From IMG/VR virus record IMGVR_UViG_3300010354_000051, positions 32,001 to 96,000 of that record: a DNA stretch of 64,000 nucleotides, one strand, 5' to 3'. Positions 1-64,000 of the stretch are shown in pieces; positions within the stretch are counted from its first letter, which is position 1, and each line of letters begins with the position of its first letter. This DNA is from a virus. The position numbers and the translations under genes are program-made. The notes under the pieces were generated by a model, which saw nothing but the letters and a program-made list of their open reading frames with translations, did not search any database and was not told where the DNA came from.

Positions 1-56
1 ATTTCTTACCCGATCCGTCTGCTATCGCAGAAAGCGGGGATGGGGCAGTCTGTGCA

Positions 57-494
57 GTGATAAATATGATTGTTGAGGCTCTGGGGGGCGAATTGGACCT
101 GGGCATAGGGAAAAATAACTTCAACCGGCTGCAAAAAGCAATCCGAATTTACAAATCTTCACCGGTTAAGGTTCTTTCTCCTGCTCAGCCAGTGGGGGAT
201 ACTCCCGTCGAGCTGTGCAACAAAGTATTCGGTCCGGGTCTCCCCGAGGAGGAGAAGGTGAAAGTCATCGCGACATTTGCAGAGAGACTGAGCAGGTATA
301 AGTCGGCTAGTGAAATACCACCCGAGCTGATTAGAAAATCCTGCACTTTGTCCCGTCTGCCCGTCTTTTTCACTTGGGACCAGGCCCACAAGGACGCTCA
401 CTCCCGCCTAAAAGCCCTGAAAAACGGCCATTACGACCATGAGTACAAGCGGTTGCTGGAAACCCTGGTCGTTGAAAGTAAAACAGAGGGGTAA
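57..494 (+). CDS. hypothetical protein
   Basis: 145-aa ORF directly upstream of the baseplate cluster; no recognisable motif; true start may be the ATG near 66. Confidence 0.6.
   Translation: MINMIVEALGGELDLGIGKNNFNRLQKAIRIYKSSPVKVLSPAQPVGDTPVELCNKVFGPGLPEEEKVKVIATFAERLSRYKSASEIPPELIRKSCTLSRLPVFFTWDQAHKDAHSRLKALKNGHYDHEYKRLLETLVVESKTEG
471..486 (+). promoter_or_regulatory. candidate phage late promoter GTTGAAAG-TAAAA-CAG
   Basis: Copy of the recurrent motif; core ends 22 nt before the start at 501; lies in the 3' end of the upstream ORF. Confidence 0.55.
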
Positions 495-500
495 TTTTGA

Positions 501-1505
501 GTGAGTAGCACGTATCTTACTGACTCCTGGTCTAGTATTTCTGGCCTGGCCGCTGTTGCTTACGGCTCGCCCAGCCTGTACCCAGAAGTGGCTAATCAGG
601 TCCGGTCTCAGTCGCCTACAAGTTTTGTCGACATGTTGCCGCCTTCTGAAGTCTTAAGACATGCGCTCCCCGCTGAAGTTTTCCAAGACTCGGTACAGGA
701 TGAGTACGACAAAGGTGGAGATTTTGCAGACTATGTAGATTCGGGTAAGAGAACAGTCGGGCAGGAGGCTGACAGCATATACGACAATCTGCTGTCTTTT
801 TCCGACCAAGTCACTTCATACAACAAGAGATTCTCTGACCTGCTCGGTTATGTGACTTCTGGCAAGGGGCTGGATGTGGTAAGCGTAACCAGAAACCTGG
901 AAAGCAAATTGCCAGACCTGTCTCTGTTCACATCAATAGCTACTAGCATCGCTTCTAGAAAGCTGGATAAACTTCCTGCTGACACTCAGGTCAGCATTTC
1001 AGACACTGCTCCGTTAGGCAAAGATGTGAGAGGGGTGGACATAGCTGCTGGCTATTTGACACCCGGACAGTATTTTTCTGACGTAGCTTATCCCGGTGTC
1101 GGCACGACCTTTGACAATCTGCCCGCATCTATCATGACTTCACTAGAGCAGGGCTATGCCGGATATGGTTCGCTAGAACCTCTAGCCGGCCCACTATCGC
1201 TGGTATCTGTAGAAGATGTTGCCGGCTTGTCTAGCATACCACGGTCGTTGTTCGGAATAGGCACATTGAATACGATTAGAGATTTGACCGGGCTCGGTCT
1301 AATGTCCGAAGCTGACCAGGCCATGTATTCAGTAGACCTGTCCGAACTAATTCTGGCCAGAAACGGCTATACAACTTATAACCCTCTGACCGACAGTAAT
1401 GGGGATTTCCTCGATCCGGCTCTTGTAACCGATCCTGCCCTTAAAAATATCGACCCTGGTCAAGGTCTTCCTTCTTCTCAAAGATCTAAATCTACCGCAT
1501 TCTAA
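501..1505 (+). CDS. baseplate wedge protein with N-terminal LysM/P2 gpX-like domain
   Basis: N-terminus SISGLAAVAYGSPSLYPEVAN resembles the gpX/LysM pattern; immediately upstream of baseplate J. Confidence 0.55.
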   Translation: MSSTYLTDSWSSISGLAAVAYGSPSLYPEVANQVRSQSPTSFVDMLPPSEVLRHALPAEVFQDSVQDEYDKGGDFADYVDSGKRTVGQEADSIYDNLLSFSDQVTSYNKRFSDLLGYVTSGKGLDVVSVTRNLESKLPDLSLFTSIATSIASRKLDKLPADTQVSISDTAPLGKDVRGVDIAAGYLTPGQYFSDVAYPGVGTTFDNLPASIMTSLEQGYAGYGSLEPLAGPLSLVSVEDVAGLSSIPRSLFGIGTLNTIRDLTGLGLMSEADQAMYSVDLSELILARNGYTTYNPLTDSNGDFLDPALVTDPALKNIDPGQGLPSSQRSKSTAF

Positions 1506-1510
1506 TCTCC

Positions 1511-2797
1511 ATGGCTACTGAAATTTTTGGGCCTATATTGCCGCTACTTCTAGACAGTAGAAATGTTGACGATGTGGTTAGAGGTATACAGTCTCGGATG
1601 TTTATTGAGTCGGGCGGGGCTCTGACAGATTTTACCCCGGCTTCACCCCTTGCAGCAATTAGCGAAGGTCAGGGTTATGCTCAGGCCGAACTGCTATACT
1701 ACCTAAATAGCTTGCCAGAAGCTGTAACTTTGCAATGGCTGAGGACTCTAGGCATTCAAAGAAAACTAGGAGCTAGGGCAGAAGTTGAGATTACTTTGTA
1801 CAAAGTTCCTGGCTATCAAAGAGCAGTTAATATACCGGCCGGGTCTAAGGTTTACGCGAACGGAGGACAAGTTTACATAACTTTGACCCAAGTCTCAATC
1901 ACTTCCGACTCAGCAACTGTCCTGGCGCAGTCTGAGAGATGGGGGACGATTTACAATGTTGGCCAGGGTCAGATTAACCGAATCGATAAAAATTACCTCG
2001 GCCTCGACTACATAACCAATCTTCAGCCAGCTACCGGAGGGGAAGACCTAGAGTCTGCTGAAGATATGAAGTTCAGAGCATTTGAACTCTTCGGGCGCAG
2101 AAATCTTACCTCAAAAGCAGATTTTGAAGCAGAAATCGCCCAGGTAGCTCCCGAGGCAGAGATTGTAAAAGTTCTATCGTATGAAGAGCGGTTTGGTCAG
2201 GATAGTCGAGGAATTTTTATAGTTGCTGGCGGGTCTAACGGTTCGCCCTTATCCACATCGACTCAAACCTCACTAATAACCTCAATTCGGGACAAAGTCC
2301 CGCTTGATTGCAGAATTTACCTGGCCCAACCTACAATCCTGCCAGTAGAAGTAGTGGTTAACATAACCTGGGACCCACTCACTACTTCAGTATTTACTGA
2401 TACTATGGCATCTGAAATTAATCAGTTGCTGCTAGACCTGATCGACCCGGCAATACTCGGCCTGGGGAATAGTCTATCCCATACCGAAATATATAGAAGA
2501 GTGCTAGCTCTGGGCTATGTAGTGGAAGTTCCTGTGTTGGATATTAAGGAGAGGATTGTCGACTTGGACACTTCCGGTACGGATACGTCCTGTGGAAGAT
2601 TTGTTGGTGAGGATGTAGGGGACGATACTTGTCTCTATACCTACAACGCTATGGTAACCAACTCAGACCCTGGGAGTCTGACTACTTCCGATCCGACTTC
2701 CGCTTTTAAACTCTACAAATCCGTAGTCTCTCTAACCTCTACAATTGACTACAGCACCTTAACTTACACTTACGACAATCTATATGAACTTGTCTAA
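1511..2797 (+). CDS. baseplate J-like wedge protein
   Basis: Typical motifs WLRTLGIQRKLG, IPAGSKV, GTIYNVGQGQI, TNLQPATGGEDLES, DFEAEI. Confidence 0.9.
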   Translation: MATEIFGPILPLLLDSRNVDDVVRGIQSRMFIESGGALTDFTPASPLAAISEGQGYAQAELLYYLNSLPEAVTLQWLRTLGIQRKLGARAEVEITLYKVPGYQRAVNIPAGSKVYANGGQVYITLTQVSITSDSATVLAQSERWGTIYNVGQGQINRIDKNYLGLDYITNLQPATGGEDLESAEDMKFRAFELFGRRNLTSKADFEAEIAQVAPEAEIVKVLSYEERFGQDSRGIFIVAGGSNGSPLSTSTQTSLITSIRDKVPLDCRIYLAQPTILPVEVVVNITWDPLTTSVFTDTMASEINQLLLDLIDPAILGLGNSLSHTEIYRRVLALGYVVEVPVLDIKERIVDLDTSGTDTSCGRFVGEDVGDDTCLYTYNAMVTNSDPGSLTTSDPTSAFKLYKSVVSLTSTIDYSTLTYTYDNLYELV

Positions 2798-4673
2798 TTC
2801 AGTCTGGGACCGGACACGGTCTACAACCCACCGATCGACAGCATTTTCTCTAGTTCCTCCTCGTGTAACTTTTGAATTTGAGAACAGGGGTAGAAGAAGT
2901 AGTCCGGCCTTTCGGTCAGGCAGAGTAACCTTTGTAAGCGGTCAGCAGCTAAATAAGTCAAGAGACGAGGTAATTAACCAGAACTACGACTCGAACTCCT
3001 TTCACTCAATCTCCAATACATATACCCCGGCTACGTTACTTCCAGAGACCGGAGATGTGTACTTTCACGGAGTTAGAACAGAGTCCGGGTTAGAAAACTG
3101 CGCATTGATGAACTCGACCTGTATCGGCACAGGTTCGGATTCTCAATGTGAGAGAGGGAAATGTAAAATAGGTACTGTTACTGCTACGACTAAAAAGAAT
3201 AAGTGGAGATTCGATTCGGCCACGGTTCCTGGACTGTACTACTATGTATTTGGGACGGATTCAATTACTCTGAAGTCGGTGGTTCGGGGCAGTTTTGTTC
3301 TGCCGGCCGGCCAATCGGCCATAGCAGTAACAAACATAGCTAGCATCCCTACAACTATCTACCTCCCGCCTAACTCTTATTCTGAGGAGACATTTGTAAG
3401 GCGGGTTATTACTGTTGTTTCAGGGTCTGAGCTGAGGGGGATTAAGGACAGTGCTAATGATTTTGTCAGAGAGTTACTGCAGAACAATTTGGCCAGTGTA
3501 GCAGTTGAAGACGAGGTAAGAAATAGAGTAGAAAATGCAATAGTGTCTTCTTTAGATAAAATTTGGGCGGATTTTGTTCTATCCACAATCGCAACTATCT
3601 GGTCGGAATCCGGTCTGACTAACCGGGACTTTTTGTTAAGGGTTTACGAGGAAATGTCCGTCCTGTACCGCAGCTATTTGCAGGTCGGAATGAGTTCTGT
3701 GCGATTCGGTCGATTGAACACCGATCCTGACCAGGCTAGACCAGTCTACAATCGCCTGCCCGGCATATCAGGAGCGTATAATTCTGAGGACAATCCGGAC
3801 AACCCCTCCAAATGGCTTGTTTCAGGAGTTGACTCCTACCTCTCATTCTATAAAAACCATCTTCTGGACCGGTTTTATAGTTTATACCTGGATTATCAAA
3901 CTTGCTATCCGGGTTGTTTAGATTGGATAGGGCAGCACCTTGGGTACAGTTCGGAATTTTGGAAGCTGAGTTGGGATTCGTCCATTAAAAGAGCATTGAT
4001 AGCTAATGCCCATGTCAACAGAATTCAGGGGCAGATGTGGCAGACTTCGGACACGTTAAAGAAAATAGATTTGTCAGTCATAGAGACAATAAATGCCAAT
4101 TCGTTTACCGGAGTTGTAACCACTCAAGCTAGACATTTTAAGAGGCAGTATTATAGCTCTTACCAGGCAACCTATCTCACTCAAGAGTTGAACCTGACTG
4201 TCAGTTTAGCAAACTGGAATGGTATTTTGCCCGGAAAAGGTTCATTGACTACTTTAATGGTCTTGTTCTCGATATTTAATATCAAGGCGGTTTCCGGAGA
4301 AGAGCTTAAGTACAACTCTGACGGGACATACTCTGTCAAAAGCGGGCTTAGGCAGTATGAAGTCTCCGCCCCGATAAACACCCCGTACATGGTTGATAAT
4401 CTGCGTGTCGGGACTGAAACAGATTCAGAGGTGGGGAACTTCCCTAATCAGCTTGTGGCTGATCTTAGCAGATTTTATGACGATACCGCAGCTAATACGG
4501 TAGTCATTCGCATGCCTTTCTACTATAATAGAAATGGCAGAACTTGGAATTCTGTCCAGTCTATCGTTGATAACTTCGTGCCGACTAGTTCTGTTAGCCG
4601 AGTTCAATACGCTTACTCTGCGGCCGATTTGATGGTCGCCGGAGACTACTTCTTCGAGCCTATTATCGACTAA
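2784..4673 (+). CDS. P2 gpI-like baseplate/tail protein with long N-terminal extension
   Basis: CLDWIGQHLGY followed by W..SIKRALIA and GKGS motifs typical of the gpI family; follows baseplate J. Confidence 0.7.
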   Translation: MNLSNSVWDRTRSTTHRSTAFSLVPPRVTFEFENRGRRSSPAFRSGRVTFVSGQQLNKSRDEVINQNYDSNSFHSISNTYTPATLLPETGDVYFHGVRTESGLENCALMNSTCIGTGSDSQCERGKCKIGTVTATTKKNKWRFDSATVPGLYYYVFGTDSITLKSVVRGSFVLPAGQSAIAVTNIASIPTTIYLPPNSYSEETFVRRVITVVSGSELRGIKDSANDFVRELLQNNLASVAVEDEVRNRVENAIVSSLDKIWADFVLSTIATIWSESGLTNRDFLLRVYEEMSVLYRSYLQVGMSSVRFGRLNTDPDQARPVYNRLPGISGAYNSEDNPDNPSKWLVSGVDSYLSFYKNHLLDRFYSLYLDYQTCYPGCLDWIGQHLGYSSEFWKLSWDSSIKRALIANAHVNRIQGQMWQTSDTLKKIDLSVIETINANSFTGVVTTQARHFKRQYYSSYQATYLTQELNLTVSLANWNGILPGKGSLTTLMVLFSIFNIKAVSGEELKYNSDGTYSVKSGLRQYEVSAPINTPYMVDNLRVGTETDSEVGNFPNQLVADLSRFYDDTAANTVVIRMPFYYNRNGRTWNSVQSIVDNFVPTSSVSRVQYAYSAADLMVAGDYFFEPIID

Positions 4674-7612
4674 TGTCCTCTTTTTTCAGCCAGTTAAATG
4701 CTATCAGCGAGTCTGTAGATCGTACTTTAGAAGTACTCGGTGTGCCTTTTGCCGACCCGTTTAACGAAGAGGGGGTAATTTGTGACGTATCCGATCCTAA
4801 GTACTTGGGCAGAGTTAAAGTAACTACGAAGGACGGACTTATCTCGCCCTGGGTTCCCGTGGCAGGCTCAAGTAGGGGGAGACTAAGTGCTAAGTATATT
4901 GGCACGAGAGTAATGGTATCTAAAATAGGTGGCAGATCTGAGAGGTTGTATATTACGGGTATATTGAGTGGGGATAAAGATATTGGTGTGATAGGTACTC
5001 CTGTTCAGCTACCAATAATCGATGAGAGTGTAGCAGTTTGGTCCGGATCTAGTGATACCGGGATGAAGTGTAATGAGGGTAATGAGGCCAGGGTCTACGT
5101 TCTCAGTAATGAGATGGGACAGGATGCAGTTATTTGTCTCCGCAGGAATAATTTGCAAGACGGCGGGGGTTCTGTCTGGGCGTGGAAATCTCTGACTAAC
5201 GGCTTATGGGTAGAAAAAGGGTTTAATCCTGGCAACGCTGATACCATGTCTGTTACCCAAGCTCAGGAGAATAATCCTGGCATACCGAAATGCGATCAGT
5301 CCATGCTAGGGGAAAGGCATGACTTTACAGAGGATAGGGGGTTCCGAACCATATCCATGCAATGCAGGAGAGATGAGAACGGCGATTATTCGTGGATACC
5401 TGACGGTTCTAGCCCGGTGTTTTTCCGAACCACTCTACCATCTTGTACGGAGAAAATACATGGCATGTCTGCTACTGTAGACGACGGAAATAATTCTGAA
5501 TATATGATATGCCAGAGATACCAAGGTAAAATGAAATGGGTGCGTCAGGGGAGAAGAATACCACATAAATTTTACTCGAAAGAAAAACCACTAAACCGGA
5601 TTGAGTTTCTGAGCAAGTTTAATCCGATCCCCGAATTACAGACTGAAGTAAGTGTTTCAGGGTATGATTGGGTAGCCGATCCGGCTGTTAGCCAGGCCGT
5701 CTTTGACGAACTTTATAAAAATGTGCCGATTACTGGTACGGATCCTGAGTTAAAAATTCTACTGAAAGCGGCTAACTTAATACCCGATTCTGCTTTTGAC
5801 GAGGCCAGCGCCTTAAAACGAATTGCTAATGCGGCTATTGAGGCTAAGACAGGATTGCCCGTACAGGAAATATTTGATACGGTCAGGGCCGAACTCGACC
5901 AGTCAAACAGTTTGACTCCGGCCACTTCAAAACTTCTGACAGGTGTTGGTAAAGCAGCAGATGTTTTGATTAACGGCGAAGGCGAAGATGCCCTGATTGA
6001 GGTAGGCAGAGAAGCCCTGGTCGGGTCTATATCCTCTCTGAGCCCTCAAGCCGGATCGGTAATGACAGGTTTAATGACCGGAGGTGTTTGGGGGGCGGTA
6101 GATAGCGCGGTTGCAATCGGACTGGATAAATTGCCAGACGAGGTGAACAGATATGTCGCCCCGGTAGTAGATATTGCCAAAGACCTGCTGAAAGGCCAAT
6201 CGATAGGATTTTCTAACATAGTTAGTGCGGCGGTTAATGGTGGCTTGTCAAACAAAGTCTCATCGTTAGTTAACTCGGCTATAGGGGCGAATGTGGTTTC
6301 TCCTTCTACAGTTACTTCTGTACTGGAAGGTCTGGGCTCGGGGTCTTACGGAGATGTGTCAAAACTGTTCTCTGGACTTAGCAACTTGTCCGCTATAGAT
6401 AAACTTCCTGCTCCGGCCAATTCTCTGGCCAAATCAGCTACTTCTGCCCTAGGCCTAATAGGTCAAGCCGGCTCCGGAGTTAATTTCTTTGGCAATGCTG
6501 GACTAGGCTTGGATTCTGTTCAGAGCTTGCTCGGTAGTAATTCTAATCCTGCTGCGATCATAGCTTCGGGAGTGTCCGGATTGTCCGGGTTGCTTAGAGG
6601 TGGGCTGGGCGGAGACGATTGCCCTTGTGGTGAGAAATGTAGAAAGACTTCCCATGGTAAGAGTAAAGACGGGACAGATTTACTAGGTCCGTGCGGGTCG
6701 ATGAGTTCTAATACGGCTAACAGCACTACACCTAAAGGTATCCCCACACCTAATAACACTGGCCCGATTGCCAAAGAACTCGGCCTAAAGGATACTAAAC
6801 TCGGAGAGAGCTTATTGCCAGCCAATAATCTTGACCTATCGGATATAATAAACAAAGTTCCGAGAGTTAAGGACATGGCAGAGACAATCTACCAGAGTCG
6901 TTTTGCCGATCAGACAGAGAGAGAACTCGAACTAGCATCTAGCTTTGAGGCTGTAGAAAAGTCACTAAAAATAGCCGATAATAACATAACCAGAGTCGAG
7001 TCAATTGAACGCAAGTTAATAGACTCGTTGTATAATTTGCTGACTTCAATTGTTTACAATAAGAAAGTCGGCTCGGTGTCTGTAATGACAGAGGTCTTGG
7101 ATGCAGTCCGCACCAATTCCCGAGCTATAAAAGACCTGTATGAGTTTACCAAGGCATTAAATGCTGTTAAGAGAGGAGGTGACGCTGGGGTCAGGGTCAC
7201 TGAAGCCCTAGACAGCGCATTTAACAATATCCCAGCTCTGCTTAACCTGTCAAAAATCAACAGAGAAAACGCTCTTAAGATACTTAATGGCGGGATTATT
7301 CCGGCCGATAGAGAGTGGAGGGGGTTGAATCCAGACTTGTCAAGGGGAATTAAGCTAGGCAGTTATTCCCCCACTCTCCCTACTCCGTTTGATAACGAGC
7401 AGACTTTATTCAATCAGACCAGGGTCCTGTCCGAGTCATTAGAGTCCAAGCTAACCGACAACGACCCTGAGCAACAAAGCATATTCGACTTGTCTCTTTC
7501 TTCAAATCAAGTTGAAAGTCTTAAAGAATCGAGTGATTTTCTATACGGGTCGGACAAATCTCTCTACGACGTAGTTTCTGACCGAAACAAGAAAACTAAT
7601 TGCAATGAATAA
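4673..7612 (+). CDS. baseplate spike-type protein (gp5/VgrG OB-fold) with Cys repeats and long helical C-terminus
   Basis: EGVICDVSDPKYLGRVKV...ISPWVPV is the gp5/VgrG/gpV OB-fold signature. Confidence 0.75.
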   Translation: MSSFFSQLNAISESVDRTLEVLGVPFADPFNEEGVICDVSDPKYLGRVKVTTKDGLISPWVPVAGSSRGRLSAKYIGTRVMVSKIGGRSERLYITGILSGDKDIGVIGTPVQLPIIDESVAVWSGSSDTGMKCNEGNEARVYVLSNEMGQDAVICLRRNNLQDGGGSVWAWKSLTNGLWVEKGFNPGNADTMSVTQAQENNPGIPKCDQSMLGERHDFTEDRGFRTISMQCRRDENGDYSWIPDGSSPVFFRTTLPSCTEKIHGMSATVDDGNNSEYMICQRYQGKMKWVRQGRRIPHKFYSKEKPLNRIEFLSKFNPIPELQTEVSVSGYDWVADPAVSQAVFDELYKNVPITGTDPELKILLKAANLIPDSAFDEASALKRIANAAIEAKTGLPVQEIFDTVRAELDQSNSLTPATSKLLTGVGKAADVLINGEGEDALIEVGREALVGSISSLSPQAGSVMTGLMTGGVWGAVDSAVAIGLDKLPDEVNRYVAPVVDIAKDLLKGQSIGFSNIVSAAVNGGLSNKVSSLVNSAIGANVVSPSTVTSVLEGLGSGSYGDVSKLFSGLSNLSAIDKLPAPANSLAKSATSALGLIGQAGSGVNFFGNAGLGLDSVQSLLGSNSNPAAIIASGVSGLSGLLRGGLGGDDCPCGEKCRKTSHGKSKDGTDLLGPCGSMSSNTANSTTPKGIPTPNNTGPIAKELGLKDTKLGESLLPANNLDLSDIINKVPRVKDMAETIYQSRFADQTERELELASSFEAVEKSLKIADNNITRVESIERKLIDSLYNLLTSIVYNKKVGSVSVMTEVLDAVRTNSRAIKDLYEFTKALNAVKRGGDAGVRVTEALDSAFNNIPALLNLSKINRENALKILNGGIIPADREWRGLNPDLSRGIKLGSYSPTLPTPFDNEQTLFNQTRVLSESLESKLTDNDPEQQSIFDLSLSSNQVESLKESSDFLYGSDKSLYDVVSDRNKKTNCNE
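7511..7526 (+). promoter_or_regulatory. possible late promoter GTTGAAAG-TCTTA-AAG for terL
   Basis: Motif copy 86 nt upstream of the terminase start, inside a coding region; may be chance. Confidence 0.35.
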
Positions 7613-9185
7613 ATCTGAGCTGGTTAAAGAAAAAGCGCTGGTAAAAGAGATGATGGCCAGGGCAGATAATTTGTCCTTTGAAGAAAAACGAGAGTTGCTG
7701 AGGTTAAGGTGTCGGACCGAATTCATCACCTATGCAAAGTACATAACACGGCAAGTGGGGACTAGCGGAATCTTTAACCCGTTTCCAGTTCACGAGCTGA
7801 TATGTAGTTATGTGCAGGAGATTTGCGACGGTAATAAAGACTTCAGAAGAACAACTATATCGCTCCCTCCCCGTACAGGCAAGAGTATGCTGATCTCTAA
7901 ACTTCTGCCCAGTTGGCAATTAGGTAGAAGCCCATCTTCACAGTTTATTCTGGCCTCCTACGCCCTAAAACTCACCCATGAGAACTCTAGGGCGATTATG
8001 GATTTTGTCACCAGCGAAGCGTTTAAGTGGATATTCCCTGAGTGTACGATCAACAAAAAAGATTGTAACCTGAAGACAATAAGATCGGGACAAGCCGGTA
8101 TCATTATGTCAGCATCTGCCGGAGCTGGTGTTACCGGTTTCGGCTTTGGGGTCATATCCGAGGAAGATTTGCCCGGTATTGGTATATTGGATGACTTGCT
8201 TGAAGATGGTAATTCCCCCCAAGTACTCGATTCGACTTTTATGTGGACAGCCACTCAGTTTTTAACTCGTGGCCTGCCAAATAACTGTGTAATGAGCATA
8301 GGTACTCGTTTCCATAAAGAAGATGTGATAGGTAGGTTGTTGGCTTCAGACCCGACCGGTTGGCGTGAATTAAACGTACCGGCTCTGTGCCTGGATGAGG
8401 ATAGCGATCCGCTCAGCAGAAGGTTGGGTGAATCACACTGGCCAGAATTTTTCCCTGTAACCGAACTCGAGTCTATTAAAAAACAGGACGAGAAGACATT
8501 CAATACTTTGTATCTGGGTCGTCCTCAGGGTGAAAGTGGTTCGATATTCAAAGATATGTGGTTTGAACAGCACGATAAAAACCTAGAAAAATACGAATAT
8601 GTTTTTGCTACGGGTGACACTGCATTGAAAAAAGAAGAAGTTAATGACCCGTCCGCTGTTTGTATATTCGGAGTGGTTAAAAAGACTAGAAAACTCCACC
8701 TTCTGCATGTTTATAAGGAGCGGATGGAGTTCCCAGAATTGTTAAAAGCTTTGCCGGTATGGCTAAAGACCTGGAAAGTTCGGGCGTTGTATTTAGAGAG
8801 TAGGGCAAGCGGTCTCCCCCTCATTCAAATGTTGAGGAGAGAGTTGCAGATTCCGATAAAAGAAGTCGTACCGACTAAAGACAAGGTTTTCCGGGCAAAC
8901 GAGGTTGCTCCTATAGCGGAGGACGGCCGAGTATCCATCTATGCCAATATCCCAGCTCTGGGCGAACTACTGGCAGAACTCTGCGCTTTCCCGTACACAA
9001 AGCACAATGACTTCGTTGATAGCTTCTGCATGGGATTAAAGGTCTACCGGGACGAGATTATGGGTAGTGCCAAGACTGCCCACGGCGGGAGCAGGATACC
9101 CTTACCCCAGCTCAATCATTCCGGGTCTGCCCAAAGAATCACAGCTAGGCATGTTAGGGGTAAAATCTCAACCCGCTACATTTAG
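7605..9185 (+). CDS. terL: terminase large subunit
   Basis: Walker A ISLPPRTGKS, Walker B GILDDLLED, RNase H-like nuclease with ATGDTA and HNDFVDS, ESRASG motif. Confidence 0.95.
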   Translation: MNKSELVKEKALVKEMMARADNLSFEEKRELLRLRCRTEFITYAKYITRQVGTSGIFNPFPVHELICSYVQEICDGNKDFRRTTISLPPRTGKSMLISKLLPSWQLGRSPSSQFILASYALKLTHENSRAIMDFVTSEAFKWIFPECTINKKDCNLKTIRSGQAGIIMSASAGAGVTGFGFGVISEEDLPGIGILDDLLEDGNSPQVLDSTFMWTATQFLTRGLPNNCVMSIGTRFHKEDVIGRLLASDPTGWRELNVPALCLDEDSDPLSRRLGESHWPEFFPVTELESIKKQDEKTFNTLYLGRPQGESGSIFKDMWFEQHDKNLEKYEYVFATGDTALKKEEVNDPSAVCIFGVVKKTRKLHLLHVYKERMEFPELLKALPVWLKTWKVRALYLESRASGLPLIQMLRRELQIPIKEVVPTKDKVFRANEVAPIAEDGRVSIYANIPALGELLAELCAFPYTKHNDFVDSFCMGLKVYRDEIMGSAKTAHGGSRIPLPQLNHSGSAQRITARHVRGKISTRYI

Positions 9186-9193
9186 CCCTTTTC

Positions 9194-9550
9194 TTGCTAT
9201 ATTTATATTGCTTACTTAAGGCAATTATGTCCTCAGAGGAAAATCAATTTAAGTACCGGGCGGTAATTTTTACCACGCCGGGTTGCTCGGCCTGTGCAGC
9301 TATGAAACCAATCTGGGCGCAGGTTGCAGGGGAAATGGCCGAAGAATACCCTCAGCACAGGGTTGGTTGGGGGGAATACAACGTTCTGGAGGATGACTGG
9401 GAGTTCCTGGAGTCGTTAACTCCTGAGTCCGGTCAAGGCACTCCTGAAATTGCCATTTTTGATGAAGATGGCCAGCTTGTCGGCTTCAATGGGGACGGGA
9501 TTATGCCTGCCTCTCAATTAAAAGACTTCATTCTAACATCAATAGGTTGA
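9194..9550 (+). CDS. thioredoxin-like protein
   Basis: FTTPGCSACAAMKP CxxC motif and cis-Pro loop GTPEI; true start may be the ATG near 9227. Confidence 0.85.
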   Translation: MLYLYCLLKAIMSSEENQFKYRAVIFTTPGCSACAAMKPIWAQVAGEMAEEYPQHRVGWGEYNVLEDDWEFLESLTPESGQGTPEIAIFDEDGQLVGFNGDGIMPASQLKDFILTSIG

Positions 9551-10233
9551 GCATGATTAAAAACAAAAACCGGAGAAAATCCGAGTACGAGATTACTAGG
9601 GACAAGCACATCAAAGAGTGTATGTGGAAGGCTACCCATGCCGCACGCAAAGTCTCATCTTTCTCCGGAGTACCTTTTGACGAGCTGAGATCGGTGGCTT
9701 TGGAGGCCATGGTCAAATTGTATGACAAATGGGATCCGGAAAAGGCCAACTTCAGCACTTGGCTTAACCGCTCCCTCACCTTTCAACTCCTGAACTATTT
9801 GAGAGATTCCTCTCGAATGGTAAAAATGCCTCGGATATATGCCGATACATATATGCGGATTAGGAAAGTGATTTCTCGAACTCCTGAAATCAGCAACAAA
9901 GAGTTGTCAGAAATGACCGGTATTGACGAACTGGTTATTCAAGAGACCCGGAGTGCGTTTCAAGTTGTCTATCAGGAAATCAATGAGGATACGGAAATAC
10001 CGGCCAATCCCGAGTCTACTGAAGAAGACTCTTTGTCGGCCATGTTTGAGGACTACAAAGATGTCTTGGACAGGCTATCTTCTCTGCCCACTGAAGATTA
10101 CAATTTCCTCACTGATGTTTACATACACCATCGGGCTCAGTCCACTCTGTTTCGAAAGTATGCCGGGATTAATAAACCTGAGCATATACAGGAAAGAGCA
10201 GACAGGTTGATACAGGCAGTGTTAAATGGCTAA
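9547..10233 (+). CDS. RNA polymerase sigma factor, group 3 (SigF/SigB-like)
   Basis: Region 2 ELRSVALEAMVKLYDKWDPEKANFSTW...YLRDSSRMVKMPR; region 3-like ELSEMTGI; region 4 looks degenerate. Confidence 0.9.
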   Translation: MSMIKNKNRRKSEYEITRDKHIKECMWKATHAARKVSSFSGVPFDELRSVALEAMVKLYDKWDPEKANFSTWLNRSLTFQLLNYLRDSSRMVKMPRIYADTYMRIRKVISRTPEISNKELSEMTGIDELVIQETRSAFQVVYQEINEDTEIPANPESTEEDSLSAMFEDYKDVLDRLSSLPTEDYNFLTDVYIHHRAQSTLFRKYAGINKPEHIQERADRLIQAVLNG

Positions 10234-10912
10234 GTTTGTAGAGCTGAACGGAACTCGGTTTAACAAGACCGGGTTTGGCAAAAAATGGTCGGGCATTGTG
10301 ACTTCGTATGAGGTTGGAGTGACGTTGAGTGGGGAGGATAAAGAGTTTATCCAAGCGGTGTGCAGCAAGATAAGTAGGTTAAAGGAGTTATCTGAAAGAA
10401 GCGGGGTGGAGTTTTTGGTAACTAATAAGGTGTTTAATGGTAAGAGAGTAAAGGGGATTGTTTTGGTTACTCCTAACTCTAAACACCATGTCTGGGTTAG
10501 TAAAAGTTACGCTACCAGTGTGCTGTTCCCCAAACTATTTCTGCCCGACCCGGCCAAAACCAATAGAAAAAATGTTATTCGGGCTTTGAGAGACATAGTA
10601 GAGCCTCAGATAAAGCAGTATAGGCTATCTTTGAAAGGCAATTTGGTAATCAAGTCGGCAGCGACAGGCCAGCCTATACTCGGTGCTTATCATGTAGACC
10701 ATGTCTACCCGTTTATCCGACTTGTTGAGGAATGGTGCAGGGAGAATGAGCACGATTTGGAGAAGTTGGAAGTAGTGTGCAGAGGTACGTCTTGCAGGTT
10801 AAAAGATACAAGTATTGCCGAGAGCTGGTTTGACTATCACTTGCTAAATGCCAAGCTTCAAGTTTTAGACGCGGCTGAGAATGTTAAAAAAGGATCTAAG
10901 TATTTTGGTTAG
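10226..10912 (+). CDS. DCL/DUF3223-like protein with C-terminal HNH-like motif
   Basis: ALRDIVEPQI..YR, YHVDHVYPF..LVEEW and W..YH...A.LQVL..AENVKK match the phage DCL-family/HNH-like pattern (from memory). Confidence 0.6.
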   Translation: MAKFVELNGTRFNKTGFGKKWSGIVTSYEVGVTLSGEDKEFIQAVCSKISRLKELSERSGVEFLVTNKVFNGKRVKGIVLVTPNSKHHVWVSKSYATSVLFPKLFLPDPAKTNRKNVIRALRDIVEPQIKQYRLSLKGNLVIKSAATGQPILGAYHVDHVYPFIRLVEEWCRENEHDLEKLEVVCRGTSCRLKDTSIAESWFDYHLLNAKLQVLDAAENVKKGSKYFG

Positions 10913-11414
10913 AGGATAGCAGATCTTCTAATAGGCGGTTTGCTTCTAAGGCCAGGTAGTCCTCTATGCTTTTTTGTGGCGCGGAGATTCGGCTGAGCCA
11001 CGGGCGGTTTTCATCTACTTTCGGACTGGTATATAGGCTGTAGACAGGTTTGGCCTCAAGGCCGACTAAAGTACTCTCTTTTCCCGCCCCATACTTGTTT
11101 TTCAAGTATTGTAGGATTGGGGAATTTTCTCCGCCTTTTTCTAGTTGAGACTCCAGGCCTTTCAAAGACCGTTGAAGTTTCAGGAATAACTTGTCGCCTT
11201 CATTATTCGAGTCGACTTCAGCCGTCATCGACCCTATTGAGTTAACGTAATTAGACAGGTTATGGCTTATTTCTTTTGTAAACCCGTCTGTTACCGTTCT
11301 TAGGAACTCAACACGTACAGCCTCCTGAGCCTGCCCTATAACGGCAGACTTTATAATCTGTTTTAATGACTGCTCGACTACGTCAATGACCAGGGTTGAT
11401 AAGAGCGGGTTCAT
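10896..11414 (-). CDS. hypothetical protein, possibly virion/neck
   Basis: 172-aa ORF starting 2 nt after the hub gene stop, same strand. Confidence 0.65.
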   Translation of the reverse strand: MNPLLSTLVIDVVEQSLKQIIKSAVIGQAQEAVRVEFLRTVTDGFTKEISHNLSNYVNSIGSMTAEVDSNNEGDKLFLKLQRSLKGLESQLEKGGENSPILQYLKNKYGAGKESTLVGLEAKPVYSLYTSPKVDENRPWLSRISAPQKSIEDYLALEANRLLEDLLSSNQNT

Positions 11415-11415
11415 G

Positions 11416-14400
11416 TTACTTTACCCTTGAGCACTTCAACCCTTTATATATGCGTTCCGCCGCTGCTTTTCTCTTAATATTAGTACTTGAACCAGGATCC
11501 TTGTATCCGTCGCTTCTTTCAAAATACCTATTCCAGATCAGAGCTGCTTCTGACGGAGTTTTTGCTGAATTGATTTCGCCCACTAACTCCCCGCCCACAT
11601 CTCTCTTGGTTTTTATCTCATTAGCCATAAACCTCAATTCGCAATCCAGCCCTGGCTCATTTTTGCACTTAGCAATTATGCTGGTTTGTCTAGATCCACA
11701 CCATTGTGCTATGCCATAGGCTGGTGAACCGCTACAGCCAGCTCCGTCATTTCTACCCGCAATAAGCCCTGACTCCACTTCAAAATTGCCTAGTACGCCA
11801 GCGTATGCCACATTACTAGTTATGCCGACAGACTTCAAAGCGGACATTACCTTCTCTATAGTAACTTTCCTATCCTTAAGATAGCCATCTTCTGGCAAAT
11901 ACTTGCAATCAGAATCTGCAAACCCAGGAGTGTCTAGCGAGCTTGGGCTATACGCAGCTAGGAATTGTCTTAACTCTTCCGCTTCACTACAAATCAACTC
12001 GCAAGAAGACTTGTCACCAATCTTCCAGCATAAATCTCCTGCAGATCGGATATAGCCATAGTAGTCATTAGTCTTGTCAAAATCTCCTGAGATTTTATAA
12101 TCGGACAGATATTTCTCAAATGACGGGGACGGTACTTTTGCCGATGCGTTGCCCCAGTCACTAACTCCGGTCAGTGCCACTCTTAAATCTCCGCCAGTCC
12201 AGGTATATCTAACCGACCGTATAAACCACTTTGAAAACCTTTGCGGTATCCATATTCCAGGATCGATGTTACTCGGCCTGCCATTCTCAACCCAGTCATC
12301 ATATTTTGTTATGAGGGATAGGACGGTTCGGCCTGGGACAATTCTGAGGGCGCGAGGTATGCCCTTGAATTCCGTCTCTATCTCCGCCCCAGCGGCTGCT
12401 GGAGCGCTTTGAACACCTGCCCCGTACCTGGACCCTGCTGCGATGGAATCGGCCCCTCCCTGGACCCCAGAGGTCGAGTCTAGGTGGGCTATGCGGAACA
12501 CACCTTCAGGCGTGCTGATCAGAACCGAGTTACCGAATCCGCCACCACACGATTTGTTCCCCTCAATACAACCCGTAGTCTCAACTTTTTTAACAGTCGC
12601 CCCGTTTTTTAGATATATGGGAGTTCCTTTATCGGCGGGGTAGTCTATTGCCCCGTCGTAGTTATGGTGGCTACTCTTGCCGCTGGACAAATACCCCCTT
12701 CCTCTAACCACTCCGGAGACAGTTACATATCTGTAAAATATCTGGTTAAGTTTTTCTTCTTCGGATATGGCAGATCGGGGTACACATTCAAAGTGTATAT
12801 GCGAGCCGTAAGAATTACCAGTATTGCCTACTCTACCTGCGAAAGTACCACCGACTTGGTTGCCTGGCGAGGATACAGGATTCTTCACCCCTATTTTGTC
12901 TTGCTCGGCAGGAGTCAGATCTTCTAACGGCACGGCATAGTTCCAGACCAGATTAGGGGAGATTGTGATGTTTTGAAAAGCGTTTGACCCCTGAACCATA
13001 AACCGTGTAAACACTGTTTTTGATGTACCCAGCTTATCGTTTTTCTCCACCCTAGCTCCGACTTTAATTGAGCTTTCCATATTCTTCAGACCTCTTGTCT
13101 CTTGAAATATGGTTTTTTTGATGCAGTCTGATTGCTTGTCTTTTTTGCAAATTTGTAGGAAGTATTTTGTGCGAATTGTAACAGATCCGGCGTCAACTGA
13201 CGAAGTCACCACATTGCCTTCGAGCAAAGCCGTACCGGTCTCCCCGGTCACATTAAGCCCGAAGAAATTAACCTTATCCAGCTTCTGATTTGATACAGAA
13301 GGCCCGGCCGTATTCCAAACATAGCCAGAAGACCCCTGGATTGTGGAATACCGGTTTGACAGAGCTTCAAATTGTGAGGGGAAACTTGTCAGGTTTGTTT
13401 TTGCACCGGACAATTTTTGTTTACGTTTGTTAGGTAAGAGATCTTGCAAGATATAGTTCTTTTCTTCGAGACTGGTTGTATCTGTTTCAAATCCTATGCC
13501 CGAGTCATAACCATTGTACTCCAGGTTAAGGTTAAGAATGTCAGGAGGCACGTTTCCACTGATCGAATAGCCTTCAAACAACCCCTTGCCTAGATAGAAT
13601 ACAGAACAGCCCTGGTTTAAATTAGCCCTGGTGCAAATGGATATTTTCTTGGCATATTCCTTGAACGGCAATTTGGAATAACTGCCATTTACACTTCTCA
13701 GGTATTTTTTAATAACTTCCTCGGCTGTTACTGCTGTCTCTCTAAACGTCTCCGGAAATACTAACTTCTGGCTATAGTCAACGTCCGGGCTATTGCAGAA
13801 AGAAACCTTATGGCCGTGTTTTTCAACAATACTTTTCAAACCTTCCTCGATGGTGGTATTTTCAGCGAGCTGATAATTACCGAGGGTTTGGTTGAAGGCG
13901 ATTGTCTGAGAGTCTACTCCTTGCAGCGTTACTTGTGGATATTCTTTACCTTGCTTTACGTCAAATCTTTGAAGGCGGAAATAAGTCTCGAGTGAAAACT
14001 TTTGCCCGCTTATCTCATACCAGAACTTAACAAGGATATGGGCAAAATTGCCCAGGTAAGTCTTAGCTAGATTAGGGTCGGCTATGTCCTGGTATTTCCT
14101 AGTACATTTGTGCTTGCCAGGGTCTTGTCCTGGCAAACACTCCGGTAACAAAATATTGCTGTAAGCAGCTAGTGCCGGGTTGGTATAAGCTGCTGCCGAG
14201 TCAAACAGTGCGGCCCAAGCCACTCCAGTCATATACGGATCGGACAAAGTCACGTTGACTGTCGAGCCGGATAACGAGTTGACGAATTGACCAAGTTCTG
14301 TTCGACTATCCTGGTTCTGGGTGATTGGGTCGGGAACCCAATTCAGATCCATTCTAACCGATACGACTTGTCTCTCGTCAAACGGGATTATCTTGTCCGA

Positions 14401-14451
14401 TCCGTAAGGTCTATACCCTACAACGCACTTGCAGCGGTACAGAGATGACAC
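11416..14451 (-). CDS. baseplate hub (gpD-like) fused to M23 peptidase and phage tail lysozyme domains
   Basis: N-terminal gpD-like segment; M23 motifs GRVGNTGNSYGSHIHFE, HNYDGAID, AHLD; C-terminal AGVLGNFEVESG...YGIAQW...YFERS of the tail lysozyme family. Confidence 0.85.
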   Translation of the reverse strand: MSSLYRCKCVVGYRPYGSDKIIPFDERQVVSVRMDLNWVPDPITQNQDSRTELGQFVNSLSGSTVNVTLSDPYMTGVAWAALFDSAAAYTNPALAAYSNILLPECLPGQDPGKHKCTRKYQDIADPNLAKTYLGNFAHILVKFWYEISGQKFSLETYFRLQRFDVKQGKEYPQVTLQGVDSQTIAFNQTLGNYQLAENTTIEEGLKSIVEKHGHKVSFCNSPDVDYSQKLVFPETFRETAVTAEEVIKKYLRSVNGSYSKLPFKEYAKKISICTRANLNQGCSVFYLGKGLFEGYSISGNVPPDILNLNLEYNGYDSGIGFETDTTSLEEKNYILQDLLPNKRKQKLSGAKTNLTSFPSQFEALSNRYSTIQGSSGYVWNTAGPSVSNQKLDKVNFFGLNVTGETGTALLEGNVVTSSVDAGSVTIRTKYFLQICKKDKQSDCIKKTIFQETRGLKNMESSIKVGARVEKNDKLGTSKTVFTRFMVQGSNAFQNITISPNLVWNYAVPLEDLTPAEQDKIGVKNPVSSPGNQVGGTFAGRVGNTGNSYGSHIHFECVPRSAISEEEKLNQIFYRYVTVSGVVRGRGYLSSGKSSHHNYDGAIDYPADKGTPIYLKNGATVKKVETTGCIEGNKSCGGGFGNSVLISTPEGVFRIAHLDSTSGVQGGADSIAAGSRYGAGVQSAPAAAGAEIETEFKGIPRALRIVPGRTVLSLITKYDDWVENGRPSNIDPGIWIPQRFSKWFIRSVRYTWTGGDLRVALTGVSDWGNASAKVPSPSFEKYLSDYKISGDFDKTNDYYGYIRSAGDLCWKIGDKSSCELICSEAEELRQFLAAYSPSSLDTPGFADSDCKYLPEDGYLKDRKVTIEKVMSALKSVGITSNVAYAGVLGNFEVESGLIAGRNDGAGCSGSPAYGIAQWCGSRQTSIIAKCKNEPGLDCELRFMANEIKTKRDVGGELVGEINSAKTPSEAALIWNRYFERSDGYKDPGSSTNIKRKAAAERIYKGLKCSRVK

Positions 14452-14456
14452 TAGTA

Positions 14457-15179
14457 TTAGCCGATAGCAGTTACAGTAGCTGTAGCGCCGCTACCCGTGC
14501 CGTTGCTTTGGCCAGCATGAGTAGTGTCGATTGTCAGGCTAGCTATGCTACCGACAGCGAAGCCATTACCAGCAGAGCTGATAGAGGTGATGTTGGTAAC
14601 CAGGCCCGAGCTAATGTCGCCAACCACTTTAGCTGCGACATACTGAGCCGGATCAATTTGATCACCGACAGCCAGGGTAGCATTGAACACCACGCCGGTA
14701 GAAGTGCCTGTACCCGCACCATTTTTAGAATAGCCAGAACCCTGGGCGGTACGAGTGATAGTCACAATCGGGCCGACAGGGATTACATAGTCTACAATGG
14801 CGGACAGGACCACACTTAGCTTATAGACCGCTACCATGAAATGGTAATCACCTTCGCCGGCAATACCTACAAAGCGGCTTACATTGACCAGATTGTCATT
14901 AAGGCTATTTTTATAGGGATTGGTAGGAACGTCAGGGTTGTTGACCAGAGCTTCGATAATAAGTTCGAGAAGTCCGTATGCGTATTGCTTTGAGGAAAAC
15001 CCCATACTCGGACCGCACTCGACAAACTTGTTGTAGAGGGATGTGCGGATGGCCGGAGTATTGCCGTTTTGGTTATAGTCCAGAACTAGCTTATCAGCCA
15101 GAACCGTGCTGAAAAAATCCTGCAGTTCGAGTTTATAGTTGAACTCAAGACCGACTAGTCGTCTCAGGGTAGTTGACAT
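14457..15179 (-). CDS. probable abundant virion structural protein
   Basis: 240 aa; C-terminal G/T/S-rich beta domain (GSGYS...GNGF...GSGATATVT); C-ending codon bias like the sheath/capsid genes; own motif copy upstream. Confidence 0.7.
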   Translation of the reverse strand: MSTTLRRLVGLEFNYKLELQDFFSTVLADKLVLDYNQNGNTPAIRTSLYNKFVECGPSMGFSSKQYAYGLLELIIEALVNNPDVPTNPYKNSLNDNLVNVSRFVGIAGEGDYHFMVAVYKLSVVLSAIVDYVIPVGPIVTITRTAQGSGYSKNGAGTGTSTGVVFNATLAVGDQIDPAQYVAAKVVGDISSGLVTNITSISSAGNGFAVGSIASLTIDTTHAGQSNGTGSGATATVTAIG

Positions 15180-15215
15180 TTTACTACGAGTGGGAATTAC
15201 CCAGATTCTAAATCT

Positions 15216-15231
15216 TCAATTAGCTTTCAAC
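15216..15231 (-). promoter_or_regulatory. candidate late promoter GTTGAAAG-CTAAT-TGA
   Basis: Core motif 44 nt upstream of the ATG at 15179; 3' element deviates. Confidence 0.5.
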
Positions 15232-15236
15232 ACTGT

Positions 15237-15569
15237 TTAGACTTGCCGGATTCTTAAAACACCCTGGTAGTGATACAATCCGCCTATGGCAACAGGGGGA
15301 GTTGCCGCTGCTGCTAGTGTATCGCTAGCAAACTCCCTCAGTCCAGTAAAATCTATTGTGGAAAATGGGACAGGTTTACCTTCTCCTAGCTCTTTGACTA
15401 CACCCTCAGAGTCAACGTAAAGTATCTCTGAGTGAACTTCGTTTAAGAACAGTTCTCCTCTTTTTACATTTTGGCTATCTTCGTCATATAAATCTTGAAC
15501 GAATTGTTTTCTTTTATTAGGATCTGAGGTAAATCTAACCCCCCAGCGTCCTTTAGGCTCTGCTGTCAT
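15237..15569 (-). CDS. small virion/fibre-associated protein
   Basis: KRGELFLNE..ILYVD and AAAA..VAIGGLYHYQGVLRIR motifs common in phage fibre proteins. Confidence 0.65.
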   Translation of the reverse strand: MTAEPKGRWGVRFTSDPNKRKQFVQDLYDEDSQNVKRGELFLNEVHSEILYVDSEGVVKELGEGKPVPFSTIDFTGLREFASDTLAAAATPPVAIGGLYHYQGVLRIRQV

Positions 15570-15585
15570 CGGTTTACACTGTTCT

Positions 15586-15601
15586 CTTCTCAGCTTTCAA
15601 C
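15586..15601 (-). promoter_or_regulatory. candidate late promoter GTTGAAAG-CTGAG-AAG
   Basis: Intergenic; core 24 nt upstream of the ATG at 15569. Confidence 0.6.
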
Positions 15602-15638
15602 TTTTGCTAGAATAGACCTGTCTCTCCTCCTACCCTCT

Positions 15639-16205
15639 GTGGAAATTATTGTTGTTCTGGGCGCAGATCGAGTGGGTAAATCTACCCTTATCAGAAAAAC
15701 AGAAGCTTTGTGTAAAAGTGCCGCAGTCAGTTCTCACATTTGGCATTTTTCAGAAGTCAAGCCCTGGCACCATTCTCCAATCGACCAGTTTTTGAAAAAA
15801 TTCGATGAGATGAAAGCAATTAGACAAGATTTACAACCGCAGTATTTGCTTATCGATCGCTTTGTCTCTGATACACTTTTCTACGAACCTTATAGAAACA
15901 GATTTGAGAAAGTAGATCCCTCCTGGGCCAGGTCAGTTGAGTCTGGATTGCTAGAGCTGAGTAGTTCTGTTGAGTATGTACTTCTCGAGCACGGTTGGGA
16001 CGAGGAGATGGTAAAGAGGCATACTGAGGAGATAAAGCGAGAAGGTAAGAATGCGGTTAGCAAATACTGGATAGACCTGAATCTAGAGGTAAGGAAAAAA
16101 GAGCATTTTGAATACTACAAACACACTGGCTGGTATCTGTCGAAGTCGACAAATATCCCCTGCCGGTATATCGGACCGGATAGTTCAACCCTGTTGAAAG
16201 TTTAG
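15639..16205 (+). CDS. thymidylate kinase-like P-loop kinase
   Basis: N-terminal IIVVLGADRVGKST P-loop and LLIDRF motif. Confidence 0.75.
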   Translation: MEIIVVLGADRVGKSTLIRKTEALCKSAAVSSHIWHFSEVKPWHHSPIDQFLKKFDEMKAIRQDLQPQYLLIDRFVSDTLFYEPYRNRFEKVDPSWARSVESGLLELSSSVEYVLLEHGWDEEMVKRHTEEIKREGKNAVSKYWIDLNLEVRKKEHFEYYKHTGWYLSKSTNIPCRYIGPDSSTLLKV

Positions 16206-16208
16206 TAG
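16193..16208 (+). promoter_or_regulatory. candidate late promoter GTTGAAAG-TTTAG-TAG
   Basis: Perfect motif copy overlapping the kinase stop codon. Confidence 0.6.
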
Positions 16209-16252
16209 GTGAAACTTTTATGACCGAGCTACGCTCGAAACCATAATCACTC

Positions 16253-16280
16253 GCGGGGCGAACTATCGTCCCGCTTTTTT
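16253..16280 (+). terminator. intrinsic terminator
   Basis: GCGGGGCG-AACTAT-CGTCCCGC hairpin followed by TTTTTT. Confidence 0.8.
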
Positions 16281-16294
16281 GTACTTACATTCTG

Positions 16295-17038
16295 ATGGCT
16301 AAAGGCAGAACCAGGAAACAGAAGATCGTCGTACCCGGTTATGACGAGATGGCTTATGGGCTACCTCACCGCTCCAGTGAAGCAGAGGTACGCCGGATTC
16401 ACCCTATGAATGAGAATCAGTCCGCTGCTCTGGACTATCTCCGTTCTAAAACGTTGACTATTTTGACTGGACCTCCCGGCACAGCAAAAACTCTTCTGTC
16501 GGTTTACGTTGCCTGCGAAAAGCTTCAAAAAAGAGAGATAGACAAGATCTATTATGTTAAGCCTATTGTCGATGTGCCTGGAGAGAAGGGTATCGGGTTT
16601 TTGCCTGGAGACAAGTCAGAGAAACTCGATCCGCATTTCGCTTCGTTAAAAGATGCGTTGTGTGTGTTTATGGCCAAGGGTAAATGTGATTATCTTATTG
16701 ATAAGAAAATCATCGAGTTTATACCTATTGGCGACTTGAGGGGGCGGTCTCTAGACCGATGTTTTATTATCGCTGACGAGATGCAGAATGCTTCGACCCA
16801 TAGCGTTCTGACAATACTTACCCGACTGGGCGAAAATAGCTACATCTCGCTGATGGGAGACACTGTACAAAGAGACTTATCTCTTCGATACGGTGAGGAC
16901 GGGTTATCCGATGCTCTGAACAGGCTAGGCAAATTCAAAGAAGATGTTGGCCACGTTCAGTTTAGCATTGACGATATTGTCCGGTCCGGGTTTGTGAAGA
17001 ATGTTATACTTTCTTATTCTGACCTGTACCAGAAATAG
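16295..17038 (+). CDS. phoH: PhoH-family ATPase
   Basis: ILTGPPGTAKT, LRGRSLD, IIADEMQN, LTRLGENS, GDTVQRD, DIVRSGFV. Confidence 0.95.
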   Translation: MAKGRTRKQKIVVPGYDEMAYGLPHRSSEAEVRRIHPMNENQSAALDYLRSKTLTILTGPPGTAKTLLSVYVACEKLQKREIDKIYYVKPIVDVPGEKGIGFLPGDKSEKLDPHFASLKDALCVFMAKGKCDYLIDKKIIEFIPIGDLRGRSLDRCFIIADEMQNASTHSVLTILTRLGENSYISLMGDTVQRDLSLRYGEDGLSDALNRLGKFKEDVGHVQFSIDDIVRSGFVKNVILSYSDLYQK

Positions 17039-17237
17039 ATTTATTTCTTAGGACGGCCTCAGCTCCGGAGGGGAAAAACACTCCTCCGGTAAACATCCAA
17101 CGCTCTAGACAAGCGTTGGGGTTTTTATCTCCCCAGGCCCAGTTAGGTATTTCACACATTGAGAGGAAAGCCAGGCAGAAAATTAACTGACCGGCCAGAA
17201 ATACATACGACTCTATCGTGTTGAGTTTTTTCTCCAT
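17004..17237 (-). CDS. small predicted membrane protein
   Basis: 77 aa with hydrophobic segment YVFLAGQLIFCLAFLSM; start uncertain because the upstream motif copy overlaps the ATG. Confidence 0.55.
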   Translation of the reverse strand: MEKKLNTIESYVFLAGQLIFCLAFLSMCEIPNWAWGDKNPNACLERWMFTGGVFFPSGAEAVLRNKSISGTGQNKKV

Positions 17238-17276
17238 ACCCGGCTTTCAACTTTTGCCAAGTTGAAGGCTTATTAG
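17236..17276. promoter_or_regulatory. divergent pair of late-promoter motifs
   Basis: CTTTCAAC (17244-17251, minus strand) and GTTGAAGG-CTTAT-TAG (17261-17276, plus strand) back to back; the plus copy is 20 nt from the ATG at 17289. Confidence 0.6.
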
Positions 17277-17288
17277 CTCTGGGTTGGT

Positions 17289-20200
17289 ATGGCAACTAAG
17301 TTTGATACCGGTTTAACTCTCTCCGGTCAGACGTTAATAGAATCTCTAACGAAAAAGATTAACAAGAGGGAAATAGACAAAAAGTATATAGGTTTGCAGA
17401 GATCGCTAGCTCTGTCCGACCTGACCAATCGTAGCCAAGCTCTGAATAATATACTGAGCGGAATCAGCAATCTTGAGACCTCGGAGAGAAATCAATATGG
17501 GAGTATTTTTAACTCGTCAGATTGGAATGTTACTGGTGATTTTATACAACAGGGAATTAACAAAAACTTCCTCAGCCAGTTAAATTTCAGTAGCAGTTTG
17601 CAGGGGCAGGTCTCGGTCACTCCGCGAATTAGGATACAAGATCAGATCACTTCCCTTAATTCTTTCTATGGCGAAGGTAGTTTTCCTGGTTACCATAACG
17701 GACTCGATGCTCAGTTTTACAAACCGCCCCAGCCCGCCCACAAGGGGTTTATTAAGTTTGACTTTAATGACCTGACTGGTAGTGTAACTGTAAGCGAGCT
17801 GATTGGTACAGACGGAGTAACAACACTCTCACCCTCCAGTTTGCTAAATGGCAAGTCTCAAATAGTTGTTATTTTAGATAGTTATACAGCTAGTTCGGGG
17901 GAGAAGATTTCTCTAACGGGGGTGGAAGTGAACCTCAAGTTGGTCTCTCCTACTACATGGTCAGTGAGTCAAGGTCTGAGTAAGCTTATTGCTGTAAAAA
18001 ACTCTTTGATCGGGTCTGATGTGTTCTCAGGTCTGGCTTTTAGGTTTTCTCAGGAGTACACGCTACTAAACCCGCCTCCTTGGTTTGCCCAATCTCCCGC
18101 AAACGCTGCGGTTGAAGCAGGTGCTGATGATTTAAATCCGGCCACATCCCACAGGCTATTGGTTGAGTCAAATGGGTCGTATGTGCCGGTAAAAAATAAG
18201 GGGTACTGGTATACTAAATCGGCTATTTTTGACCGCTGGTCGGCTAATGAGCAGGGGTCTATAACACTTGTACAAACAGATTATAATAAAGTTTTTGTTC
18301 TAGACTCCAATATGGAGTGGAAAGAACCCCCTACCGAACTCAAGTCAGAAGTTGGTAATTGGGGAGTGAGATGGGACGGTTATATTAAAATTGTTCCGGA
18401 TAACTATTTGTTCCAAGTGCAGACAAATGTCTTGGTGAAGATAGATATGGCTATAGGGGCTAATAGCTCCTGGGTGAATGTATTTGACAGCACTTCCGAC
18501 CCGGTTTTGTCTGATGTGGAGAGCGGCTATGTCTCCTCTCAATCTTTTGATGGCTCGACTATATCCGAACAGTTTAAATACTATACCTCGGCTGTTGATT
18601 GGAGCGCGTATGTACCTATAACAATACGGATGTATTACGGGCAGGCTGACAGAGCATTCCCTAACATACTATCCCCCCAACAACCTAATCTTTTTATAAA
18701 AACTACCACCCTTACCACACCTGTTGCGTATTCCGATGCGAATTATGAAATAACAATAGCTGGTTCGGACGTTAGCGGCTGGACTATTACCAGTCCGGCC
18801 CTTGCTGATATAATCTCAGCTCTGCAAAATACTCAAATCTCCGTAACTTATACAATAACTGGTACGGCTTCTGGGAGCGTTCTGCCCGTGCCCGTGCTAA
18901 TTAATATGACCACGGATGGGACAACCGTTTCCAGTATTAGCCAGTTAGGTCTAGATCCGGGGAGCTATGTGCTAAAGTTGACCCCGTATCGGTCTGACTC
19001 TTATATTAGAAATGCTAAGCCGTTATGGAGGGGTAGGTTAGCTTCCCCGTCACCCGACCATCAGAACTATAGCGATATGACAGACGGGAGCTTCTCTCCC
19101 GATTTGCTCAAAACCAGTTTTGACATGAGGCCGGAGTGGTGGAAGATAACTCGCGGCCACCCGTATAACATCGCTCTGCCCCCATCACGTACCAACACTC
19201 CTCTGGACGGTTTTCTTACAAATAAGTTTAAGCCTGTATTAAGTTCTGAGGCTACTGGAGTCGGGCTTTATGGATCGGGTGACGGGGTAACATTCTCATC
19301 TCGACCAAACATTATATGCGGTGAAGCCAGGTATAGCACTTCAGACCCCTTGGGATCAAACTATACCGGAATCAGGCTTTTGTCCAATAGTTTCGGCGAG
19401 GGAGGTAGGCTAATTGTTAACGCACTACCTTTAAATAACTCTCTGTACAACAGCCCTGATTTGCTAGGTCAGAATGACCTGGGCGGTTCTCCCAATCATT
19501 TAACAGCCGGATCAACTAATCTAATCAGCTATATAGCCAGGTTATATTTGAGAGAGACTGCTTCTCCAGCAGATTTGTACAATAAGTACTATTTAATAGC
19601 TAATCCTACTCTGGCTACGGCTAGTGATGATCCGACTGCCTGGGGGCTGCCACCTTTCTCAAGCCCTTTGTGGTTGTCTCCAATCACCGTTTTTGTGGTC
19701 AGTGTAGCGGACGATCTACTTTTTACAACCAATGTAAAGAGTTTAGTCTCTCCGTTAACACTATCCGTGGAGAAGAAGACAGTGTCAGGGTTTGATCTGC
19801 TGTGTTTCACTACTACACAGAGCTCGATATTAGTTGGCGGGTCGGAGAAAGTAGACTTTGCTTCTAAGTATGTAAATTTCTACACCGAGTCGAATATAGC
19901 CTTTCAGTACGGCAGAGTAGATACTGGAGACTCGTTGTCATTTGCTGATTGCTTAAAAATTACCTATGTAAATAACGAACTACAGCCCTTGGATAGTGAA
20001 GTACCCCGCCCTCCTTCAGATAGGGTGACGCCGTTCGGATTTGACAGACCGCAGTTTACTAAGGACTTGTGCTACCCACCTTATGTAATTAACAATCCGT
20101 TACTATCTGACATAGCCGTCGAAGATACAGCCCTTTATTCAGCTCCTGCTGGGAACTACGACGTTTTCTGGGGAGATAATACTAAAGCAGCTTTGGGGGG

Positions 20201-20423
20201 CAATACCCTAACCCTGCTGCAGAAGTTAGAATTTCAGTCATACGATAAGACCTCCGTTCAAACTGTCTCTAATGTAACCCTGCAAACATCATTCTATACA
20301 CATAAAATGAAGATTGAATTGCCTATTGATACGGACGTATACGATCAAGACGTTACTGAGTTTTTCGGCAATGGGGAATCAGTTAAGGACTCGTTTTACC
20401 TATTTGTTAGCTTAAATGGCTAG
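17289..20423 (+). CDS. large virion structural protein with PA14-like domain
   Basis: 1044 aa; NWGVRWDGYIKI...YLFQVQTN..VKIDM resembles PA14; N-terminal LALSDL...ALNNI motif. Confidence 0.65.
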   Translation: MATKFDTGLTLSGQTLIESLTKKINKREIDKKYIGLQRSLALSDLTNRSQALNNILSGISNLETSERNQYGSIFNSSDWNVTGDFIQQGINKNFLSQLNFSSSLQGQVSVTPRIRIQDQITSLNSFYGEGSFPGYHNGLDAQFYKPPQPAHKGFIKFDFNDLTGSVTVSELIGTDGVTTLSPSSLLNGKSQIVVILDSYTASSGEKISLTGVEVNLKLVSPTTWSVSQGLSKLIAVKNSLIGSDVFSGLAFRFSQEYTLLNPPPWFAQSPANAAVEAGADDLNPATSHRLLVESNGSYVPVKNKGYWYTKSAIFDRWSANEQGSITLVQTDYNKVFVLDSNMEWKEPPTELKSEVGNWGVRWDGYIKIVPDNYLFQVQTNVLVKIDMAIGANSSWVNVFDSTSDPVLSDVESGYVSSQSFDGSTISEQFKYYTSAVDWSAYVPITIRMYYGQADRAFPNILSPQQPNLFIKTTTLTTPVAYSDANYEITIAGSDVSGWTITSPALADIISALQNTQISVTYTITGTASGSVLPVPVLINMTTDGTTVSSISQLGLDPGSYVLKLTPYRSDSYIRNAKPLWRGRLASPSPDHQNYSDMTDGSFSPDLLKTSFDMRPEWWKITRGHPYNIALPPSRTNTPLDGFLTNKFKPVLSSEATGVGLYGSGDGVTFSSRPNIICGEARYSTSDPLGSNYTGIRLLSNSFGEGGRLIVNALPLNNSLYNSPDLLGQNDLGGSPNHLTAGSTNLISYIARLYLRETASPADLYNKYYLIANPTLATASDDPTAWGLPPFSSPLWLSPITVFVVSVADDLLFTTNVKSLVSPLTLSVEKKTVSGFDLLCFTTTQSSILVGGSEKVDFASKYVNFYTESNIAFQYGRVDTGDSLSFADCLKITYVNNELQPLDSEVPRPPSDRVTPFGFDRPQFTKDLCYPPYVINNPLLSDIAVEDTALYSAPAGNYDVFWGDNTKAALGGNTLTLLQKLEFQSYDKTSVQTVSNVTLQTSFYTHKMKIELPIDTDVYDQDVTEFFGNGESVKDSFYLFVSLNG

Positions 20424-22043
20424 AATTTTAATATCCTTTATGGTGTTGTTTTCTTTGTAGGAGAATAACGGCCACGCTTTAACATTCGAGCCGTTGAACA
20501 GAGTAGGGGTTAATGTGCGGTAGTATACAAATCCTCCGGAGGCCGGATTAGTGCCAGATATATTTTGTACTAGGGTGGAGATTTGAGTATCAAACCCTCT
20601 TATCACGCTTGTGCCGGGTTTTAAATATCCCGTGCTTATGCTGTATTTAAATTCTCCAGAAGAAGCTACTTGAGTTCCATCAAGTTTGTATATAGCCGGG
20701 CTTAGAAAGTTCTTGTCCACAAGGCTTATGAACGGTTTATCGCTAGAGCTGAAGGCTCTCTGATACTTTTCACCTGTCCACAGCCATATACCCGGAACTC
20801 TTTTCCCATCTACTGTAGTTTGTCCGGGCTGATTTAGCGTACTTAGTGTGTTAAAGGTTACACTGCTTGAATCTAAGACTCCGTCCGGATCTCTGAATAT
20901 CACCCGATACGAAGAGCTTATATTTTTGCCTTCGATAATATTATACTTGATGCCCAAAGTGTTATTCGTACCTGATTCTTCAGCCTGATCCTTTGTGTTC
21001 TGGATAAATAGTGAGAATTCGGTCTGAAGACTCTCTATTTTAGACAACAGATCTCTTAACTCCTGATACAAAGAACCGGAGACACCGTAACTATTAGAAT
21101 AGTCCCAGGATAACGATCTGCCGTCAAGATTGTATAGCTGGAGTATATTAGACGAAGTTATTGTGTCTTTTCTCTTAACAACCATCAACGGGCTATCTGC
21201 AGCAGGAATAGTGGATACCGTATTGTAAAATGAGCCTAGATAGACATATTTATTGACGTATTCATCGAACAGGAAAAATCCATTCCTCGATGAGAATTTT
21301 ACCCGGTACTTATACAAGCCGTTTTTTATATATGCCTTGGAGGAGATTTTGTTAGCGAAGAAGACTTCTTGAGTTAGGAAATTAGTAGTATAGCGGATAC
21401 ACTTGCTATCCGCAGCTACTTCATCACCTACACACCCCAGTATAAGTTCAAGTTCTTCTCCGGCTATATACCCGGACCCAGGGTTAATTACACTAACACC
21501 CGATCCTCTACTAATTTCTCCTGCTGTATTTATAGTTAGTACAACTTGTGCATTTTTTGCTCCGGATGACTTGCCTAGTACATTGACAGTGACAGAAGCA
21601 GGCAAGGTCACTGTTGCTTCAGCCGGGGTTAACACTTTATATCTCTCCCCCAGCCCCAATAACTCCACACTAGTAATAGACCCGTTGACCGATACTTTAA
21701 TCGGAGCGCCTATTAGAACTTCTGACCCGGTTCTTTTATCGAAGCTGGATAGAAATGATTCGAACCAAACCAGATTCTCATTGGTAAAAGTTATTCCATT
21801 TGTTAGAAATTTAGTCCGCAAGGTTACATTTCCGGCAGAGTCGGAAATTGGCGAATTAAATATGCCGGAGATCTGGTTAGCATTGCTAAGATCCGCCGAA
21901 GAGATTTTTGATTCTAGCCTGCTAGCAAAGGAGAAAAGAAGTATGTCTTCCTGGACCTGAGGTCCGTACAACTTCTGAACGGCTTCTTTGGAGTTAATAC
22001 CACCTTCAGACAGGTTATTTTTAGTGTAAAGTCCGGTTGCCAT
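20412..22043 (-). CDS. virion structural protein
   Basis: 543 aa; N-terminal GLYTKNNLSE motif; VINPGSGY beta-domain typical of large phage virion proteins. Confidence 0.7.
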   Translation of the reverse strand: MATGLYTKNNLSEGGINSKEAVQKLYGPQVQEDILLFSFASRLESKISSADLSNANQISGIFNSPISDSAGNVTLRTKFLTNGITFTNENLVWFESFLSSFDKRTGSEVLIGAPIKVSVNGSITSVELLGLGERYKVLTPAEATVTLPASVTVNVLGKSSGAKNAQVVLTINTAGEISRGSGVSVINPGSGYIAGEELELILGCVGDEVAADSKCIRYTTNFLTQEVFFANKISSKAYIKNGLYKYRVKFSSRNGFFLFDEYVNKYVYLGSFYNTVSTIPAADSPLMVVKRKDTITSSNILQLYNLDGRSLSWDYSNSYGVSGSLYQELRDLLSKIESLQTEFSLFIQNTKDQAEESGTNNTLGIKYNIIEGKNISSSYRVIFRDPDGVLDSSSVTFNTLSTLNQPGQTTVDGKRVPGIWLWTGEKYQRAFSSSDKPFISLVDKNFLSPAIYKLDGTQVASSGEFKYSISTGYLKPGTSVIRGFDTQISTLVQNISGTNPASGGFVYYRTLTPTLFNGSNVKAWPLFSYKENNTIKDIKILAI

Positions 22044-22051
22044 TGTTCTTA

Positions 22052-25000
22052 CTAAGCTAGTTTTAGAATTTGGTTAGACTGGTTTCTCCAGCATGTTCCA
22101 GCTCCTACCGTACCTGGACATGAAGGCAAGAGTTGCCAGCCTAGTTCTGTAATCGAAGCGTTGCGGGTTGTTACGTTGGTGTAAGTTATATTCACCGAAG
22201 AAGATGTTGTACTTGGAGTGACATAAGTGAAGCCAAAAGTGATAGAAATCCCGAACAAGTTTTTATAGCTCACCCCTAGCGGGTCTTCGCTAATAGATTG
22301 AGTTTGCTTAATTTGTGTTTTGTAATATGTCCCCGAGACCAGCGATCCGGCAACTTGATAAGTTTGCGGCCCGATTAAAGTATAAGTAAATGTAGTAGCG
22401 CCAGTTATTTGATTAGTTGTCTGCCTCTCAGAGTAGACTTGGAAATTCTCATTCCGGAACAGGGATATGGTTTCCTGTCTACCTGCAGTGATTACGGTTG
22501 GGAAAATATCCTGCTGGGTATAATTGGAGTACCGGTCGGCCGATGTTAAGTTATTGCCATTTAGTCTGACCTGGCAATTTCTATACACCCTGAGCTTATC
22601 AATCTCGACAATCTCTTGAACAATTGTCCTTATTGTTGATACCGATAAGGCGTTATTAGTCAAATCGACTACAATCCTTCTATTACTCCCCTTAAAGATT
22701 CTGGCAAAAGTACCAGTGGCATAAGAAGATATTGCGTTTTGCTTAAGATTTATTAAAGTTATAAGGTTGAGGTTAGTTCTTATACTAAAAGTACCGGATA
22801 GCCTACAATTCTCTGCACTGAACGAGGTTAGTTTAGTGTAGCCAAGGCGGAACCAGTTCGATATGTCAATTGACGATCTGGTAAAGTACAAAGTTGATGG
22901 TAAAGTGCCAGGTATATCCGCACTTATAATAATCTCCGTGCTGGTTACTGACATTACTTTGGCTAATTCTGGGCCAGTCTCACTCGCTCTTACCGAATCA
23001 TAAACCATCACTTTTTGGTTAAGGGCGGTAGGCCCGGTTAGAGAGTATACGGCATCGTCGGGTGAAGAGGCCGGTACTTTTCTGGTGATTGAGAGACCGG
23101 TTAAGGCAGTGCTGGGTTGTCTGCTAAGAACGCAAGCTCCTCTTAGCGATTGGACTCCCCAATCAGACCGGTAAACACTAGGCAAAGAGTTATCTAACTT
23201 TACAGAAACTACAGGGGTCTCTGTAACACCTTCGAAAGAGGGCAATAATGCTCCGCCTCCACTCGGATTACAGTTATCTGCAGTTATCCTAGTTATATCT
23301 CTAGAGAAATACTGGTTAGATGTTGTAATGGACAGCGGGCTAATATCATAAAATCCTGACGAGTTTATGGTTATCGCCACATCTTTTCTCTCGGTATCTG
23401 GGAAATACCGAGAAGGGAAAGTTGGGAAACGGCCGGTGAAGTTAGATTGCCTGACATCTATCGTATCTAAATAATGTAAGTTAATAAGGTCATTTTTTCT
23501 AAACCGGTAAGGGTTTGAAGAGAACCCAAGTGATAGGGTTTTTAAGTTGTGTTGGTTAACTGGGCCTCGGGCCGGAGCAAAAGTCACCGGTAGGAAGAAG
23601 TCTACTCCGTTGTCAGTTACGGGGAGTAGGTTGTCGCAAGCTCCCAAGTCTAATGTAACTAAACTACCAGTTTCAGTTGCCGGATCTGTACCTAAAGACG
23701 GAACTTTACCTTCTGTAAAAGAGCTGCCAAGGGATAGAGTTGTTAACTTAGGTGCTTTTATGGAGGACGATAACAGGTCGAACTTCACCCCTCCTCTTGA
23801 GGCCGGTGCTTCAAGTGTGACAAGAGAATCCCATTGGCCGTTTTGCAGATTTACAAAAACAGAAGTTCGGGTGAGTGAAATGCTGACCGAGCTGCTTCTC
23901 CATGCTGACCAGTCTTCACCTACCGGGTTGTTTATGTATCCGGTCGATTCAAAAAGTGAAGCACCGCTTCTTGTAGTGCCTATGTTAAAAGACACTATAC
24001 GGTATTTTGATATATGGCCGAAGTTTGTCGGGTCTGTCGAAGTACCTATTTGTGTAATATCTCCTTTGCCGCCTGAGTTATAAATATCGTAACTTATAAG
24101 AGACCCGTTATTGTTAATTTTGGGTAGATTTCCATACAAGAAGCGGGAAAACGGACGGGTCAAGTCTCTATTAGACCATGTCAACACTCTAAGGTTAGGA
24201 AATACATCATCGAGTCGTGGAGAATACCCTTTAAACCTGTCCCCTAGTACCAGCTCTTCCATCGAGCTAAATTGTCTATAATCGACATTAGCTACCCGAC
24301 CAGACTCATTTAAGACATACTTTCTAAACAGTGCGTCAGACCAGTCGTTACCTGCCTCGTTTACAAAAATTCCTTTTCTGGGTACGGTTAGATAGCTGAC
24401 CGCAGTGCATTGAGGGGTAGAGGCAGAGGGTAAAAGAGTTGGGTCTCTGTAGTCAAACCAGCCCATAACTCCCGACTTCCAGACATCCCCTGACTTGCTC
24501 AAGTCTAGCCTTCTAAGTTTATTTTTTAAAGTCTTGAGCCAGAGGGGTAGTATAGTCATCGACCCGCCGACCATTGTAAAACTTTCTAGGTTATCATATC
24601 CAATCAGGCCCAGGTCTTTTCTATCCTGAGTCTCCCTTATATCTATACCTGAAAACTCAATAGCTTTTACTTTTACCGGATTGACATAGAGGTAGAGGTA
24701 TAGGTCATAGATTGTTTGATAACCTGTTGCTGTAATGTCAATATTTACCGTGTACTGTAAAGATCCGGAAGCCTGAGCTACGGACACCACAGGGAGAAAG
24801 TCGACTGCGGGTGAATTGGGTCTTTTTTGCAGAGGTTGGATCTGGAACCCGTAGAAATACGGGCTGTTCGAGTCGGTGAAAGTGAACTTAATTGTCCCGG
24901 TGGACATTCTGCAAAGCACTTTCAGCGGTGTATTTTTAGTCGAAAGTAGCTTGAGCGGAGTACTAGTCCCGGAGTTGTTGTCGATGTACATGTCCAGAGA

Positions 25001-25645
25001 ATGGCTAGGACTTTCCACTATCTCCGGACGCGGCAATACACTGTTTAGAGGTAGAAAGATTCTATTTACATGAGATCTTCTGCGAACTCTAACACTTCCA
25101 GCATAACTTGCATTCTTAAAATAGCCCAGGTTGACCGGATCTCCTTCCGAGTTAAACAGGCTGTTTCTAGAGGTCGATACCGCTACTAGTTTTCTAACCG
25201 GGTTGCTAAATATCGTGTCCCCTATAGTATTAGTCAGATACTGAGCACCTTCGCACTGAATGGACCCATTGAAAATAATGACGTTTGGGTAGTTTACATA
25301 CGGAGAACCTTCGCCGCCTAGTGGCAGAGACGGGGAATAATAATCCTTTGAATCGTATAAACTAGTCGGAATCTGATACACATATATTTCACTTAACTGC
25401 TGAAGAGCGGGTAGCAGAGTTTTTTCTAACCCAGAACAGAATCGAAAATCCTCTCTATCACTTAACTGCCCACTAAGACCGTACAGCGAGTCCAGAACCT
25501 CCGGGCTCAGCCCCATATTCCTAAGTGCTGTCCTTTTGTCCGACTCAAAAATCTCTGACAGGTTCTGGAACCCGTCTGAAACCAGTCCAATATCCGGACG
25601 AGCTGCTTCTCTAAAAGTAAAAAAGGACTGTTCGGCCATGAGCAA
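22052..25645 (-). CDS. large virion protein with leucine-rich-repeat-like segments
   Basis: 1197 aa; LxxLxL repeats (LRRLDLSKS, LVTLDLGAC, LTSFSAENCRLSG, LINLKQNAI); probable start ATG at 25639. Confidence 0.7.
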   Translation of the reverse strand: MLMAEQSFFTFREAARPDIGLVSDGFQNLSEIFESDKRTALRNMGLSPEVLDSLYGLSGQLSDREDFRFCSGLEKTLLPALQQLSEIYVYQIPTSLYDSKDYYSPSLPLGGEGSPYVNYPNVIIFNGSIQCEGAQYLTNTIGDTIFSNPVRKLVAVSTSRNSLFNSEGDPVNLGYFKNASYAGSVRVRRRSHVNRIFLPLNSVLPRPEIVESPSHSLDMYIDNNSGTSTPLKLLSTKNTPLKVLCRMSTGTIKFTFTDSNSPYFYGFQIQPLQKRPNSPAVDFLPVVSVAQASGSLQYTVNIDITATGYQTIYDLYLYLYVNPVKVKAIEFSGIDIRETQDRKDLGLIGYDNLESFTMVGGSMTILPLWLKTLKNKLRRLDLSKSGDVWKSGVMGWFDYRDPTLLPSASTPQCTAVSYLTVPRKGIFVNEAGNDWSDALFRKYVLNESGRVANVDYRQFSSMEELVLGDRFKGYSPRLDDVFPNLRVLTWSNRDLTRPFSRFLYGNLPKINNNGSLISYDIYNSGGKGDITQIGTSTDPTNFGHISKYRIVSFNIGTTRSGASLFESTGYINNPVGEDWSAWRSSSVSISLTRTSVFVNLQNGQWDSLVTLEAPASRGGVKFDLLSSSIKAPKLTTLSLGSSFTEGKVPSLGTDPATETGSLVTLDLGACDNLLPVTDNGVDFFLPVTFAPARGPVNQHNLKTLSLGFSSNPYRFRKNDLINLHYLDTIDVRQSNFTGRFPTFPSRYFPDTERKDVAITINSSGFYDISPLSITTSNQYFSRDITRITADNCNPSGGGALLPSFEGVTETPVVSVKLDNSLPSVYRSDWGVQSLRGACVLSRQPSTALTGLSITRKVPASSPDDAVYSLTGPTALNQKVMVYDSVRASETGPELAKVMSVTSTEIIISADIPGTLPSTLYFTRSSIDISNWFRLGYTKLTSFSAENCRLSGTFSIRTNLNLITLINLKQNAISSYATGTFARIFKGSNRRIVVDLTNNALSVSTIRTIVQEIVEIDKLRVYRNCQVRLNGNNLTSADRYSNYTQQDIFPTVITAGRQETISLFRNENFQVYSERQTTNQITGATTFTYTLIGPQTYQVAGSLVSGTYYKTQIKQTQSISEDPLGVSYKNLFGISITFGFTYVTPSTTSSSVNITYTNVTTRNASITELGWQLLPSCPGTVGAGTCWRNQSNQILKLA

Positions 25646-25650
25646 CGAAT

Positions 25651-25666
25651 CTATATAGCTTTTAAC
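25651..25666 (-). promoter_or_regulatory. candidate late promoter GTTAAAAG-CTATA-TAG
   Basis: One-mismatch core with perfect spacing, about 20 nt upstream of the ATG at 25639. Confidence 0.55.
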
Positions 25667-25673
25667 GCTCTGA

Positions 25674-28600
25674 TTACTGTTCTGTGTAATTCAGTGAGAG
25701 GTAGATCTCATTGTCTGACCCGGAATGGTTAGTTAAAGATCGAGCTATGAAGAATGTCGCCAGATTGCCCTCGTCATCATTTATGATGCTCTCTGCAGAG
25801 ATGTTAAAAATATCTTGTAAGTTGATTTCGGTAGAGGTATTGGCTGAGACGTAGTAGGTGGCTAGAGAGTCTCCTGAATCAGAAGTCAGCCAACGAATCG
25901 GGTACTCAGAAGGGGTGAATATGCCAGCCGAATTGGCTCCGCCCGAAGTTAAAAAACTTCCACATTTTTTAGGGGAGTTGTGGATAGATTTGCGCGTGTT
26001 CAGGCTGTCCTCTTGCGGGTCTATAGTAGGGGCGGTAGACAGACCGAATTTGTCCTGGGCTGTGTAAGTTCGGATTGCTTTTACCACGCCATCTGTTTCA
26101 GGAACAGAGGCCCATTCACCGTGAGAATCAACACCGGTATCGGAGATAGACAGCGTGCAGCGGTGGGGGGTAAACGGCTCTACTTTTATCCCTTCTGAGG
26201 TCTTTTGACCGATCCAAACCCCGCCCAGACTAGCTCCTTGCCTACCCTGCAGAAACACTCGGACAAAGGGCAATGAGCCCGGAGCTATCTTTGATGTAAT
26301 GATGCTGGTGACATTCAGATCTCTATTTATGTGACCTATGTATATTGTTCGGTAAGACACACTGACTAGTGAACTGGTGGTTATGTTTGCCGGTAATGTG
26401 GTTCCTATGGGCAGTAAGAATTGGGTGACATCTCCCACCACTCTAACAACACCACCAGTAGTTGTGACATTGCGTACAAATGAGCCCTGGGTTATAGTAA
26501 CCACATAAGTTTGTGACCCGAGGTTGGGCCAGGGTGTCGCATTATCACTCAGGTAGTAGGTTGTTACAGAGGTGGCCGGATTGACTTCGGAAATAATGCT
26601 GATGTTGTCCCTGATTTCCCTACCTGCTCTGCAATACAATCCTCTGCAAGTACCTCCATCCACACCAGGAACTGATGGATAGGTTCTATCCAGCTCCGTG
26701 TCAAAATTATACCCGGAAAGCTCTCTAGTCTCGAAATTGAAAGTGTTGCGCAGTAGGTATATAGAAGTCTCGTAGTAAATTGAGTTATTGCTGTAGTCGA
26801 AGGCGAAGTCATAAGGTAAGCCCTCGTAGTAAGTTGACTGCTGGTCGTAAGTTGGTGAACTTTCAATTCCCCAGCTATTGGACAGGGTAGTAGCATACAG
26901 CGGGCTGGATACGTCTGTACTCGGCCAAGCCAAACCAATCCTCAGCGATGAAGAGTGAGCTGGTACGACAGTAGTATCCATGTCACCCCCGGTCCAGAAA
27001 ATATAAAACTCACTACTAACCACATCTATCGTACTGAGCAAGATTTGATCTCGTCTGAAATAGTCAAATTCTATATCGTAACCGTCAGAGTAGTTGTCAA
27101 CTAAGGGGAAAGTGAACGGCAGATAGACTCCATCCGGGCTGGGTAGTTGCTTACTGCTGGACAAATTTAATATCCCGCTTTTATCTCTGGTCAGTTTAAC
27201 AGTTACGTTGTCTTGGCCGAAATCTTTTTGATTATCAGCACACAAGACAAACATATCTTTGCCCAGCGCTCTGACGGACTGCCCGCCTATACTCGTCCAG
27301 TTATTACTATCAAACGGGCTCCTGAAATTACCAGCGGAAGGACCGTTGTAAGTAGCTATTGCCGTATGAGTTCTGCCGTCATCGGATGCAATACCTAGTT
27401 CGGGATAGTCCAAGGTATAAAACGGAGTGATTGCAAACTTACCCCTCATACGTCTTTCTTCGGGCAAAGCATCCCAAATATACCCTTCCTGGTGAGAGAA
27501 AGCCCACTCCGGACAACCTCTTTGCCGAACGATTTTAATCTCACAGTCCTGTTGGCTCCTGACCATGAGCTTGTCGGGGAAAATCTCCTTCTTATTGAAG
27601 AACTGGTTTCCAAACCGGTTAATAATGTATTGCTTGGGTTTTATACCCAATACGGTAACCCAGTCAATAGCGTTTATGTTGGTTTTTATTTCGCTAAACT
27701 CAGGGCTGGGCAAATAACGAACACGAGACTGAGCATTTAAACTATATAAAGTCCCCTTGTCATAGCCGTCGATGTAGTAAGACGCACCGTACTTAGACAG
27801 GTTTTGATTTACCCTGATCGTGGATGAATCACTTACCTTCAGTCGATATTTGAAGTAGAAGAAGGGGTCGGCTAGACACGGTCTGCCTAATTGGTTCTCT
27901 ATAACCAAAGTGTGCATAGTTACCCATCTACAATCTCCGCTTCCAGTGGGCACATACGCATAGAATCTCGCCCCGATAGCACCGTACCAGCCGAATTCAA
28001 TCTTGTACATGGTAACCGTATCCGGGTTCAGGAAATAACCACTTTTCCCCTCTCCACTAAGGGGATCACCGTTCATATACTTTTGCTCGATTACAGTCTC
28101 GTACTGAGTCAGACCGTTTACCGTCACAGCCTTGGTATTAGCCGCATAGTTTGCATTAGCTAAGAACTCTGTACTTTCCAGGGGCACGGTAGACCGTCTG
28201 ACGATAGAGAACAGTGAACCGTTTGTCAGCCTGAACATGTAAGAATCGGTAAGATTCTCCACACCGAATTCGAGCACAGTTCCTGGCCCAGCCCCTATCT
28301 CACTAACCTTTACGCCATAAGTAAATCCGCTTATGCGCCCTGGCTGGTATCTAAAAGCCCTGATTGATTTTATAGTCACCTCACTGCTTATACCCTCTAT
28401 CCCGCCTATTTTGTTGTTGTTAGTAGGCAGGTTGATTTGCTGACCGAAGGCTTGAGAAGGCCAGAAGTTGGTGAATGTGTTGTTGATTTTGTCCGGGACT
28501 AGGGGGGTGTCCAGAACAAAATACGGTAGTTTCAGGTCTTTCTCTACCTGGGTTATGGTAGACTCGTTGGCATGGACGGTAAATTCCCAATCCTTTAGAT

Positions 28601-29702
28601 CAGATCTAATTTGAGACCATCTCAGGCCGTGATAAGACGACCACAGATCTGGTGTCGGGTTTGTCTTAATCTTAAAATGACCTGTGTTCTCTGCTAAGTT
28701 TTCAGGAAAATACGTCCGGGTCGTGCTGAAAAAGAAACTGTCCCAGGATACATTGAGATCGACAGGCAGTTTGTTGGTGGACTGGTTGATAATTACTGTA
28801 CTGCTGCCCCAGAGGGCTGGATTAGCTCTCCAGTTAGGTATAGTAACGTTTTTGAAGTTATAAGCTCTGCCGCTGGGTATAATGGGGTAGTCCTCGGACG
28901 ATCTACCAAAACGTGACTGTTTAATGTCTAGCCAAATACTATCCCAGTAGACCCGATTGAAGACTTTTGTACCATTAGGCCCTGGTATAGTCGGGTATTT
29001 AGCCAGCAGCGGGATTAGATTGTAGTTCAGTAGCTGCTTCTGGTCAAAGTTATTTACCATATACTCGATTAAGTACATGGCTACCAGAGTGTTTAAATAC
29101 TGACCCCAGTCGTTATTAGACAGGTCTGTAGTAGATCCAGTTAGCTGATCTTGAAGAGCAGGTCTGGTCGGCTCTAGAAAAGGTGTCGGGTATGTCAGAA
29201 TAACAAGGGCGGAATTTTTCTCGTCCTCAGTGTACTTTTCAGGGAAGTAGTTGCCACCAGCCGCAGGCCTTCTAGTCCACCATAAATTTGCTCGGTCGTC
29301 ACGCCCAAAAAATTCAATCTTCCAATCCTTAGAGTCTAAGCCGTAAGAAGAAACATTACTGAACAAGCTTTGCTGGGTAGTCCGTCTGTCGATACCTAGC
29401 AAAGACCGGGACGTTTCAGACTGCTCAGGAAACTGCTCGACTATAGGTAGAGCAGCCGGGCTACCTTTACTGAAAACGTTTAAGGTGCTTTTTGCTGTGA
29501 GCAGATACGATTCGGGGTCGACTGTAACACTCAAAGCGGATTTTGAAGAGTATTCGGACGACAAGTACGAATCTTTTTCCGTCACCAGAGGCGAACCTTG
29601 CTCGGTGGACAGGGGGAAACCCTTAACGTCCACCATCTGCTCTGTAACCTTAGTTGTTCTCGGAGATACTTTCTCCGCCCTTAGACTCTTATCGCTGGAC
29701 AT
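25674..29702 (-). CDS. very large virion structural protein (RYQPG family, paralog of 29706-32762)
   Basis: FRYQPGRIS, MYKIEFGWYGAIGA, KYGASYYIDG motifs shared with the adjacent gene. Confidence 0.75.
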   Translation of the reverse strand: MSSDKSLRAEKVSPRTTKVTEQMVDVKGFPLSTEQGSPLVTEKDSYLSSEYSSKSALSVTVDPESYLLTAKSTLNVFSKGSPAALPIVEQFPEQSETSRSLLGIDRRTTQQSLFSNVSSYGLDSKDWKIEFFGRDDRANLWWTRRPAAGGNYFPEKYTEDEKNSALVILTYPTPFLEPTRPALQDQLTGSTTDLSNNDWGQYLNTLVAMYLIEYMVNNFDQKQLLNYNLIPLLAKYPTIPGPNGTKVFNRVYWDSIWLDIKQSRFGRSSEDYPIIPSGRAYNFKNVTIPNWRANPALWGSSTVIINQSTNKLPVDLNVSWDSFFFSTTRTYFPENLAENTGHFKIKTNPTPDLWSSYHGLRWSQIRSDLKDWEFTVHANESTITQVEKDLKLPYFVLDTPLVPDKINNTFTNFWPSQAFGQQINLPTNNNKIGGIEGISSEVTIKSIRAFRYQPGRISGFTYGVKVSEIGAGPGTVLEFGVENLTDSYMFRLTNGSLFSIVRRSTVPLESTEFLANANYAANTKAVTVNGLTQYETVIEQKYMNGDPLSGEGKSGYFLNPDTVTMYKIEFGWYGAIGARFYAYVPTGSGDCRWVTMHTLVIENQLGRPCLADPFFYFKYRLKVSDSSTIRVNQNLSKYGASYYIDGYDKGTLYSLNAQSRVRYLPSPEFSEIKTNINAIDWVTVLGIKPKQYIINRFGNQFFNKKEIFPDKLMVRSQQDCEIKIVRQRGCPEWAFSHQEGYIWDALPEERRMRGKFAITPFYTLDYPELGIASDDGRTHTAIATYNGPSAGNFRSPFDSNNWTSIGGQSVRALGKDMFVLCADNQKDFGQDNVTVKLTRDKSGILNLSSSKQLPSPDGVYLPFTFPLVDNYSDGYDIEFDYFRRDQILLSTIDVVSSEFYIFWTGGDMDTTVVPAHSSSLRIGLAWPSTDVSSPLYATTLSNSWGIESSPTYDQQSTYYEGLPYDFAFDYSNNSIYYETSIYLLRNTFNFETRELSGYNFDTELDRTYPSVPGVDGGTCRGLYCRAGREIRDNISIISEVNPATSVTTYYLSDNATPWPNLGSQTYVVTITQGSFVRNVTTTGGVVRVVGDVTQFLLPIGTTLPANITTSSLVSVSYRTIYIGHINRDLNVTSIITSKIAPGSLPFVRVFLQGRQGASLGGVWIGQKTSEGIKVEPFTPHRCTLSISDTGVDSHGEWASVPETDGVVKAIRTYTAQDKFGLSTAPTIDPQEDSLNTRKSIHNSPKKCGSFLTSGGANSAGIFTPSEYPIRWLTSDSGDSLATYYVSANTSTEINLQDIFNISAESIINDDEGNLATFFIARSLTNHSGSDNEIYLSLNYTEQ

Positions 29703-29705
29703 GGA

Positions 29706-32700
29706 TCACTGCTCCTCCCAGGTTAGGGAATTTACAACAGAGAGCTGAGACGAAGGTTGGATAGTGGAAGATGTAGACTCCCACATTGCGTATACACAAA
29801 GTATATCTACCTCGTTTGTTAGCGGGTAGGAAATATACTCTTTGTTGTAGGAGAAGTAATCAGTCAGGTCAAATTGAGAACCTCCGTTGTTGCAGTACAG
29901 GGAGAAGATAGTATTGCCCGTATTGGCCACTGGAGACAGCCTGAAGTCCTGAGAAACCGAAGCCCCGGATAGCTGAGCTACGGATTCAAAACTACCTACT
30001 CGATCAGACTCGTTCCACTTTTTCTGGTCCTCGTACTGGCTATGGGTAAACTGACCAGTGAATAGGGTTGACAGACCGGCATTACTAAATGTGTACATTC
30101 TGACCGGCATTAGGTTACCATACACATTATATGGTTCTACTTGAGGTTGGTAGTTTTGGATGTAGATCTTAGTGCCTTTTTTGAAGAATCTGACCAGAGC
30201 GGGGACTTCTAGTGCATCGGGGACAGAACCAAACCCGCCCGAAGGGACGGATTTTGTAGGTAGACTTCTCATATAGCAGAAGAAGTAAGACCCGGAGTTC
30301 GGCAACAAAGCACTTAGCGAGGCGTAGTTGCCACTGGTGATGTTAGTTCCGGAGACAATTTCTTTCGGAGCTGTCCCCGAACCGAGATTGAACCCTAGCC
30401 CTTGGTTAGAGCTGAGGGTGTAGATAGGATAGGAGTAGGTCTGGGACAGAGTACTATTGTCTAGGTTATTAGTAATAAGCAGAGGATTTTTAATGAAGTT
30501 TATGGTAAGGATATTGCTATATGATGTCGAATCTACCACGCCGATGCCAAACTTAATCGGATATAGCTGGATCCGGTTTCTGATCGGGGTGCCGGAAGAA
30601 TTGCTTACTTCGTCTTTAGCCCTGAGAGACATTACCGACCTTTGTTTCCTGGGAACAATCAGGTCTATAGAATCGCCATTAGAAAAGCCGCTAATCGCCC
30701 CGTTGAAGTACAGCCGGATTTTGTCCGTACTTTCATTCTCGGCCCAGATAACTTTTAGTGTAACGTTATTCTTCAAATAAGACCCAATAAGTAGATCTTT
30801 CTCGGCCTGAGTAATGCCACTGGAAGTGGAAATGCAGAAGTAGTTGGACAAAAGCGGAGTTGTTACAGTGGTTTTTATACCACTGAAAGCCACATTCTTT
30901 GAATAGTCTGAAGACTTGGACAGCAGTTTAACCGTGCCTTTATCCCCACCATCAATATAATAAGATGCACCGTACTTAACCAGAATACTCTTCTGGCTAG
31001 GCAAACCGTTACTCAGGCCGGAGTGAGTTAGATAAGTAATTGGCAGTGTAGCATTACCCAACGAGGCCACATCGTGCTGGTTAGAAGATCGCATGTGGTG
31101 TACTCTGACCCACCTCGCTTCTCCACTAGATACAGGGACATAACAAAGGAATAACGCACCTACCGCACCATACCAGCTAAACTCGATCTTCCACATTGTC
31201 ACTTTAGAAAAGTCAATGTTATAGACAGAAGTATCGGTCAGAACTTGGTTGTCGATTGTTACCGGATCTCCAGGTCTCTTAATGCCAGTATCTGCCGGGT
31301 CTACGTTTGCAGTGGATACGTCGCTCCAGCGTAGAGTGTTTACTTCACCATTGAGCTGGTCGCCGCTGAACATAGCACGAACCGGACGCCACTCGTACAC
31401 CATTCTGTACTGCGGAGGGACGCAGATCTTGAACCACTCCTTCAAGGTGATGTTTTTTACGCCAGGAGTGGTGCTGGAGGGGTTATAAGCTACGGTTCGG
31501 TGGGCGGTTGGGAAAGCAGCATTATACTGAGCGCTGGTAACTTGGCTACTACCCTGGACCGATACTAGCAAGTTCCAAACTTTCACTCCACTATAAGTTT
31601 CACTAGGAGAGCTGTCATAACCAAATCTGGAATTAGTATCGTCTACATCCAGAATTGTCAGATCGCTGCTGGTAACCACATTGATTTCCGAACTGAAGCC
31701 CGTTCCGCCGCCTCTGCTTAAGTTGGTCACAAGATGCTCCCATTTACAGTGAGCATCAAGTCTAATATATTCAGATTCGGGCTTGAGGAAAGAGTCGTTG
31801 GCTTTCCAAGTATTATAATCGCTTAGGTTATAGGTTTCCTTTTGATCGAAAGGGAATTCGTATTGGCGATTCAGCAAGTGCTCTATCGAGTTGCCAGCAG
31901 AGTCTATATAAGCTAGTCTTACAGCATAGCCCTCATTAAAGGTATACTCTGACAAAGTGCTTGGAGACGCTTCTATATTCCGCACGTCATCAGGGCTGTA
32001 ACAAAGGCTTGGATCGTAAATTGCTGCAGCGACATAGCACAAGCCATTTCTATAAATTACCGGGTCTACACCTACCACGCCCCAGTTACCCTCTTTGATG
32101 TTGCTAACCCCGGCTGCAGTATCCCCAGTAACCGCATTCCATCTTTCCGGAGTGGCTTCAATACCGCTGGGTTGACTAGGAATCAGGGCCTGGGTACGTC
32201 TGACACAGTGGAAGTCATTCTTGTCCCCGCTATTAAAAATTTCAAAGTAATACCCGTCATACTTATCAAATATGCCCCACTTTTTGATAGTAGGAGCGCC
32301 TTTCATTATATTTCTGCTAGGTGTAGTATTTGAATAAGTTGAGCGGGTTTTATTCATCTTCACACCCATGGTAGAGGCTGATACTCTACCAGGCTGATAG
32401 CGGAAGAATCTCTTAGAGGTTAAGATGGCAGTTCTGCCACTCGACGCTACTATCTCAGCTCCGGCTTCTTGAGGGATATGGTTTACCCCGGTGCCCGTGG
32501 TAGGGTCATTCTCAATCGGGAATTGGGACCATTCGGACGGGTTTACATCATAAGTATTTACGTCAGCAAAAATACCCAGAGCTACTTCAGCTCGGGGTAT
32601 ACCCAATAGAGACAGAGCAACTTCAGACTGAATCTTATTCTGTTCTTCTACAGGTAACGGAGCCTGATCTTCTGCGAATACAACAGGCAAAGAGTTTTGG

Positions 32701-32762
32701 GCCTTTTGCTGACCAAGAGGTACAGCAGCAGTTTTACCGATTATGGTCTGTCTGTTAGCCAT
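29706..32762 (-). CDS. very large virion structural protein (RYQPG family, paralog of 25674-29702)
   Basis: FRYQPGRVS, MWKIEFSWYGAVGA, KYGASYYIDG. Confidence 0.75.
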   Translation of the reverse strand: MANRQTIIGKTAAVPLGQQKAQNSLPVVFAEDQAPLPVEEQNKIQSEVALSLLGIPRAEVALGIFADVNTYDVNPSEWSQFPIENDPTTGTGVNHIPQEAGAEIVASSGRTAILTSKRFFRYQPGRVSASTMGVKMNKTRSTYSNTTPSRNIMKGAPTIKKWGIFDKYDGYYFEIFNSGDKNDFHCVRRTQALIPSQPSGIEATPERWNAVTGDTAAGVSNIKEGNWGVVGVDPVIYRNGLCYVAAAIYDPSLCYSPDDVRNIEASPSTLSEYTFNEGYAVRLAYIDSAGNSIEHLLNRQYEFPFDQKETYNLSDYNTWKANDSFLKPESEYIRLDAHCKWEHLVTNLSRGGGTGFSSEINVVTSSDLTILDVDDTNSRFGYDSSPSETYSGVKVWNLLVSVQGSSQVTSAQYNAAFPTAHRTVAYNPSSTTPGVKNITLKEWFKICVPPQYRMVYEWRPVRAMFSGDQLNGEVNTLRWSDVSTANVDPADTGIKRPGDPVTIDNQVLTDTSVYNIDFSKVTMWKIEFSWYGAVGALFLCYVPVSSGEARWVRVHHMRSSNQHDVASLGNATLPITYLTHSGLSNGLPSQKSILVKYGASYYIDGGDKGTVKLLSKSSDYSKNVAFSGIKTTVTTPLLSNYFCISTSSGITQAEKDLLIGSYLKNNVTLKVIWAENESTDKIRLYFNGAISGFSNGDSIDLIVPRKQRSVMSLRAKDEVSNSSGTPIRNRIQLYPIKFGIGVVDSTSYSNILTINFIKNPLLITNNLDNSTLSQTYSYPIYTLSSNQGLGFNLGSGTAPKEIVSGTNITSGNYASLSALLPNSGSYFFCYMRSLPTKSVPSGGFGSVPDALEVPALVRFFKKGTKIYIQNYQPQVEPYNVYGNLMPVRMYTFSNAGLSTLFTGQFTHSQYEDQKKWNESDRVGSFESVAQLSGASVSQDFRLSPVANTGNTIFSLYCNNGGSQFDLTDYFSYNKEYISYPLTNEVDILCVYAMWESTSSTIQPSSQLSVVNSLTWEEQ

Positions 32763-32789
32763 GGAAGATTAGTTAGCTAGGGTAGAAGT

Positions 32790-35045
32790 TCAATCGCCAG
32801 AGTGAACAATAACGTTTCCGTCTGCGATAAAGTAGTCCGATCTGGCAATTGATAGATTGCCACCCAAGAACTCCACTTCTTGGGACAGGTTTTGTACTTG
32901 GGAGATGACAATAGAGTTGTTGTCAACATCAATGCCTACTATCTGATAGTAGCTATTCGGGTTTAATCCGGGCAGATCGGTATTGGTAAAGCCTGATATT
33001 TGTATCCGGTCATTAGCAGTAATATCTGCAGTGGAGGAGATGCCGGAGTAGATTTGGAAACTGAGCATGTCGCTCGAGTTTAACAGCTTAATCGAGTTGT
33101 ACTGGACTTGGTTAATAGTGGTAGAGGATATGGAAAGTACTCTGAAGCTGCCGAATACCACCGTGCCTTTAACTTCATACATATACCCGTAGGGATTATT
33201 CAAGTTGCCTGTTGCAAGTATAGTTTTAGAGTCTGCGCTTAGGTTAGTCAGACCTCCGGGTAAAGTAATTGAGAAAATACCTGCACTTAGTTGGTCGGCT
33301 GTCTGCAAAACCTTAAACGAGCCGGCCAAAGCGCTCTTAGTTTTACTTAAGTCGAGGGTATAAATATCGGCACTTATGCTATTTTTGGCAATTCTGACTG
33401 ATTCGCCTGCGTATGACACGGTCATGAAGATCGGGTCTAGAGCAAACCCTTTCCGAACCTCAATAGCCGCTCGGCTGTAGTTGTTATTATACGTGTCAAT
33501 AAAATCGATTATTGAGTCGTTGTCGCTATAAGCAAGGTTCCCCTGAGCGTTCCACTGGAAAGAGCTTTCCAGTATCAGACCTCTGTCCCCACATGCTCGG
33601 ATAATGTTGGAGTTGATAAGGCTGAAGTCAGTCTGGGTTATTCTCGGGCTGGTTGTGGAGTGCTGGAATATGTTACCTTGAATAATAGCATTTTCGCTTT
33701 GGCTAACTAACAAAGGGCTCACCTGCTCTTCGTAAGCTCGGCCAGACCTTAGAATTTTATTAGACAGGATAGTAGGGTTATTAGAGTTAATTATTACAAG
33801 TCCGCTATTCCCATTGTCGTAAATAGTGCAGTCTGACACAACAATATTGTCCGCATTGCTGAGCTGTAGTGTTACTTCAGACGCCGAGGGGGAATTTAAG
33901 GAGAAAGACTCGTTTCTATTACCGTTAAAGGCTAGGGATCTGATCTTCACCCCGTAGATTCGAGGGTTTTGTGACTGTCCTGAGAAGTTTAATAGACCGG
34001 GGTAAGAAGTGTTAGACGGGCTACATGGCAACCTTTTAATGACCGATCCGTCGCCCACCCCTCTCAAGGTTATGTTAGAATAGTCAATCCCAATATTGCT
34101 AGAGAAATATGTATCGCGGATTGAGTAAACTCCGGCCGGGAAGAAAATATCCTTAATCCCGCCACCGGCCGCAGTAACAACTGCTTGCTGGAAGAATTTA
34201 GTATCGTCTATGGTAAATTTTATCTGATCGCCTGCTGACAAGAGGCTGGACTGAGATAGACCTGAGCACTGTATGAAATTAGACTGAGAACCGACAGGAA
34301 GGGGAAGTATTTCCAGAGTCTCTTTGGCTTTGAGTTTTTTAACTAGGGACGCATCACCACCACCGACTGAAAAAATATCAAACAGGAACGAGGGCAGTAC
34401 CGGATCGTCTTCCCAACTGGCAATTTCAGTGTTGCCCAGATCTCTAAACTGTGCAGATAGGGAAGTATAGCCTACCTTGTTATTACCTATAACGCCTAGG
34501 AATTTAAAGCTAGTACCCCATTGTCTGAATATGATTGGAAGGACAGAGCCAGAAGTACGGGTGAGATTTAGCTGAACATAGTTATCAATATCCCAAAGGT
34601 TAGGGTTTAAAATGCGGGAGTTTTCAGCTTCGGCAGGTTTAACTACATACTCAACTTTTGAGTTAGGTACAATACCTTTAACTTCATCCAAACCGAACAC
34701 AATATATTTTAACTGGGCAAGGTTGGAGTTAGGAGCGGTTGAAGTAGAATAGTCTACATTCCCACCTATTAAATGGCTAGAGACTGTGATAGAGGGAGAT
34801 TCGGCAGGCGGCAGAGAATTATATGCAAATGTTCTTAGTTGAACTCCCGGTTTCAGATAGTCTGTAGCAGACCCTACTATATCCCCCAAGGTAACAATAC
34901 CACTCTCATCAATACTCAGGACATTAGCAGTAAACTCCACATCCCCTACCCCGCTAGCCCCAACATTTTTTATGTTAATGTAGGAGTTTTTGTCCTCAGG
35001 GACCTGAGTAATTACATCTGCTGTTAGTTGGGGGATGTAGTGCAT
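32790..35045 (-). CDS. tailspike-like protein with pectate-lyase-type right-handed beta-helix
   Basis: DIFFPAGVYSI, NITLRGVGDGSVIK and parallel beta-helix Asn-ladder repeats (NIVVSDCTIYDN, NAIIQGNIF). Confidence 0.75.
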   Translation of the reverse strand: MHYIPQLTADVITQVPEDKNSYINIKNVGASGVGDVEFTANVLSIDESGIVTLGDIVGSATDYLKPGVQLRTFAYNSLPPAESPSITVSSHLIGGNVDYSTSTAPNSNLAQLKYIVFGLDEVKGIVPNSKVEYVVKPAEAENSRILNPNLWDIDNYVQLNLTRTSGSVLPIIFRQWGTSFKFLGVIGNNKVGYTSLSAQFRDLGNTEIASWEDDPVLPSFLFDIFSVGGGDASLVKKLKAKETLEILPLPVGSQSNFIQCSGLSQSSLLSAGDQIKFTIDDTKFFQQAVVTAAGGGIKDIFFPAGVYSIRDTYFSSNIGIDYSNITLRGVGDGSVIKRLPCSPSNTSYPGLLNFSGQSQNPRIYGVKIRSLAFNGNRNESFSLNSPSASEVTLQLSNADNIVVSDCTIYDNGNSGLVIINSNNPTILSNKILRSGRAYEEQVSPLLVSQSENAIIQGNIFQHSTTSPRITQTDFSLINSNIIRACGDRGLILESSFQWNAQGNLAYSDNDSIIDFIDTYNNNYSRAAIEVRKGFALDPIFMTVSYAGESVRIAKNSISADIYTLDLSKTKSALAGSFKVLQTADQLSAGIFSITLPGGLTNLSADSKTILATGNLNNPYGYMYEVKGTVVFGSFRVLSISSTTINQVQYNSIKLLNSSDMLSFQIYSGISSTADITANDRIQISGFTNTDLPGLNPNSYYQIVGIDVDNNSIVISQVQNLSQEVEFLGGNLSIARSDYFIADGNVIVHSGD

Positions 35046-35047
35046 GA

Positions 35048-35443
35048 TCAGATGTCGTAAGTAGACAGAGGACTGTGAAGAGTGTAGGATAGTACAGCAC
35101 TTAGTGAATTAGCTGTAGCGCTGCTATGCCATACATACAACTTATCACCTTCCTTAAGGATAATTTTATTGCCGGTGATTACATCGAAGGAGAGGTTAGG
35201 GGGGATATTCTGGCCGCTCAGGAGAAAAGCTGAAGTCGTACCATTGACTATTTTCGCTGATACAGCCAAATTAGTGCTGCTTCTGTTACAAAGAACTAGA
35301 GAGGTTACCAAAGCGAAATTTTTCTGGTAGTCGTAATCAGAATTAGCTGAAACCGGAACTTCTAGCATCAAGCCAGCTACTGACTGCTCGATGTTGTTAG
35401 GAGATGCAAAACTATTAGTAGAGTAATTGGATGGTAAAAGCAT
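35048..35443 (-). CDS. small virion protein, paralog of 50281-50607
   Basis: LVTSLVLCNRSS...IILKEGDKLYV pattern. Confidence 0.7.
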   Translation of the reverse strand: MLLPSNYSTNSFASPNNIEQSVAGLMLEVPVSANSDYDYQKNFALVTSLVLCNRSSTNLAVSAKIVNGTTSAFLLSGQNIPPNLSFDVITGNKIILKEGDKLYVWHSSATANSLSAVLSYTLHSPLSTYDI

Positions 35444-35447
35444 CTAT

Positions 35448-35756
35448 TCAGCTCCAGAGCAAATTGTTGATGAAAGAAGAGGCGTAGAGATTTACGAGAT
35501 CTACTCTGCGAATAGCGGAGAAAGCGCTGGCGGGCTCGCTCTCCACTTCGATAAGGTTTGAGGTAAGAACCAGAGGGGCAGACGTTCCAAAGCCGTCCTG
35601 GACCCGGCCCTGGTCTCTCAGGGCCATATTTCCGGTTCTGCGGGCCGGAACCACGGCGGTAGGTAAACCGTCTGTATCCGGCTCGCCTGTTACATTAGTC
35701 AGAACAACATTTCTATACGTTTTAGAAATGTCGAACTCTGATACATTCTGCGCCAT
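35448..35756 (-). CDS. small hypothetical protein resembling the N-terminus of 44729-45628
   Basis: RVQDGFGTSAPLVL..LIEV..P versus FVEDGRGVKSGLKL...LVEC..P. Confidence 0.6.
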   Translation of the reverse strand: MAQNVSEFDISKTYRNVVLTNVTGEPDTDGLPTAVVPARRTGNMALRDQGRVQDGFGTSAPLVLTSNLIEVESEPASAFSAIRRVDLVNLYASSFINNLLWS

Positions 35757-35770
35757 GTCGAGGTCAAACT

Positions 35771-35826
35771 CTAAAAAGCTTTCAACGCCATTACTCTTTT
35801 CTGAAAAACCGTTGAAAGTAGGGAGA
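35771..35826. promoter_or_regulatory. divergent pair of late-promoter motifs
   Basis: Minus strand GTTGAAAG-CTTTT-TAG (35771-35786) and plus strand GTTGAAAG (35811-35818), 22 and 18 nt from their starts. Confidence 0.65.
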
Positions 35827-35836
35827 AGGAGACAAC

Positions 35837-35983
35837 ATGGACAAAAAGGATCTGGCTATGCTAATTGATGCTTATGCCGATGCGAAATCGACAAAGAATC
35901 AATACCTAATCAAAACCATCGGGTCTCAACTTGAGCAAGTTTTAGACCAACTCTTCCCCGAAATTGATGGCGAGCAACAATAA
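35837..35983 (+). CDS. small hypothetical protein (48 aa, not in ORF track)
   Basis: MDKKDLAMLIDAYADAKSTKNQYLIKTIGSQLEQVLDQLFPEIDGEQQ; AGGAG RBS and a promoter motif upstream. Confidence 0.75.
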   Translation: MDKKDLAMLIDAYADAKSTKNQYLIKTIGSQLEQVLDQLFPEIDGEQQ

Positions 35984-36302
35984 AATATCTATTTATGTAC
36001 TAAGGAAAAATCTAGACCAGTTCCCCAAAAGAGACTCGTGTAGTCTTGGGGATACTGTCATATTGCCTAGTGGGGATATGCTGGTCTGGACTAACTTAAA
36101 CTGGTTCTTATTACCAAGCAGGTTCATCACTGTAGACGAGCTAAAAGAATTCATCAGGTACATTTCTTCTGGCTGGCCTGAAACCTCTGAGTTGTTTTTG
36201 GAAGATCTGGCCCCTCTGATCTCCAATAAGGATTTCCTGGCCAAAGCTTCAGAGGTTTGTTCCCTTATCCGGCAGACAGATCAAATCGCTGAAACCGTCT
36301 GA
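35964..36302 (+). CDS. hypothetical protein
   Basis: 112-aa ORF overlapping the stop of the small upstream gene. Confidence 0.55.
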   Translation: MMASNNKISIYVLRKNLDQFPKRDSCSLGDTVILPSGDMLVWTNLNWFLLPSRFITVDELKEFIRYISSGWPETSELFLEDLAPLISNKDFLAKASEVCSLIRQTDQIAETV

Positions 36303-36989
36303 CAAAGACACCTGATCACAAGAAGCTGATTTTATACACTTGTTCGGCTTGCCATTCTCCACACATACGACTCTTTTCCACGAGCTAACTTCCGGCGGGT
36401 TCAAAGCTATTTGATCTGCAGGTACGTTGGCAATAGCCAAAAACATGCAAGTTAAGTTGCCACAATCCGAATCAAACAGTACTATTTTCCCCGAAGAATA
36501 TGAACTGGCATCAGGAGAGTAATATGGGTATTTACTGATCAGACTCTCGTAAGTATACAACTCAATCTGTTCCGCACTATCTATCGAACACACCTCAGAC
36601 CATTTTGACGGATCGAGATCTCCTGGCAAAACTTCAATATTACTAACAGCCTCATAAACGGTCAAGGTATGGCCATTGTTACTCAGGTATAGTACTTGAG
36701 TACCTTGGGGATAGCTATACGTCGCTACAAATTTAGCAAATCCCCACCTCGGATCCTCTGATTCGTCCGTCCAAGGGACGGAACTTTCCCCCCACTTTGT
36801 ATAAAACTTTCTAAGGGGGTCGTACAGTATAAGGTTAGGATCAGAAAGAACTTCTTTAACTGTCCTGCCACAGGTATTATTAACCCTGCACTTAGTACTC
36901 TTAACCCCCTCTTCGTCCACACCGATGGACTCCAAGGCAGTAATTTGCCCTGGAGTTAAACATCCACCGGCATAGATCCTAGACCCCAT
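36249..36989 (-). CDS. Cys-rich hypothetical protein, probably virion
   Basis: 246 aa with 10 Cys; start overlaps the tail tube stop. Confidence 0.7.
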   Translation of the reverse strand: MGSRIYAGGCLTPGQITALESIGVDEEGVKSTKCRVNNTCGRTVKEVLSDPNLILYDPLRKFYTKWGESSVPWTDESEDPRWGFAKFVATYSYPQGTQVLYLSNNGHTLTVYEAVSNIEVLPGDLDPSKWSEVCSIDSAEQIELYTYESLISKYPYYSPDASSYSSGKIVLFDSDCGNLTCMFLAIANVPADQIALNPPEVSSWKRVVCVENGKPNKCIKSASCDQVSLSDGFSDLICLPDKGTNL

Positions 36990-37417
36990 CAGTTGTAAGT
37001 AAAGTTGTCCATTACAAAGGTCATCTCAATGGTGCTCGGAGCACCACTGGTTCTGTCCACCGTACCGAAGTTCAGGGAGGTGAATTGAGCGTCGGGGATA
37101 ATGATGGTTCTGGAACCTAGGGGTTGAGGGTCTTCGCCGCAGGTTACAGGAGTGATGGTAATGGTTACAAACTCACAACCACTTGACTTCCAGAAGTCGA
37201 CCATATCGTAGTGAATACGGGGGTCGAAGGGGGTCATGATAGTGGCTTCTTGCAGAGTTTTTACACCCTTGAGCTGGAATACTCTTTGACGGATGCCGTC
37301 AGCGTATTGAGAGTTGGCTGCGGTGTCTCTGATGCCAGAAAAAGAAGTGAAGTAGTGACTCCAGGGTGAAGCCTGTACCCAGAATTGGGATTGAGTTGAA
37401 GGTCTAATCTGTAGCAT
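36989..37417 (-). CDS. tail tube protein (T4 gp19-like)
   Basis: 142 aa; YFTSFSG...QYADG...KGVKTLQEATI...SLNFGTVDRTSGAPSTIEMTF matches the tube fold pattern. Confidence 0.7.
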   Translation of the reverse strand: MLQIRPSTQSQFWVQASPWSHYFTSFSGIRDTAANSQYADGIRQRVFQLKGVKTLQEATIMTPFDPRIHYDMVDFWKSSGCEFVTITITPVTCGEDPQPLGSRTIIIPDAQFTSLNFGTVDRTSGAPSTIEMTFVMDNFTYN

Positions 37418-37441
37418 GATTTGTGAGAGGTCGGTCTACAC

Positions 37442-37457
37442 CTACTCAGCTTTCACC
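37442..37457 (-). promoter_or_regulatory. candidate late promoter GGTGAAAG-CTGAG-TAG
   Basis: Intergenic; core 32 nt upstream of the tube ATG. Confidence 0.65.
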
Positions 37458-37458
37458 A

Positions 37459-39393
37459 TTACATATAGTACGGGGCAAATGAACTCCAGTAACCCATTTC
37501 TTCCGTATCGATAACTACACACTCCTTGTGAACCGCTACTCGGTTTAGTCTGAACGCCTTGGAATAAAGGCCGATTAGGAGAGAGACTTGGTCAGGAGTA
37601 AACCACTCATCTCTGAGGGCTTGAGACTCGTAGGTTGCCAAACTCATGTGGATTTTGTTTGCCATGTCGCAATGTTCGCCACAAGGACGGGGAATCATCT
37701 TGATTTCGTCCAGTAGACGTTTTGCAATGTAGATAATGTCGCCTGGAGAGGTGTACTCGTCCACGACAATACGGCTAGACTCAGCATCGGTGTTACTAAT
37801 CCCAATAGCAACCCTCTCCCAACCAACTTCGTCAATACCCCCGTTATTAAACCGTTCGGAGATGAGCTTAGACACTCTGTCTCGGACAGATTTGTCCTTA
37901 AGATCTCCTTGCTCATCAAACTCGGAAAAGTCGAGATTTTCATGGGAGACAGAGGCCTGATCGGACAGTAGTTTACCAATCGCTCTTTCTCCAACAATCG
38001 ATTCGGAGGCTTCTGTAGTGCGCTGCTTAGTGGCTGGTTTTTCAGACATTCCTCCGGGCATTTCAGGAGGTTCGCCTTTAGCCAGCGAGGGAATTTCCAG
38101 CTTATCTCTGATCCAGTCCAGATCCGTTACATCAAAACCTAGCGCTTTAAGCTGAGACATTATCTGCACAACTTTTACCGGATCTTCTCTCTGCTCCAGG
38201 TCTTCAAAGTTACGACGAAGTCTGGGTACAGAAGCCCCAGGATAATTCAGTTCGACTATCCAGCGAATTAAGGTAGCATTGATCGTTTCATCAAGCTGTT
38301 CGCTAAATGCCTTGGCTTTGCGCATTCTGACGCTATCAGCTACGCTATCCCTAGCATAAGAACCTGTAGAGCCCGTATCCTGACCTACTGTCGATTCGCC
38401 ATTAATCAAGAATGAGATCTGCTGATCGATATAGCTGATCATGTTCTCGTAAAGCTCAGGTCTGCCTGCTCCGCCTTCTAGCCACTTAACATCCATCTCA
38501 TCAGGAATTACTATGGCTGTTTCTTGACCTAGTCGCTGCAAAGCAGAGAATAGAGAAGTCACTTCTTCGTCTGGAGTACCCAGGCTAAACTTACCAATAG
38601 CGGTAGGAGTGGTATGTTTGTCTGCGTATTGCAGCCAGAATGACATAAGAGTTCGGCGGAACTCGACCAACGAGTATAGTTGTCTACCTAGACCTGTACC
38701 ATACGGGTCCATTGTATTACTATAAGCCCAATGCCTATGGATTATCATAGAGCGTAGAGGTATAGCGACACCCTCTACCGGAGATTGAATAGTGACCACT
38801 CTCGGGCTCAGAGAGCCGTCCATATTTAGTACGAATTGAAAACGTCTCGGGTCTCTTAGTTTAATCTCCGCCGGAACGACATAATCTCCCTGCCTCATCC
38901 AACATATCTCGCCTACGCTAATACCCAAGATCAAACTTTCGCACATCCCTCGCACAAAAGAATTGAATCCGGAGTTAGATGAAGCTAGCATATCTCTACC
39001 ACGGCTCTGCCTGGTATTGCTGCCCATGTGGTAAATAACTTGTCTGACAAACTCCGCTACCTCTTCATCCCTATCCGAACCGGAGACAGGAAAAACTTCC
39101 CATTTTCTTTGTATAATTTCCCCTACCAGTTTCTCCCAAGCTGAAATAACCGCATTGTCATTAAAAAGACGGGCGTAATGCTCAATTGCTCGAGCACCGC
39201 CCCCGCCTTCTTCGATGAGAATGTCATCTCTTCTGGGGAGGATCGTACCAGCTATGGCGCTGGGTAATCCACCCCAGGTATACGGGTCGGATTTATAGCC
39301 TGCCAGACTCCCCTGGTTAACGCCTAATCCGTACAACCTGTCATTGTAACCAGTCTTTACGACTCGTTTAGGGGACTGTGCAGAGCCGACCAC
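37459..39393 (-). CDS. portal protein (DUF935 / Mu gp29-like)
   Basis: GISVGEICW, PYGTGLGRQLY, WLQYADKHTTPTAIGK, YIDQQISFLINGEST, LIRWIVELNYPG. Confidence 0.9.
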   Translation of the reverse strand: MVGSAQSPKRVVKTGYNDRLYGLGVNQGSLAGYKSDPYTWGGLPSAIAGTILPRRDDILIEEGGGGARAIEHYARLFNDNAVISAWEKLVGEIIQRKWEVFPVSGSDRDEEVAEFVRQVIYHMGSNTRQSRGRDMLASSNSGFNSFVRGMCESLILGISVGEICWMRQGDYVVPAEIKLRDPRRFQFVLNMDGSLSPRVVTIQSPVEGVAIPLRSMIIHRHWAYSNTMDPYGTGLGRQLYSLVEFRRTLMSFWLQYADKHTTPTAIGKFSLGTPDEEVTSLFSALQRLGQETAIVIPDEMDVKWLEGGAGRPELYENMISYIDQQISFLINGESTVGQDTGSTGSYARDSVADSVRMRKAKAFSEQLDETINATLIRWIVELNYPGASVPRLRRNFEDLEQREDPVKVVQIMSQLKALGFDVTDLDWIRDKLEIPSLAKGEPPEMPGGMSEKPATKQRTTEASESIVGERAIGKLLSDQASVSHENLDFSEFDEQGDLKDKSVRDRVSKLISERFNNGGIDEVGWERVAIGISNTDAESSRIVVDEYTSPGDIIYIAKRLLDEIKMIPRPCGEHCDMANKIHMSLATYESQALRDEWFTPDQVSLLIGLYSKAFRLNRVAVHKECVVIDTEEMGYWSSFAPYYM

Positions 39394-39395
39394 GA

Positions 39396-39683
39396 TTAAT
39401 TCATATCTTCTTCTCTTTTGCTTTCAACGACATTTTTGCCTTTAAACACGACTTCTAGATCAAGGATCGAGTTGTAAAGATCAGACCGAGAAATCTGACC
39501 TTTTTCGTACATGTCAATCACTTGTTCTGCCCCTTCTACATAGACTCCGTGCTTGGAGTCTGTGAGGATATTGATTCCTTCCACGCCCTTTGGGCCATTC
39601 TCATTCTTGTCTCTATCGATTTTAGATTTTTTTGCCATAGGAGGAGTTGCGGTGGTAGATACTGAGGCCAGATCTTTTTCCAA
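39396..39683 (-). CDS. hypothetical protein
   Basis: Short ORF just upstream of the portal; likely start MAKKSK near 39638; overlaps the upstream ORF. Confidence 0.55.
   Translation of the reverse strand: MEKDLASVSTTATPPMAKKSKIDRDKNENGPKGVEGINILTDSKHGVYVEGAEQVIDMYEKGQISRSDLYNSILDLEVVFKGKNVVESKREEDMN
39413..39428 (-). promoter_or_regulatory. candidate late promoter GTTGAAAG-CAAAA-GAG for the portal
   Basis: Core 27 nt upstream of the portal start, inside the 3' end of the upstream ORF. Confidence 0.55.
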
Positions 39684-40375
39684 TGTTCGAGATTTTCGGG
39701 AGCTAGACCGCTAGGCGGGTTGTTTTTGAACTCTCTCCGCAGGATGTAAATCCCGGACTGGACAAATTTCTGCCCTTGTTTATTATACACATTTTCAAAG
39801 TCTCTAAGACTTATGTGTGGATAAGCTTTTGCGAATTCGGCAAACAGTGGGGAGTTGACCGCCCGGAAGTTTTGTTTATCCCTTAGCAAACTGACCTGTT
39901 CGGCTATAATCCGCAAGTCCAGTCCTTCAGAAATAGCTTCATCGCTAGCAGATAGAAAATCGGCAGGGTCGATTTTGTCAACCAGATTAGCCATGTCTTG
40001 CCGGATGGATTTAATGGCCGATTCGGCGTCTCGGGCGTTTGGCCATCTGTCCAGACGTTGACCGCACCAAGATGTGGTCAGGAAGAAAGCCTGTAGTTCG
40101 CTTTCTCCGGCCGTTGCAGAAGCCCCTGCAGCCACCTTAGACTTGGCTATGAGGCCTTCATGGCTAGAAGTACAGACCCCGCCTGAAGTGCTCTTGTTAA
40201 AGTCTGAGAGTATTTTACTATTCGGTGACGATTTTTGTTTCGTCGACCTCATCTCCTCCAGCTCTCGCTCGTGCCGATGGTTTTCTAGAGTTTTCCACCG
40301 GTCGTGCTGTATCAGGTCCTGAACTATCTGGCTCAGCAGGCTTTCGAGGCTCATGGCGGAGAATAGTGTGGACAA
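39536..40375 (-). CDS. hypothetical protein
   Basis: 279-aa ORF; probable start MSLESLL at 40354; helical/charged. Confidence 0.6.
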   Translation of the reverse strand: MSTLFSAMSLESLLSQIVQDLIQHDRWKTLENHRHERELEEMRSTKQKSSPNSKILSDFNKSTSGGVCTSSHEGLIAKSKVAAGASATAGESELQAFFLTTSWCGQRLDRWPNARDAESAIKSIRQDMANLVDKIDPADFLSASDEAISEGLDLRIIAEQVSLLRDKQNFRAVNSPLFAEFAKAYPHISLRDFENVYNKQGQKFVQSGIYILRREFKNNPPSGLAPENLEHWKKIWPQYLPPQLLLWQKNLKSIETRMRMAQRAWKESISSQTPSTESM

Positions 40376-40751
40376 CCCCTGTAATGTCTCTGTAATTCCA
40401 GGAGTGGGTGATACAGCTCAGGGAGGAGGAGGGGATGCGCCCCTGATCCATACCTAAGAATAGCACGGAATTGATCTCGCGCTCGACCGATTTCCCCGGT
40501 TCGTCAAAAAGGATAATTTTTTTCTCCGAGTCCAGAGCGAGGTGGATTGCTGACAGGGTGATGTGGTCATACCCACAAAACACCAGAACATCCGAGCCTG
40601 AGAACTTGGGGAGTGAGGCTTTGGTCAACACTTGTCGTTTGGCTTGTACGCCCTCGATCTCGTTCAAAACCTTTTCAAGATGGTCAGACATGATTGACAT
40701 GTCCTTCTCAGAAAAAGTTCTTTCCGTGCCAAAAATTGAAACTTTAACCAT
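40218..40751 (-). CDS. hypothetical protein, possible degenerate LOG/SLOG fold
   Basis: KRQVLTKA...VLVFCGYDHITLSAIHLAL...KKIILFD...GRIPSSSLSCI resembles the C-terminal half of LOG proteins but lacks PGGxGTxEE. Confidence 0.55.
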   Translation of the reverse strand: MVKVSIFGTERTFSEKDMSIMSDHLEKVLNEIEGVQAKRQVLTKASLPKFSGSDVLVFCGYDHITLSAIHLALDSEKKIILFDEPGKSVEREINSVLFLGMDQGRIPSSSLSCITHSWNYRDITGVVHTILRHEPRKPAEPDSSGPDTARPVENSRKPSARARAGGDEVDETKIVTE

Positions 40752-40763
40752 AGCTATTTTAGT

Positions 40764-40803
40764 CTATTGTTCTTTCACCGTAATAAGGGTGAAAGCTCAG
40801 TAG
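40764..40803. promoter_or_regulatory. divergent pair of late-promoter motifs
   Basis: Minus strand GGTGAAAG-AACAA-TAG (40764-40779) and plus strand GGTGAAAG-CTCAG-TAG (40788-40803), 20 and 22 nt from their starts. Confidence 0.7.
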
Positions 40804-40817
40804 AGCATTAGGTCGAA

Positions 40818-43800
40818 GTGGAAGTTTCTAGCCTTGTCGAAGAAAGGGTTAGCCTTATAGTTACTCGGGCTTTCGACAAGTACAGCAAATTCAATACGGG
40901 AGAGGAGTATAAAAATTTGTACTCGTCCACTGTCAGAATGACTTTGGAAATAAATAGCCGGATTAGAGATAAGAAGATACCGACAATCTTACCCCTTAAG
41001 ACTGAAATACTTAAAGCGGCTTATACATTCAATTTTAACATCAGCTCGTTAAGGGAAATTTTTTCTTTGGTGGCTGAGGAGGTTTTTGTAGAGGCTGGAG
41101 CAGACTATTCAGCTTTATTTAAGGCTTATGTAGATAGGGTGATTGAGGGAATTTCAGACCTAGATCAGTTTTCTCGAACAAGCATACTAGAACACTTGCT
41201 ACAGCTTGAGGCTTATGCTCCGTCTGACAGTCCGTCTCCCAGGGCAAGAAGTTCCAAGACCAGGCTGAATAAACAAAATAGACAAACCGCCAGTCCGGTT
41301 TCTTCTCGCATAGCCAAAAAATTCAACAGCATCTACTCAGAGAAAGTAGACCTTAAGATAGGGGATATTTCTAACTCGTATAAGGATATTAACTCAATAA
41401 CCTCTGATTCTGTGGTAAAAGAGGACGAGATCGAGCAAACTGACATTGACTTGCTCGGCTCTACTTTTGCTGGCGAGGGAAAGTCAATCTACCAAGAATT
41501 AATAACTCTTTACAATGCTGTAGTAGAATTTAGCGGGTTTCAAGGCTCTCTGTCAGATTCGGTCGAGTACTTTTCCACCTTTAGCGAATTCATCTTGGCC
41601 ATGGCCTACGGTAAAAAGATAGAGAGTGGGATATTAGATGACCGGTTTGGTAAGTTTAACCTAATCTACGAGCAGGACGAGCTATCCGGGTTAAGTTTCC
41701 TAAACAGCTTGTTCAAAACTCAATCAGCTAATCAAGATGGCAATTTGCATGAGAGATTTGCCAAGGGTGTGAAGAATAGATATGTAAGAGCAGATCAGGA
41801 AGTTGGCATGGCATGTTTAGTTCTTGAATCGATATATTCTGAGTGTTTGAAGATCGGGGACAGCATTCAGTCTTTAATAGCTGATCCTTTGCCAGGGATA
41901 GGAAATACCACCTATTTGTTATCAATCCTGTCCGGCATATTCCCTCCGTCTCTAGAGGGTAGAAGTAGAGAGAAAGGGTTTACGGCCGGAGTCTATAAAC
42001 TTCTGCTTTCATATAGGAAACTACTGGGCTTGTATGGGTACGAGCCAAAGCTGCCCGAATTGACGGATAACTTGGTCAAGATTTCCTCTGTACTGTTAGA
42101 GTTTTCTAATACGGTCAGATCGGCCGGGTTTAGAGAAAGCAATTCTGCCATTGTACCGAATTTAGCGCTAACTTATTACGACCCGTCTAAAATTGGTATT
42201 AGACAGAACTTGTTAAGGGCAGGGTTTACTGAGCCCGAAGTTGAAGAGATACTGTCAGTAAAAACTTTCCCCGAATTGGTAAATAAATTCGCCCCGATTA
42301 CCGATTCACAAGACGTGATCTCTTTCTTCAGAGCTTATGAACTTACCAAACTAATTTATGAATTTGGGGGTCAGGAAGGAGTAGATGCTTATATTTCTTT
42401 CTTATACGGTACGGATAAGTCTGTTATTAGGCTACTTGGTTACTTGACCAAGAACCGGTCTTTAGCTTCTACTGTTATTGCTAGCGACTACCCCAAATTG
42501 GTAGGATATTTAATCACTCTTACTTACGCTGTTAATCCTGCCGAATTAATCAACCTGGAAAAAGTGTTGAGGAATAACAGGCTTAACTTACTAGAGTCTG
42601 TGTCTTATCTGTTAAGCAAAGGTGAAAACTCTGTCCTGAAATCTAAAGAGGATATTGACATGCTGAGCGCTGTTGCTGCTCAGATGGTTACAACGAGCAG
42701 CCTAGATTATTCTACTCATAAACCAATGTGGAATAGGCTAATTGAGGAGTCGGCAGGCAATGCAAAGAGAGAAGAATTAGAAGGGGTGTATAATAGGTTG
42801 AGTGGAATAATTCCAGAAGAGTTGAACAGTATTCTCCACACTCCATCAGCATTCTCCCCCGTAGGGAAATTAATTGATGGGGTTAGAGGGGGCAATTTTA
42901 CTTCGCTACTGCGTTACTGCAATATATTTGGCTTGCTTCATTCCCTGTCCCCATACAGAAATTCAGGGCAGTTGGTAAATAATCATGTTTCTAATTATGG
43001 CCGGATGGTTGATTTTCTATCCAGCCTGGACAAATTATCTGAGCGTTTGAAGTTAAGCGGTGCCTTGTTGGAGTCTTATATAGATGAGACCCCTGTCACC
43101 GATATTGTATTAGTTCAGAACAAGAAATTTTCTGCTTTTGTAAAACTAATTGACGGCACTTTAACTTCTGCCGGTAACGAGGCTATTATGCCCTCTCCGG
43201 GAATAGGGAACTCCAGAATACCTAATGGGGTCAGAGTTGATAACTCTCTCACCCCAGAAGAAGCCCAGGTAGTTCAGACTAAGGGGGCTGGATTAGGGCT
43301 ATTCTCTCAATCTAACAGAAACTCCGAATTTAGTTCGTTTATTCGTTTCGCCCAATCAAATATACTTAGCATGGCTAATTTGTCCCAGTCCGAATTGACC
43401 GCTTTGCAAAGCACTTCGCCACAACCTGCGGGCAGTTCTGCCTCTACAGAAATCTACCCGAAAAGTGTGGACTATTCCGACACTTACAGTCCGTCTACTA
43501 CCTCAGCAGTCTCTTTGCTAAACCCGCCCCGGTTTAACTCAGCAACTTCTTGCAAAAGATTTGGTGGCAGTTCATGCCCGAACGAGTCCGCATCAATATG
43601 TCGAACAGGGTATAATAAAGCTCTTGAGCCTGAGGAGGGGTATGGCAGCACTCCCGGACTAGGTTTGTCCGGTGTACCTATTGATCGACCACTAGGGGCA
43701 AAAATATCATCGGCCAGGTCGTATCCCGCAATTAGCCCGGACCATCCTCAAGCCTCATTTAGCAAAACCGGTCTGGTTAGTAGGATGACATCTCGATCCG

Positions 43801-43952
43801 TATTCAAAAACTCCGAAATACTTTGTGCGTCATTAGAAGACCCGTTTGATTACAGCGCTTGTATGTCACTTCTAAAGTGCAAGAGGTATGGTAAACTGTC
43901 CGGTTCGCTGAGTTTTTGTCCCGAGACTTTGATAGGAGGCAGGCTAGAATGA
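40818..43952 (+). CDS. large hypothetical protein, helical with Cys-rich C-terminus
   Basis: 1044-aa ORF; no recognisable family; own motif copy upstream. Confidence 0.75.
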   Translation: MEVSSLVEERVSLIVTRAFDKYSKFNTGEEYKNLYSSTVRMTLEINSRIRDKKIPTILPLKTEILKAAYTFNFNISSLREIFSLVAEEVFVEAGADYSALFKAYVDRVIEGISDLDQFSRTSILEHLLQLEAYAPSDSPSPRARSSKTRLNKQNRQTASPVSSRIAKKFNSIYSEKVDLKIGDISNSYKDINSITSDSVVKEDEIEQTDIDLLGSTFAGEGKSIYQELITLYNAVVEFSGFQGSLSDSVEYFSTFSEFILAMAYGKKIESGILDDRFGKFNLIYEQDELSGLSFLNSLFKTQSANQDGNLHERFAKGVKNRYVRADQEVGMACLVLESIYSECLKIGDSIQSLIADPLPGIGNTTYLLSILSGIFPPSLEGRSREKGFTAGVYKLLLSYRKLLGLYGYEPKLPELTDNLVKISSVLLEFSNTVRSAGFRESNSAIVPNLALTYYDPSKIGIRQNLLRAGFTEPEVEEILSVKTFPELVNKFAPITDSQDVISFFRAYELTKLIYEFGGQEGVDAYISFLYGTDKSVIRLLGYLTKNRSLASTVIASDYPKLVGYLITLTYAVNPAELINLEKVLRNNRLNLLESVSYLLSKGENSVLKSKEDIDMLSAVAAQMVTTSSLDYSTHKPMWNRLIEESAGNAKREELEGVYNRLSGIIPEELNSILHTPSAFSPVGKLIDGVRGGNFTSLLRYCNIFGLLHSLSPYRNSGQLVNNHVSNYGRMVDFLSSLDKLSERLKLSGALLESYIDETPVTDIVLVQNKKFSAFVKLIDGTLTSAGNEAIMPSPGIGNSRIPNGVRVDNSLTPEEAQVVQTKGAGLGLFSQSNRNSEFSSFIRFAQSNILSMANLSQSELTALQSTSPQPAGSSASTEIYPKSVDYSDTYSPSTTSAVSLLNPPRFNSATSCKRFGGSSCPNESASICRTGYNKALEPEEGYGSTPGLGLSGVPIDRPLGAKISSARSYPAISPDHPQASFSKTGLVSRMTSRSVFKNSEILCASLEDPFDYSACMSLLKCKRYGKLSGSLSFCPETLIGGRLE

Positions 43953-44722
43953 AAAATAGATCAATGTGTTCGTTTTTCAAGACGAGCGGAAATGTAAACC
44001 TTTTGTCGTTTGGCACGTATGGGGATTTTAACGGGGCGTTTGGGGAATCGGTCCGCAGATGTCATATTGACAAAGATTTTAACGACTCTTGCAAGGTTCA
44101 TATTGAACTGGAGAATAGTGAGCCGATCGACCAGTTCAAACTAACCAATCAGAACTTGCTGACTTGGGATGACTATTGGATCGATTCAGATAGTGGGAAA
44201 ATAATCGACCCGATGATGAAGTCGGTTAATTTACAAAGGAACGATTTAGTTTATGTAAATATGAGCTTGCACAGAGACAGCCTTGAGTCACTGAATCTGG
44301 AGGGGAATAACTCCCTACAGCATTTATACATTCACTCCGCTCCCAAGCTCTCCAGCCTTATTATTGACAACTGCACGTCACTCAGGTATATTTGTCTAGG
44401 GGAGAACAGATCTTTAACCCACATCAGTGCTAAGAATTGCGGATTGAGTTCGGATGCGTTAGAGCAGCTATTAAGGGATTTCCGCCCTACTATAGCTTAT
44501 ACCAGGCCGATAACAGGAGCAGGCCTATTTCGAAAGGCTCCGTCGACTCTTCTAGACCTGAGGGGGAATGTAATAGACTGGTCTAATCGTAAAATCTCCA
44601 GCAAAATCAGGCTACTCTTGACCAATCATTGGGAGGTCAGATGGGATAATCCACCCCCGACAGACATAATTCCGCTCCGCATGTATTCTTTTCCAGTTGA
44701 AAGCAGAATAGCATTAAACTAA
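43916..44722 (+). CDS. leucine-rich-repeat-like protein
   Basis: LESLNLEGNNSLQHLYIHSAPKLSSLIIDNCTSLRYICLGENRSLTHISAKNC; LDLRGN; likely start is the ATG near 43949. Confidence 0.7.
   Translation: MSRDFDRRQARMKNRSMCSFFKTSGNVNLLSFGTYGDFNGAFGESVRRCHIDKDFNDSCKVHIELENSEPIDQFKLTNQNLLTWDDYWIDSDSGKIIDPMMKSVNLQRNDLVYVNMSLHRDSLESLNLEGNNSLQHLYIHSAPKLSSLIIDNCTSLRYICLGENRSLTHISAKNCGLSSDALEQLLRDFRPTIAYTRPITGAGLFRKAPSTLLDLRGNVIDWSNRKISSKIRLLLTNHWEVRWDNPPPTDIIPLRMYSFPVESRIALN
44696..44711 (+). promoter_or_regulatory. candidate late promoter GTTGAAAG-CAGAA-TAG
   Basis: Core 25 nt upstream of the ATG at 44729. Confidence 0.6.
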
Positions 44723-44728
44723 CATAGC

Positions 44729-45628
44729 ATGGCCGATCTGCGAGCTAGATTTCTTGAAGATTATGCTGGCGGATTGCTAAATGTCGCCAGACAAGAACTT
44801 TCTAGCACGGGAGAAGTACTGGCTCAGGATGGGTTTGTAGACGGGTTAACTCTTTTCGTAGAAGACGGTAGAGGAGTTAAAAGCGGCTTAAAACTAGGGG
44901 CGGGGTTGGTAGAGTGTATCGACCCTGAAACTGACTCTGGCGTACTAAACTTTAGAACGGCAGAAAGGACGTTTGCAAAGGTACGAGACCTGAAAACGTT
45001 TTCTACCGCATTGGCTTCGGCCCAAGCCGCTCTTTCTGAGTCAGTGGCAGAGTCGATCAGCAACCTGGAAAGCGCATTCGAATCTTTGGAATTTGACTTT
45101 CAGTCTCAGCAAAACCAGCTATCATTGTATTCCGACAGTACTAACTCGTCACTAGAAACGATTAACTCAACGCTGACCACTCTTCAATCCGACTTATCAG
45201 AAACCAAGTCGGAACTCTCCACTCTAACTTTTGAAGTAAACTCTATAAAGGAAGTGATTAATAAAAAGGGATTAGAGACACAAGAGCAGGTTATTTCTAG
45301 CACTAGCCCGGAGATAAATAATGACGCCCACTCTAATCTAGAATTGGTAATGAGCAGATATTACGGCTTGTTGTATGTCACTACCAATGTTCCGGCCTGG
45401 GTTACAATATACACATCACCCGCCGCTAGAGATCTCGATACCCGGACCTCAGTTACTACGGCAACAGGAGTTGTAGCTGATATTGTAACTAGCTCGGGCA
45501 ATCTTATTAAACAACTGGCTCCGGCTCTTGTTGGTTACAGCAATTCGTCTACTGTCTATCTCCGTGTTCGTAACAAAAGCGGAGTTAGCAGCAAAATCTC
45601 CACAGAACTTCGTTACATTAATCTGTAG
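44729..45628 (+). CDS. fibre-like virion protein (coiled coil plus C-terminal domain)
   Basis: Central heptad coiled coil; C-terminal PAWVTIYTSPAARDLD motif recalled from cyanophage fibre proteins. Confidence 0.65.
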   Translation: MADLRARFLEDYAGGLLNVARQELSSTGEVLAQDGFVDGLTLFVEDGRGVKSGLKLGAGLVECIDPETDSGVLNFRTAERTFAKVRDLKTFSTALASAQAALSESVAESISNLESAFESLEFDFQSQQNQLSLYSDSTNSSLETINSTLTTLQSDLSETKSELSTLTFEVNSIKEVINKKGLETQEQVISSTSPEINNDAHSNLELVMSRYYGLLYVTTNVPAWVTIYTSPAARDLDTRTSVTTATGVVADIVTSSGNLIKQLAPALVGYSNSSTVYLRVRNKSGVSSKISTELRYINL

Positions 45629-46013
45629 AAGAATCGGATAAGGACTCCATAACAGACTTTATAGAGGAGTCTGTCAATCTAACAGCAACAATCGGACCGA
45701 TTTTTCTAAAGATATAAAACAAAATTCCCGCTTCTCTCTCTTGTTCGGTTAAGAACAGTGAGCGGAAAGTTTTTGAGTGTATGTCCTCTCCGCCCAGCAT
45801 GTCAAAAACTGTAGATTTATCGAAAATCCAAGAGCAGGAAGATCGGTCCGCAGTCGCTATGTACAGGGCGAAGGGGTTTCGGGTATCGAGAACGTTCTGA
45901 AGGTTTTTCAGAATCTGTTCAGTTTTCCCGGTCCGCTTAAGGGTTCGGGCCAGGAGATTAGTCTCGGACGAGTTGTCAAACACGAAACGATCTGGATGGG
46001 GAATTGGGGTCAA
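45618..46013 (-). CDS. hypothetical protein
   Basis: 131-aa ORF continuing the minus-strand operon. Confidence 0.55.
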   Translation of the reverse strand: MTPIPHPDRFVFDNSSETNLLARTLKRTGKTEQILKNLQNVLDTRNPFALYIATADRSSCSWIFDKSTVFDMLGGEDIHSKTFRSLFLTEQEREAGILFYIFRKIGPIVAVRLTDSSIKSVMESLSDSSTD

Positions 46014-46281
46014 AACCGATTCTTTCGGCGATTGACCGGTTCATTAACCTTTGAATTTTTTTATCGTCAGAGGTAAGGATCACCCGATTGCTTTTGAATC
46101 CGGGGCGAGTCTTGATTTCAGGGCACCCATCGGATTCTTCTGCAGCTTTGACAACCTGTTCCTCTGATAGGTCGCTGGACTTCTGCTGTTCGGGGCAAGG
46201 GCTGCTCTTTGAGTTGGACAGACTGTTGTCTTCTTGCCCATTCGTGCCAGGCTGCGATTTGCGATTTGCTGAAGTTGGCAT
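45976..46281 (-). CDS. hypothetical protein
   Basis: 101-aa ORF with a motif copy upstream. Confidence 0.6.
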   Translation of the reverse strand: MPTSANRKSQPGTNGQEDNSLSNSKSSPCPEQQKSSDLSEEQVVKAAEESDGCPEIKTRPGFKSNRVILTSDDKKIQRLMNRSIAERIGFDPNSPSRSFRV

Positions 46282-46299
46282 TTGACATTCTGATACGGC

Positions 46300-46315
46300 T
46301 TACCTAGCTTTCAAC
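46300..46315 (-). promoter_or_regulatory. candidate late promoter GTTGAAAG-CTAGG-TAA
   Basis: Core 26 nt upstream of the ATG at 46281. Confidence 0.55.
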
Positions 46316-47378
46316 CCAGTTCATACCAACCATTGCCATACAAGGAATGGGCCTGTTTGAAGATTTTGGAATACTTCTGACCACAGACCTCCAGGCTATA
46401 TTTTGACCGAGCGATATTGGCTATATTACCTCGGTCCAGATCACTGACTTTCTCAATAGCCTCTAGCCAATCTGCTAACGTATGACACCTGAACCCCATC
46501 CCATCTTGAACAGTTTCAGTCATAGCCCCGTAATCTACACTAATAACAGGAGTGCCACACAACATAGCCTCTACTGACATGCCACAGAACGGCTCGACAA
46601 ATATAGAAGGGGCTAGCAGAGCTTTGGCAGAACCGAGAAAATTACTCCTGGCTCTACCACTTATAGGTGGCATATAAGTTATGTTGGGGTGTTTCCACCT
46701 ATCCAGATTACCCTGTCCACAGACAACAATAGGGACCGAGCTGTTATCAGCAATAGCCCGGATTGTGTCAAAGCCTTTAATCTCGGTTATCCTTCCCAAA
46801 AATGCCAGATAATCACCGTGGCTGGTGTTGACTTTCCAGTCATCTAAATCGTAATAATTCGGGACTACCCATTCAAAATTATGTCCGTGCCTTTTCTCCA
46901 TGCCAAGATGATAGTGCATCCAGGCATAGGACTCATAGATTTTCAAGCTAGTGGGCATTAAGGTAGTATAGCCTATTCCTGTTTCTATGTGTAGGTTATT
47001 GGGGAAAATTTCCAACAAGGTCTGATGAGCATGACCGAATGGGTGACAGATTATGTCCTCTTCCTCTACCCTGCCTATCATCTCCCTAATGAGTTTTTGC
47101 TGAAAAAGGGTGTGACCTGGACTACCAATATTAGCCCTATCTCCAAAAAACTCCTGTTCAGAATTTAGGCCATAGAACTGCCTAAACTCGTCTTCTGTCA
47201 ATATCTCAATTTTCTCTTCAGCTCCTGATTCCGATCCAGCATTGCTATACTCGATGACTTGATGACCGGCTCTGGCCATCATTTTCGGGAACCTGAGAGC
47301 TTTCCCTGTGAAAGCGCAATGGGAGTAGGAGCTGGAGTGGACGGTATGAAAAATACCGATTAGGTGGAGTTTTGGCAA
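46311..47378 (-). CDS. glycosyltransferase family 4 (GT-B fold)
   Basis: AFLGRITEIKG, FVEPFCGMSVEAMLCGTPVISVDYGAMTETVQDG (EX7E-like motif). Confidence 0.92.
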   Translation of the reverse strand: MPKLHLIGIFHTVHSSSYSHCAFTGKALRFPKMMARAGHQVIEYSNAGSESGAEEKIEILTEDEFRQFYGLNSEQEFFGDRANIGSPGHTLFQQKLIREMIGRVEEEDIICHPFGHAHQTLLEIFPNNLHIETGIGYTTLMPTSLKIYESYAWMHYHLGMEKRHGHNFEWVVPNYYDLDDWKVNTSHGDYLAFLGRITEIKGFDTIRAIADNSSVPIVVCGQGNLDRWKHPNITYMPPISGRARSNFLGSAKALLAPSIFVEPFCGMSVEAMLCGTPVISVDYGAMTETVQDGMGFRCHTLADWLEAIEKVSDLDRGNIANIARSKYSLEVCGQKYSKIFKQAHSLYGNGWYELG

Positions 47379-47389
47379 TGGTTTAAGGG

Positions 47390-47572
47390 CTAGTCAATAC
47401 CTGTTCCCAAGAATTCTACCGCTTCAGTTTTAGAATCGAACCATCTCCATCCGCCAACTGGATATTGGTATGTGTCGTGGAGGTCAGAGAGCAGATTGTA
47501 ATCAGCGTGGGATACTTCTGTAGAAGCGTATAGGAGTACGCCTTGGTCAAGTTTATAAAAACCGGGTTTCAT
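47390..47572 (-). CDS. small hypothetical protein
   Basis: GFYKLD...YQYPVGGWRWFDS; fits between the repeat fibre and GT4 genes without overlap. Confidence 0.7.
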   Translation of the reverse strand: MKPGFYKLDQGVLLYASTEVSHADYNLLSDLHDTYQYPVGGWRWFDSKTEAVEFLGTGID

Positions 47573-47584
47573 TGGGGGATAGGG

Positions 47585-50281
47585 TTAGAGGACCAGAGCC
47601 CAGTTTTTAAGTAGGGCATTGGCCGTATCCAGGGTGCGGAAAGACAAGCTGCTGTTGGAGGCAGTGCTGGCGCAAGGTGTGCTTAGTGTTATGGATACGT
47701 TCGGGTTAATATTAGTAATGTAGTTGGCATATCTGACCACTACTGTGCCGTTACTGCCAGTTAAATCTATAGCGGCTCCGTTCAAAGTAAGGGATATTTG
47801 GAATGTGTCGGCGGTTGAGTTAACAACGTAGTAAGGAGTCCAGGTACTGATGCCTGTCGTAGTACCTATTGATGAAAAACTGACCACGGTTCCGTTACTA
47901 AGACCGTGGCTGGTGTATGTAAGTGTATCGGCTGTTGTGCTAGAAGTAGCGGATATGCCAGTAGTTATACCGGTTCCAGTGCCAGAGTGTAAAATCATGC
48001 CAGTGCTGAGTCCGCTAGTATCGCTAAGGCTTATAGTGCTAGATCTTAGTGTTAAGTTTGCTGTTTTAGTTGTTAATGTACCTACCCCATAATTACTCGC
48101 GATGGTGAGAGTTTGAGAAGTGGTTACGGTAGGCAAGTTAGAAAATACTTCTTCTAGAGCGGTTTTAGACAACCTGTTGCCTACTAAAGAGAAAGAAAAA
48201 CGGAAATTTTTTGCTTGAACTCTGCCATTAGAGTTACAGGTTAGGACAAAGTTTGTAAAGTTTGCGCTGGAGGAAACTGAAGTTACAACTAGAGCTGGGA
48301 TAGAACTTAAAGATGTACATCCGCTAAACATAGAGTTTACCGTAGTTACAGAAGAAGTATCTAGCAGAGGTACTGTTCTTAAGAATGAGCAGGCACTGAA
48401 CATGCTAGCCATAGTGGTAACTAGAGAAGTATTGAATAGGGGTACACCTCTTAGGCTTTGGCAGAAAGTGAACATATTATTCATAGCAGTAACCGCCGCA
48501 GTATTGAATAAAGGGACAGATTGCAGCCGGTAACAGTTCTGGAACATGCTAGCCATAGAGGTTACCAAGGCTGTATTAAACAATGGTACGGATTCAATTT
48601 GAGTACAGCCAGAAAACATGCTGGCCATGGTGGTGACTAAAGCCGTATTAAACGCTGGTATTGATTTCAAGGAATAGCAGGCGTTGAACATGGAAGACAT
48701 GTTCGTTACCGATACTGTATTTAATAACGGCACAGATTCTAATTTACCACACCCGCTGAATGTACTGGCCATAGTTGTGACCAAAGGAGTGTTCAAGGCA
48801 GGTATAGAGCGAATGGAAGAACATCCGGAAAATGTGCTAGCCATAGTGGTAACCAAAGAAGTATCTAGTTCTGGTAGTTCTAATAGGCTATTACAGTTCT
48901 GGAACATGCTAGACATATCAGTTACTTTTGAAGTGTTGAAACAAGGTATATAACTTAGCGATCTACAGCCCAAGAACATGCTAGCCATAGTAGTAACTTC
49001 AGTAGTATTGAAAAATGGGACTGATCTCAGGGCAGTACAGCCATTAAACATACCACTCATATCCGTAACCAGACCCGTGTCAAAAAACGGGCAAGTGGTT
49101 AAGGAAGAACATGCTGCAAACATATTCTTCATAGTTGTTACTTTGCCGGTTTTAAATTGTGGAACGTAAGACAGAGCTGACAGAACAGAGCTAGAGCAGT
49201 TAAACATGCCCTCCATTGTCGTGGCGTTTTGCGTATTGAATTCGGGCACTGTCACTAGTGAATAACAGTTAGCGAACATATTGCTGAAAATAACCCCAGA
49301 TGAAGTATTATAAGCCGGAACATATTTTAAAGGGGCACAGCCCGAGAACATAGATTGGAAATTAGTTACTGAAGACGTGTCAAAAAACGGTGCGTAATTG
49401 ATCCCAGATACAAAAAACATATAACTTACATCGGTAACATTTTGAGTGTTAGCTTCTATAGATACCGACCTTAAAGCCGGGCAATTCGCGAGTAAATAGG
49501 TGAAAGAGGTTATTGAACCCATAGATAATAGGTTTACCCTTTCTATATAAGTATGCCTTATAGCTCCTAAAGATAATGTATTGATACTAGGCCCGCTAAT
49601 TGCTAAATCTAACCAGGACGTTGTTCGGTTAGCAGCTAGAGTGTTAGACGGGTGAGTAGTGGTAAAATCAACAGAAGTTAAATTCTGTCCGGATTGTGGG
49701 GTGATAGTTACTGTTGCTATTTTATAGGGGAGTAGGGAGGCTGAACCATTAGTGGAGAAGGTTATGACTGATCCGCCCTCTTCTAAAGAGATTTGAAATG
49801 AGCTAGAAGTTGAGTTTACAACATAGTAGAATTGATCCTCTGTAATATATGTCGCTGTTACCAGTCGATAGAATCTTACTCTATCCCCATTAACATATCC
49901 ATGCGACGCTCTCTGTACTGTACTGCCAGCACTATTAAATGTTACAGTAGCGTCATACAGATTAGCGCTATTAAAATTATATTCGTAGTCTCTTTGAACT
50001 CCGGCGGAGACGTTAGCCACAGTCCCATCGCCTTGGTCAATTGTATAGTCTCCAGACACCAGGACCGAGAAAAAGTTCCCCAGGCCGGTAGTTCCGTCCC
50101 CTGGCAAAACAGCATAGAGTCCGGTTACGGTTTGAGAAGTAGGGTCTGGTTGAGTTAATACCGGCCAGGCCTGATTTCTAACCCAGGTATTCGTGGAGTC
50201 TATTGAGTAGACATAGTCTTCATAGCCTTTTCGTAGGTTTCTTGAATGTACTGTTAAGCCTTGAACATTCCTAGCGCTCAT
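47585..50281 (-). CDS. DUF285/BspA-like repeat virion protein flanked by two FCCH-like domains
   Basis: Many tandem 24-aa repeats (L.SVP.FNTS.VTTM.SMFS.C); duplicated SHG...YYVVNST..TFQISL domain near each end. Confidence 0.85.
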   Translation of the reverse strand: MSARNVQGLTVHSRNLRKGYEDYVYSIDSTNTWVRNQAWPVLTQPDPTSQTVTGLYAVLPGDGTTGLGNFFSVLVSGDYTIDQGDGTVANVSAGVQRDYEYNFNSANLYDATVTFNSAGSTVQRASHGYVNGDRVRFYRLVTATYITEDQFYYVVNSTSSSFQISLEEGGSVITFSTNGSASLLPYKIATVTITPQSGQNLTSVDFTTTHPSNTLAANRTTSWLDLAISGPSINTLSLGAIRHTYIERVNLLSMGSITSFTYLLANCPALRSVSIEANTQNVTDVSYMFFVSGINYAPFFDTSSVTNFQSMFSGCAPLKYVPAYNTSSGVIFSNMFANCYSLVTVPEFNTQNATTMEGMFNCSSSVLSALSYVPQFKTGKVTTMKNMFAACSSLTTCPFFDTGLVTDMSGMFNGCTALRSVPFFNTTEVTTMASMFLGCRSLSYIPCFNTSKVTDMSSMFQNCNSLLELPELDTSLVTTMASTFSGCSSIRSIPALNTPLVTTMASTFSGCGKLESVPLLNTVSVTNMSSMFNACYSLKSIPAFNTALVTTMASMFSGCTQIESVPLFNTALVTSMASMFQNCYRLQSVPLFNTAAVTAMNNMFTFCQSLRGVPLFNTSLVTTMASMFSACSFLRTVPLLDTSSVTTVNSMFSGCTSLSSIPALVVTSVSSSANFTNFVLTCNSNGRVQAKNFRFSFSLVGNRLSKTALEEVFSNLPTVTTSQTLTIASNYGVGTLTTKTANLTLRSSTISLSDTSGLSTGMILHSGTGTGITTGISATSSTTADTLTYTSHGLSNGTVVSFSSIGTTTGISTWTPYYVVNSTADTFQISLTLNGAAIDLTGSNGTVVVRYANYITNINPNVSITLSTPCASTASNSSLSFRTLDTANALLKNWALVL
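48330..49440 (-). repeat. degenerate 72-bp coding tandem repeat array
   Basis: Recurring AACATGCTAGCCATAGT-like units at about 72-nt spacing. Confidence 0.75.
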
Positions 50282-50607
50282 CAGACAATCTCCGACCCGA
50301 ATAGACAGAAACTAAGATTAGACGTACTTGAATAGACCGTGACAACATCCGTAGCAGCTAAAGTTATTCCTAAGGTGAGAAATAACGAGTCATACTGTTC
50401 AACATAGTTATCATAAACAATGTAGTGTTTGTTAGCCAGAGTTTCGCCAGCCGGCCTAACAGCCACTCTGAATGTGGCAGAAGCCCCTCTGTTACAAACA
50501 GACAATGTTGAAATTACTGAACTGGTTGAAGCCGGTACAGTGTATATATCTGAAGTGGTTGTAGCTGCAGGGGAATTCTGAGCGAGAACTTTGTAATTAA
50601 TAGCCAT
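50281..50607 (-). CDS. small virion protein, paralog of 35048-35443
   Basis: YKVLAQ..P...VISTLSVCNRG...LGITLAATDVVTV. Confidence 0.75.
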   Translation of the reverse strand: MAINYKVLAQNSPAATTTSDIYTVPASTSSVISTLSVCNRGASATFRVAVRPAGETLANKHYIVYDNYVEQYDSLFLTLGITLAATDVVTVYSSTSNLSFCLFGSEIV

Positions 50608-50608
50608 T

Positions 50609-51004
50609 TTATGCCCCTATGAGTAGGAATTGATTTAGTATGGCGTCGGCAAGACCTGGGCCGGTGGGTCCGATAGGCCCGGTGGCACCAGTTGCGCCAG
50701 CCCCTGTAGGTCCGATAGGCCCGGTAGCCCCAGTTGCACCCACTCCCGTAGGTCCGATAGGGCCTGTAGCCCCGGTTATTGACGGGCCAGTAGGTCCGAT
50801 AGGTCCGGTAGCCCCAGTTACACCTACTCCAGTAGCCCCGGCAGGCCCTGTCGGGCCGATTGAACCGACTCCAGTCGGGCCAGTAGCACCAATTAGGTAT
50901 TCTACTTGGCTAACTCCAGTCGCACCTAGAAAGCAATTGCTCAGATCTCTGGATTTTCTGATCCCTCCACAACCAGGACCGCTTTTGGGGGAAAATTGAC
51001 CCAT
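50609..51004 (-). CDS. short collagen-like (Gly-X-Y) protein
   Basis: Repeated GATGPIGPT units; short C-terminal [10 protein letters not shown] tag. Confidence 0.75.
50657..50910. repeat. tandem 9-bp-multiple repeats encoding collagen triplets
   Basis: GGTCCGATAGGCCCGGT(A/G)GC(A/C)CCAGTT-like units repeated. Confidence 0.8.
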
Positions 51005-51018
51005 CGTGTTAGTAAGCC

Positions 51019-51034
51019 TCTAGAGGCTTTCAAC
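51019..51034 (-). promoter_or_regulatory. candidate late promoter GTTGAAAG-CCTC-TAG
   Basis: Intergenic; N4 spacing; core 22 nt upstream of the ATG at 51004. Confidence 0.55.
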
Positions 51035-51040
51035 AAAACC

Positions 51041-51880
51041 TTAAAAAATTAACACTCTTCTTCGAGAATAACTGTCTAGTATTGTGTCCGTGAAACTGAC
51101 ATAGACTGGGGAGGTATTGGCGGATAAGATACGGCTTGTGATGAGAGACGGGGCAGTAGCAGATATATTAAAATTAGCGCTGGGCGCACTTATAACCCGG
51201 TTAAATATCAAAGTGACAGAATTGACCTGCACTTCAAAATTTACCGAATTCGCTAGTATTTTTCGGCTTGCGAGAAGAGATTGGTTGGGGGTAGTCAGAT
51301 TGTAATAAGAGCTTTCCGTTGTTAGTTTACGTTTGGCTGATAAGCCAATATTCTGCACACTGAGGGTATAACTGGTGCTGTTTGAAAAAAGTCTTCTGCC
51401 AGCTAGAATACCTGTAGATGTTCCGGTCAGTGAATAGCTTCTCGTATCAGATTTTAGCCTTCTACTAGCTAACAACCTGACAGAGGAGACGTTCAGTGTA
51501 AAAATTCCCGGACTCAAAGATAGTTTTCTATTTGCTAACAACCTTGAGTTCGACCCGGATAGTGAATAGCTTCTCGTATCAGATCTGAGACGCCTGTTAG
51601 CTAGCAATCCGGCAGCGGATGTGCCCAGTGCAAAACTCCTCGGGCTCAGAATAATTTTTCTGCCCGCCAAAGTATCAACAGTTCTACCCGTGAAGGTAAA
51701 CGACCTGACCTCTGCGGTCATGGAGTATTGAGAGCCGCCACCAATTCCAACGAAAGGTTGAGCTAGATATGCTATGTCTAAACTCTCGCTACTTAACCCC
51801 TTAGATTCAACTAGGCAAAACGGTTGGCCTAAGTAGACATAGTCTAAAGTACCTAGGTCATTTTTGCTTGGTAAAGGCAT
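51041..51880 (-). CDS. repeat-rich virion protein (about 23-aa repeats)
   Basis: LLA.RRL.SDTRSYSL.G repeats; DNA repeat GAATAGCTTCTCGTATCAGAT at about 51432 and 51564. Confidence 0.75.
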   Translation of the reverse strand: MPLPSKNDLGTLDYVYLGQPFCLVESKGLSSESLDIAYLAQPFVGIGGGSQYSMTAEVRSFTFTGRTVDTLAGRKIILSPRSFALGTSAAGLLANRRLRSDTRSYSLSGSNSRLLANRKLSLSPGIFTLNVSSVRLLASRRLKSDTRSYSLTGTSTGILAGRRLFSNSTSYTLSVQNIGLSAKRKLTTESSYYNLTTPNQSLLASRKILANSVNFEVQVNSVTLIFNRVISAPSANFNISATAPSLITSRILSANTSPVYVSFTDTILDSYSRRRVLIF

Positions 51881-51887
51881 ATACTAC

Positions 51888-52067
51888 TTACACCTCGGGG
51901 GTCTCAAGCTCCCTGTTTCTTACAAACTCCAGAGCTATTTCTTGTATACTTTCCATTGTAGGGAAATCTTCGAACTTAAAAAATACAGACTCGTGGTCTG
52001 ATATGCAAACACGGGCATACCATCTGTTCGCCAGGTCTTGCTCTACAGAATGAACTCGGAAAGCCAT
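51888..52067 (-). CDS. small hypothetical protein (59 aa, not in ORF track)
   Basis: MAFRVHSVEQDLANRWYARVCISDHESVFFKFEDFPTMESIQEIALEFVRNRELETPEV; fills the operon gap exactly (5 nt from the upstream stop, 7 nt to the downstream start). Confidence 0.75.
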   Translation of the reverse strand: MAFRVHSVEQDLANRWYARVCISDHESVFFKFEDFPTMESIQEIALEFVRNRELETPEV

Positions 52068-52072
52068 GGTAG

Positions 52073-54319
52073 TTAAATTTGAGTGATAGTTAGGTCGTCT
52101 ACCCAGCCAGAGAAAGTTGTACCTCCCCAGGCTTCTGCCAGTATCTCAACCACACCTATCTCAGTAGGTGTAAAAGAGATAGAAACTTGTTGCCAAGAGT
52201 TAGTAGAAGTTGCAAGGGTTGCTACGTCGTCCGGCACGCCGGAGATCTGACCCCCTTTACAAATTAAACGCAGATTTAGAGAGGCATTATCCCGGTATAG
52301 CCATACTTTGACTGTAACAAGCGAGTTAGCTGAACAAGCCACTTTAGCCAAACTTAAACATACTGGCCGGATCGAGTTTCGAAGGACTGTTGAAGTAGGT
52401 TGAAGTTTCCAACTAATGCCGGAGGGAGTTTTTCTTTGATCTGTCGCACTGGATATTAGCCCGCCGTCCATGAAGATTTTGTGGTTGCCCACTACCCCGT
52501 CGTGATTTTGTGAAAATATTCTGGTCGGGTTATAGTTAGGAAGAAAAACTTCTAGAGTGTCAGATAGGATACAGTTGTTCAGATAGCAGTCTGTAACAGA
52601 CCCGGACGCGGATAAAGCATAGCTACCGTTATCTAGAAAAGTGATATTGGAAACAGTTGTTGCACCGATGTTAGTTGTAATTCCCGTAGCTGAGCAATTA
52701 GCTATTAGAGCGCTAGTCGAAGATGTAGATTTTACGTTATAGTAAGACTGGTTAAATGATATAGCGTTGGAGGGGATAGAAACAAGTTTATTCGTTATTT
52801 CTACATCAAGTGAAAATATGGCAGAAGTTGAGTTTATAAAACTTACTAATGACGCCACTGAGGAGTAGTAAAATCCAACACGTAACCTGCAATTGCTAGT
52901 TGTGTTGGGTAGAGTCACAGGCTCGGTCTGAAATGCAGTTAGAGATCCAAAACTAAACTTACAAAAGCTAGCAGTTCCAGGAAAGCTCAACGCCCTGTTA
53001 AATCTACATAGAGATAAGGTTTCTATTTCTACAAACTCTCTACTAGTCAGGTTAAGAGCAAGACCGTTACCATTTCTCCCATCTAGCCATGTTTCTGAAG
53101 TCTGTGTGCTCATGTCTGTACGATCCCAGCCACCAGAAAATACAATCGGGTTACCATCAGTGCCAGAGTTATTAACTACTTGAGAGGTGGTGGTTGTTGA
53201 GGCTAAAGGACCCAGAGCGATAGTTTCCCTCTTCCAAGTAGTTATAGTTTCACTGATTCCATAGTAACCTCTGTTATTGGTACTGGTCAGCAGAGTATTA
53301 GTATCACAATCCAACATTACTCTAGTTCCGTTAATACTTTGAATAGGCCACCAAGATTCAGTCGCTGTATTTTTACCTATTAGACTGGCCAAATTCAAAC
53401 TGTCCGGAGAATTACTGTTCTTGCAAGCAATTATATTGTTAATAAGAAATGTCTGTGCGCCATTGTCCGTATTCACATAAAAAGCAATACTTCGTATCGA
53501 ACTACCCAAATTAACACCTAAGTTGGTGGTTACTAAAGTCCATCTGCCCGTAGCAGCCAAACCTATAATACTTACAGTATTGACTGCAACTGCCCCAGCA
53601 GTATCAGAACATAGTCGGAGTTCAATAGAGCCCGCAGCACCTACCGTGCCTGCGGTCTGCTTGATCCAAAAAGAAACTTGTTGATAACCGGACAAATCTA
53701 AAGTTCCGGTAGGCCAGTAGGCTGCTAGGCCTGTAGTAAAAGCCGCCCCTATATCAATACTATCTGAATAGCTATGCTCTCTCCAGTCAGCAGTGTTCAA
53801 AGCGGTGACTACGTTAGCTGAAGCTGTCCAAGCAACCCTGTTGGGTCCAGTGCTAGCTATGCTCTGTGTAACAGGCGAGGATAAAATAATTCTTGTGTTA
53901 TTTCTTAACCTGAGAGTACCTCCACTGACTCTGTTACCGCTACCAACCGAACCATTCAAAGTGAATGTGTTAGCACCAGTAACCGTAATTTCCCATGTAC
54001 CATTAGCTGCTTCATTGCCAACTACACCGCTTAAGGTAATAGTATCTCCTGTGCTATAGCCATGGTTAGAGGATGTTATAGCGATAGGGGTAGCATTAGT
54101 TGCAGCGCTGATTGTTTTTGTAGCCTGGAGGACACCAGAAGTCCACACCCCATTCACACCCAAGCTGGTAGGGCTAGGGCTAGCCATTATCCTTATAGTA
54201 TCACCCGGAGCTATTCGGCCTGACGTAGCACCAGACGTTAGTGTTTTCCATCTGGTGGCGAACGTCGTCCCAGAGTTGGCATCATTACCGTTTTCAAAAT
54301 CCAGGTAGTAAATGGCCAT
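52073..54319 (-). CDS. tail fibre/spike-like virion protein
   Basis: MAIYYLDFENGNDANSG...WKTL N-terminus, FCCH-like insert (SNHGYSTGDTITLSG), beta-helix-like region. Confidence 0.75.
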   Translation of the reverse strand: MAIYYLDFENGNDANSGTTFATRWKTLTSGATSGRIAPGDTIRIMASPSPTSLGVNGVWTSGVLQATKTISAATNATPIAITSSNHGYSTGDTITLSGVVGNEAANGTWEITVTGANTFTLNGSVGSGNRVSGGTLRLRNNTRIILSSPVTQSIASTGPNRVAWTASANVVTALNTADWREHSYSDSIDIGAAFTTGLAAYWPTGTLDLSGYQQVSFWIKQTAGTVGAAGSIELRLCSDTAGAVAVNTVSIIGLAATGRWTLVTTNLGVNLGSSIRSIAFYVNTDNGAQTFLINNIIACKNSNSPDSLNLASLIGKNTATESWWPIQSINGTRVMLDCDTNTLLTSTNNRGYYGISETITTWKRETIALGPLASTTTTSQVVNNSGTDGNPIVFSGGWDRTDMSTQTSETWLDGRNGNGLALNLTSREFVEIETLSLCRFNRALSFPGTASFCKFSFGSLTAFQTEPVTLPNTTSNCRLRVGFYYSSVASLVSFINSTSAIFSLDVEITNKLVSIPSNAISFNQSYYNVKSTSSTSALIANCSATGITTNIGATTVSNITFLDNGSYALSASGSVTDCYLNNCILSDTLEVFLPNYNPTRIFSQNHDGVVGNHKIFMDGGLISSATDQRKTPSGISWKLQPTSTVLRNSIRPVCLSLAKVACSANSLVTVKVWLYRDNASLNLRLICKGGQISGVPDDVATLATSTNSWQQVSISFTPTEIGVVEILAEAWGGTTFSGWVDDLTITQI

Positions 54320-54323
54320 ACTA

Positions 54324-54773
54324 TCAGGTTACAGTCAGAAGGCCGTTTACTTGGTCGAAGTCAATAGTTAGAGTTTCCCCGTTAAGCAGAGTAATCGAAC
54401 TGCCATAGTCATAATACCCAATTAAAGGGTTGGCTGGAGACACCGGAGTGCTATTGTACAAGTACACATACCGGAACGGCCCGACATCACCGTTAGCTGT
54501 CAGTACAAGGTCGGAGCAAACCAATTTATAAGTTCCGCTAGTCTGATCGCTACTTGTAGTAGTTACGTTTCTAGGGTTAGTACCGCTTAAGTTGGTATAG
54601 TCTACTTGAGTGACGTTAGCCAGAATACACGCAGCGGTAGTACTGTTCGGATTAGTAGACTCGGATGACGGAGCCGTATTGCTCAGAGCAACGACTAGCT
54701 GATTGCTGCCCAGATTATGAACACCTTCGGAGAGATGCTCTACAAACCCGTTGAGTTTATTGAAGATGGCCAT
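54324..54773 (-). CDS. conserved phage virion protein
   Basis: [25 protein letters not shown]...[10 protein letters not shown]...[21 protein letters not shown]. Confidence 0.8.
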
Positions 54774-54794
54774 TAGATTTTCCTATAAGGTCGG

Positions 54795-55406
54795 TTAAAT
54801 TTCTACCGAGACATTGAATTCTCGGACAGTGCCTTCTACTTGGGTGATTTTGACCCATAAGTAGTTATCCGGTGGGATAGGCATATTCTGTACTACTATT
54901 AATTCACCGGTAGTAGAGTTGGTTATGGTTTTAGGAACGCAGGCGAGGGTCCCCTGATTCGACCTGTTATTCGAGTAACGAAGTTCAAAAGTTACAGAAG
55001 GGTTGGTCCCTCTGACTACTCCCAAAGCTTGAGTAATAGTAGTGGGGTACTGGGTATAAAAAAGAGTGAATTCGTCTCCTGCACGGGGTGAATCAATGCT
55101 TATGGCTTTGGGCGGTCCAGGATCTCCTTTAGGGCCAGGGACAAGCAATGAAACCCCATCCGGCCATTGCCCGTTTTCCTTCGGCCCAAATAAATCCCCG
55201 GATGACCGATTGATATAGAAATCTCCATTTTTACCTAAGCCAGGGGTCGGGTCTACTACACCGGATAGCAAAGTCGCTTGTGAAAAAAGCTCGACAGCCT
55301 GCTCAAGGATAAGCGGATCGTTGTCGTCTACAGCCCGTGGCAAATTGACGATACGGCTAGAGCCTTTAAAATCGTAGTTGGTATATATTGGTCTGTATTT
55401 TGACAT
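54795..55406 (-). CDS. fibre-associated virion protein
   Basis: GKNGDFYINRSSGDLFGPK..GQWP and GPKGDPGP collagen stub. Confidence 0.75.
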   Translation of the reverse strand: MSKYRPIYTNYDFKGSSRIVNLPRAVDDNDPLILEQAVELFSQATLLSGVVDPTPGLGKNGDFYINRSSGDLFGPKENGQWPDGVSLLVPGPKGDPGPPKAISIDSPRAGDEFTLFYTQYPTTITQALGVVRGTNPSVTFELRYSNNRSNQGTLACVPKTITNSTTGELIVVQNMPIPPDNYLWVKITQVEGTVREFNVSVEI

Positions 55407-56104
55407 CAGAGCAGCCTGGCAAATCCGGATACAGGTGTAGTAAAATATATTATGGTTTGATAGATGCTTGGGTGAGTTACATCCGCATCTATTTCTTGGC
55501 CACTGCCATTAAATAGTTCGACTGAGGGTATAAATCCAAGGTTATGGTTAATGACCCACTCGTCAGAAGGAGCTTGTTGTTGGTGATTAAACCCGGAAGG
55601 GTTGGGGTTATTAGTACTGTAGTTGATCGATTGTAACCATTCTTGCTCCGTACCAACAAACCCATTAGCCACAGCAATCTCATAAGCACTCGCCCCGAAC
55701 CTATTTGGCGGTACTCCGGGCAAAGTATACTCTTGATCGGGTATAGAAGGATAAAATCCTACCAGAAGCATTTCTCCCACACCTGGAATATCCTCTCTAT
55801 TCGGGCGTTCTTTCAAGCCAGAGGCATAGGACGATGTGGTCAGGTATTCACCAGGCTCTGTCCATTTTTGCCAGCCCCACATGTCCTCAATACCTAGTAG
55901 GTGAGGGACCTGGCCCATTTGGTCGGCATGTCTTGCCCGCAAATTGCGACTAGGGCCGGGATTCACCCTGTTCCTATCCCTCAAATACTCAGCAGAAGAT
56001 AGCATTTGCCGGGTAAGAGAACTCATCTGAGTCTCTCTAGACCGGTAGTCAGCAACATCCCTGACGCCGATCCACCTCTCAAATGGGTTTCTCTTGACAG
56101 ACAC
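55406..56104 (-). CDS. fibre-associated virion protein
   Basis: SAYEIAVANGFVGTEQEWLQS and HQQ..PSDEWVINHNLGFIPSV motifs of phage fibre proteins. Confidence 0.75.
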   Translation of the reverse strand: MSVKRNPFERWIGVRDVADYRSRETQMSSLTRQMLSSAEYLRDRNRVNPGPSRNLRARHADQMGQVPHLLGIEDMWGWQKWTEPGEYLTTSSYASGLKERPNREDIPGVGEMLLVGFYPSIPDQEYTLPGVPPNRFGASAYEIAVANGFVGTEQEWLQSINYSTNNPNPSGFNHQQQAPSDEWVINHNLGFIPSVELFNGSGQEIDADVTHPSIYQTIIYFTTPVSGFARLL

Positions 56105-56115
56105 TTGATAATCTC

Positions 56116-56131
56116 CTAACCAGCTTTCAAC
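56116..56131 (-). promoter_or_regulatory. candidate late promoter GTTGAAAG-CTGGT-TAG
   Basis: Heads the long minus-strand fibre operon; followed by a GGAG RBS. Confidence 0.65.
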
Positions 56132-56181
56132 ATGACGATTCTTGAAAAACTAGGTGAAATTTATATGTTAAGAAGAGGTTT

Positions 56182-56589
56182 ATGGCACTCAGCGCAAAAC
56201 AAATGAGGGATCTGGAGTCAGTTGCAACTGAGTCAGTGACTGATTTCGACTTCGGTGAACCGGAAGTATTGAGCGTAGAAATCGCTCCGGGCAAGTTTCT
56301 TTCCCTGCAAGAACCTAGTGCGGAGGACTTAATTGAAATTGGTAAGGTAGAGTCGGCTTTGGGCAAAGAAGGTACGGAGGAAATCGAAGTTACTCTTCGT
56401 ATCATTTGCATCATGCACCACCCTACGGCAGGTCAGAGAAAACTAACCCTCAAAGATGCTAGAAAGCTGCGTTCTAAGCAAATTGCCAAACTAGCGGCGG
56501 GGATTAAGGAGCTGATTGGTGGTGAACAGGATGACGACGACACCAAAAGTGACGACGGCACCGGAAGTGACGACGAAGATAAACTATAA
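56182..56589 (+). CDS. tail assembly chaperone-like protein
   Basis: LSLQEPSAEDLIEI motif (LREP..GDL type); acidic tail; upstream of the sheath. Confidence 0.6.
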   Translation: MALSAKQMRDLESVATESVTDFDFGEPEVLSVEIAPGKFLSLQEPSAEDLIEIGKVESALGKEGTEEIEVTLRIICIMHHPTAGQRKLTLKDARKLRSKQIAKLAAGIKELIGGEQDDDDTKSDDGTGSDDEDKL

Positions 56590-57004
56590 CTATACGGTAA
56601 GTTGCATAGACTCTAAAAACAATGCCTTGGTATTCAGAGACATGCTAGGGTCTGATTTAGAGTTTTTTGACAGTGTAGTTATCAGGAAAGACAACCTACT
56701 ATCTCTCAATTCGGGCAAGATTATAGAAGTATTGCAGAGGCTACTCGTCTCTCCAACAATACGAATCGAGTCACTAACTCCTCGAGCCATAAGAGCAGTC
56801 TTCTTGTCCGTTTCGGAGAACATAATAAAAAACTACATGCCTAAGGAGGACTGGTTAAGACAATGTTACTCGATTCAGAACGGCTCATTTCAGAATATCG
56901 CGCAGATGGAAGAAGTTCCAATGTCGAAATTTACCGCTATGTGTGTCATACACAAAGAGGCTATGGAGTTAATGAATAATGATAAGCCCGCAGAGCAAAT
57001 TTAG
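56516..57004 (+). CDS. second tail assembly chaperone-like protein
   Basis: VFRDMLGSDLEF and C-terminal MEEVPMSKF; overlaps the previous ORF; first ATG at 56531. Confidence 0.55.
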   Translation: MVVNRMTTTPKVTTAPEVTTKINYNYTVSCIDSKNNALVFRDMLGSDLEFFDSVVIRKDNLLSLNSGKIIEVLQRLLVSPTIRIESLTPRAIRAVFLSVSENIIKNYMPKEDWLRQCYSIQNGSFQNIAQMEEVPMSKFTAMCVIHKEAMELMNNDKPAEQI

Positions 57005-57269
57005 TGACGAGGTTACTAGCGACGAGCTTCTCTCGCTGATGGTAATTCTCTATCGAATTTGCCTTGACAGGGATATTGTCAACCTGAACCGATTTGTAGT
57101 CGTATCATCAAAAATAATGGGGGTGGAGGATTTTAACAAGCTTTTGAGGACTGTTGTGAGAATGTTGGGCGGTAGTAAGTGCGGAGATTCGCTGTGTTCG
57201 GATTGGGTTATGACGAAACTTTATGAAATTTATACCTCATACGGGGCTAATCCAGCTCCTGATTTGTAA
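56979..57269 (+). CDS. hypothetical protein
   Basis: 96-aa ORF between the chaperones and the sheath. Confidence 0.55.
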   Translation: MISPQSKFSDEVTSDELLSLMVILYRICLDRDIVNLNRFVVVSSKIMGVEDFNKLLRTVVRMLGGSKCGDSLCSDWVMTKLYEIYTSYGANPAPDL

Positions 57270-57285
57270 AAATCGCAAAAACAGG

Positions 57286-57301
57286 GGTGAAAGCTAATAG
57301 A
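57286..57301 (+). promoter_or_regulatory. candidate late promoter GGTGAAAG-CTAA-TAG
   Basis: Intergenic; core 36 nt upstream of the sheath start. Confidence 0.65.
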
Positions 57302-57329
57302 GAGGTCTGTACACTAATGGAGATCAACC

Positions 57330-60158
57330 TTGGCTAATCAAGTCACCGTTAATGCAGCTACCCTAAATCGTCCGGGAGTTTTTGTTACCCAGACGGCCAC
57401 TGGTGGTCTGCCACAGCCTATCGCAAGCCATGCCGTAGCGTACCTGTTCGGTACTACTGCGGCCGATGAATACTATGAAGGCAATGCGGAAGGCATTTAT
57501 TCCCCCTACCTACCTTACACTCTAACCCAAGTAGCCTCTGAGCAGGATTTTTTGGCTAAGACTGGTGGTAGCAAACCTGTTGGTAGCCCTGGAGCACTAA
57601 CTACTTACGACTCGGTCAAAGCATTTTTTGACAACGTAGGCACTAATGGGATCCTTTACTTCAGTAGAGTTACCCCAACCCCCGAAACAGTAATCGATCT
57701 GAGCCTGAGCGGTGCTGGTGCAGGATATAATGCGTTTGCGATCAAGGTAAACGGCAGATACTTCGGCACTCCGATTGGTGTGAACGATGTAGACGGCGAT
57801 GAGATCAGAGTTATCTCTACGACCGCTCTGGACGTGGTAGATAATGCTAGAGACCTTTTCGTTTTTCTGTCCGGTACAGACTCCGATGACTTCTCCAGCT
57901 TCTATCAAGTAGAGCAAACTGCAACAGAAGCCACTCAGGCCAAGTTCAGAATCTTCTCCAGAGACAATACTCTGCTCCCTGAAGTTGAGAGATTTGTCGC
58001 TTATCAGTTTAGCGACACTTCCTACCTCAACCCGCTCAGCCTCAACACCAGCAACGTAGTAAAACTCTACACCTCGGTAAAAGAGATCAACTTCCGTTGC
58101 AATAGCAGAGAGATCGCAACGGGTGAAGGCATCCTCTATATCGACGGTTCGGCCCTCAGCCTGTACGTCCAGGCCGCCAACGACGCTGTCTCCGGCACTT
58201 ACGATCCGTCAGTAGATCAGTCAGACATTATCGTTGACTATCTGCTCGATCAGGGTGTCTATACCGCTGACACCGCTATTCCCGATGACAAGATTATCGC
58301 AGTTAGCAAGGACTTTAGCTCGGGTGCTGGCAGTGGTGACAAGTGGCTAGACGTTAATGCGGTGTACTGGAGATATGATCTGGGCACGACCACCTTTGCA
58401 AAAATCGTATCCGGTTCTAATAGCGCTGTTCCCACCGGCTCGGTAACGACCACGGGCGGAGTTACTACTCGCACAGGCTATCTTCCCGACTCGGTTCAGG
58501 TGTTCTATGTGTCTGTGGCTGGAGAGAACCGGGCAATTATTGTCAATGGCGCCACTCCTAGCGAACTAACTGTAAACCTGAAAAACGAGCTTGTAGCTAT
58601 CCTGGCCGAAAAAGGTCTAGCTCAGTATTACGACCTGGAAGCAGTAACGACCAATGCCAACTACAGCGGCACTTCCTACGCCCCTAATAATGGCTACGGA
58701 GTGAGCAACCTGATCTCAGTAGCCGGTGCGCCGTTTATCCGCCCGGATATTGAAGAGATTGCACTGTCAGGTACTTTGGCTATTTCTTCCGGTACTGTTA
58801 CTGGCTCGAACACTAAGTTCACTGAAGAGCTAGGTGTAGGCAGTGTGTTTGTTGCTAACGGGACCAGATTCACTGTAACTGCCCTTACCAGCGACACAGC
58901 CCTGACGGTTACCCCGTCTACCGTAACCGTCGCCTCTGGCTCTAGCGCTAGCTTGGACAAGTCCTTAGCCAATGGCTTCTTCTCCCATGACTATGTGCTG
59001 CGTGTCCGTATCACGGCTAAAAATGGTCTGGTAAGCCCGGTTCTGGCTGGTACTAATCGCCAGGGTCTAGTCGACCAGAACGTGGTCAAACTGACCTCGG
59101 TTGCTGAGAATGTTGGTTATAGCAGCTATAAGCTGACTTCATCCGCCAAAGCTCAGGACTTTGTCTACGGCATTGAAAAGAGCATGACGGATACTTACTA
59201 TTCGCCAGGCTTCCTGCTAGCCCCTGAGGCATATAGCTCATTGTCCTACAGCGCTGGTTCTGACATCGCTTCCAGAAGCGAAGGTATGAGAGAAAGACTG
59301 AAAGTTACCCAGTCCTTGATCTCCGCTGCTGAAGGCCGGTTCGGTTCGACTGAAGGTATCAGCAACACTCAACATGTCGCACTGATTGACTGCGGCGGTG
59401 ATTCGGAAATCCTTCCTCATGCCCAGGAAGAGCTAGATCTGATCAAAAAGAGCGCAGGTTCATTCTATGGCCATGCCTCCTTCTTCGCTCCGTACATCAA
59501 AAACCTTGATGATAGATATGTACCCGCTAGCGGTTTCGTAGCTGGTATCGCCTGCGGCAGATACATTAACGAAGGTTTCCAACAGCCTCCCGCTGGTGCC
59601 AGATACCCGCTACGCGGAGCTACCGGTCTCAAGTTCAACATTACTGCCCAGCAGCAGGAAGTCACCTATTCCCTAGGTCTGAACCCAATCCGGTCTCTGC
59701 CTAACCGTGGCATTGTTGTTTGGGGTTCGCGAACCCTTTCTAGCAGCCCGCTGTTCCGATTTGTCAATACTCGAGTCATACTCAACGTATTGATTGATGT
59801 GATGAACAGAAGCTTTGACGACTTGCTGTTTGAGAATATTGATAGCGCGGGTACGGTTTACTCCAGAGTGAAATCGATCGCGTCTCAAGTACTCAACCAG
59901 TTCTACCGCCAAGGTGCTCTGTTTGGCAACAGACCTGAGCAAGCATACCTAGTCGTATGTGACGATTCCAACAACTCCACAACTCTACTCGAACAGGGTA
60001 CAGTTCGTATGGATGCGTATGTGGCTACTAGCCCGACCCTGGAGAGACTGGCTATTACAATTGCCAGAACTCCCGCCGGTCAGGTAGCCCTGTTGGCCGA
60101 CTCGTTCAGTAGAAACGAGGAAAGATTTGCTGCGTTCCTGAGCGCTACTAACCTGTAA
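57330..60158 (+). CDS. tail sheath protein
   Basis: RPGVFVTQ N-terminus; C-terminal FFAPYIK, VPASGFVAG, PPAG, LNPIR, VVWGSRTL, FRFVNTR, AYLVVCDDSNN; TTG start after GGAG. Confidence 0.95.
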   Translation: MANQVTVNAATLNRPGVFVTQTATGGLPQPIASHAVAYLFGTTAADEYYEGNAEGIYSPYLPYTLTQVASEQDFLAKTGGSKPVGSPGALTTYDSVKAFFDNVGTNGILYFSRVTPTPETVIDLSLSGAGAGYNAFAIKVNGRYFGTPIGVNDVDGDEIRVISTTALDVVDNARDLFVFLSGTDSDDFSSFYQVEQTATEATQAKFRIFSRDNTLLPEVERFVAYQFSDTSYLNPLSLNTSNVVKLYTSVKEINFRCNSREIATGEGILYIDGSALSLYVQAANDAVSGTYDPSVDQSDIIVDYLLDQGVYTADTAIPDDKIIAVSKDFSSGAGSGDKWLDVNAVYWRYDLGTTTFAKIVSGSNSAVPTGSVTTTGGVTTRTGYLPDSVQVFYVSVAGENRAIIVNGATPSELTVNLKNELVAILAEKGLAQYYDLEAVTTNANYSGTSYAPNNGYGVSNLISVAGAPFIRPDIEEIALSGTLAISSGTVTGSNTKFTEELGVGSVFVANGTRFTVTALTSDTALTVTPSTVTVASGSSASLDKSLANGFFSHDYVLRVRITAKNGLVSPVLAGTNRQGLVDQNVVKLTSVAENVGYSSYKLTSSAKAQDFVYGIEKSMTDTYYSPGFLLAPEAYSSLSYSAGSDIASRSEGMRERLKVTQSLISAAEGRFGSTEGISNTQHVALIDCGGDSEILPHAQEELDLIKKSAGSFYGHASFFAPYIKNLDDRYVPASGFVAGIACGRYINEGFQQPPAGARYPLRGATGLKFNITAQQQEVTYSLGLNPIRSLPNRGIVVWGSRTLSSSPLFRFVNTRVILNVLIDVMNRSFDDLLFENIDSAGTVYSRVKSIASQVLNQFYRQGALFGNRPEQAYLVVCDDSNNSTTLLEQGTVRMDAYVATSPTLERLAITIARTPAGQVALLADSFSRNEERFAAFLSATNL

Positions 60159-60160
60159 TC

Positions 60161-61720
60161 ATGGCTCGCAGATTTCGCCAACAACCCGAAATAGTTCTCA
60201 ACTCTGAGAAGCCCTTGACAGAACAACAGCCCAGACGGGTTGTATATGTCGAGATGTTTCGGGCCGGCCCGCAGATCAGTTCTACGGGTCAGAAGATGGT
60301 GTTTTCGGAAGAAGACCTTGATCAGGTAGTGAATAGCTACCGGCCAACCAAACACGAAGCACCATTAATTATCGGCCATGACCAAGATGACAGTACACCT
60401 GCTCTAGGTCATGTCCGAGAAGTTTGGCGGAAGGGCAAATCTCTGTGGGGTAAGGTAGAACTTACCCCTAAAGCAGAAAAACTAATCCGAGACGGGGTGT
60501 TCAAAAAGGTAAGTAGCTCGTTCTACTTGCCCGATGCGGACACTAATCCCACTCCGGGTAGTCTGTCCCTTCGCCATCTCGGACTTGTGTCCATACCGGC
60601 GGTAAAAGGACTCACAGCCTTTTCCGAAACCCTACCCGAAGGCTCGATTACAATAACTCCAAGGGAGTCTTCTATTTCATTTCAAGAAAATCACCCAACT
60701 ATGGCTAGAAGAAAAACCGAAGCCCCCAAGCAGCAAGTTGTCGATCACGCTGACGGCAAGGGGATGACCATTAATGTGAATATTAATGGTGTTAAGGCTA
60801 ATGAGCCGGACGAAGTAAACGAAGCCGGCTTTGAAACCCAGAATACGGGCGCTGCTGCTCCGTATGACATGGAATATGGGGATGACATGAACCCTGAATC
60901 TCCCGCACCCGGTCAGGTCGATCCGAGCCTTCAGCGAACCGACATGGTCGAAGGGCCTGATGGTGGCGGCGACATGGGCGATGAGAGCGATGGCCAGGGC
61001 GACCCGATTCCGCCCGATGGCGAAGGCCCGGACGGTGACCAGGGCGATTCCGGCCCGGACGACAGCGGTGTGGACGACATGTCCGGTGACGACGACGAGA
61101 AAGTTGCTTCAGATCTCGCCTCTAAGTACACCGAAGAACAGCTCATTATGGCCCTGTACCAGCTTGCTCAGTCTTCCAGCAATATGGCTGAAGATTGCAA
61201 CATGCCCGGTTATAGCGAAGAAGAGCCTGGTGAAGAAGAGGTTTACACGGCGGAGTTCTCTGAGACTCCCGACCCTCTAGCTGAGAAAGTTGCCCAGCTT
61301 GAAGAAGAACTAGCCACTCAAAAGCGTGCTATGAGACAAAAAGAAATCTCTGATTTCTGTGAGACTCTGTACGATGATGGTAAGTTGACTCCCCAGGTTG
61401 TTTCCAGTGGCGATCTTGTTCGCTTTATGGAGACCTTGAACTCCAAGAACAGTGTGAACTTTAGCGAAAGCGGCAAAGTTTCCCAGTTCGAGTTCATGAA
61501 GTCTATGCTGGACAGCCTGCCCTCCATGGTCAGCTTCAGCGAAGTTGCAACTCAAGCCAGTGCTCCGAAGAAAGCTAAGCCGGTTCGGCCCAATGCCGAA
61601 GGTTATGTTTACGACGAGCGCAATTCCGAATTGCACTCCAAGGCTCTGAGCTACGCAGAGAAGAACAATACGGACTATATGTCCGCCCTAAGACTCGTCA
61701 TCTCTGACGAAATTGACTGA
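60161..61720 (+). CDS. prohead protease/scaffold (Mu gpI-like)
   Basis: EMFRAG, PLIIGH, PALGHV, KKVSSSFY, LRHLGLVSIPAVKGL, then acidic low-complexity and coiled-coil scaffold region. Confidence 0.9.
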   Translation: MARRFRQQPEIVLNSEKPLTEQQPRRVVYVEMFRAGPQISSTGQKMVFSEEDLDQVVNSYRPTKHEAPLIIGHDQDDSTPALGHVREVWRKGKSLWGKVELTPKAEKLIRDGVFKKVSSSFYLPDADTNPTPGSLSLRHLGLVSIPAVKGLTAFSETLPEGSITITPRESSISFQENHPTMARRKTEAPKQQVVDHADGKGMTINVNINGVKANEPDEVNEAGFETQNTGAAAPYDMEYGDDMNPESPAPGQVDPSLQRTDMVEGPDGGGDMGDESDGQGDPIPPDGEGPDGDQGDSGPDDSGVDDMSGDDDEKVASDLASKYTEEQLIMALYQLAQSSSNMAEDCNMPGYSEEEPGEEEVYTAEFSETPDPLAEKVAQLEEELATQKRAMRQKEISDFCETLYDDGKLTPQVVSSGDLVRFMETLNSKNSVNFSESGKVSQFEFMKSMLDSLPSMVSFSEVATQASAPKKAKPVRPNAEGYVYDERNSELHSKALSYAEKNNTDYMSALRLVISDEID

Positions 61721-61725
61721 AGCCT

Positions 61726-61741
61726 GTTGAAGGCTTATTAG
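61726..61741 (+). promoter_or_regulatory. candidate late promoter GTTGAAGG-CTTAT-TAG
   Basis: Shares 18 identical nt (GTTGAAGGCTTATTAGCT) with the copy at 17261. Confidence 0.65.
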
Positions 61742-61743
61742 CT

Positions 61744-61858
61744 GATCAGTGTAACAACGGTTGGGGGAGAGTAATCTCCCCTTATCGGCAGATAGCTGAG
61801 ACTATCTGTTCTGGTTACACAGAGTAGTAGAAATACTATCAACTGATCGGGACGATCA
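61744..61858 (+). ncRNA. multibranched structured leader RNA of the head operon (unassigned)
   Basis: Nested stems GATCAG/CTGATC and TGTAAC/GTTACA; hairpins GGGGAGA-GTAA-TCTCCCC, CAGATAG-CTGAGA-CTATCTG, GTAGTA-GAAA-TACTAT; alternative TGATCG-GGA-CGATCA. Confidence 0.6.
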
Positions 61859-61885
61859 ATCTAACTCACACGGAGACTTAACTAC

Positions 61886-62599
61886 ATGGCGACTGATCCT
61901 CGTTACATGTCGTTCGACCACCAGTATGTAGAGACCGTAACCGTCTCTGATGCTACCGCTCTACTTAATGGTGTAGAACGATGCCGGTTTGTTAAGAGAA
62001 CTGGCGCTTACCCTGTTGCCGGTGGCTATGCCGCTGGCGTGAACATCTACCGTATTTACGGTCAAGGTGAACTGACTGACAAAGGCTATCAGGTTGTCGA
62101 ATCTGATATGACCGCTCTTACTGGTACTCTGTCTATCAGCACCGCTGGTGTTGTGACCGGAGCCGGTACTAATTTCGATCCGCAAATGCCTGTCGGCACT
62201 ACGATCAAAATTGGTGCGAATCTTTACCGGGTTATGAGTGTAGCTAGCGACACTAGCGCTACCGTATCTCCCGCCCCTGCTACTTCCATTTCCGGCGCTA
62301 CTGCCTATATCTGGCCTGGTACTTGGGATGGTAAGTTTAACCCCAGCACTACCCCTAACAAGCCTGGCGTATTCCCGTACCAGGGCCTGATGAGTGTGGT
62401 AACGACTGGTATTGCCATTGTCGAAGTAGATTCAGCTTCTACTTTCGCTGTAGACGACGCTGTTTATTCCACCACTTCCGGTACTGCTTCTAGCACTGCT
62501 GGCTCGGGTGTAGTGATGGGTCGCTGCTTGGATGTAATCAGCGCTGCTGGTGCTGGTCAATACATTCGGGTGAAGCTCGGCAACGAGACTGGCGCCTGA
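61886..62599 (+). CDS. head decoration/cement protein (DUF2190-like) with inserted beta domain
   Basis: RFVKRTG..P.AG...GV and SVVTTGIAIVE...GRCLD...AGQYIRVKL; position just before the capsid gene; GGAG RBS. Confidence 0.75.
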   Translation: MATDPRYMSFDHQYVETVTVSDATALLNGVERCRFVKRTGAYPVAGGYAAGVNIYRIYGQGELTDKGYQVVESDMTALTGTLSISTAGVVTGAGTNFDPQMPVGTTIKIGANLYRVMSVASDTSATVSPAPATSISGATAYIWPGTWDGKFNPSTTPNKPGVFPYQGLMSVVTTGIAIVEVDSASTFAVDDAVYSTTSGTASSTAGSGVVMGRCLDVISAAGAGQYIRVKLGNETGA

Positions 62600-62630
62600 A
62601 TCTAATTCTTTTCACTAAGGGAAAATCATC

Positions 62631-62690
62631 ATGATGAATCTTGATCAGGTAAGGGTAATTGACCCCATCCTAACTCAGCTAGCACAAGGT
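62631..62690 (+). CDS. major capsid protein, exon 1
   Basis: MMNLDQVRVIDPILTQLAQG; AAGGGA RBS; in frame with exon 2 after intron removal. Confidence 0.9.
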
Positions 62691-63602
62691 TAATTGTAGC
62701 CGTGCCAAAAAGAAATTTTTGGTATTATAAAGGGGTGAATTGCTGGAAAGCCTAAATCTCTTTGGTTATGGAAACTGTGTATGAGCAATTTATCGAGCAT
62801 TGTCGCTTGATAGAAGAAACAGATAAAGTGTCTGGGGTCTATATGGAAAAACACCACATTTTGCCCAGACATTCTGGAGGAACAAATGAAAAACAAAACC
62901 TCATTTATCTCACCAGAAAAAATCACATTCTAGCTCATTACTACAGATGGATAGCTTACAACTCTAAACCTGACAGGTTAGCTTACCTTTTTATGAGGGG
63001 AGACATAACTGGAGAGGCTAAGAGAGAAGCTAGTAAACTCGCACAAAAAACCTGGACATTTGAAAAAAGGTCTGCATGCTCTAAAAAAGCCTATCAGACT
63101 ATGCTTAAAAGAAAATCGGGGATTGCTGCTAGGGGAGAAACTTGGAGACAAAATGTCTCAAAAGCCTCTAAGAAAAACATCCTCCAAAACAGAAAGAGCA
63201 GATTTACGAATAAAACAGTTAGTCTGCAAAACTGTTCTTTTAGGTTTAAACATGGATCCAGGGTCCTTTTTATAAATCAAAAGGACTTTTCTGACTTTTC
63301 AGAAACTAGCAAATACCTGTGTGTTTTGTTGGGAATAAAAGTTAAGAAAAGTGAGCACTTAAAGTTTATAAGACTAGTGCGCGGCGAAAGAAAAGTATTC
63401 CATGGCATCAAAGTAGACATGGTGATCAGCAGCCAAGCCGAGAATGGGCAAAGTTTTCTCGGAAGGTTCAGAGACTAGGAGAATGAGTCCCAACAATAAT
63501 TTCTCCCACGAGTGCCCCTCAGCCTCAAGGCTGAAGATATAGTCCGAACTTACAGGAAACTGTAAGAAGTAGAAGATAAAGAGCTTCTACGATAACATTC
63601 TG
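62691..63602 (+). mobile_element. group I self-splicing intron (IA-like, 912 nt)
   Basis: P (AATTGCTGGAAA), Q (GATCAGCAG), R (GTTCAGAGACTA) and S (AAGATATAGTCC) elements; P1 with U.G pair, P10, P2, P3, P7.1, P8, P9 GAAA loop; terminal G at 63602. Confidence 0.95.
62762..63478 (+). CDS. intron-encoded HNH homing endonuclease
   Basis: EKHHILPRHSGGTNEKQNLIYLTRKNHILAH HNH motif; basic C-terminal DNA-binding region; likely ATG at 62768. Confidence 0.9.
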   Translation: MVMETVYEQFIEHCRLIEETDKVSGVYMEKHHILPRHSGGTNEKQNLIYLTRKNHILAHYYRWIAYNSKPDRLAYLFMRGDITGEAKREASKLAQKTWTFEKRSACSKKAYQTMLKRKSGIAARGETWRQNVSKASKKNILQNRKSRFTNKTVSLQNCSFRFKHGSRVLFINQKDFSDFSETSKYLCVLLGIKVKKSEHLKFIRLVRGERKVFHGIKVDMVISSQAENGQSFLGRFRD

Positions 63603-64000
63603 TACAAGAACGCTGACGGTGTAGCTACCTTCTTCGCTCCTTCCGTTTCCATGAACGTTAGAGCGGGTAGAACTTTGGTATTCGGTAAGGAGGCTTTTGC
63701 CGCTCAGAACTTCCTACGTTCTCCCGGCACTAACATCCAGAAGATCCAGAACCAATTCGGCACTCGGAGCTTCGCTCTTCGTCAAGAAGCCATTAGCTGG
63801 GAAATTGCCGAAGAAGTAGCCGCTGAGGCTAAGAATGGTGCTGCGGCTATCGACCTTCGCGCCTATGCCGCCAAGGACGCCGCTAACCGTCTAATGCAGT
63901 CTTGGGAAATCCAAGTAGCTGCTAAAGTCCAAGACATTACTCAGTACGAGACCGGTAACGTACTCGATCTGGCCACTTACAACGGTGGTGCTGATCAGTT
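63603..64000 (+). CDS. major capsid protein, exon 2 (runs off the window end; lambda gpE/Mu-like family)
   Basis: YKNADGVATFFAPSVSMNVRAGRTLVFGKEAF...; open to the end of the window; highly expressed codon usage. Confidence 0.9.

Follow-up and report, generated by a model that had tools for sequence, protein, structure and literature searches.

Why do some phages related to cyanophage S-TIM5 have a long gap between the gene for the head maturation protease and the next gene of the head block, and what lies in the gap? We examined this locus in a 64,000-nt stretch (the window) of a 118.7-kb virus record from IMG/VR, and all coordinates below are positions in the window. The structural genes resemble those of cyanophage S-TIM5 (Aurunvirus), with ~73% DNA identity over short stretches, and the phage is an uncultured freshwater or estuarine relative of S-TIM5. 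The stretch is present in public runs that are labelled as aquatic, freshwater, or freshwater-sediment metagenomes. After the tail sheath gene (57330-60158), a plus-strand gene at 60161-61720 encodes a 519-aa head maturation protease with an acidic, scaffold-like C-terminal part (PHROG 976, E = 9e-72; Mu-like_Pro in Pfam). The next gene on the plus strand (61886-62599) encodes a 237-aa virion structural protein in the position of a decoration protein; it matches no Pfam family, and its S-TIM5 homolog is annotated as a virion structural protein. The major capsid gene follows (in the region 62631-64000). From the stop codon of the protease gene (61718-61720) to the start codon at 61886, the spacer is 165 nt long. 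A Shine-Dalgarno-like GGAGA can be read on the plus strand at 61872-61876, 9 nt ahead of the start codon.

An initial annotation of this DNA had described the spacer as a strongly folded, multibranched RNA. All of the stems that it listed are present in the sequence at the coordinates that it gave, and the ATG is at 61886. On the plus strand, the outer stem (P0) is formed by 61744-61749 and 61843-61848, and it also appears in the computed fold. The inner stem (P1) pairs (G)UGUAAC at 61749-61755 with GUUACA(C) at 61814-61820. Inside P1 are two hairpins. P2 (61758-61787) has a GUAA loop in this genome and includes the GNRA-loop hairpin of the initial annotation (61764-61781), and P3 (61789-61808) pairs CAGAUAG with CUAUCUG around a 6-nt loop. 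The strand that leads from P3 back to P1 (J3/1, 61809-61813) is UUCUG. Further downstream are a hairpin with a GAAA loop (61824-61839) and a competing hairpin (61844-61858), which shares letters with the outer stem on its 3' side. Strong folding was also borne out: the 105 nt from 61744 to 61848 fold at -45.4 kcal/mol, versus -23.8 +/- 3.1 kcal/mol for shuffled sequences (z = -6.9), and 0 of 200 shuffles equaled the real sequence. The whole spacer, folded as a 170-nt stretch, gave z = -4.3 (plus strand) and z = -3.4 (minus strand).

To find relatives, we searched the downstream protein against IMG/VR and the JGI metagenomes, which gave 156 related loci. In S-TIM5 and ~115 of the 156 loci, only 11-16 nt separate the protease stop codon from the next start codon. 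In 40 loci, the gap is 129-204 nt; these amount to 20 distinct sequences from ~12 clearly different lineages. Every long gap holds the same core, always in that spacer. The core comprises P1, P2, and P3 (61749-61820 in the window), and its layout is the 5' strand of P1 (UGUAAC), 1-2 A, a GC-rich P2, 0-1 nt, P3, 3-8 nt ending in G, and the 3' strand of P1 (GUUACA). We built a covariance model from nine sequences of one subgroup and left out two other groups of sequences (groups B and C). The model finds groups B and C, with E values from 2e-8 to 4e-4, even though they were not used to build it.

The core also shows the pattern of substitutions that is expected of a conserved fold. In an alignment of 19 sequences, which was fitted to the model and so somewhat favors the structure, 96.9% of the cells are standard pairs, compared to 83% in shuffled alignments and 36-46% if the partners are slid. 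Compensatory two-sided changes occur at 13 of the 23 pairs, and 0 of 500 shuffles match the covariation score. This is the covariation among homologous leaders that the initial annotation had proposed to look for. The changes are unevenly distributed. P2 varies in sequence and in length, with compensatory changes at 8 of its 9 model pairs. P3 is 100% paired, with compensatory changes at 5 of 7 pairs and 2 invariant pairs; in groups B and C, its loop is extended by 25-35 nt. In P1, the 5' strand is invariant (19/19) and the 3' strand is invariant except for an A to G change in two lineages, which replaces U-A with a U-G pair; the outermost pair is G-C, A-U, or G-U. In J3/1, which has 3-8 nt in the relatives, only the final G is conserved (alignment A4). 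In most lineages, P1, P2, and P3 also emerge when the entire spacers are folded by energy minimization, independently of the model.

Is the element an RNA or an inverted repeat that acts as DNA? The alignment contains 22 G-U or U-G cells and just 1 A-C or C-A cell, and the model scores 75.1 bits on the plus strand versus 12.7 bits on the minus strand. The excess of G-U pairs and the asymmetry of the scores imply that the element is an RNA in the sense of the genes, rather than a DNA cruciform, which upholds the view of the initial annotation that a structured plus-strand RNA precedes the decoration-like and major capsid genes. As judged from the alignment and the folds, the element is a conserved three-way-junction RNA of 60-90 nt.

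The element has one copy in the window (with filters off) and one copy in the entire 118.7-kb record. The model gave no match in S-TIM5, nor in two near-complete relatives whose gap is short, and the P1 words have no genome-wide bias. An exact match to an 18-nt word of the core in another IMG/VR sequence (L084) was considered as a second copy, and was rejected as a chance partial match in another context. We then computed a maximum-likelihood phylogeny from 94 distinct sequences of the downstream protein (MAFFT and FastTree, midpoint rooted). All 20 of the tips with the element form one exclusive clade (support 0.92), which indicates that the element was gained once, in the ancestor of this clade, and was retained afterwards. 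In the relatives without the element, the 11-16 nt gap corresponds by homology, over its whole length, to the part of the long spacers from GGAGA to ATG. Thus, the insertion lies exactly between the stop codon and the ribosome-binding site. Within the wider family, locus L098 (Ga0099849_1048859) encodes a long form of the downstream protein (236 aa), yet it has an 11-nt gap and no junction, and it branches among phages with the short form of the protein. This shows that the ~70-aa insertion in the downstream protein and the RNA element are independent characters.

Outside of the core, little is conserved. The outer stem has 7 bp in this genome (p = 0.11 from shuffles). When we compared the longest flank-to-flank helix of each lineage to 1,000 shuffles, it did not exceed chance in any lineage (the best p values were 0.07-0.11). 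Counterparts of the outer stem, with differing sequences, do recur in many of the minimum-energy folds, but as they are indistinguishable from chance, we dropped the outer stem from the motif. The GAAA-loop hairpin and the competing hairpin are found in this genome only, with a weak trace in the 91%-identical locus L005 (4 bp of the competing hairpin). So, the multibranched structure of the initial annotation holds for P1, P2, and P3, which are conserved and covary, and not for the outer stem or these two hairpins. The annotation had also proposed a switch between the outer stem and the competing hairpin, and this reading is unsupported because both are specific to a lineage. Similarly, the GNRA loops that it emphasized are not conserved: the loops of P2 include GUAA, GAAA, and GCAA, but also UUU, UCU, UAC, and AAAA. 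They therefore give no evidence for a design based on tertiary docking. We found no kissing loops; the P2 loops have 3-5 nt and are unrelated to the P3 loop. The alignment contains no fixed anti-Shine-Dalgarno stretch, and the folds of the different lineages show no consistent pairing of the ribosome-binding site. The 47-74 nt that separate the junction from the start codon differ between groups and contain lineage-specific hairpins.

Some subgroups have additional structures near the junction. In group B (L002/L004, L012, L014, and L100), the 55 nt upstream of the junction contain an extra domain, which consists of GGGGUAACACG, a covarying hairpin, and CGCAUCC. This domain repeats features of the 5' half of the core (GUAACA, CG, and a hairpin) and stands in the place of the promoter-like box that is described below. 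Going by these sequence features, it looks like a partial duplication. Also, group B and L013 share a second hairpin downstream of the junction, with a conserved GAUACG loop and covarying stems. It is located at about 2950-2980 in L013 and about 60-40 nt before the start codon in L002, L012, L014, and L100. It is absent from the window.

The initial annotation could not match the element to any riboswitch or ribozyme, and neither could we. No Rfam 15 family matched the window at the gathering score. With E up to 10, there were just two chance matches between 61500 and 62100, at 17.9 and 13.8 bits, and the element from five diverse homologous loci gave no Rfam 15 matches either. ARAGORN reported 0 tRNA or tmRNA genes at 61600-62000. 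We also compared the element to specific classes of RNAs. We rejected a hammerhead ribozyme: in place of CUGANGA and GAAA, the three junction strands consist of A(A), of G or no nucleotide at all, and of 3-8 variable nucleotides, and Rfam's hammerhead models did not match. We rejected a purine-like riboswitch pocket, for which the junction strands have too few nucleotides and vary too much; the loops, too, lack conservation. We found no conserved expression platform of a riboswitch: only this genome has the competing hairpin, pairing at the ribosome-binding site is inconsistent, and a U-run is present in four relatives only. An intrinsic terminator does not fit the window copy, which has no U-tract, as the initial annotation had noted; a stem followed by a U-tract occurs only in L007, L008, L009, and L024. 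A phi29-type pRNA was set aside as well: the loops are not complementary and most of the lineages lack a terminator. In some lineages, 9 nt of P1 and J1/2 match a segment of 16S rRNA, which we take to be the one just before helix 45. This match is at the level of chance, and Rfam's SSU models did not match.

The core is preceded by a promoter-like box. The initial annotation had placed the start of the element just after a promoter motif, and this motif turns out to be a repeated sequence. The box at 61726-61741 on the plus strand is GTTGAAGG-N6-AG, and it ends 8 nt before P1. The pattern GTTGAARG-N6-AG occurs 10 times in the window versus 0.36 times expected (~28-fold), and 0 of 100 shuffles reach 10. 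The copies are at 471, 7511, 15601(-), 16193, 17261, 35786(-), 39428(-), 44696, 56131(-), and 61726. Most copies of the octamer lie 27-44 nt before a start codon on the same strand, including that of the tail sheath gene. These short distances imply that at most of the copies, the mRNAs have very short leaders or are leaderless. The 17-mer at 61726 is identical to the copy at 17261, which is 28 nt before the start codon of a 1044-aa ORF. From the box at 61726 to the start codon there are 160 nt, and the folded RNA occupies the extra length. The phage encodes a protein with sigma-70 region 2 (approximately 9640-9816 in the window). Searching the literature for the box word turned up unrelated papers only, and the paper on TIM5-like cyanophages does not mention promoters, introns, or intergenic elements.

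The box is found next to the junction in seven of the ~12 lineages (this genome, L005, L011, L031, L007/8, L009, and L024). In all seven, the box starts 23-25 nt before P1 and ends 7-9 nt before P1, while the 7-9 letters between the box and P1 differ. The box is absent from the spacers of L013/L097 and of groups B and C, although it is used elsewhere in those loci. Because the two deepest branches of the clade have the box, the combination of box and junction is probably ancestral.

Four relatives (L007, L008, L009, and L024) have a further arrangement, in which the transcribed box pairs with a segment past the junction and a run of 7-10 U comes next. In the predicted pairing, this layout looks like a terminator for transcripts that read through from upstream. 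RNA that reads through from the protease gene could form the terminator-like stem, and transcripts that started at the box could not. The predicted layout would fit a transcript boundary, with the junction ending one RNA and beginning the next. In three metatranscriptome runs, contigs from RNA libraries cover parts of the stretch. One contig spans 61715-61902, which includes the end of the protease gene, the whole spacer, and the beginning of the next gene. It is consistent with read-through RNA, but it may also stem from DNA carried over into the library. The depth of these contigs is higher downstream than upstream of the element, they leave 61723-61754 uncovered, and one of them begins at 61755, but contigs cannot rank genes or show the ends or levels of RNAs, so we did not count any of these as evidence.

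We also noticed two features of the surrounding transcription unit. Weak matches to Trp_leader (26-28 bits) are found past the capsid gene and before the next promoter-like box, in L014 (4671-4775) and L013 (5622-5690). These are probably terminator-like structures that close the decoration/capsid transcription unit. The major capsid gene in the window is split by a 912-nt group I intron (62691-63602), which carries an HNH endonuclease ORF (62762-63478). Joining exon 1 (62631-62690) to 63603 onward gives the N-terminus MMNLDQVRVIDPILTQLAQG followed by YKNA, which is nearly identical to that of the capsid protein of S-TIM5. One RNA-library contig joins 62690 to 63603 exactly, and represents either the spliced form or an intron-less variant. 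The Rfam model Intron_gpI matches at 63264-63566 with 46.2 bits, just below its cutoff of 50, and L013 has a similar sub-threshold match.

With its structure, conservation, strand, single copy, fixed spacing from the box, and single origin established, what might the element do? Stem-loops at the 5' end are known to stabilize bacterial mRNAs, as in the ompA leader, and intercistronic hairpins set the stoichiometry of the products of the Rhodobacter puf operon. Our preferred explanation, which we hold tentatively, is that the element acts in cis on the fate of the mRNA: it would lie at a transcript boundary, be recognized by a factor, and set the expression of the decoration-like and major capsid proteins. 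In this scenario, the junction was inserted between the stop codon of the protease/scaffold gene and the next ribosome-binding site, once, in the ancestor of one clade of S-TIM5-like cyanophages. In lineages with the box, which include this genome, the message for the decoration-like and major capsid proteins would carry the junction right at its 5' end or close beside it, and the junction would shield this end from nucleases that depend on a free 5' end. A 5'-terminal stabilizer would have its helix a few nucleotides from the end of the transcript; here, the box ends 7-9 nt before P1, and a start site near P1 is putative. In lineages without the box, the junction would be inside a polycistronic RNA and would serve as a processing site or as a barrier to decay. 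Either way, the amounts of the proteins of the capsid shell would no longer be tied to the protease encoded upstream. That P1 and P3 contain invariant letters suggests that a specific protein or RNase recognizes the junction, beyond mere stability. An effect on mRNA fate fits best with the location of the element, the fixed spacing from the box, the terminator-like layout in some relatives, and the polycistronic setting of the lineages without the box; we infer where transcription starts, that stability or processing is affected, and that a factor binds.

Several observations weigh against this explanation. A pure stabilizer needs no invariant sequence, so the conserved letters in P1 and P3 are accounted for only by adding a putative factor. 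The need for a factor that recognizes the invariant P1 and the lower part of P3 is the weakest and also the most interesting part of the proposal. About half of the lineages lack the box, so a 5'-terminal position cannot be the universal mode. And in this genome, no U-run follows the element.

Could the conserved letters instead be contacts for a phage protein that controls translation? The scaffolding protein of phage P22 regulates its own synthesis post-transcriptionally, and by analogy, free scaffold, decoration, or capsid protein might bind P1 and P3 and feed back on the translation or decay of the head message. Helices that keep their sequence amid changes in P2, the loops, and the flanks are typical of a surface that is contacted by a protein, and the element sits between the scaffold/protease gene and the genes for the shell. 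But 35-60 nt of unconserved sequence separate the junction from the ribosome-binding site downstream, which makes direct occlusion unlikely. (More generally, masking of the ribosome-binding site by the junction is disfavored by this distance, 47-74 nt if measured to the start codon, by the unconserved intervening sequence, and by the lack of consistent pairing at the site.) Also, no candidate for the binding protein emerged, and the findings are not specific for feedback. We consider a protein-binding operator to be rather unlikely, although it is not far-fetched. The conserved letters could also contact the host's RNA polymerase, which is itself conserved. The put RNAs of the lambdoid phage HK022 act on polymerase in cis to cause antitermination, with no need for protein factors, and the element might likewise modify polymerase for read-through of terminators, or else be the top portion of an attenuator or terminator. 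Just 0-1 nt lies between the hairpins P2 and P3, and in seven of the ~12 lineages they come straight after a promoter-like box; in four relatives, a U-run comes right after the enclosing stem. However, this genome and most of the lineages lack the U-run, the part of the window downstream of the element revealed no terminator for which read-through would be required, and put RNAs are not known to have a closing helix such as P1. An action on transcription thus seems quite unlikely to us.

The other explanations that we considered are less compatible with how the core varies. If the element were a stand-alone small RNA that acts in trans, then the box, the ~85-nt structure, and the U-run would delimit its transcript in L007, L008, L009, and L024. 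Yet 8 of the 12 lineages lack a terminator and about half lack the box, there is no conserved single-stranded seed, and the RNA-library contig continues into the next gene, so we view a small RNA as very unlikely. A compact junction without a match in Rfam could be a new class of riboswitch or self-cleaving ribozyme. Its junction strands have 1-2, 0-1, and 3-8 nt, though, and just one A and one G are conserved in them; the core of a hammerhead is absent, and neither the loops nor any expression platform is conserved. Given the short and variable junction strands, the absence of a platform, and the lack of an Rfam family, this interpretation has hardly any probability. We think the same of an element that acts as DNA, such as a cruciform, an inverted repeat that is bound by a protein, or the scar of a mobile element. 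Although the element behaves like an insertion when compared to S-TIM5, and the strands of P1 form an inverted repeat at the level of DNA, a structure of both strands would not explain the 22:1 ratio of G-U to A-C or scores of 75 versus 12.7 bits. In addition, each genome has a single copy, and the half-sites are 45-75 bp apart at a variable distance.

How does the element compare to known RNAs? The ompA leader stem-loop, the hairpins of the puf operon, and the RNase III sites of phage T7 are simple hairpins. The element shares with them a stable structure within a same-strand operon, at a likely boundary, before the genes with the highest demand. Those hairpins confer stability or are generic RNase sites, whereas the element is a three-way junction with an invariant 6-bp helix, and its effect on cleavage or stability is putative. 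With the put RNAs, the element shares two adjacent hairpins ~1 nt apart, just downstream of a phage promoter (here, the promoter-like box of seven lineages), and presumably an action in cis; it differs in having the closing helix P1 and in also occurring without a nearby promoter. The pRNA of phi29 is another three-way-junction RNA from a phage that is tied to morphogenesis of the head. It is a separate transcript of 120-174 nt, with complementary loops for ring formation, and belongs to phi29-like podoviruses; the element shows none of these features.

Judged by Rfam 15 and the searchable literature, the motif represents a new RNA family, albeit one of a familiar type, namely the structured leaders or intercistronic RNAs in the late operons of phages. 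A catalog from 2023 lists 8,495 candidate structured RNAs from intergenic regions of IMG/VR, with a median length of 65 nt and support from covariation (PMC10690425). It draws on the same source of data (IMG/VR contigs) and describes the same kind of object. The motif is not described in the main text of that paper, and it may be among the unnamed DNAVirus_X entries. Since thousands of similar candidate RNAs from phages have been cataloged, the practical value of one more is modest until its function is shown.

The invariant helix is a well-defined target for finding an RNA-binding factor, and the box, with its fixed spacing, could help to locate the start site for a candidate class of phage-sigma promoters. 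A more speculative idea, which we consider unlikely, is that the invariant surface of P1 and P3 might be a docking site for a specific factor. This might be RNA polymerase with the phage's sigma factor, with the junction as a put-like antiterminator that needs no protein factor, or else capsid or scaffold protein in its free form. In that case, the junction would be a dedicated switch that ties the output of capsid protein to the state of transcription or assembly. If this were true, it would be a new class of phage regulatory RNA. More broadly, how tailed phages set such unequal amounts of protease, scaffold, decoration protein, and major capsid protein from one late block is poorly understood beyond a few model phages. 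The S-TIM5-like phages provide a natural experiment: one clade gained and kept a box and a folded RNA at the boundary between the protease and the shell genes, while sister lineages, among them the cultured S-TIM5, join the same genes by 11-16 nt.

Follow-up and report, generated by a model that had tools for sequence, protein, structure and literature searches.

The major capsid gene of an S-TIM5-like cyanophage is, with a probability of roughly 93%, interrupted between codons 20 and 21 by a mobile IA-type group I intron of 912 nt. This assignment was based on the boundaries of the insertion, its homology to group I introns, the covariation of its helices, its intact endonuclease ORF and its presence/absence polymorphism among relatives, all of which were observed directly. 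The DNA analyzed, in the following called the window, comprises 64,000 nt (bases 32001-96000) of an IMG/VR virus record of 118.7 kb, which was estimated to be 74% complete. The S-TIM5-like relationship was deduced from the protein encoded from position 63603 onward, which was found 82-83% identical to the capsid proteins of S-TIM5, S-TIM54, S-TIM61 and S-TIM66. These phages form the genus Aurunvirus and have marine Synechococcus as hosts. The capsid protein of cyanophage S-CBWM1 showed 43% identity with the same part of the window protein. The gene order protease, decoration-like gene, capsid gene is the same in S-TIM5. Coordinates of all features are summarized in Table 1.

An earlier sequence-only reading of this DNA had placed the interruption after codon 20, at 62691-63602. 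The underlying details were found as described: exon 1 ends with GCA CAA GGT (62690), an in-frame TAA follows directly (62691-62693), and the capsid frame restarts 912 bases later with TAC AAG AAC at 63603, preceded by a G at 63602. In the intron-less phages S-TIM5, S-TIM54 and S-TIM61 the distance from the start of the capsid coding sequence to the downstream position that matches 63603 is exactly 60 bases. The first 20 residues of their capsid proteins are identical to the 20-codon ORF of the window, and ...LAQG/YKNA... (the slash marks the junction) is continuous there. Against these phages the proposed junction was exact to the base. The DNA comparison as such permits three cut positions, because TA opens both the intron and exon 2; only with cuts between 62690 and 62691 and between 63602 and 63603 does the exon end with U and the intron with G. 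The expected product of the removal, LAQG/YKNADG with a restored capsid motif, has continuous counterparts in the S-TIM proteins, and the motif was also continuous in distant capsid proteins. The motif (I/V)DPIL(T/S)..A.GY runs unbroken over the junction in the proteins of S-CBWM1, Rhizobium phage RR1-B and Chromohalobacter phage YPCBV-1.

The reading frame of exon 2 matched phrog_1005 ("major head protein") with an E-value of 8e-24. As this match begins at profile position 23, approximately 20 N-terminal residues are missing from the exon 2 frame. In the phage's own genome exon 2 continues uninterrupted to the stop codon and a second intron is absent. The 20 codons of exon 1 and the 309 codons of exon 2 add up to a spliced capsid gene of 329 codons. 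Compared to S-TIM5 gp153, the joined protein was collinear over the full length, with 100% identity for residues 1-20 and 79.7% for residues 21-326. The expectation that ORF callers miss the capsid gene altogether did not hold, as a truncated ORF starting from ATG 63651 would be called. For annotation this means that the real capsid gene consists of 20 + 309 codons, while automatic calls would yield a shortened capsid protein plus a stray "HNH endonuclease". No exact match to the spliced or intron-less junction, composed of the phage's own exon sequence, was obtained in IMG/VR or in metagenome contigs. Consequently, neither an identical intron-less allele nor a spliced transcript is on record. 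The absent match carries no weight for or against splicing.

Table 1. Positions of the capsid gene, its intron, the ribozyme helices and neighboring genes in the window, and of additional introns in related contigs (prefixed by the contig).
Feature	Position	Strand	Basis or remark
Head-maturation protease gene, upstream of capsid gene	60161-61720		phrog_976, E 9e-72
Decoration-like gene, 237 aa, upstream of capsid gene	61886-62599		weak match to Pfam "phage cement protein"
Capsid exon 1, 20 codons, last base U	62631-62690	+	100% identity with residues 1-20 of S-TIM5, S-TIM54 and S-TIM61 capsid proteins
Group I intron, 912 nt, starts with in-frame TAA, ends with G	62691-63602	+	absent in most relatives; RF00028; homologues at the same site
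P1, GGUUA/UAGCC, U-G pair at splice site (62690/62699)	62688-62701	+	sequence; invariant in 7 homologues
P10 guide UUGUA, pairing with UACAA (63603-63607)	62694-62698	+	covaries with 3' exon
P2 hairpin, GAAA tetraloop	62704-62723	+	compensatory changes in 5/8 pairs; loop GNRA in all homologues
P3/P3'	62731-62737 with 63513-63519	+	RF00028 alignment, covariation, fold
P4/P4'	62740-62746 with 63426-63432	+	RF00028 alignment, covariation, fold
P5/P5' stem	62750-62764 with 63409-63423	+	fold of ORF-less intron
Putative HNH homing-endonuclease ORF, 236 codons, in P5 loop	62768-63478	+	phrog_655, Pfam HNH, alignment of homologues
P5' and P4' strands, then P6/P6a	63409-63467	+	P6a: compensatory changes in 7/7 pairs; fold
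P7, GACUA (63473-63477)/UAGUC (63540-63544)	63473-63544	+	RF00028 consensus; invariant in 15/15 related introns
P7.1, P3' and P8, inside P7	63478-63506, 63513-63519, 63520-63533	+	P7.1 and P8 covary
P9, GAAA loop	63549-63566	+	compensatory changes in 7/7 pairs
P9.1	63569-63590	+	compensatory changes in 5/7 pairs; terminal G at 63602
Capsid exon 2, 309 codons in total	63603-64000 in the window, +532 nt beyond	+	phrog_1005 "major head protein"; S-TIM identity
Codon-194 intron of L024, 997 nt	L024:3523-4519		237-aa ORF, no Pfam match
Codon-287 intron of L006, 247 nt	L006:2085-2331		without ORF
Capsid gene of L082 (IMGVR_UViG_3300035670_006316)	L082:827-3781		five introns, after codons 8, 20, ~176, 194 and 294
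Introns of L082	L082:851-1161, 1198-2110, 2579-2817, 2872-3125, 3425-3678		six exons, two of 36 and 54 nt

For the proposed group I insertion the covariance model gave low E-values, but a score below the cutoff. A Rfam run over the whole window at gathering thresholds gave no hit. Using an E-value threshold, the family RF00028 matched a short stretch at 63333-63566, i.e. the 3' half of the intron, with 44.7 bits (E 7.5e-10), and it was the sole match in the phage's own genome with 46.2 bits (E 6.2e-12). These 44.7-46.2 bits, obtained with the 5' half of the model misaligned around the ORF, compare to a curated cutoff of 50 bits. The low score is explained by an ORF of ~640 nt which interrupts the model in P5: it parts the two ribozyme halves, so that the 5' half of the model is forced onto coding sequence and the family becomes visible only with an E-value threshold on a short stretch. 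The alignment agreed with the consensus at J6/7-P7, P3', P8, J8/7-P7' and P9. Introns without ORF at the same site scored above the cutoff, with 88.1 bits (L006) and 82.9 bits (L024), and they shared 72-73% identity with the window intron after removal of 62767-63400. An intein was ruled out by in-frame stops beginning with the first inserted codon, and a group II intron by the absence of a reverse transcriptase together with the lack of a matching RNA family.

The secondary structure was deduced from homologous introns. RNAalifold, applied to seven introns from the codon-20 site without their ORF, yielded P1, P2, P3, P4, P5, P6/P6a, P7.1, P8, P9 and P9.1, with compensatory changes in P2, P3, P6a, P7.1, P8, P9 and P9.1. 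For P5, the fold of the ORF-less intron was combined with an inspection of homologous introns; the P5b columns, misaligned in the variable loop, were not used. The window intron without its ORF folded with a minimum free energy of -86.3 kcal/mol (z = -4.2), and P1 to P9.1 were recovered. Pair counts were obtained from 18 contiguous 3' halves, taken from the codon-20 site and from paralogous introns at other sites. In these, 91.4% of the cells were paired compared to 73.9% in shuffles (0 of 500 reached the observed value) and 32-44% in controls with slid partners. Changes on both sides were observed for 25 of the 40 pairs of the 3' half, with P7 being invariant. In every copy, the loops L2 and L9 have the form of GNRA tetraloops. 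The P1 helix with its U-G pair, part of the sequence-only reading, was present and invariant in the 7 homologues. The guide at 62694-62698, claimed as the complement of TACAA, was found to covary with its target: UUGUA/UACAA in the window is replaced by CGGUA/UACCG in L034 and by UUAUA/UAUAA in L082. For the remaining core proposed there, P3, P4, P7, P7.1, P8 and P9 (GAAA), the Rfam alignment, the ORF-less fold and the covariation agreed.

Between P7 and P3' one covarying hairpin with a conserved loop was observed (P7.1, 63478-63506); a second hairpin was not identified in this interval. IA2 introns of the T4 and Twort type carry P7.1 and P7.2 at this position. The best DNA matches of the 3' core among cultured phages were introns of Staphylococcus, Bacillus, Clostridium and Streptococcus phages. 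The P7.1 hairpin and these matches point to subgroup IA as the probable affiliation. The 14-nt P3-J3/4-P4 motif GGGTGAATTGCTGG was discarded as a family marker; it matches more than 119 IMG/VR contigs of many phages and is generic to the intron type.

The ORF located in the P5 loop matched phrog_655 ("homing endonuclease") with an E-value of 6.4e-17, and other HNH PHROGs matched as well. Pfam HNH (PF01844) was found with 20.1 bits (E 7e-4), just under the cutoff of 21.4. Residues 29-57 contain the motif HH..(N)..N....H, for which an alignment with HNH domains of PDB entries was obtained. When the PDB was searched with the endonuclease sequence, the matches were marginal and confined to the HNH motif, and no structural homologue could be named. 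Its nearest relatives from cultured phages are the endonucleases of cyanophages S-SRM01 and S-CBWM1. The latter, annotated inside a psbA group I intron, shares 27.5% identity over 138 aa (E 5e-8). The start codon is supported by four homologues with 58-66% identity, in which an ATG or GTG aligns with the ATG of the window; a Shine-Dalgarno sequence was not visible upstream of it. The frame differs from that of exon 1. The last ~70 nt of the ORF (~24 codons, 63409-63478) span P5', P4' and P6/P6a and reach into P7, where the stop codon UAG supplies, with its U and A, the final two bases of the 5' strand of P7. P4'/P6 encodes the residues VISSQ, which every intact copy of the endonuclease retains. 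As judged from the aligned copies, this conservation shows an apparent dual constraint on 63409-63478. Intact copies of the gene occur in the window, L025, L034 and L082; in L045 it is broken at codon 54, and L006 and L024 lack it.

As to the suggested search for intron-less alleles in relatives, out of 80 related IMG/VR contigs 69 lack the codon-20 intron, as do all cultured S-TIM phages, and 11 carry it. Two of the inserts are ORF-less and 266-268 nt long, located at the same base (L006, L024), five are full-length, ORF-containing and 913-915 nt long (L025, L027, L034, L045, L082), and in the remaining four contigs (L011, L028, L029, L030) the intron's 3' end adjoins exon 2 at the contig edge. 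The 11 contigs come from at least 9 different datasets, and their sequences are diverged. The distribution on a capsid tree, built on exon 2 with the 30 nt next to the intron site left out, was patchy and required at least 7 gains or losses of the intron. L008, the nearest relative of the window phage, is without it. The exon 2 of the intron-bearing L011 is identical over 366 nt to that of the intron-less contigs L014, L017, L018 and L019, which indicates a very recent gain or loss. Homing elements are known to pass through a cycle of invasion, endonuclease decay and loss. The patchy distribution together with intact, broken and absent endonuclease genes fits a mobile homing element of this kind, and the cycle would apply here as well. 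Intron-less alleles combined with intact, decayed and absent endonucleases provide a natural series for the gain, decay and loss of homing introns in this lineage of uncultured marine phages.

Other explanations for the interrupted gene were considered. The insertion might be an unspliced homing-endonuclease cassette, with the capsid protein translated from the internal start ATG 63651 or produced as two polypeptides. An ATG-initiated ORF does begin at this position, and non-splicing endonuclease insertions exist in phages; MobE, which splits nrdA in Aeromonas phage Aeh1, offers a two-polypeptide model for such a case (PMC7344957). However, a complete group I core maintained by compensatory changes is present in the insert, and the endonuclease-less versions at the same site would be left unexplained by a bare endonuclease cassette. 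Furthermore, exon 1 shows 100% identity with the corresponding part of the intron-less relatives, and distant capsid proteins retain its motif. We therefore consider an unspliced cassette very improbable.

To the same very low degree we give credit to a real intron that no longer splices, in which case the contig would stem from a defective genome whose capsid gene is dead. The record was assembled from a metagenome, its completeness is estimated at 74%, and the Rfam score is below the threshold, a deficit accounted for by the ~640-nt ORF in P5. All core helices are intact in the window copy, P7, J8/7 and J6/7 agree with the consensus, and neither the endonuclease ORF nor either of the exons is disrupted, all of which argues against decay. 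Even less credible is an assembly chimera joining unrelated DNA inside the capsid gene. Apart from the metagenomic origin of the record nothing specific speaks for it, and it was rejected because the same insertion recurs at the same base in 11 other contigs with diverged sequences from at least 9 datasets.

For the favored reading, a mobile group I intron that is removed from the capsid mRNA, we infer the following course of splicing, role of the stop codon, and activity and target of the endonuclease. The late capsid transcript would be produced as a precursor. Ribosomes translating exon 1 would halt at the TAA at 62691-62693, the first intron codon, and thereby stay out of the ribozyme. In the folded RNA, P1 would present the U-G pair 62690/62699, with the P3-P9 core offering P7 as guanosine site. 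A free guanosine would attack the 5' splice site after U62690, exon 2 would be aligned by P10 (62694-62698 with 63603-63607), and with the exchange of the terminal G63602 the exons would be ligated to the capsid ORF of 329 codons. As every capsid subunit would depend on ribozyme activity, splicing must then be fast and efficient late in infection. The endonuclease would be translated independently of the capsid protein. Its start codon lies directly next to the P5 stem, so that expression of the endonuclease may be held back when the ribozyme folds. During mixed infection the HNH enzyme is predicted to cut or nick intron-less capsid alleles near ...CAAGGT/TACAAG..., and repair from an intron-bearing genome would copy the intron into the cut allele (homing).

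In its general logic, i.e. an intron with an early stop and a looped-out endonuclease gene, the element resembles the td intron of T4 with I-TevI. The td intron is a self-splicing IA-type intron in an essential gene, with an in-frame stop near the 5' splice site, a looped-out endonuclease gene and homing. I-TevI, however, is a GIY-YIG enzyme encoded in P6, whereas the enzyme of the window is of the HNH type, encoded in P5 with a frame overlapping P5' through P7. The orf142 introns of Staphylococcus phage Twort (IA2) and the DNA-polymerase introns of SPO1-like Bacillus phages share with the window intron P7.1 between P7 and P3' and the GNRA loops of P2 and P9. They differ in host gene and phage lineage, and the one hairpin identified in the window (P7.1) stands against P7.1 plus P7.2 of IA2. 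The classic example of a gene split by three introns is reportedly Twort orf142. In cyanophages, psbA is known to harbor group I introns (S-PM2, and S-CBWM1 as annotated). These also come with homing endonucleases, but they reside in an auxiliary photosynthesis gene, whereas the window intron resides in an essential structural gene.

Group I introns are well known from DNA-metabolism, lysin and terminase genes of phages; introns in capsid genes are rarer but have been published. For LittleE, a Cluster J mycobacteriophage, splicing of a capsid-gene intron was demonstrated by RT-PCR and N-terminal sequencing (PMC3706429). As in the window, a U ends exon 1, a G ends the intron, a homing-endonuclease ORF is present and close relatives are intron-less (PMC3706429). 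The LittleE ORF is LAGLIDADG-like and located on the opposite strand, in contrast to the HNH ORF of the window, which is encoded on the same strand and extends into the core of the ribozyme. The LittleE intron was classified as "most likely group I", whereas for the window a covariance-model match and covariation are at hand. Finally, LittleE represents a siphovirus system of Gram-positive hosts and the window phage a cyanomyovirus-like lineage that is marine or aquatic. For lactococcal phage Tuc2009, too, a group I intron in a capsid subunit gene is cited (in PMC3706429), a likeness by the description given there. With Tuc2009 and LittleE (PMC3706429) capsid-gene introns were already documented, and the novelty implied by the sequence-only reading was too high; the window intron is a well-supported example of a rare, known type of element. 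For the S-TIM5-like lineage, no introns were found reported in the literature searched, and the main paper on TIM5-like phages (PMC10087341) gave no match for S-TIM5 together with intron.

Among the relatives, group I introns interrupt the capsid gene at a minimum of 6 sites, after codons 8, 20, ~176, 194, 287 and 294. The codon-8 intron (MMNLDQVR/VIDP...), 36 nt upstream of the codon-20 site, was found in 7 contigs (L021, L024, L036, L051, L065, L066, L082; for instance L065:~1800-2964), with an ORF in four of them (L036, L051, L065, L066). In L065 this ORF encodes a GIY-YIG endonuclease (Pfam E 6.4e-12); over the stretch read, its sequence is shared by L051 and L066. With an HNH enzyme at codon 20 and a GIY-YIG enzyme at codon 8, at least two endonuclease families have their predicted targets within the first 20 capsid codons. 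In L082 five introns were delineated in one capsid gene. When its exons were joined following the rule of U and G at the boundaries, the product was collinear and gap-free with the 327-residue protein of S-TIM5. Four of the five introns scored above the Rfam cutoff; the fifth is the ORF-bearing intron at codon 20. As this allele is represented by a single metagenomic contig of 4.5 kb, it is a candidate pending independent confirmation. A published phage gene with as many as five introns was not found in the literature searched.

We lean slightly toward the view that the ~1-kb major capsid gene of S-TIM5-like cyanophages is a hotspot for group I introns. If so, virion production would tolerate serial self-splicing of its most heavily expressed mRNA, and the capsid gene would be a main arena of endonuclease-driven competition among co-infecting phages. 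Multi-intron capsid alleles could suit the study of exon skipping and splicing order in bacteria.

Two or three copies of GGGTGAATTGCTGG within a few kb were observed in some other viral contigs (L090, L141), suggesting that many more loci with several introns exist in uncultured phages.

Two observations concern the genes upstream of the capsid gene. In the head-maturation protease (60161-61720) a Mu-like protease I domain occurs together with a long middle region of low complexity, which is very acidic, abounds in D, E, G and P and may serve as a fused scaffold. The decoration-like gene (61886-62599) contains an in-frame insertion of ~60-70 aa relative to its S-TIM5 counterpart gp152 (166 aa), as was likewise observed in several relatives.
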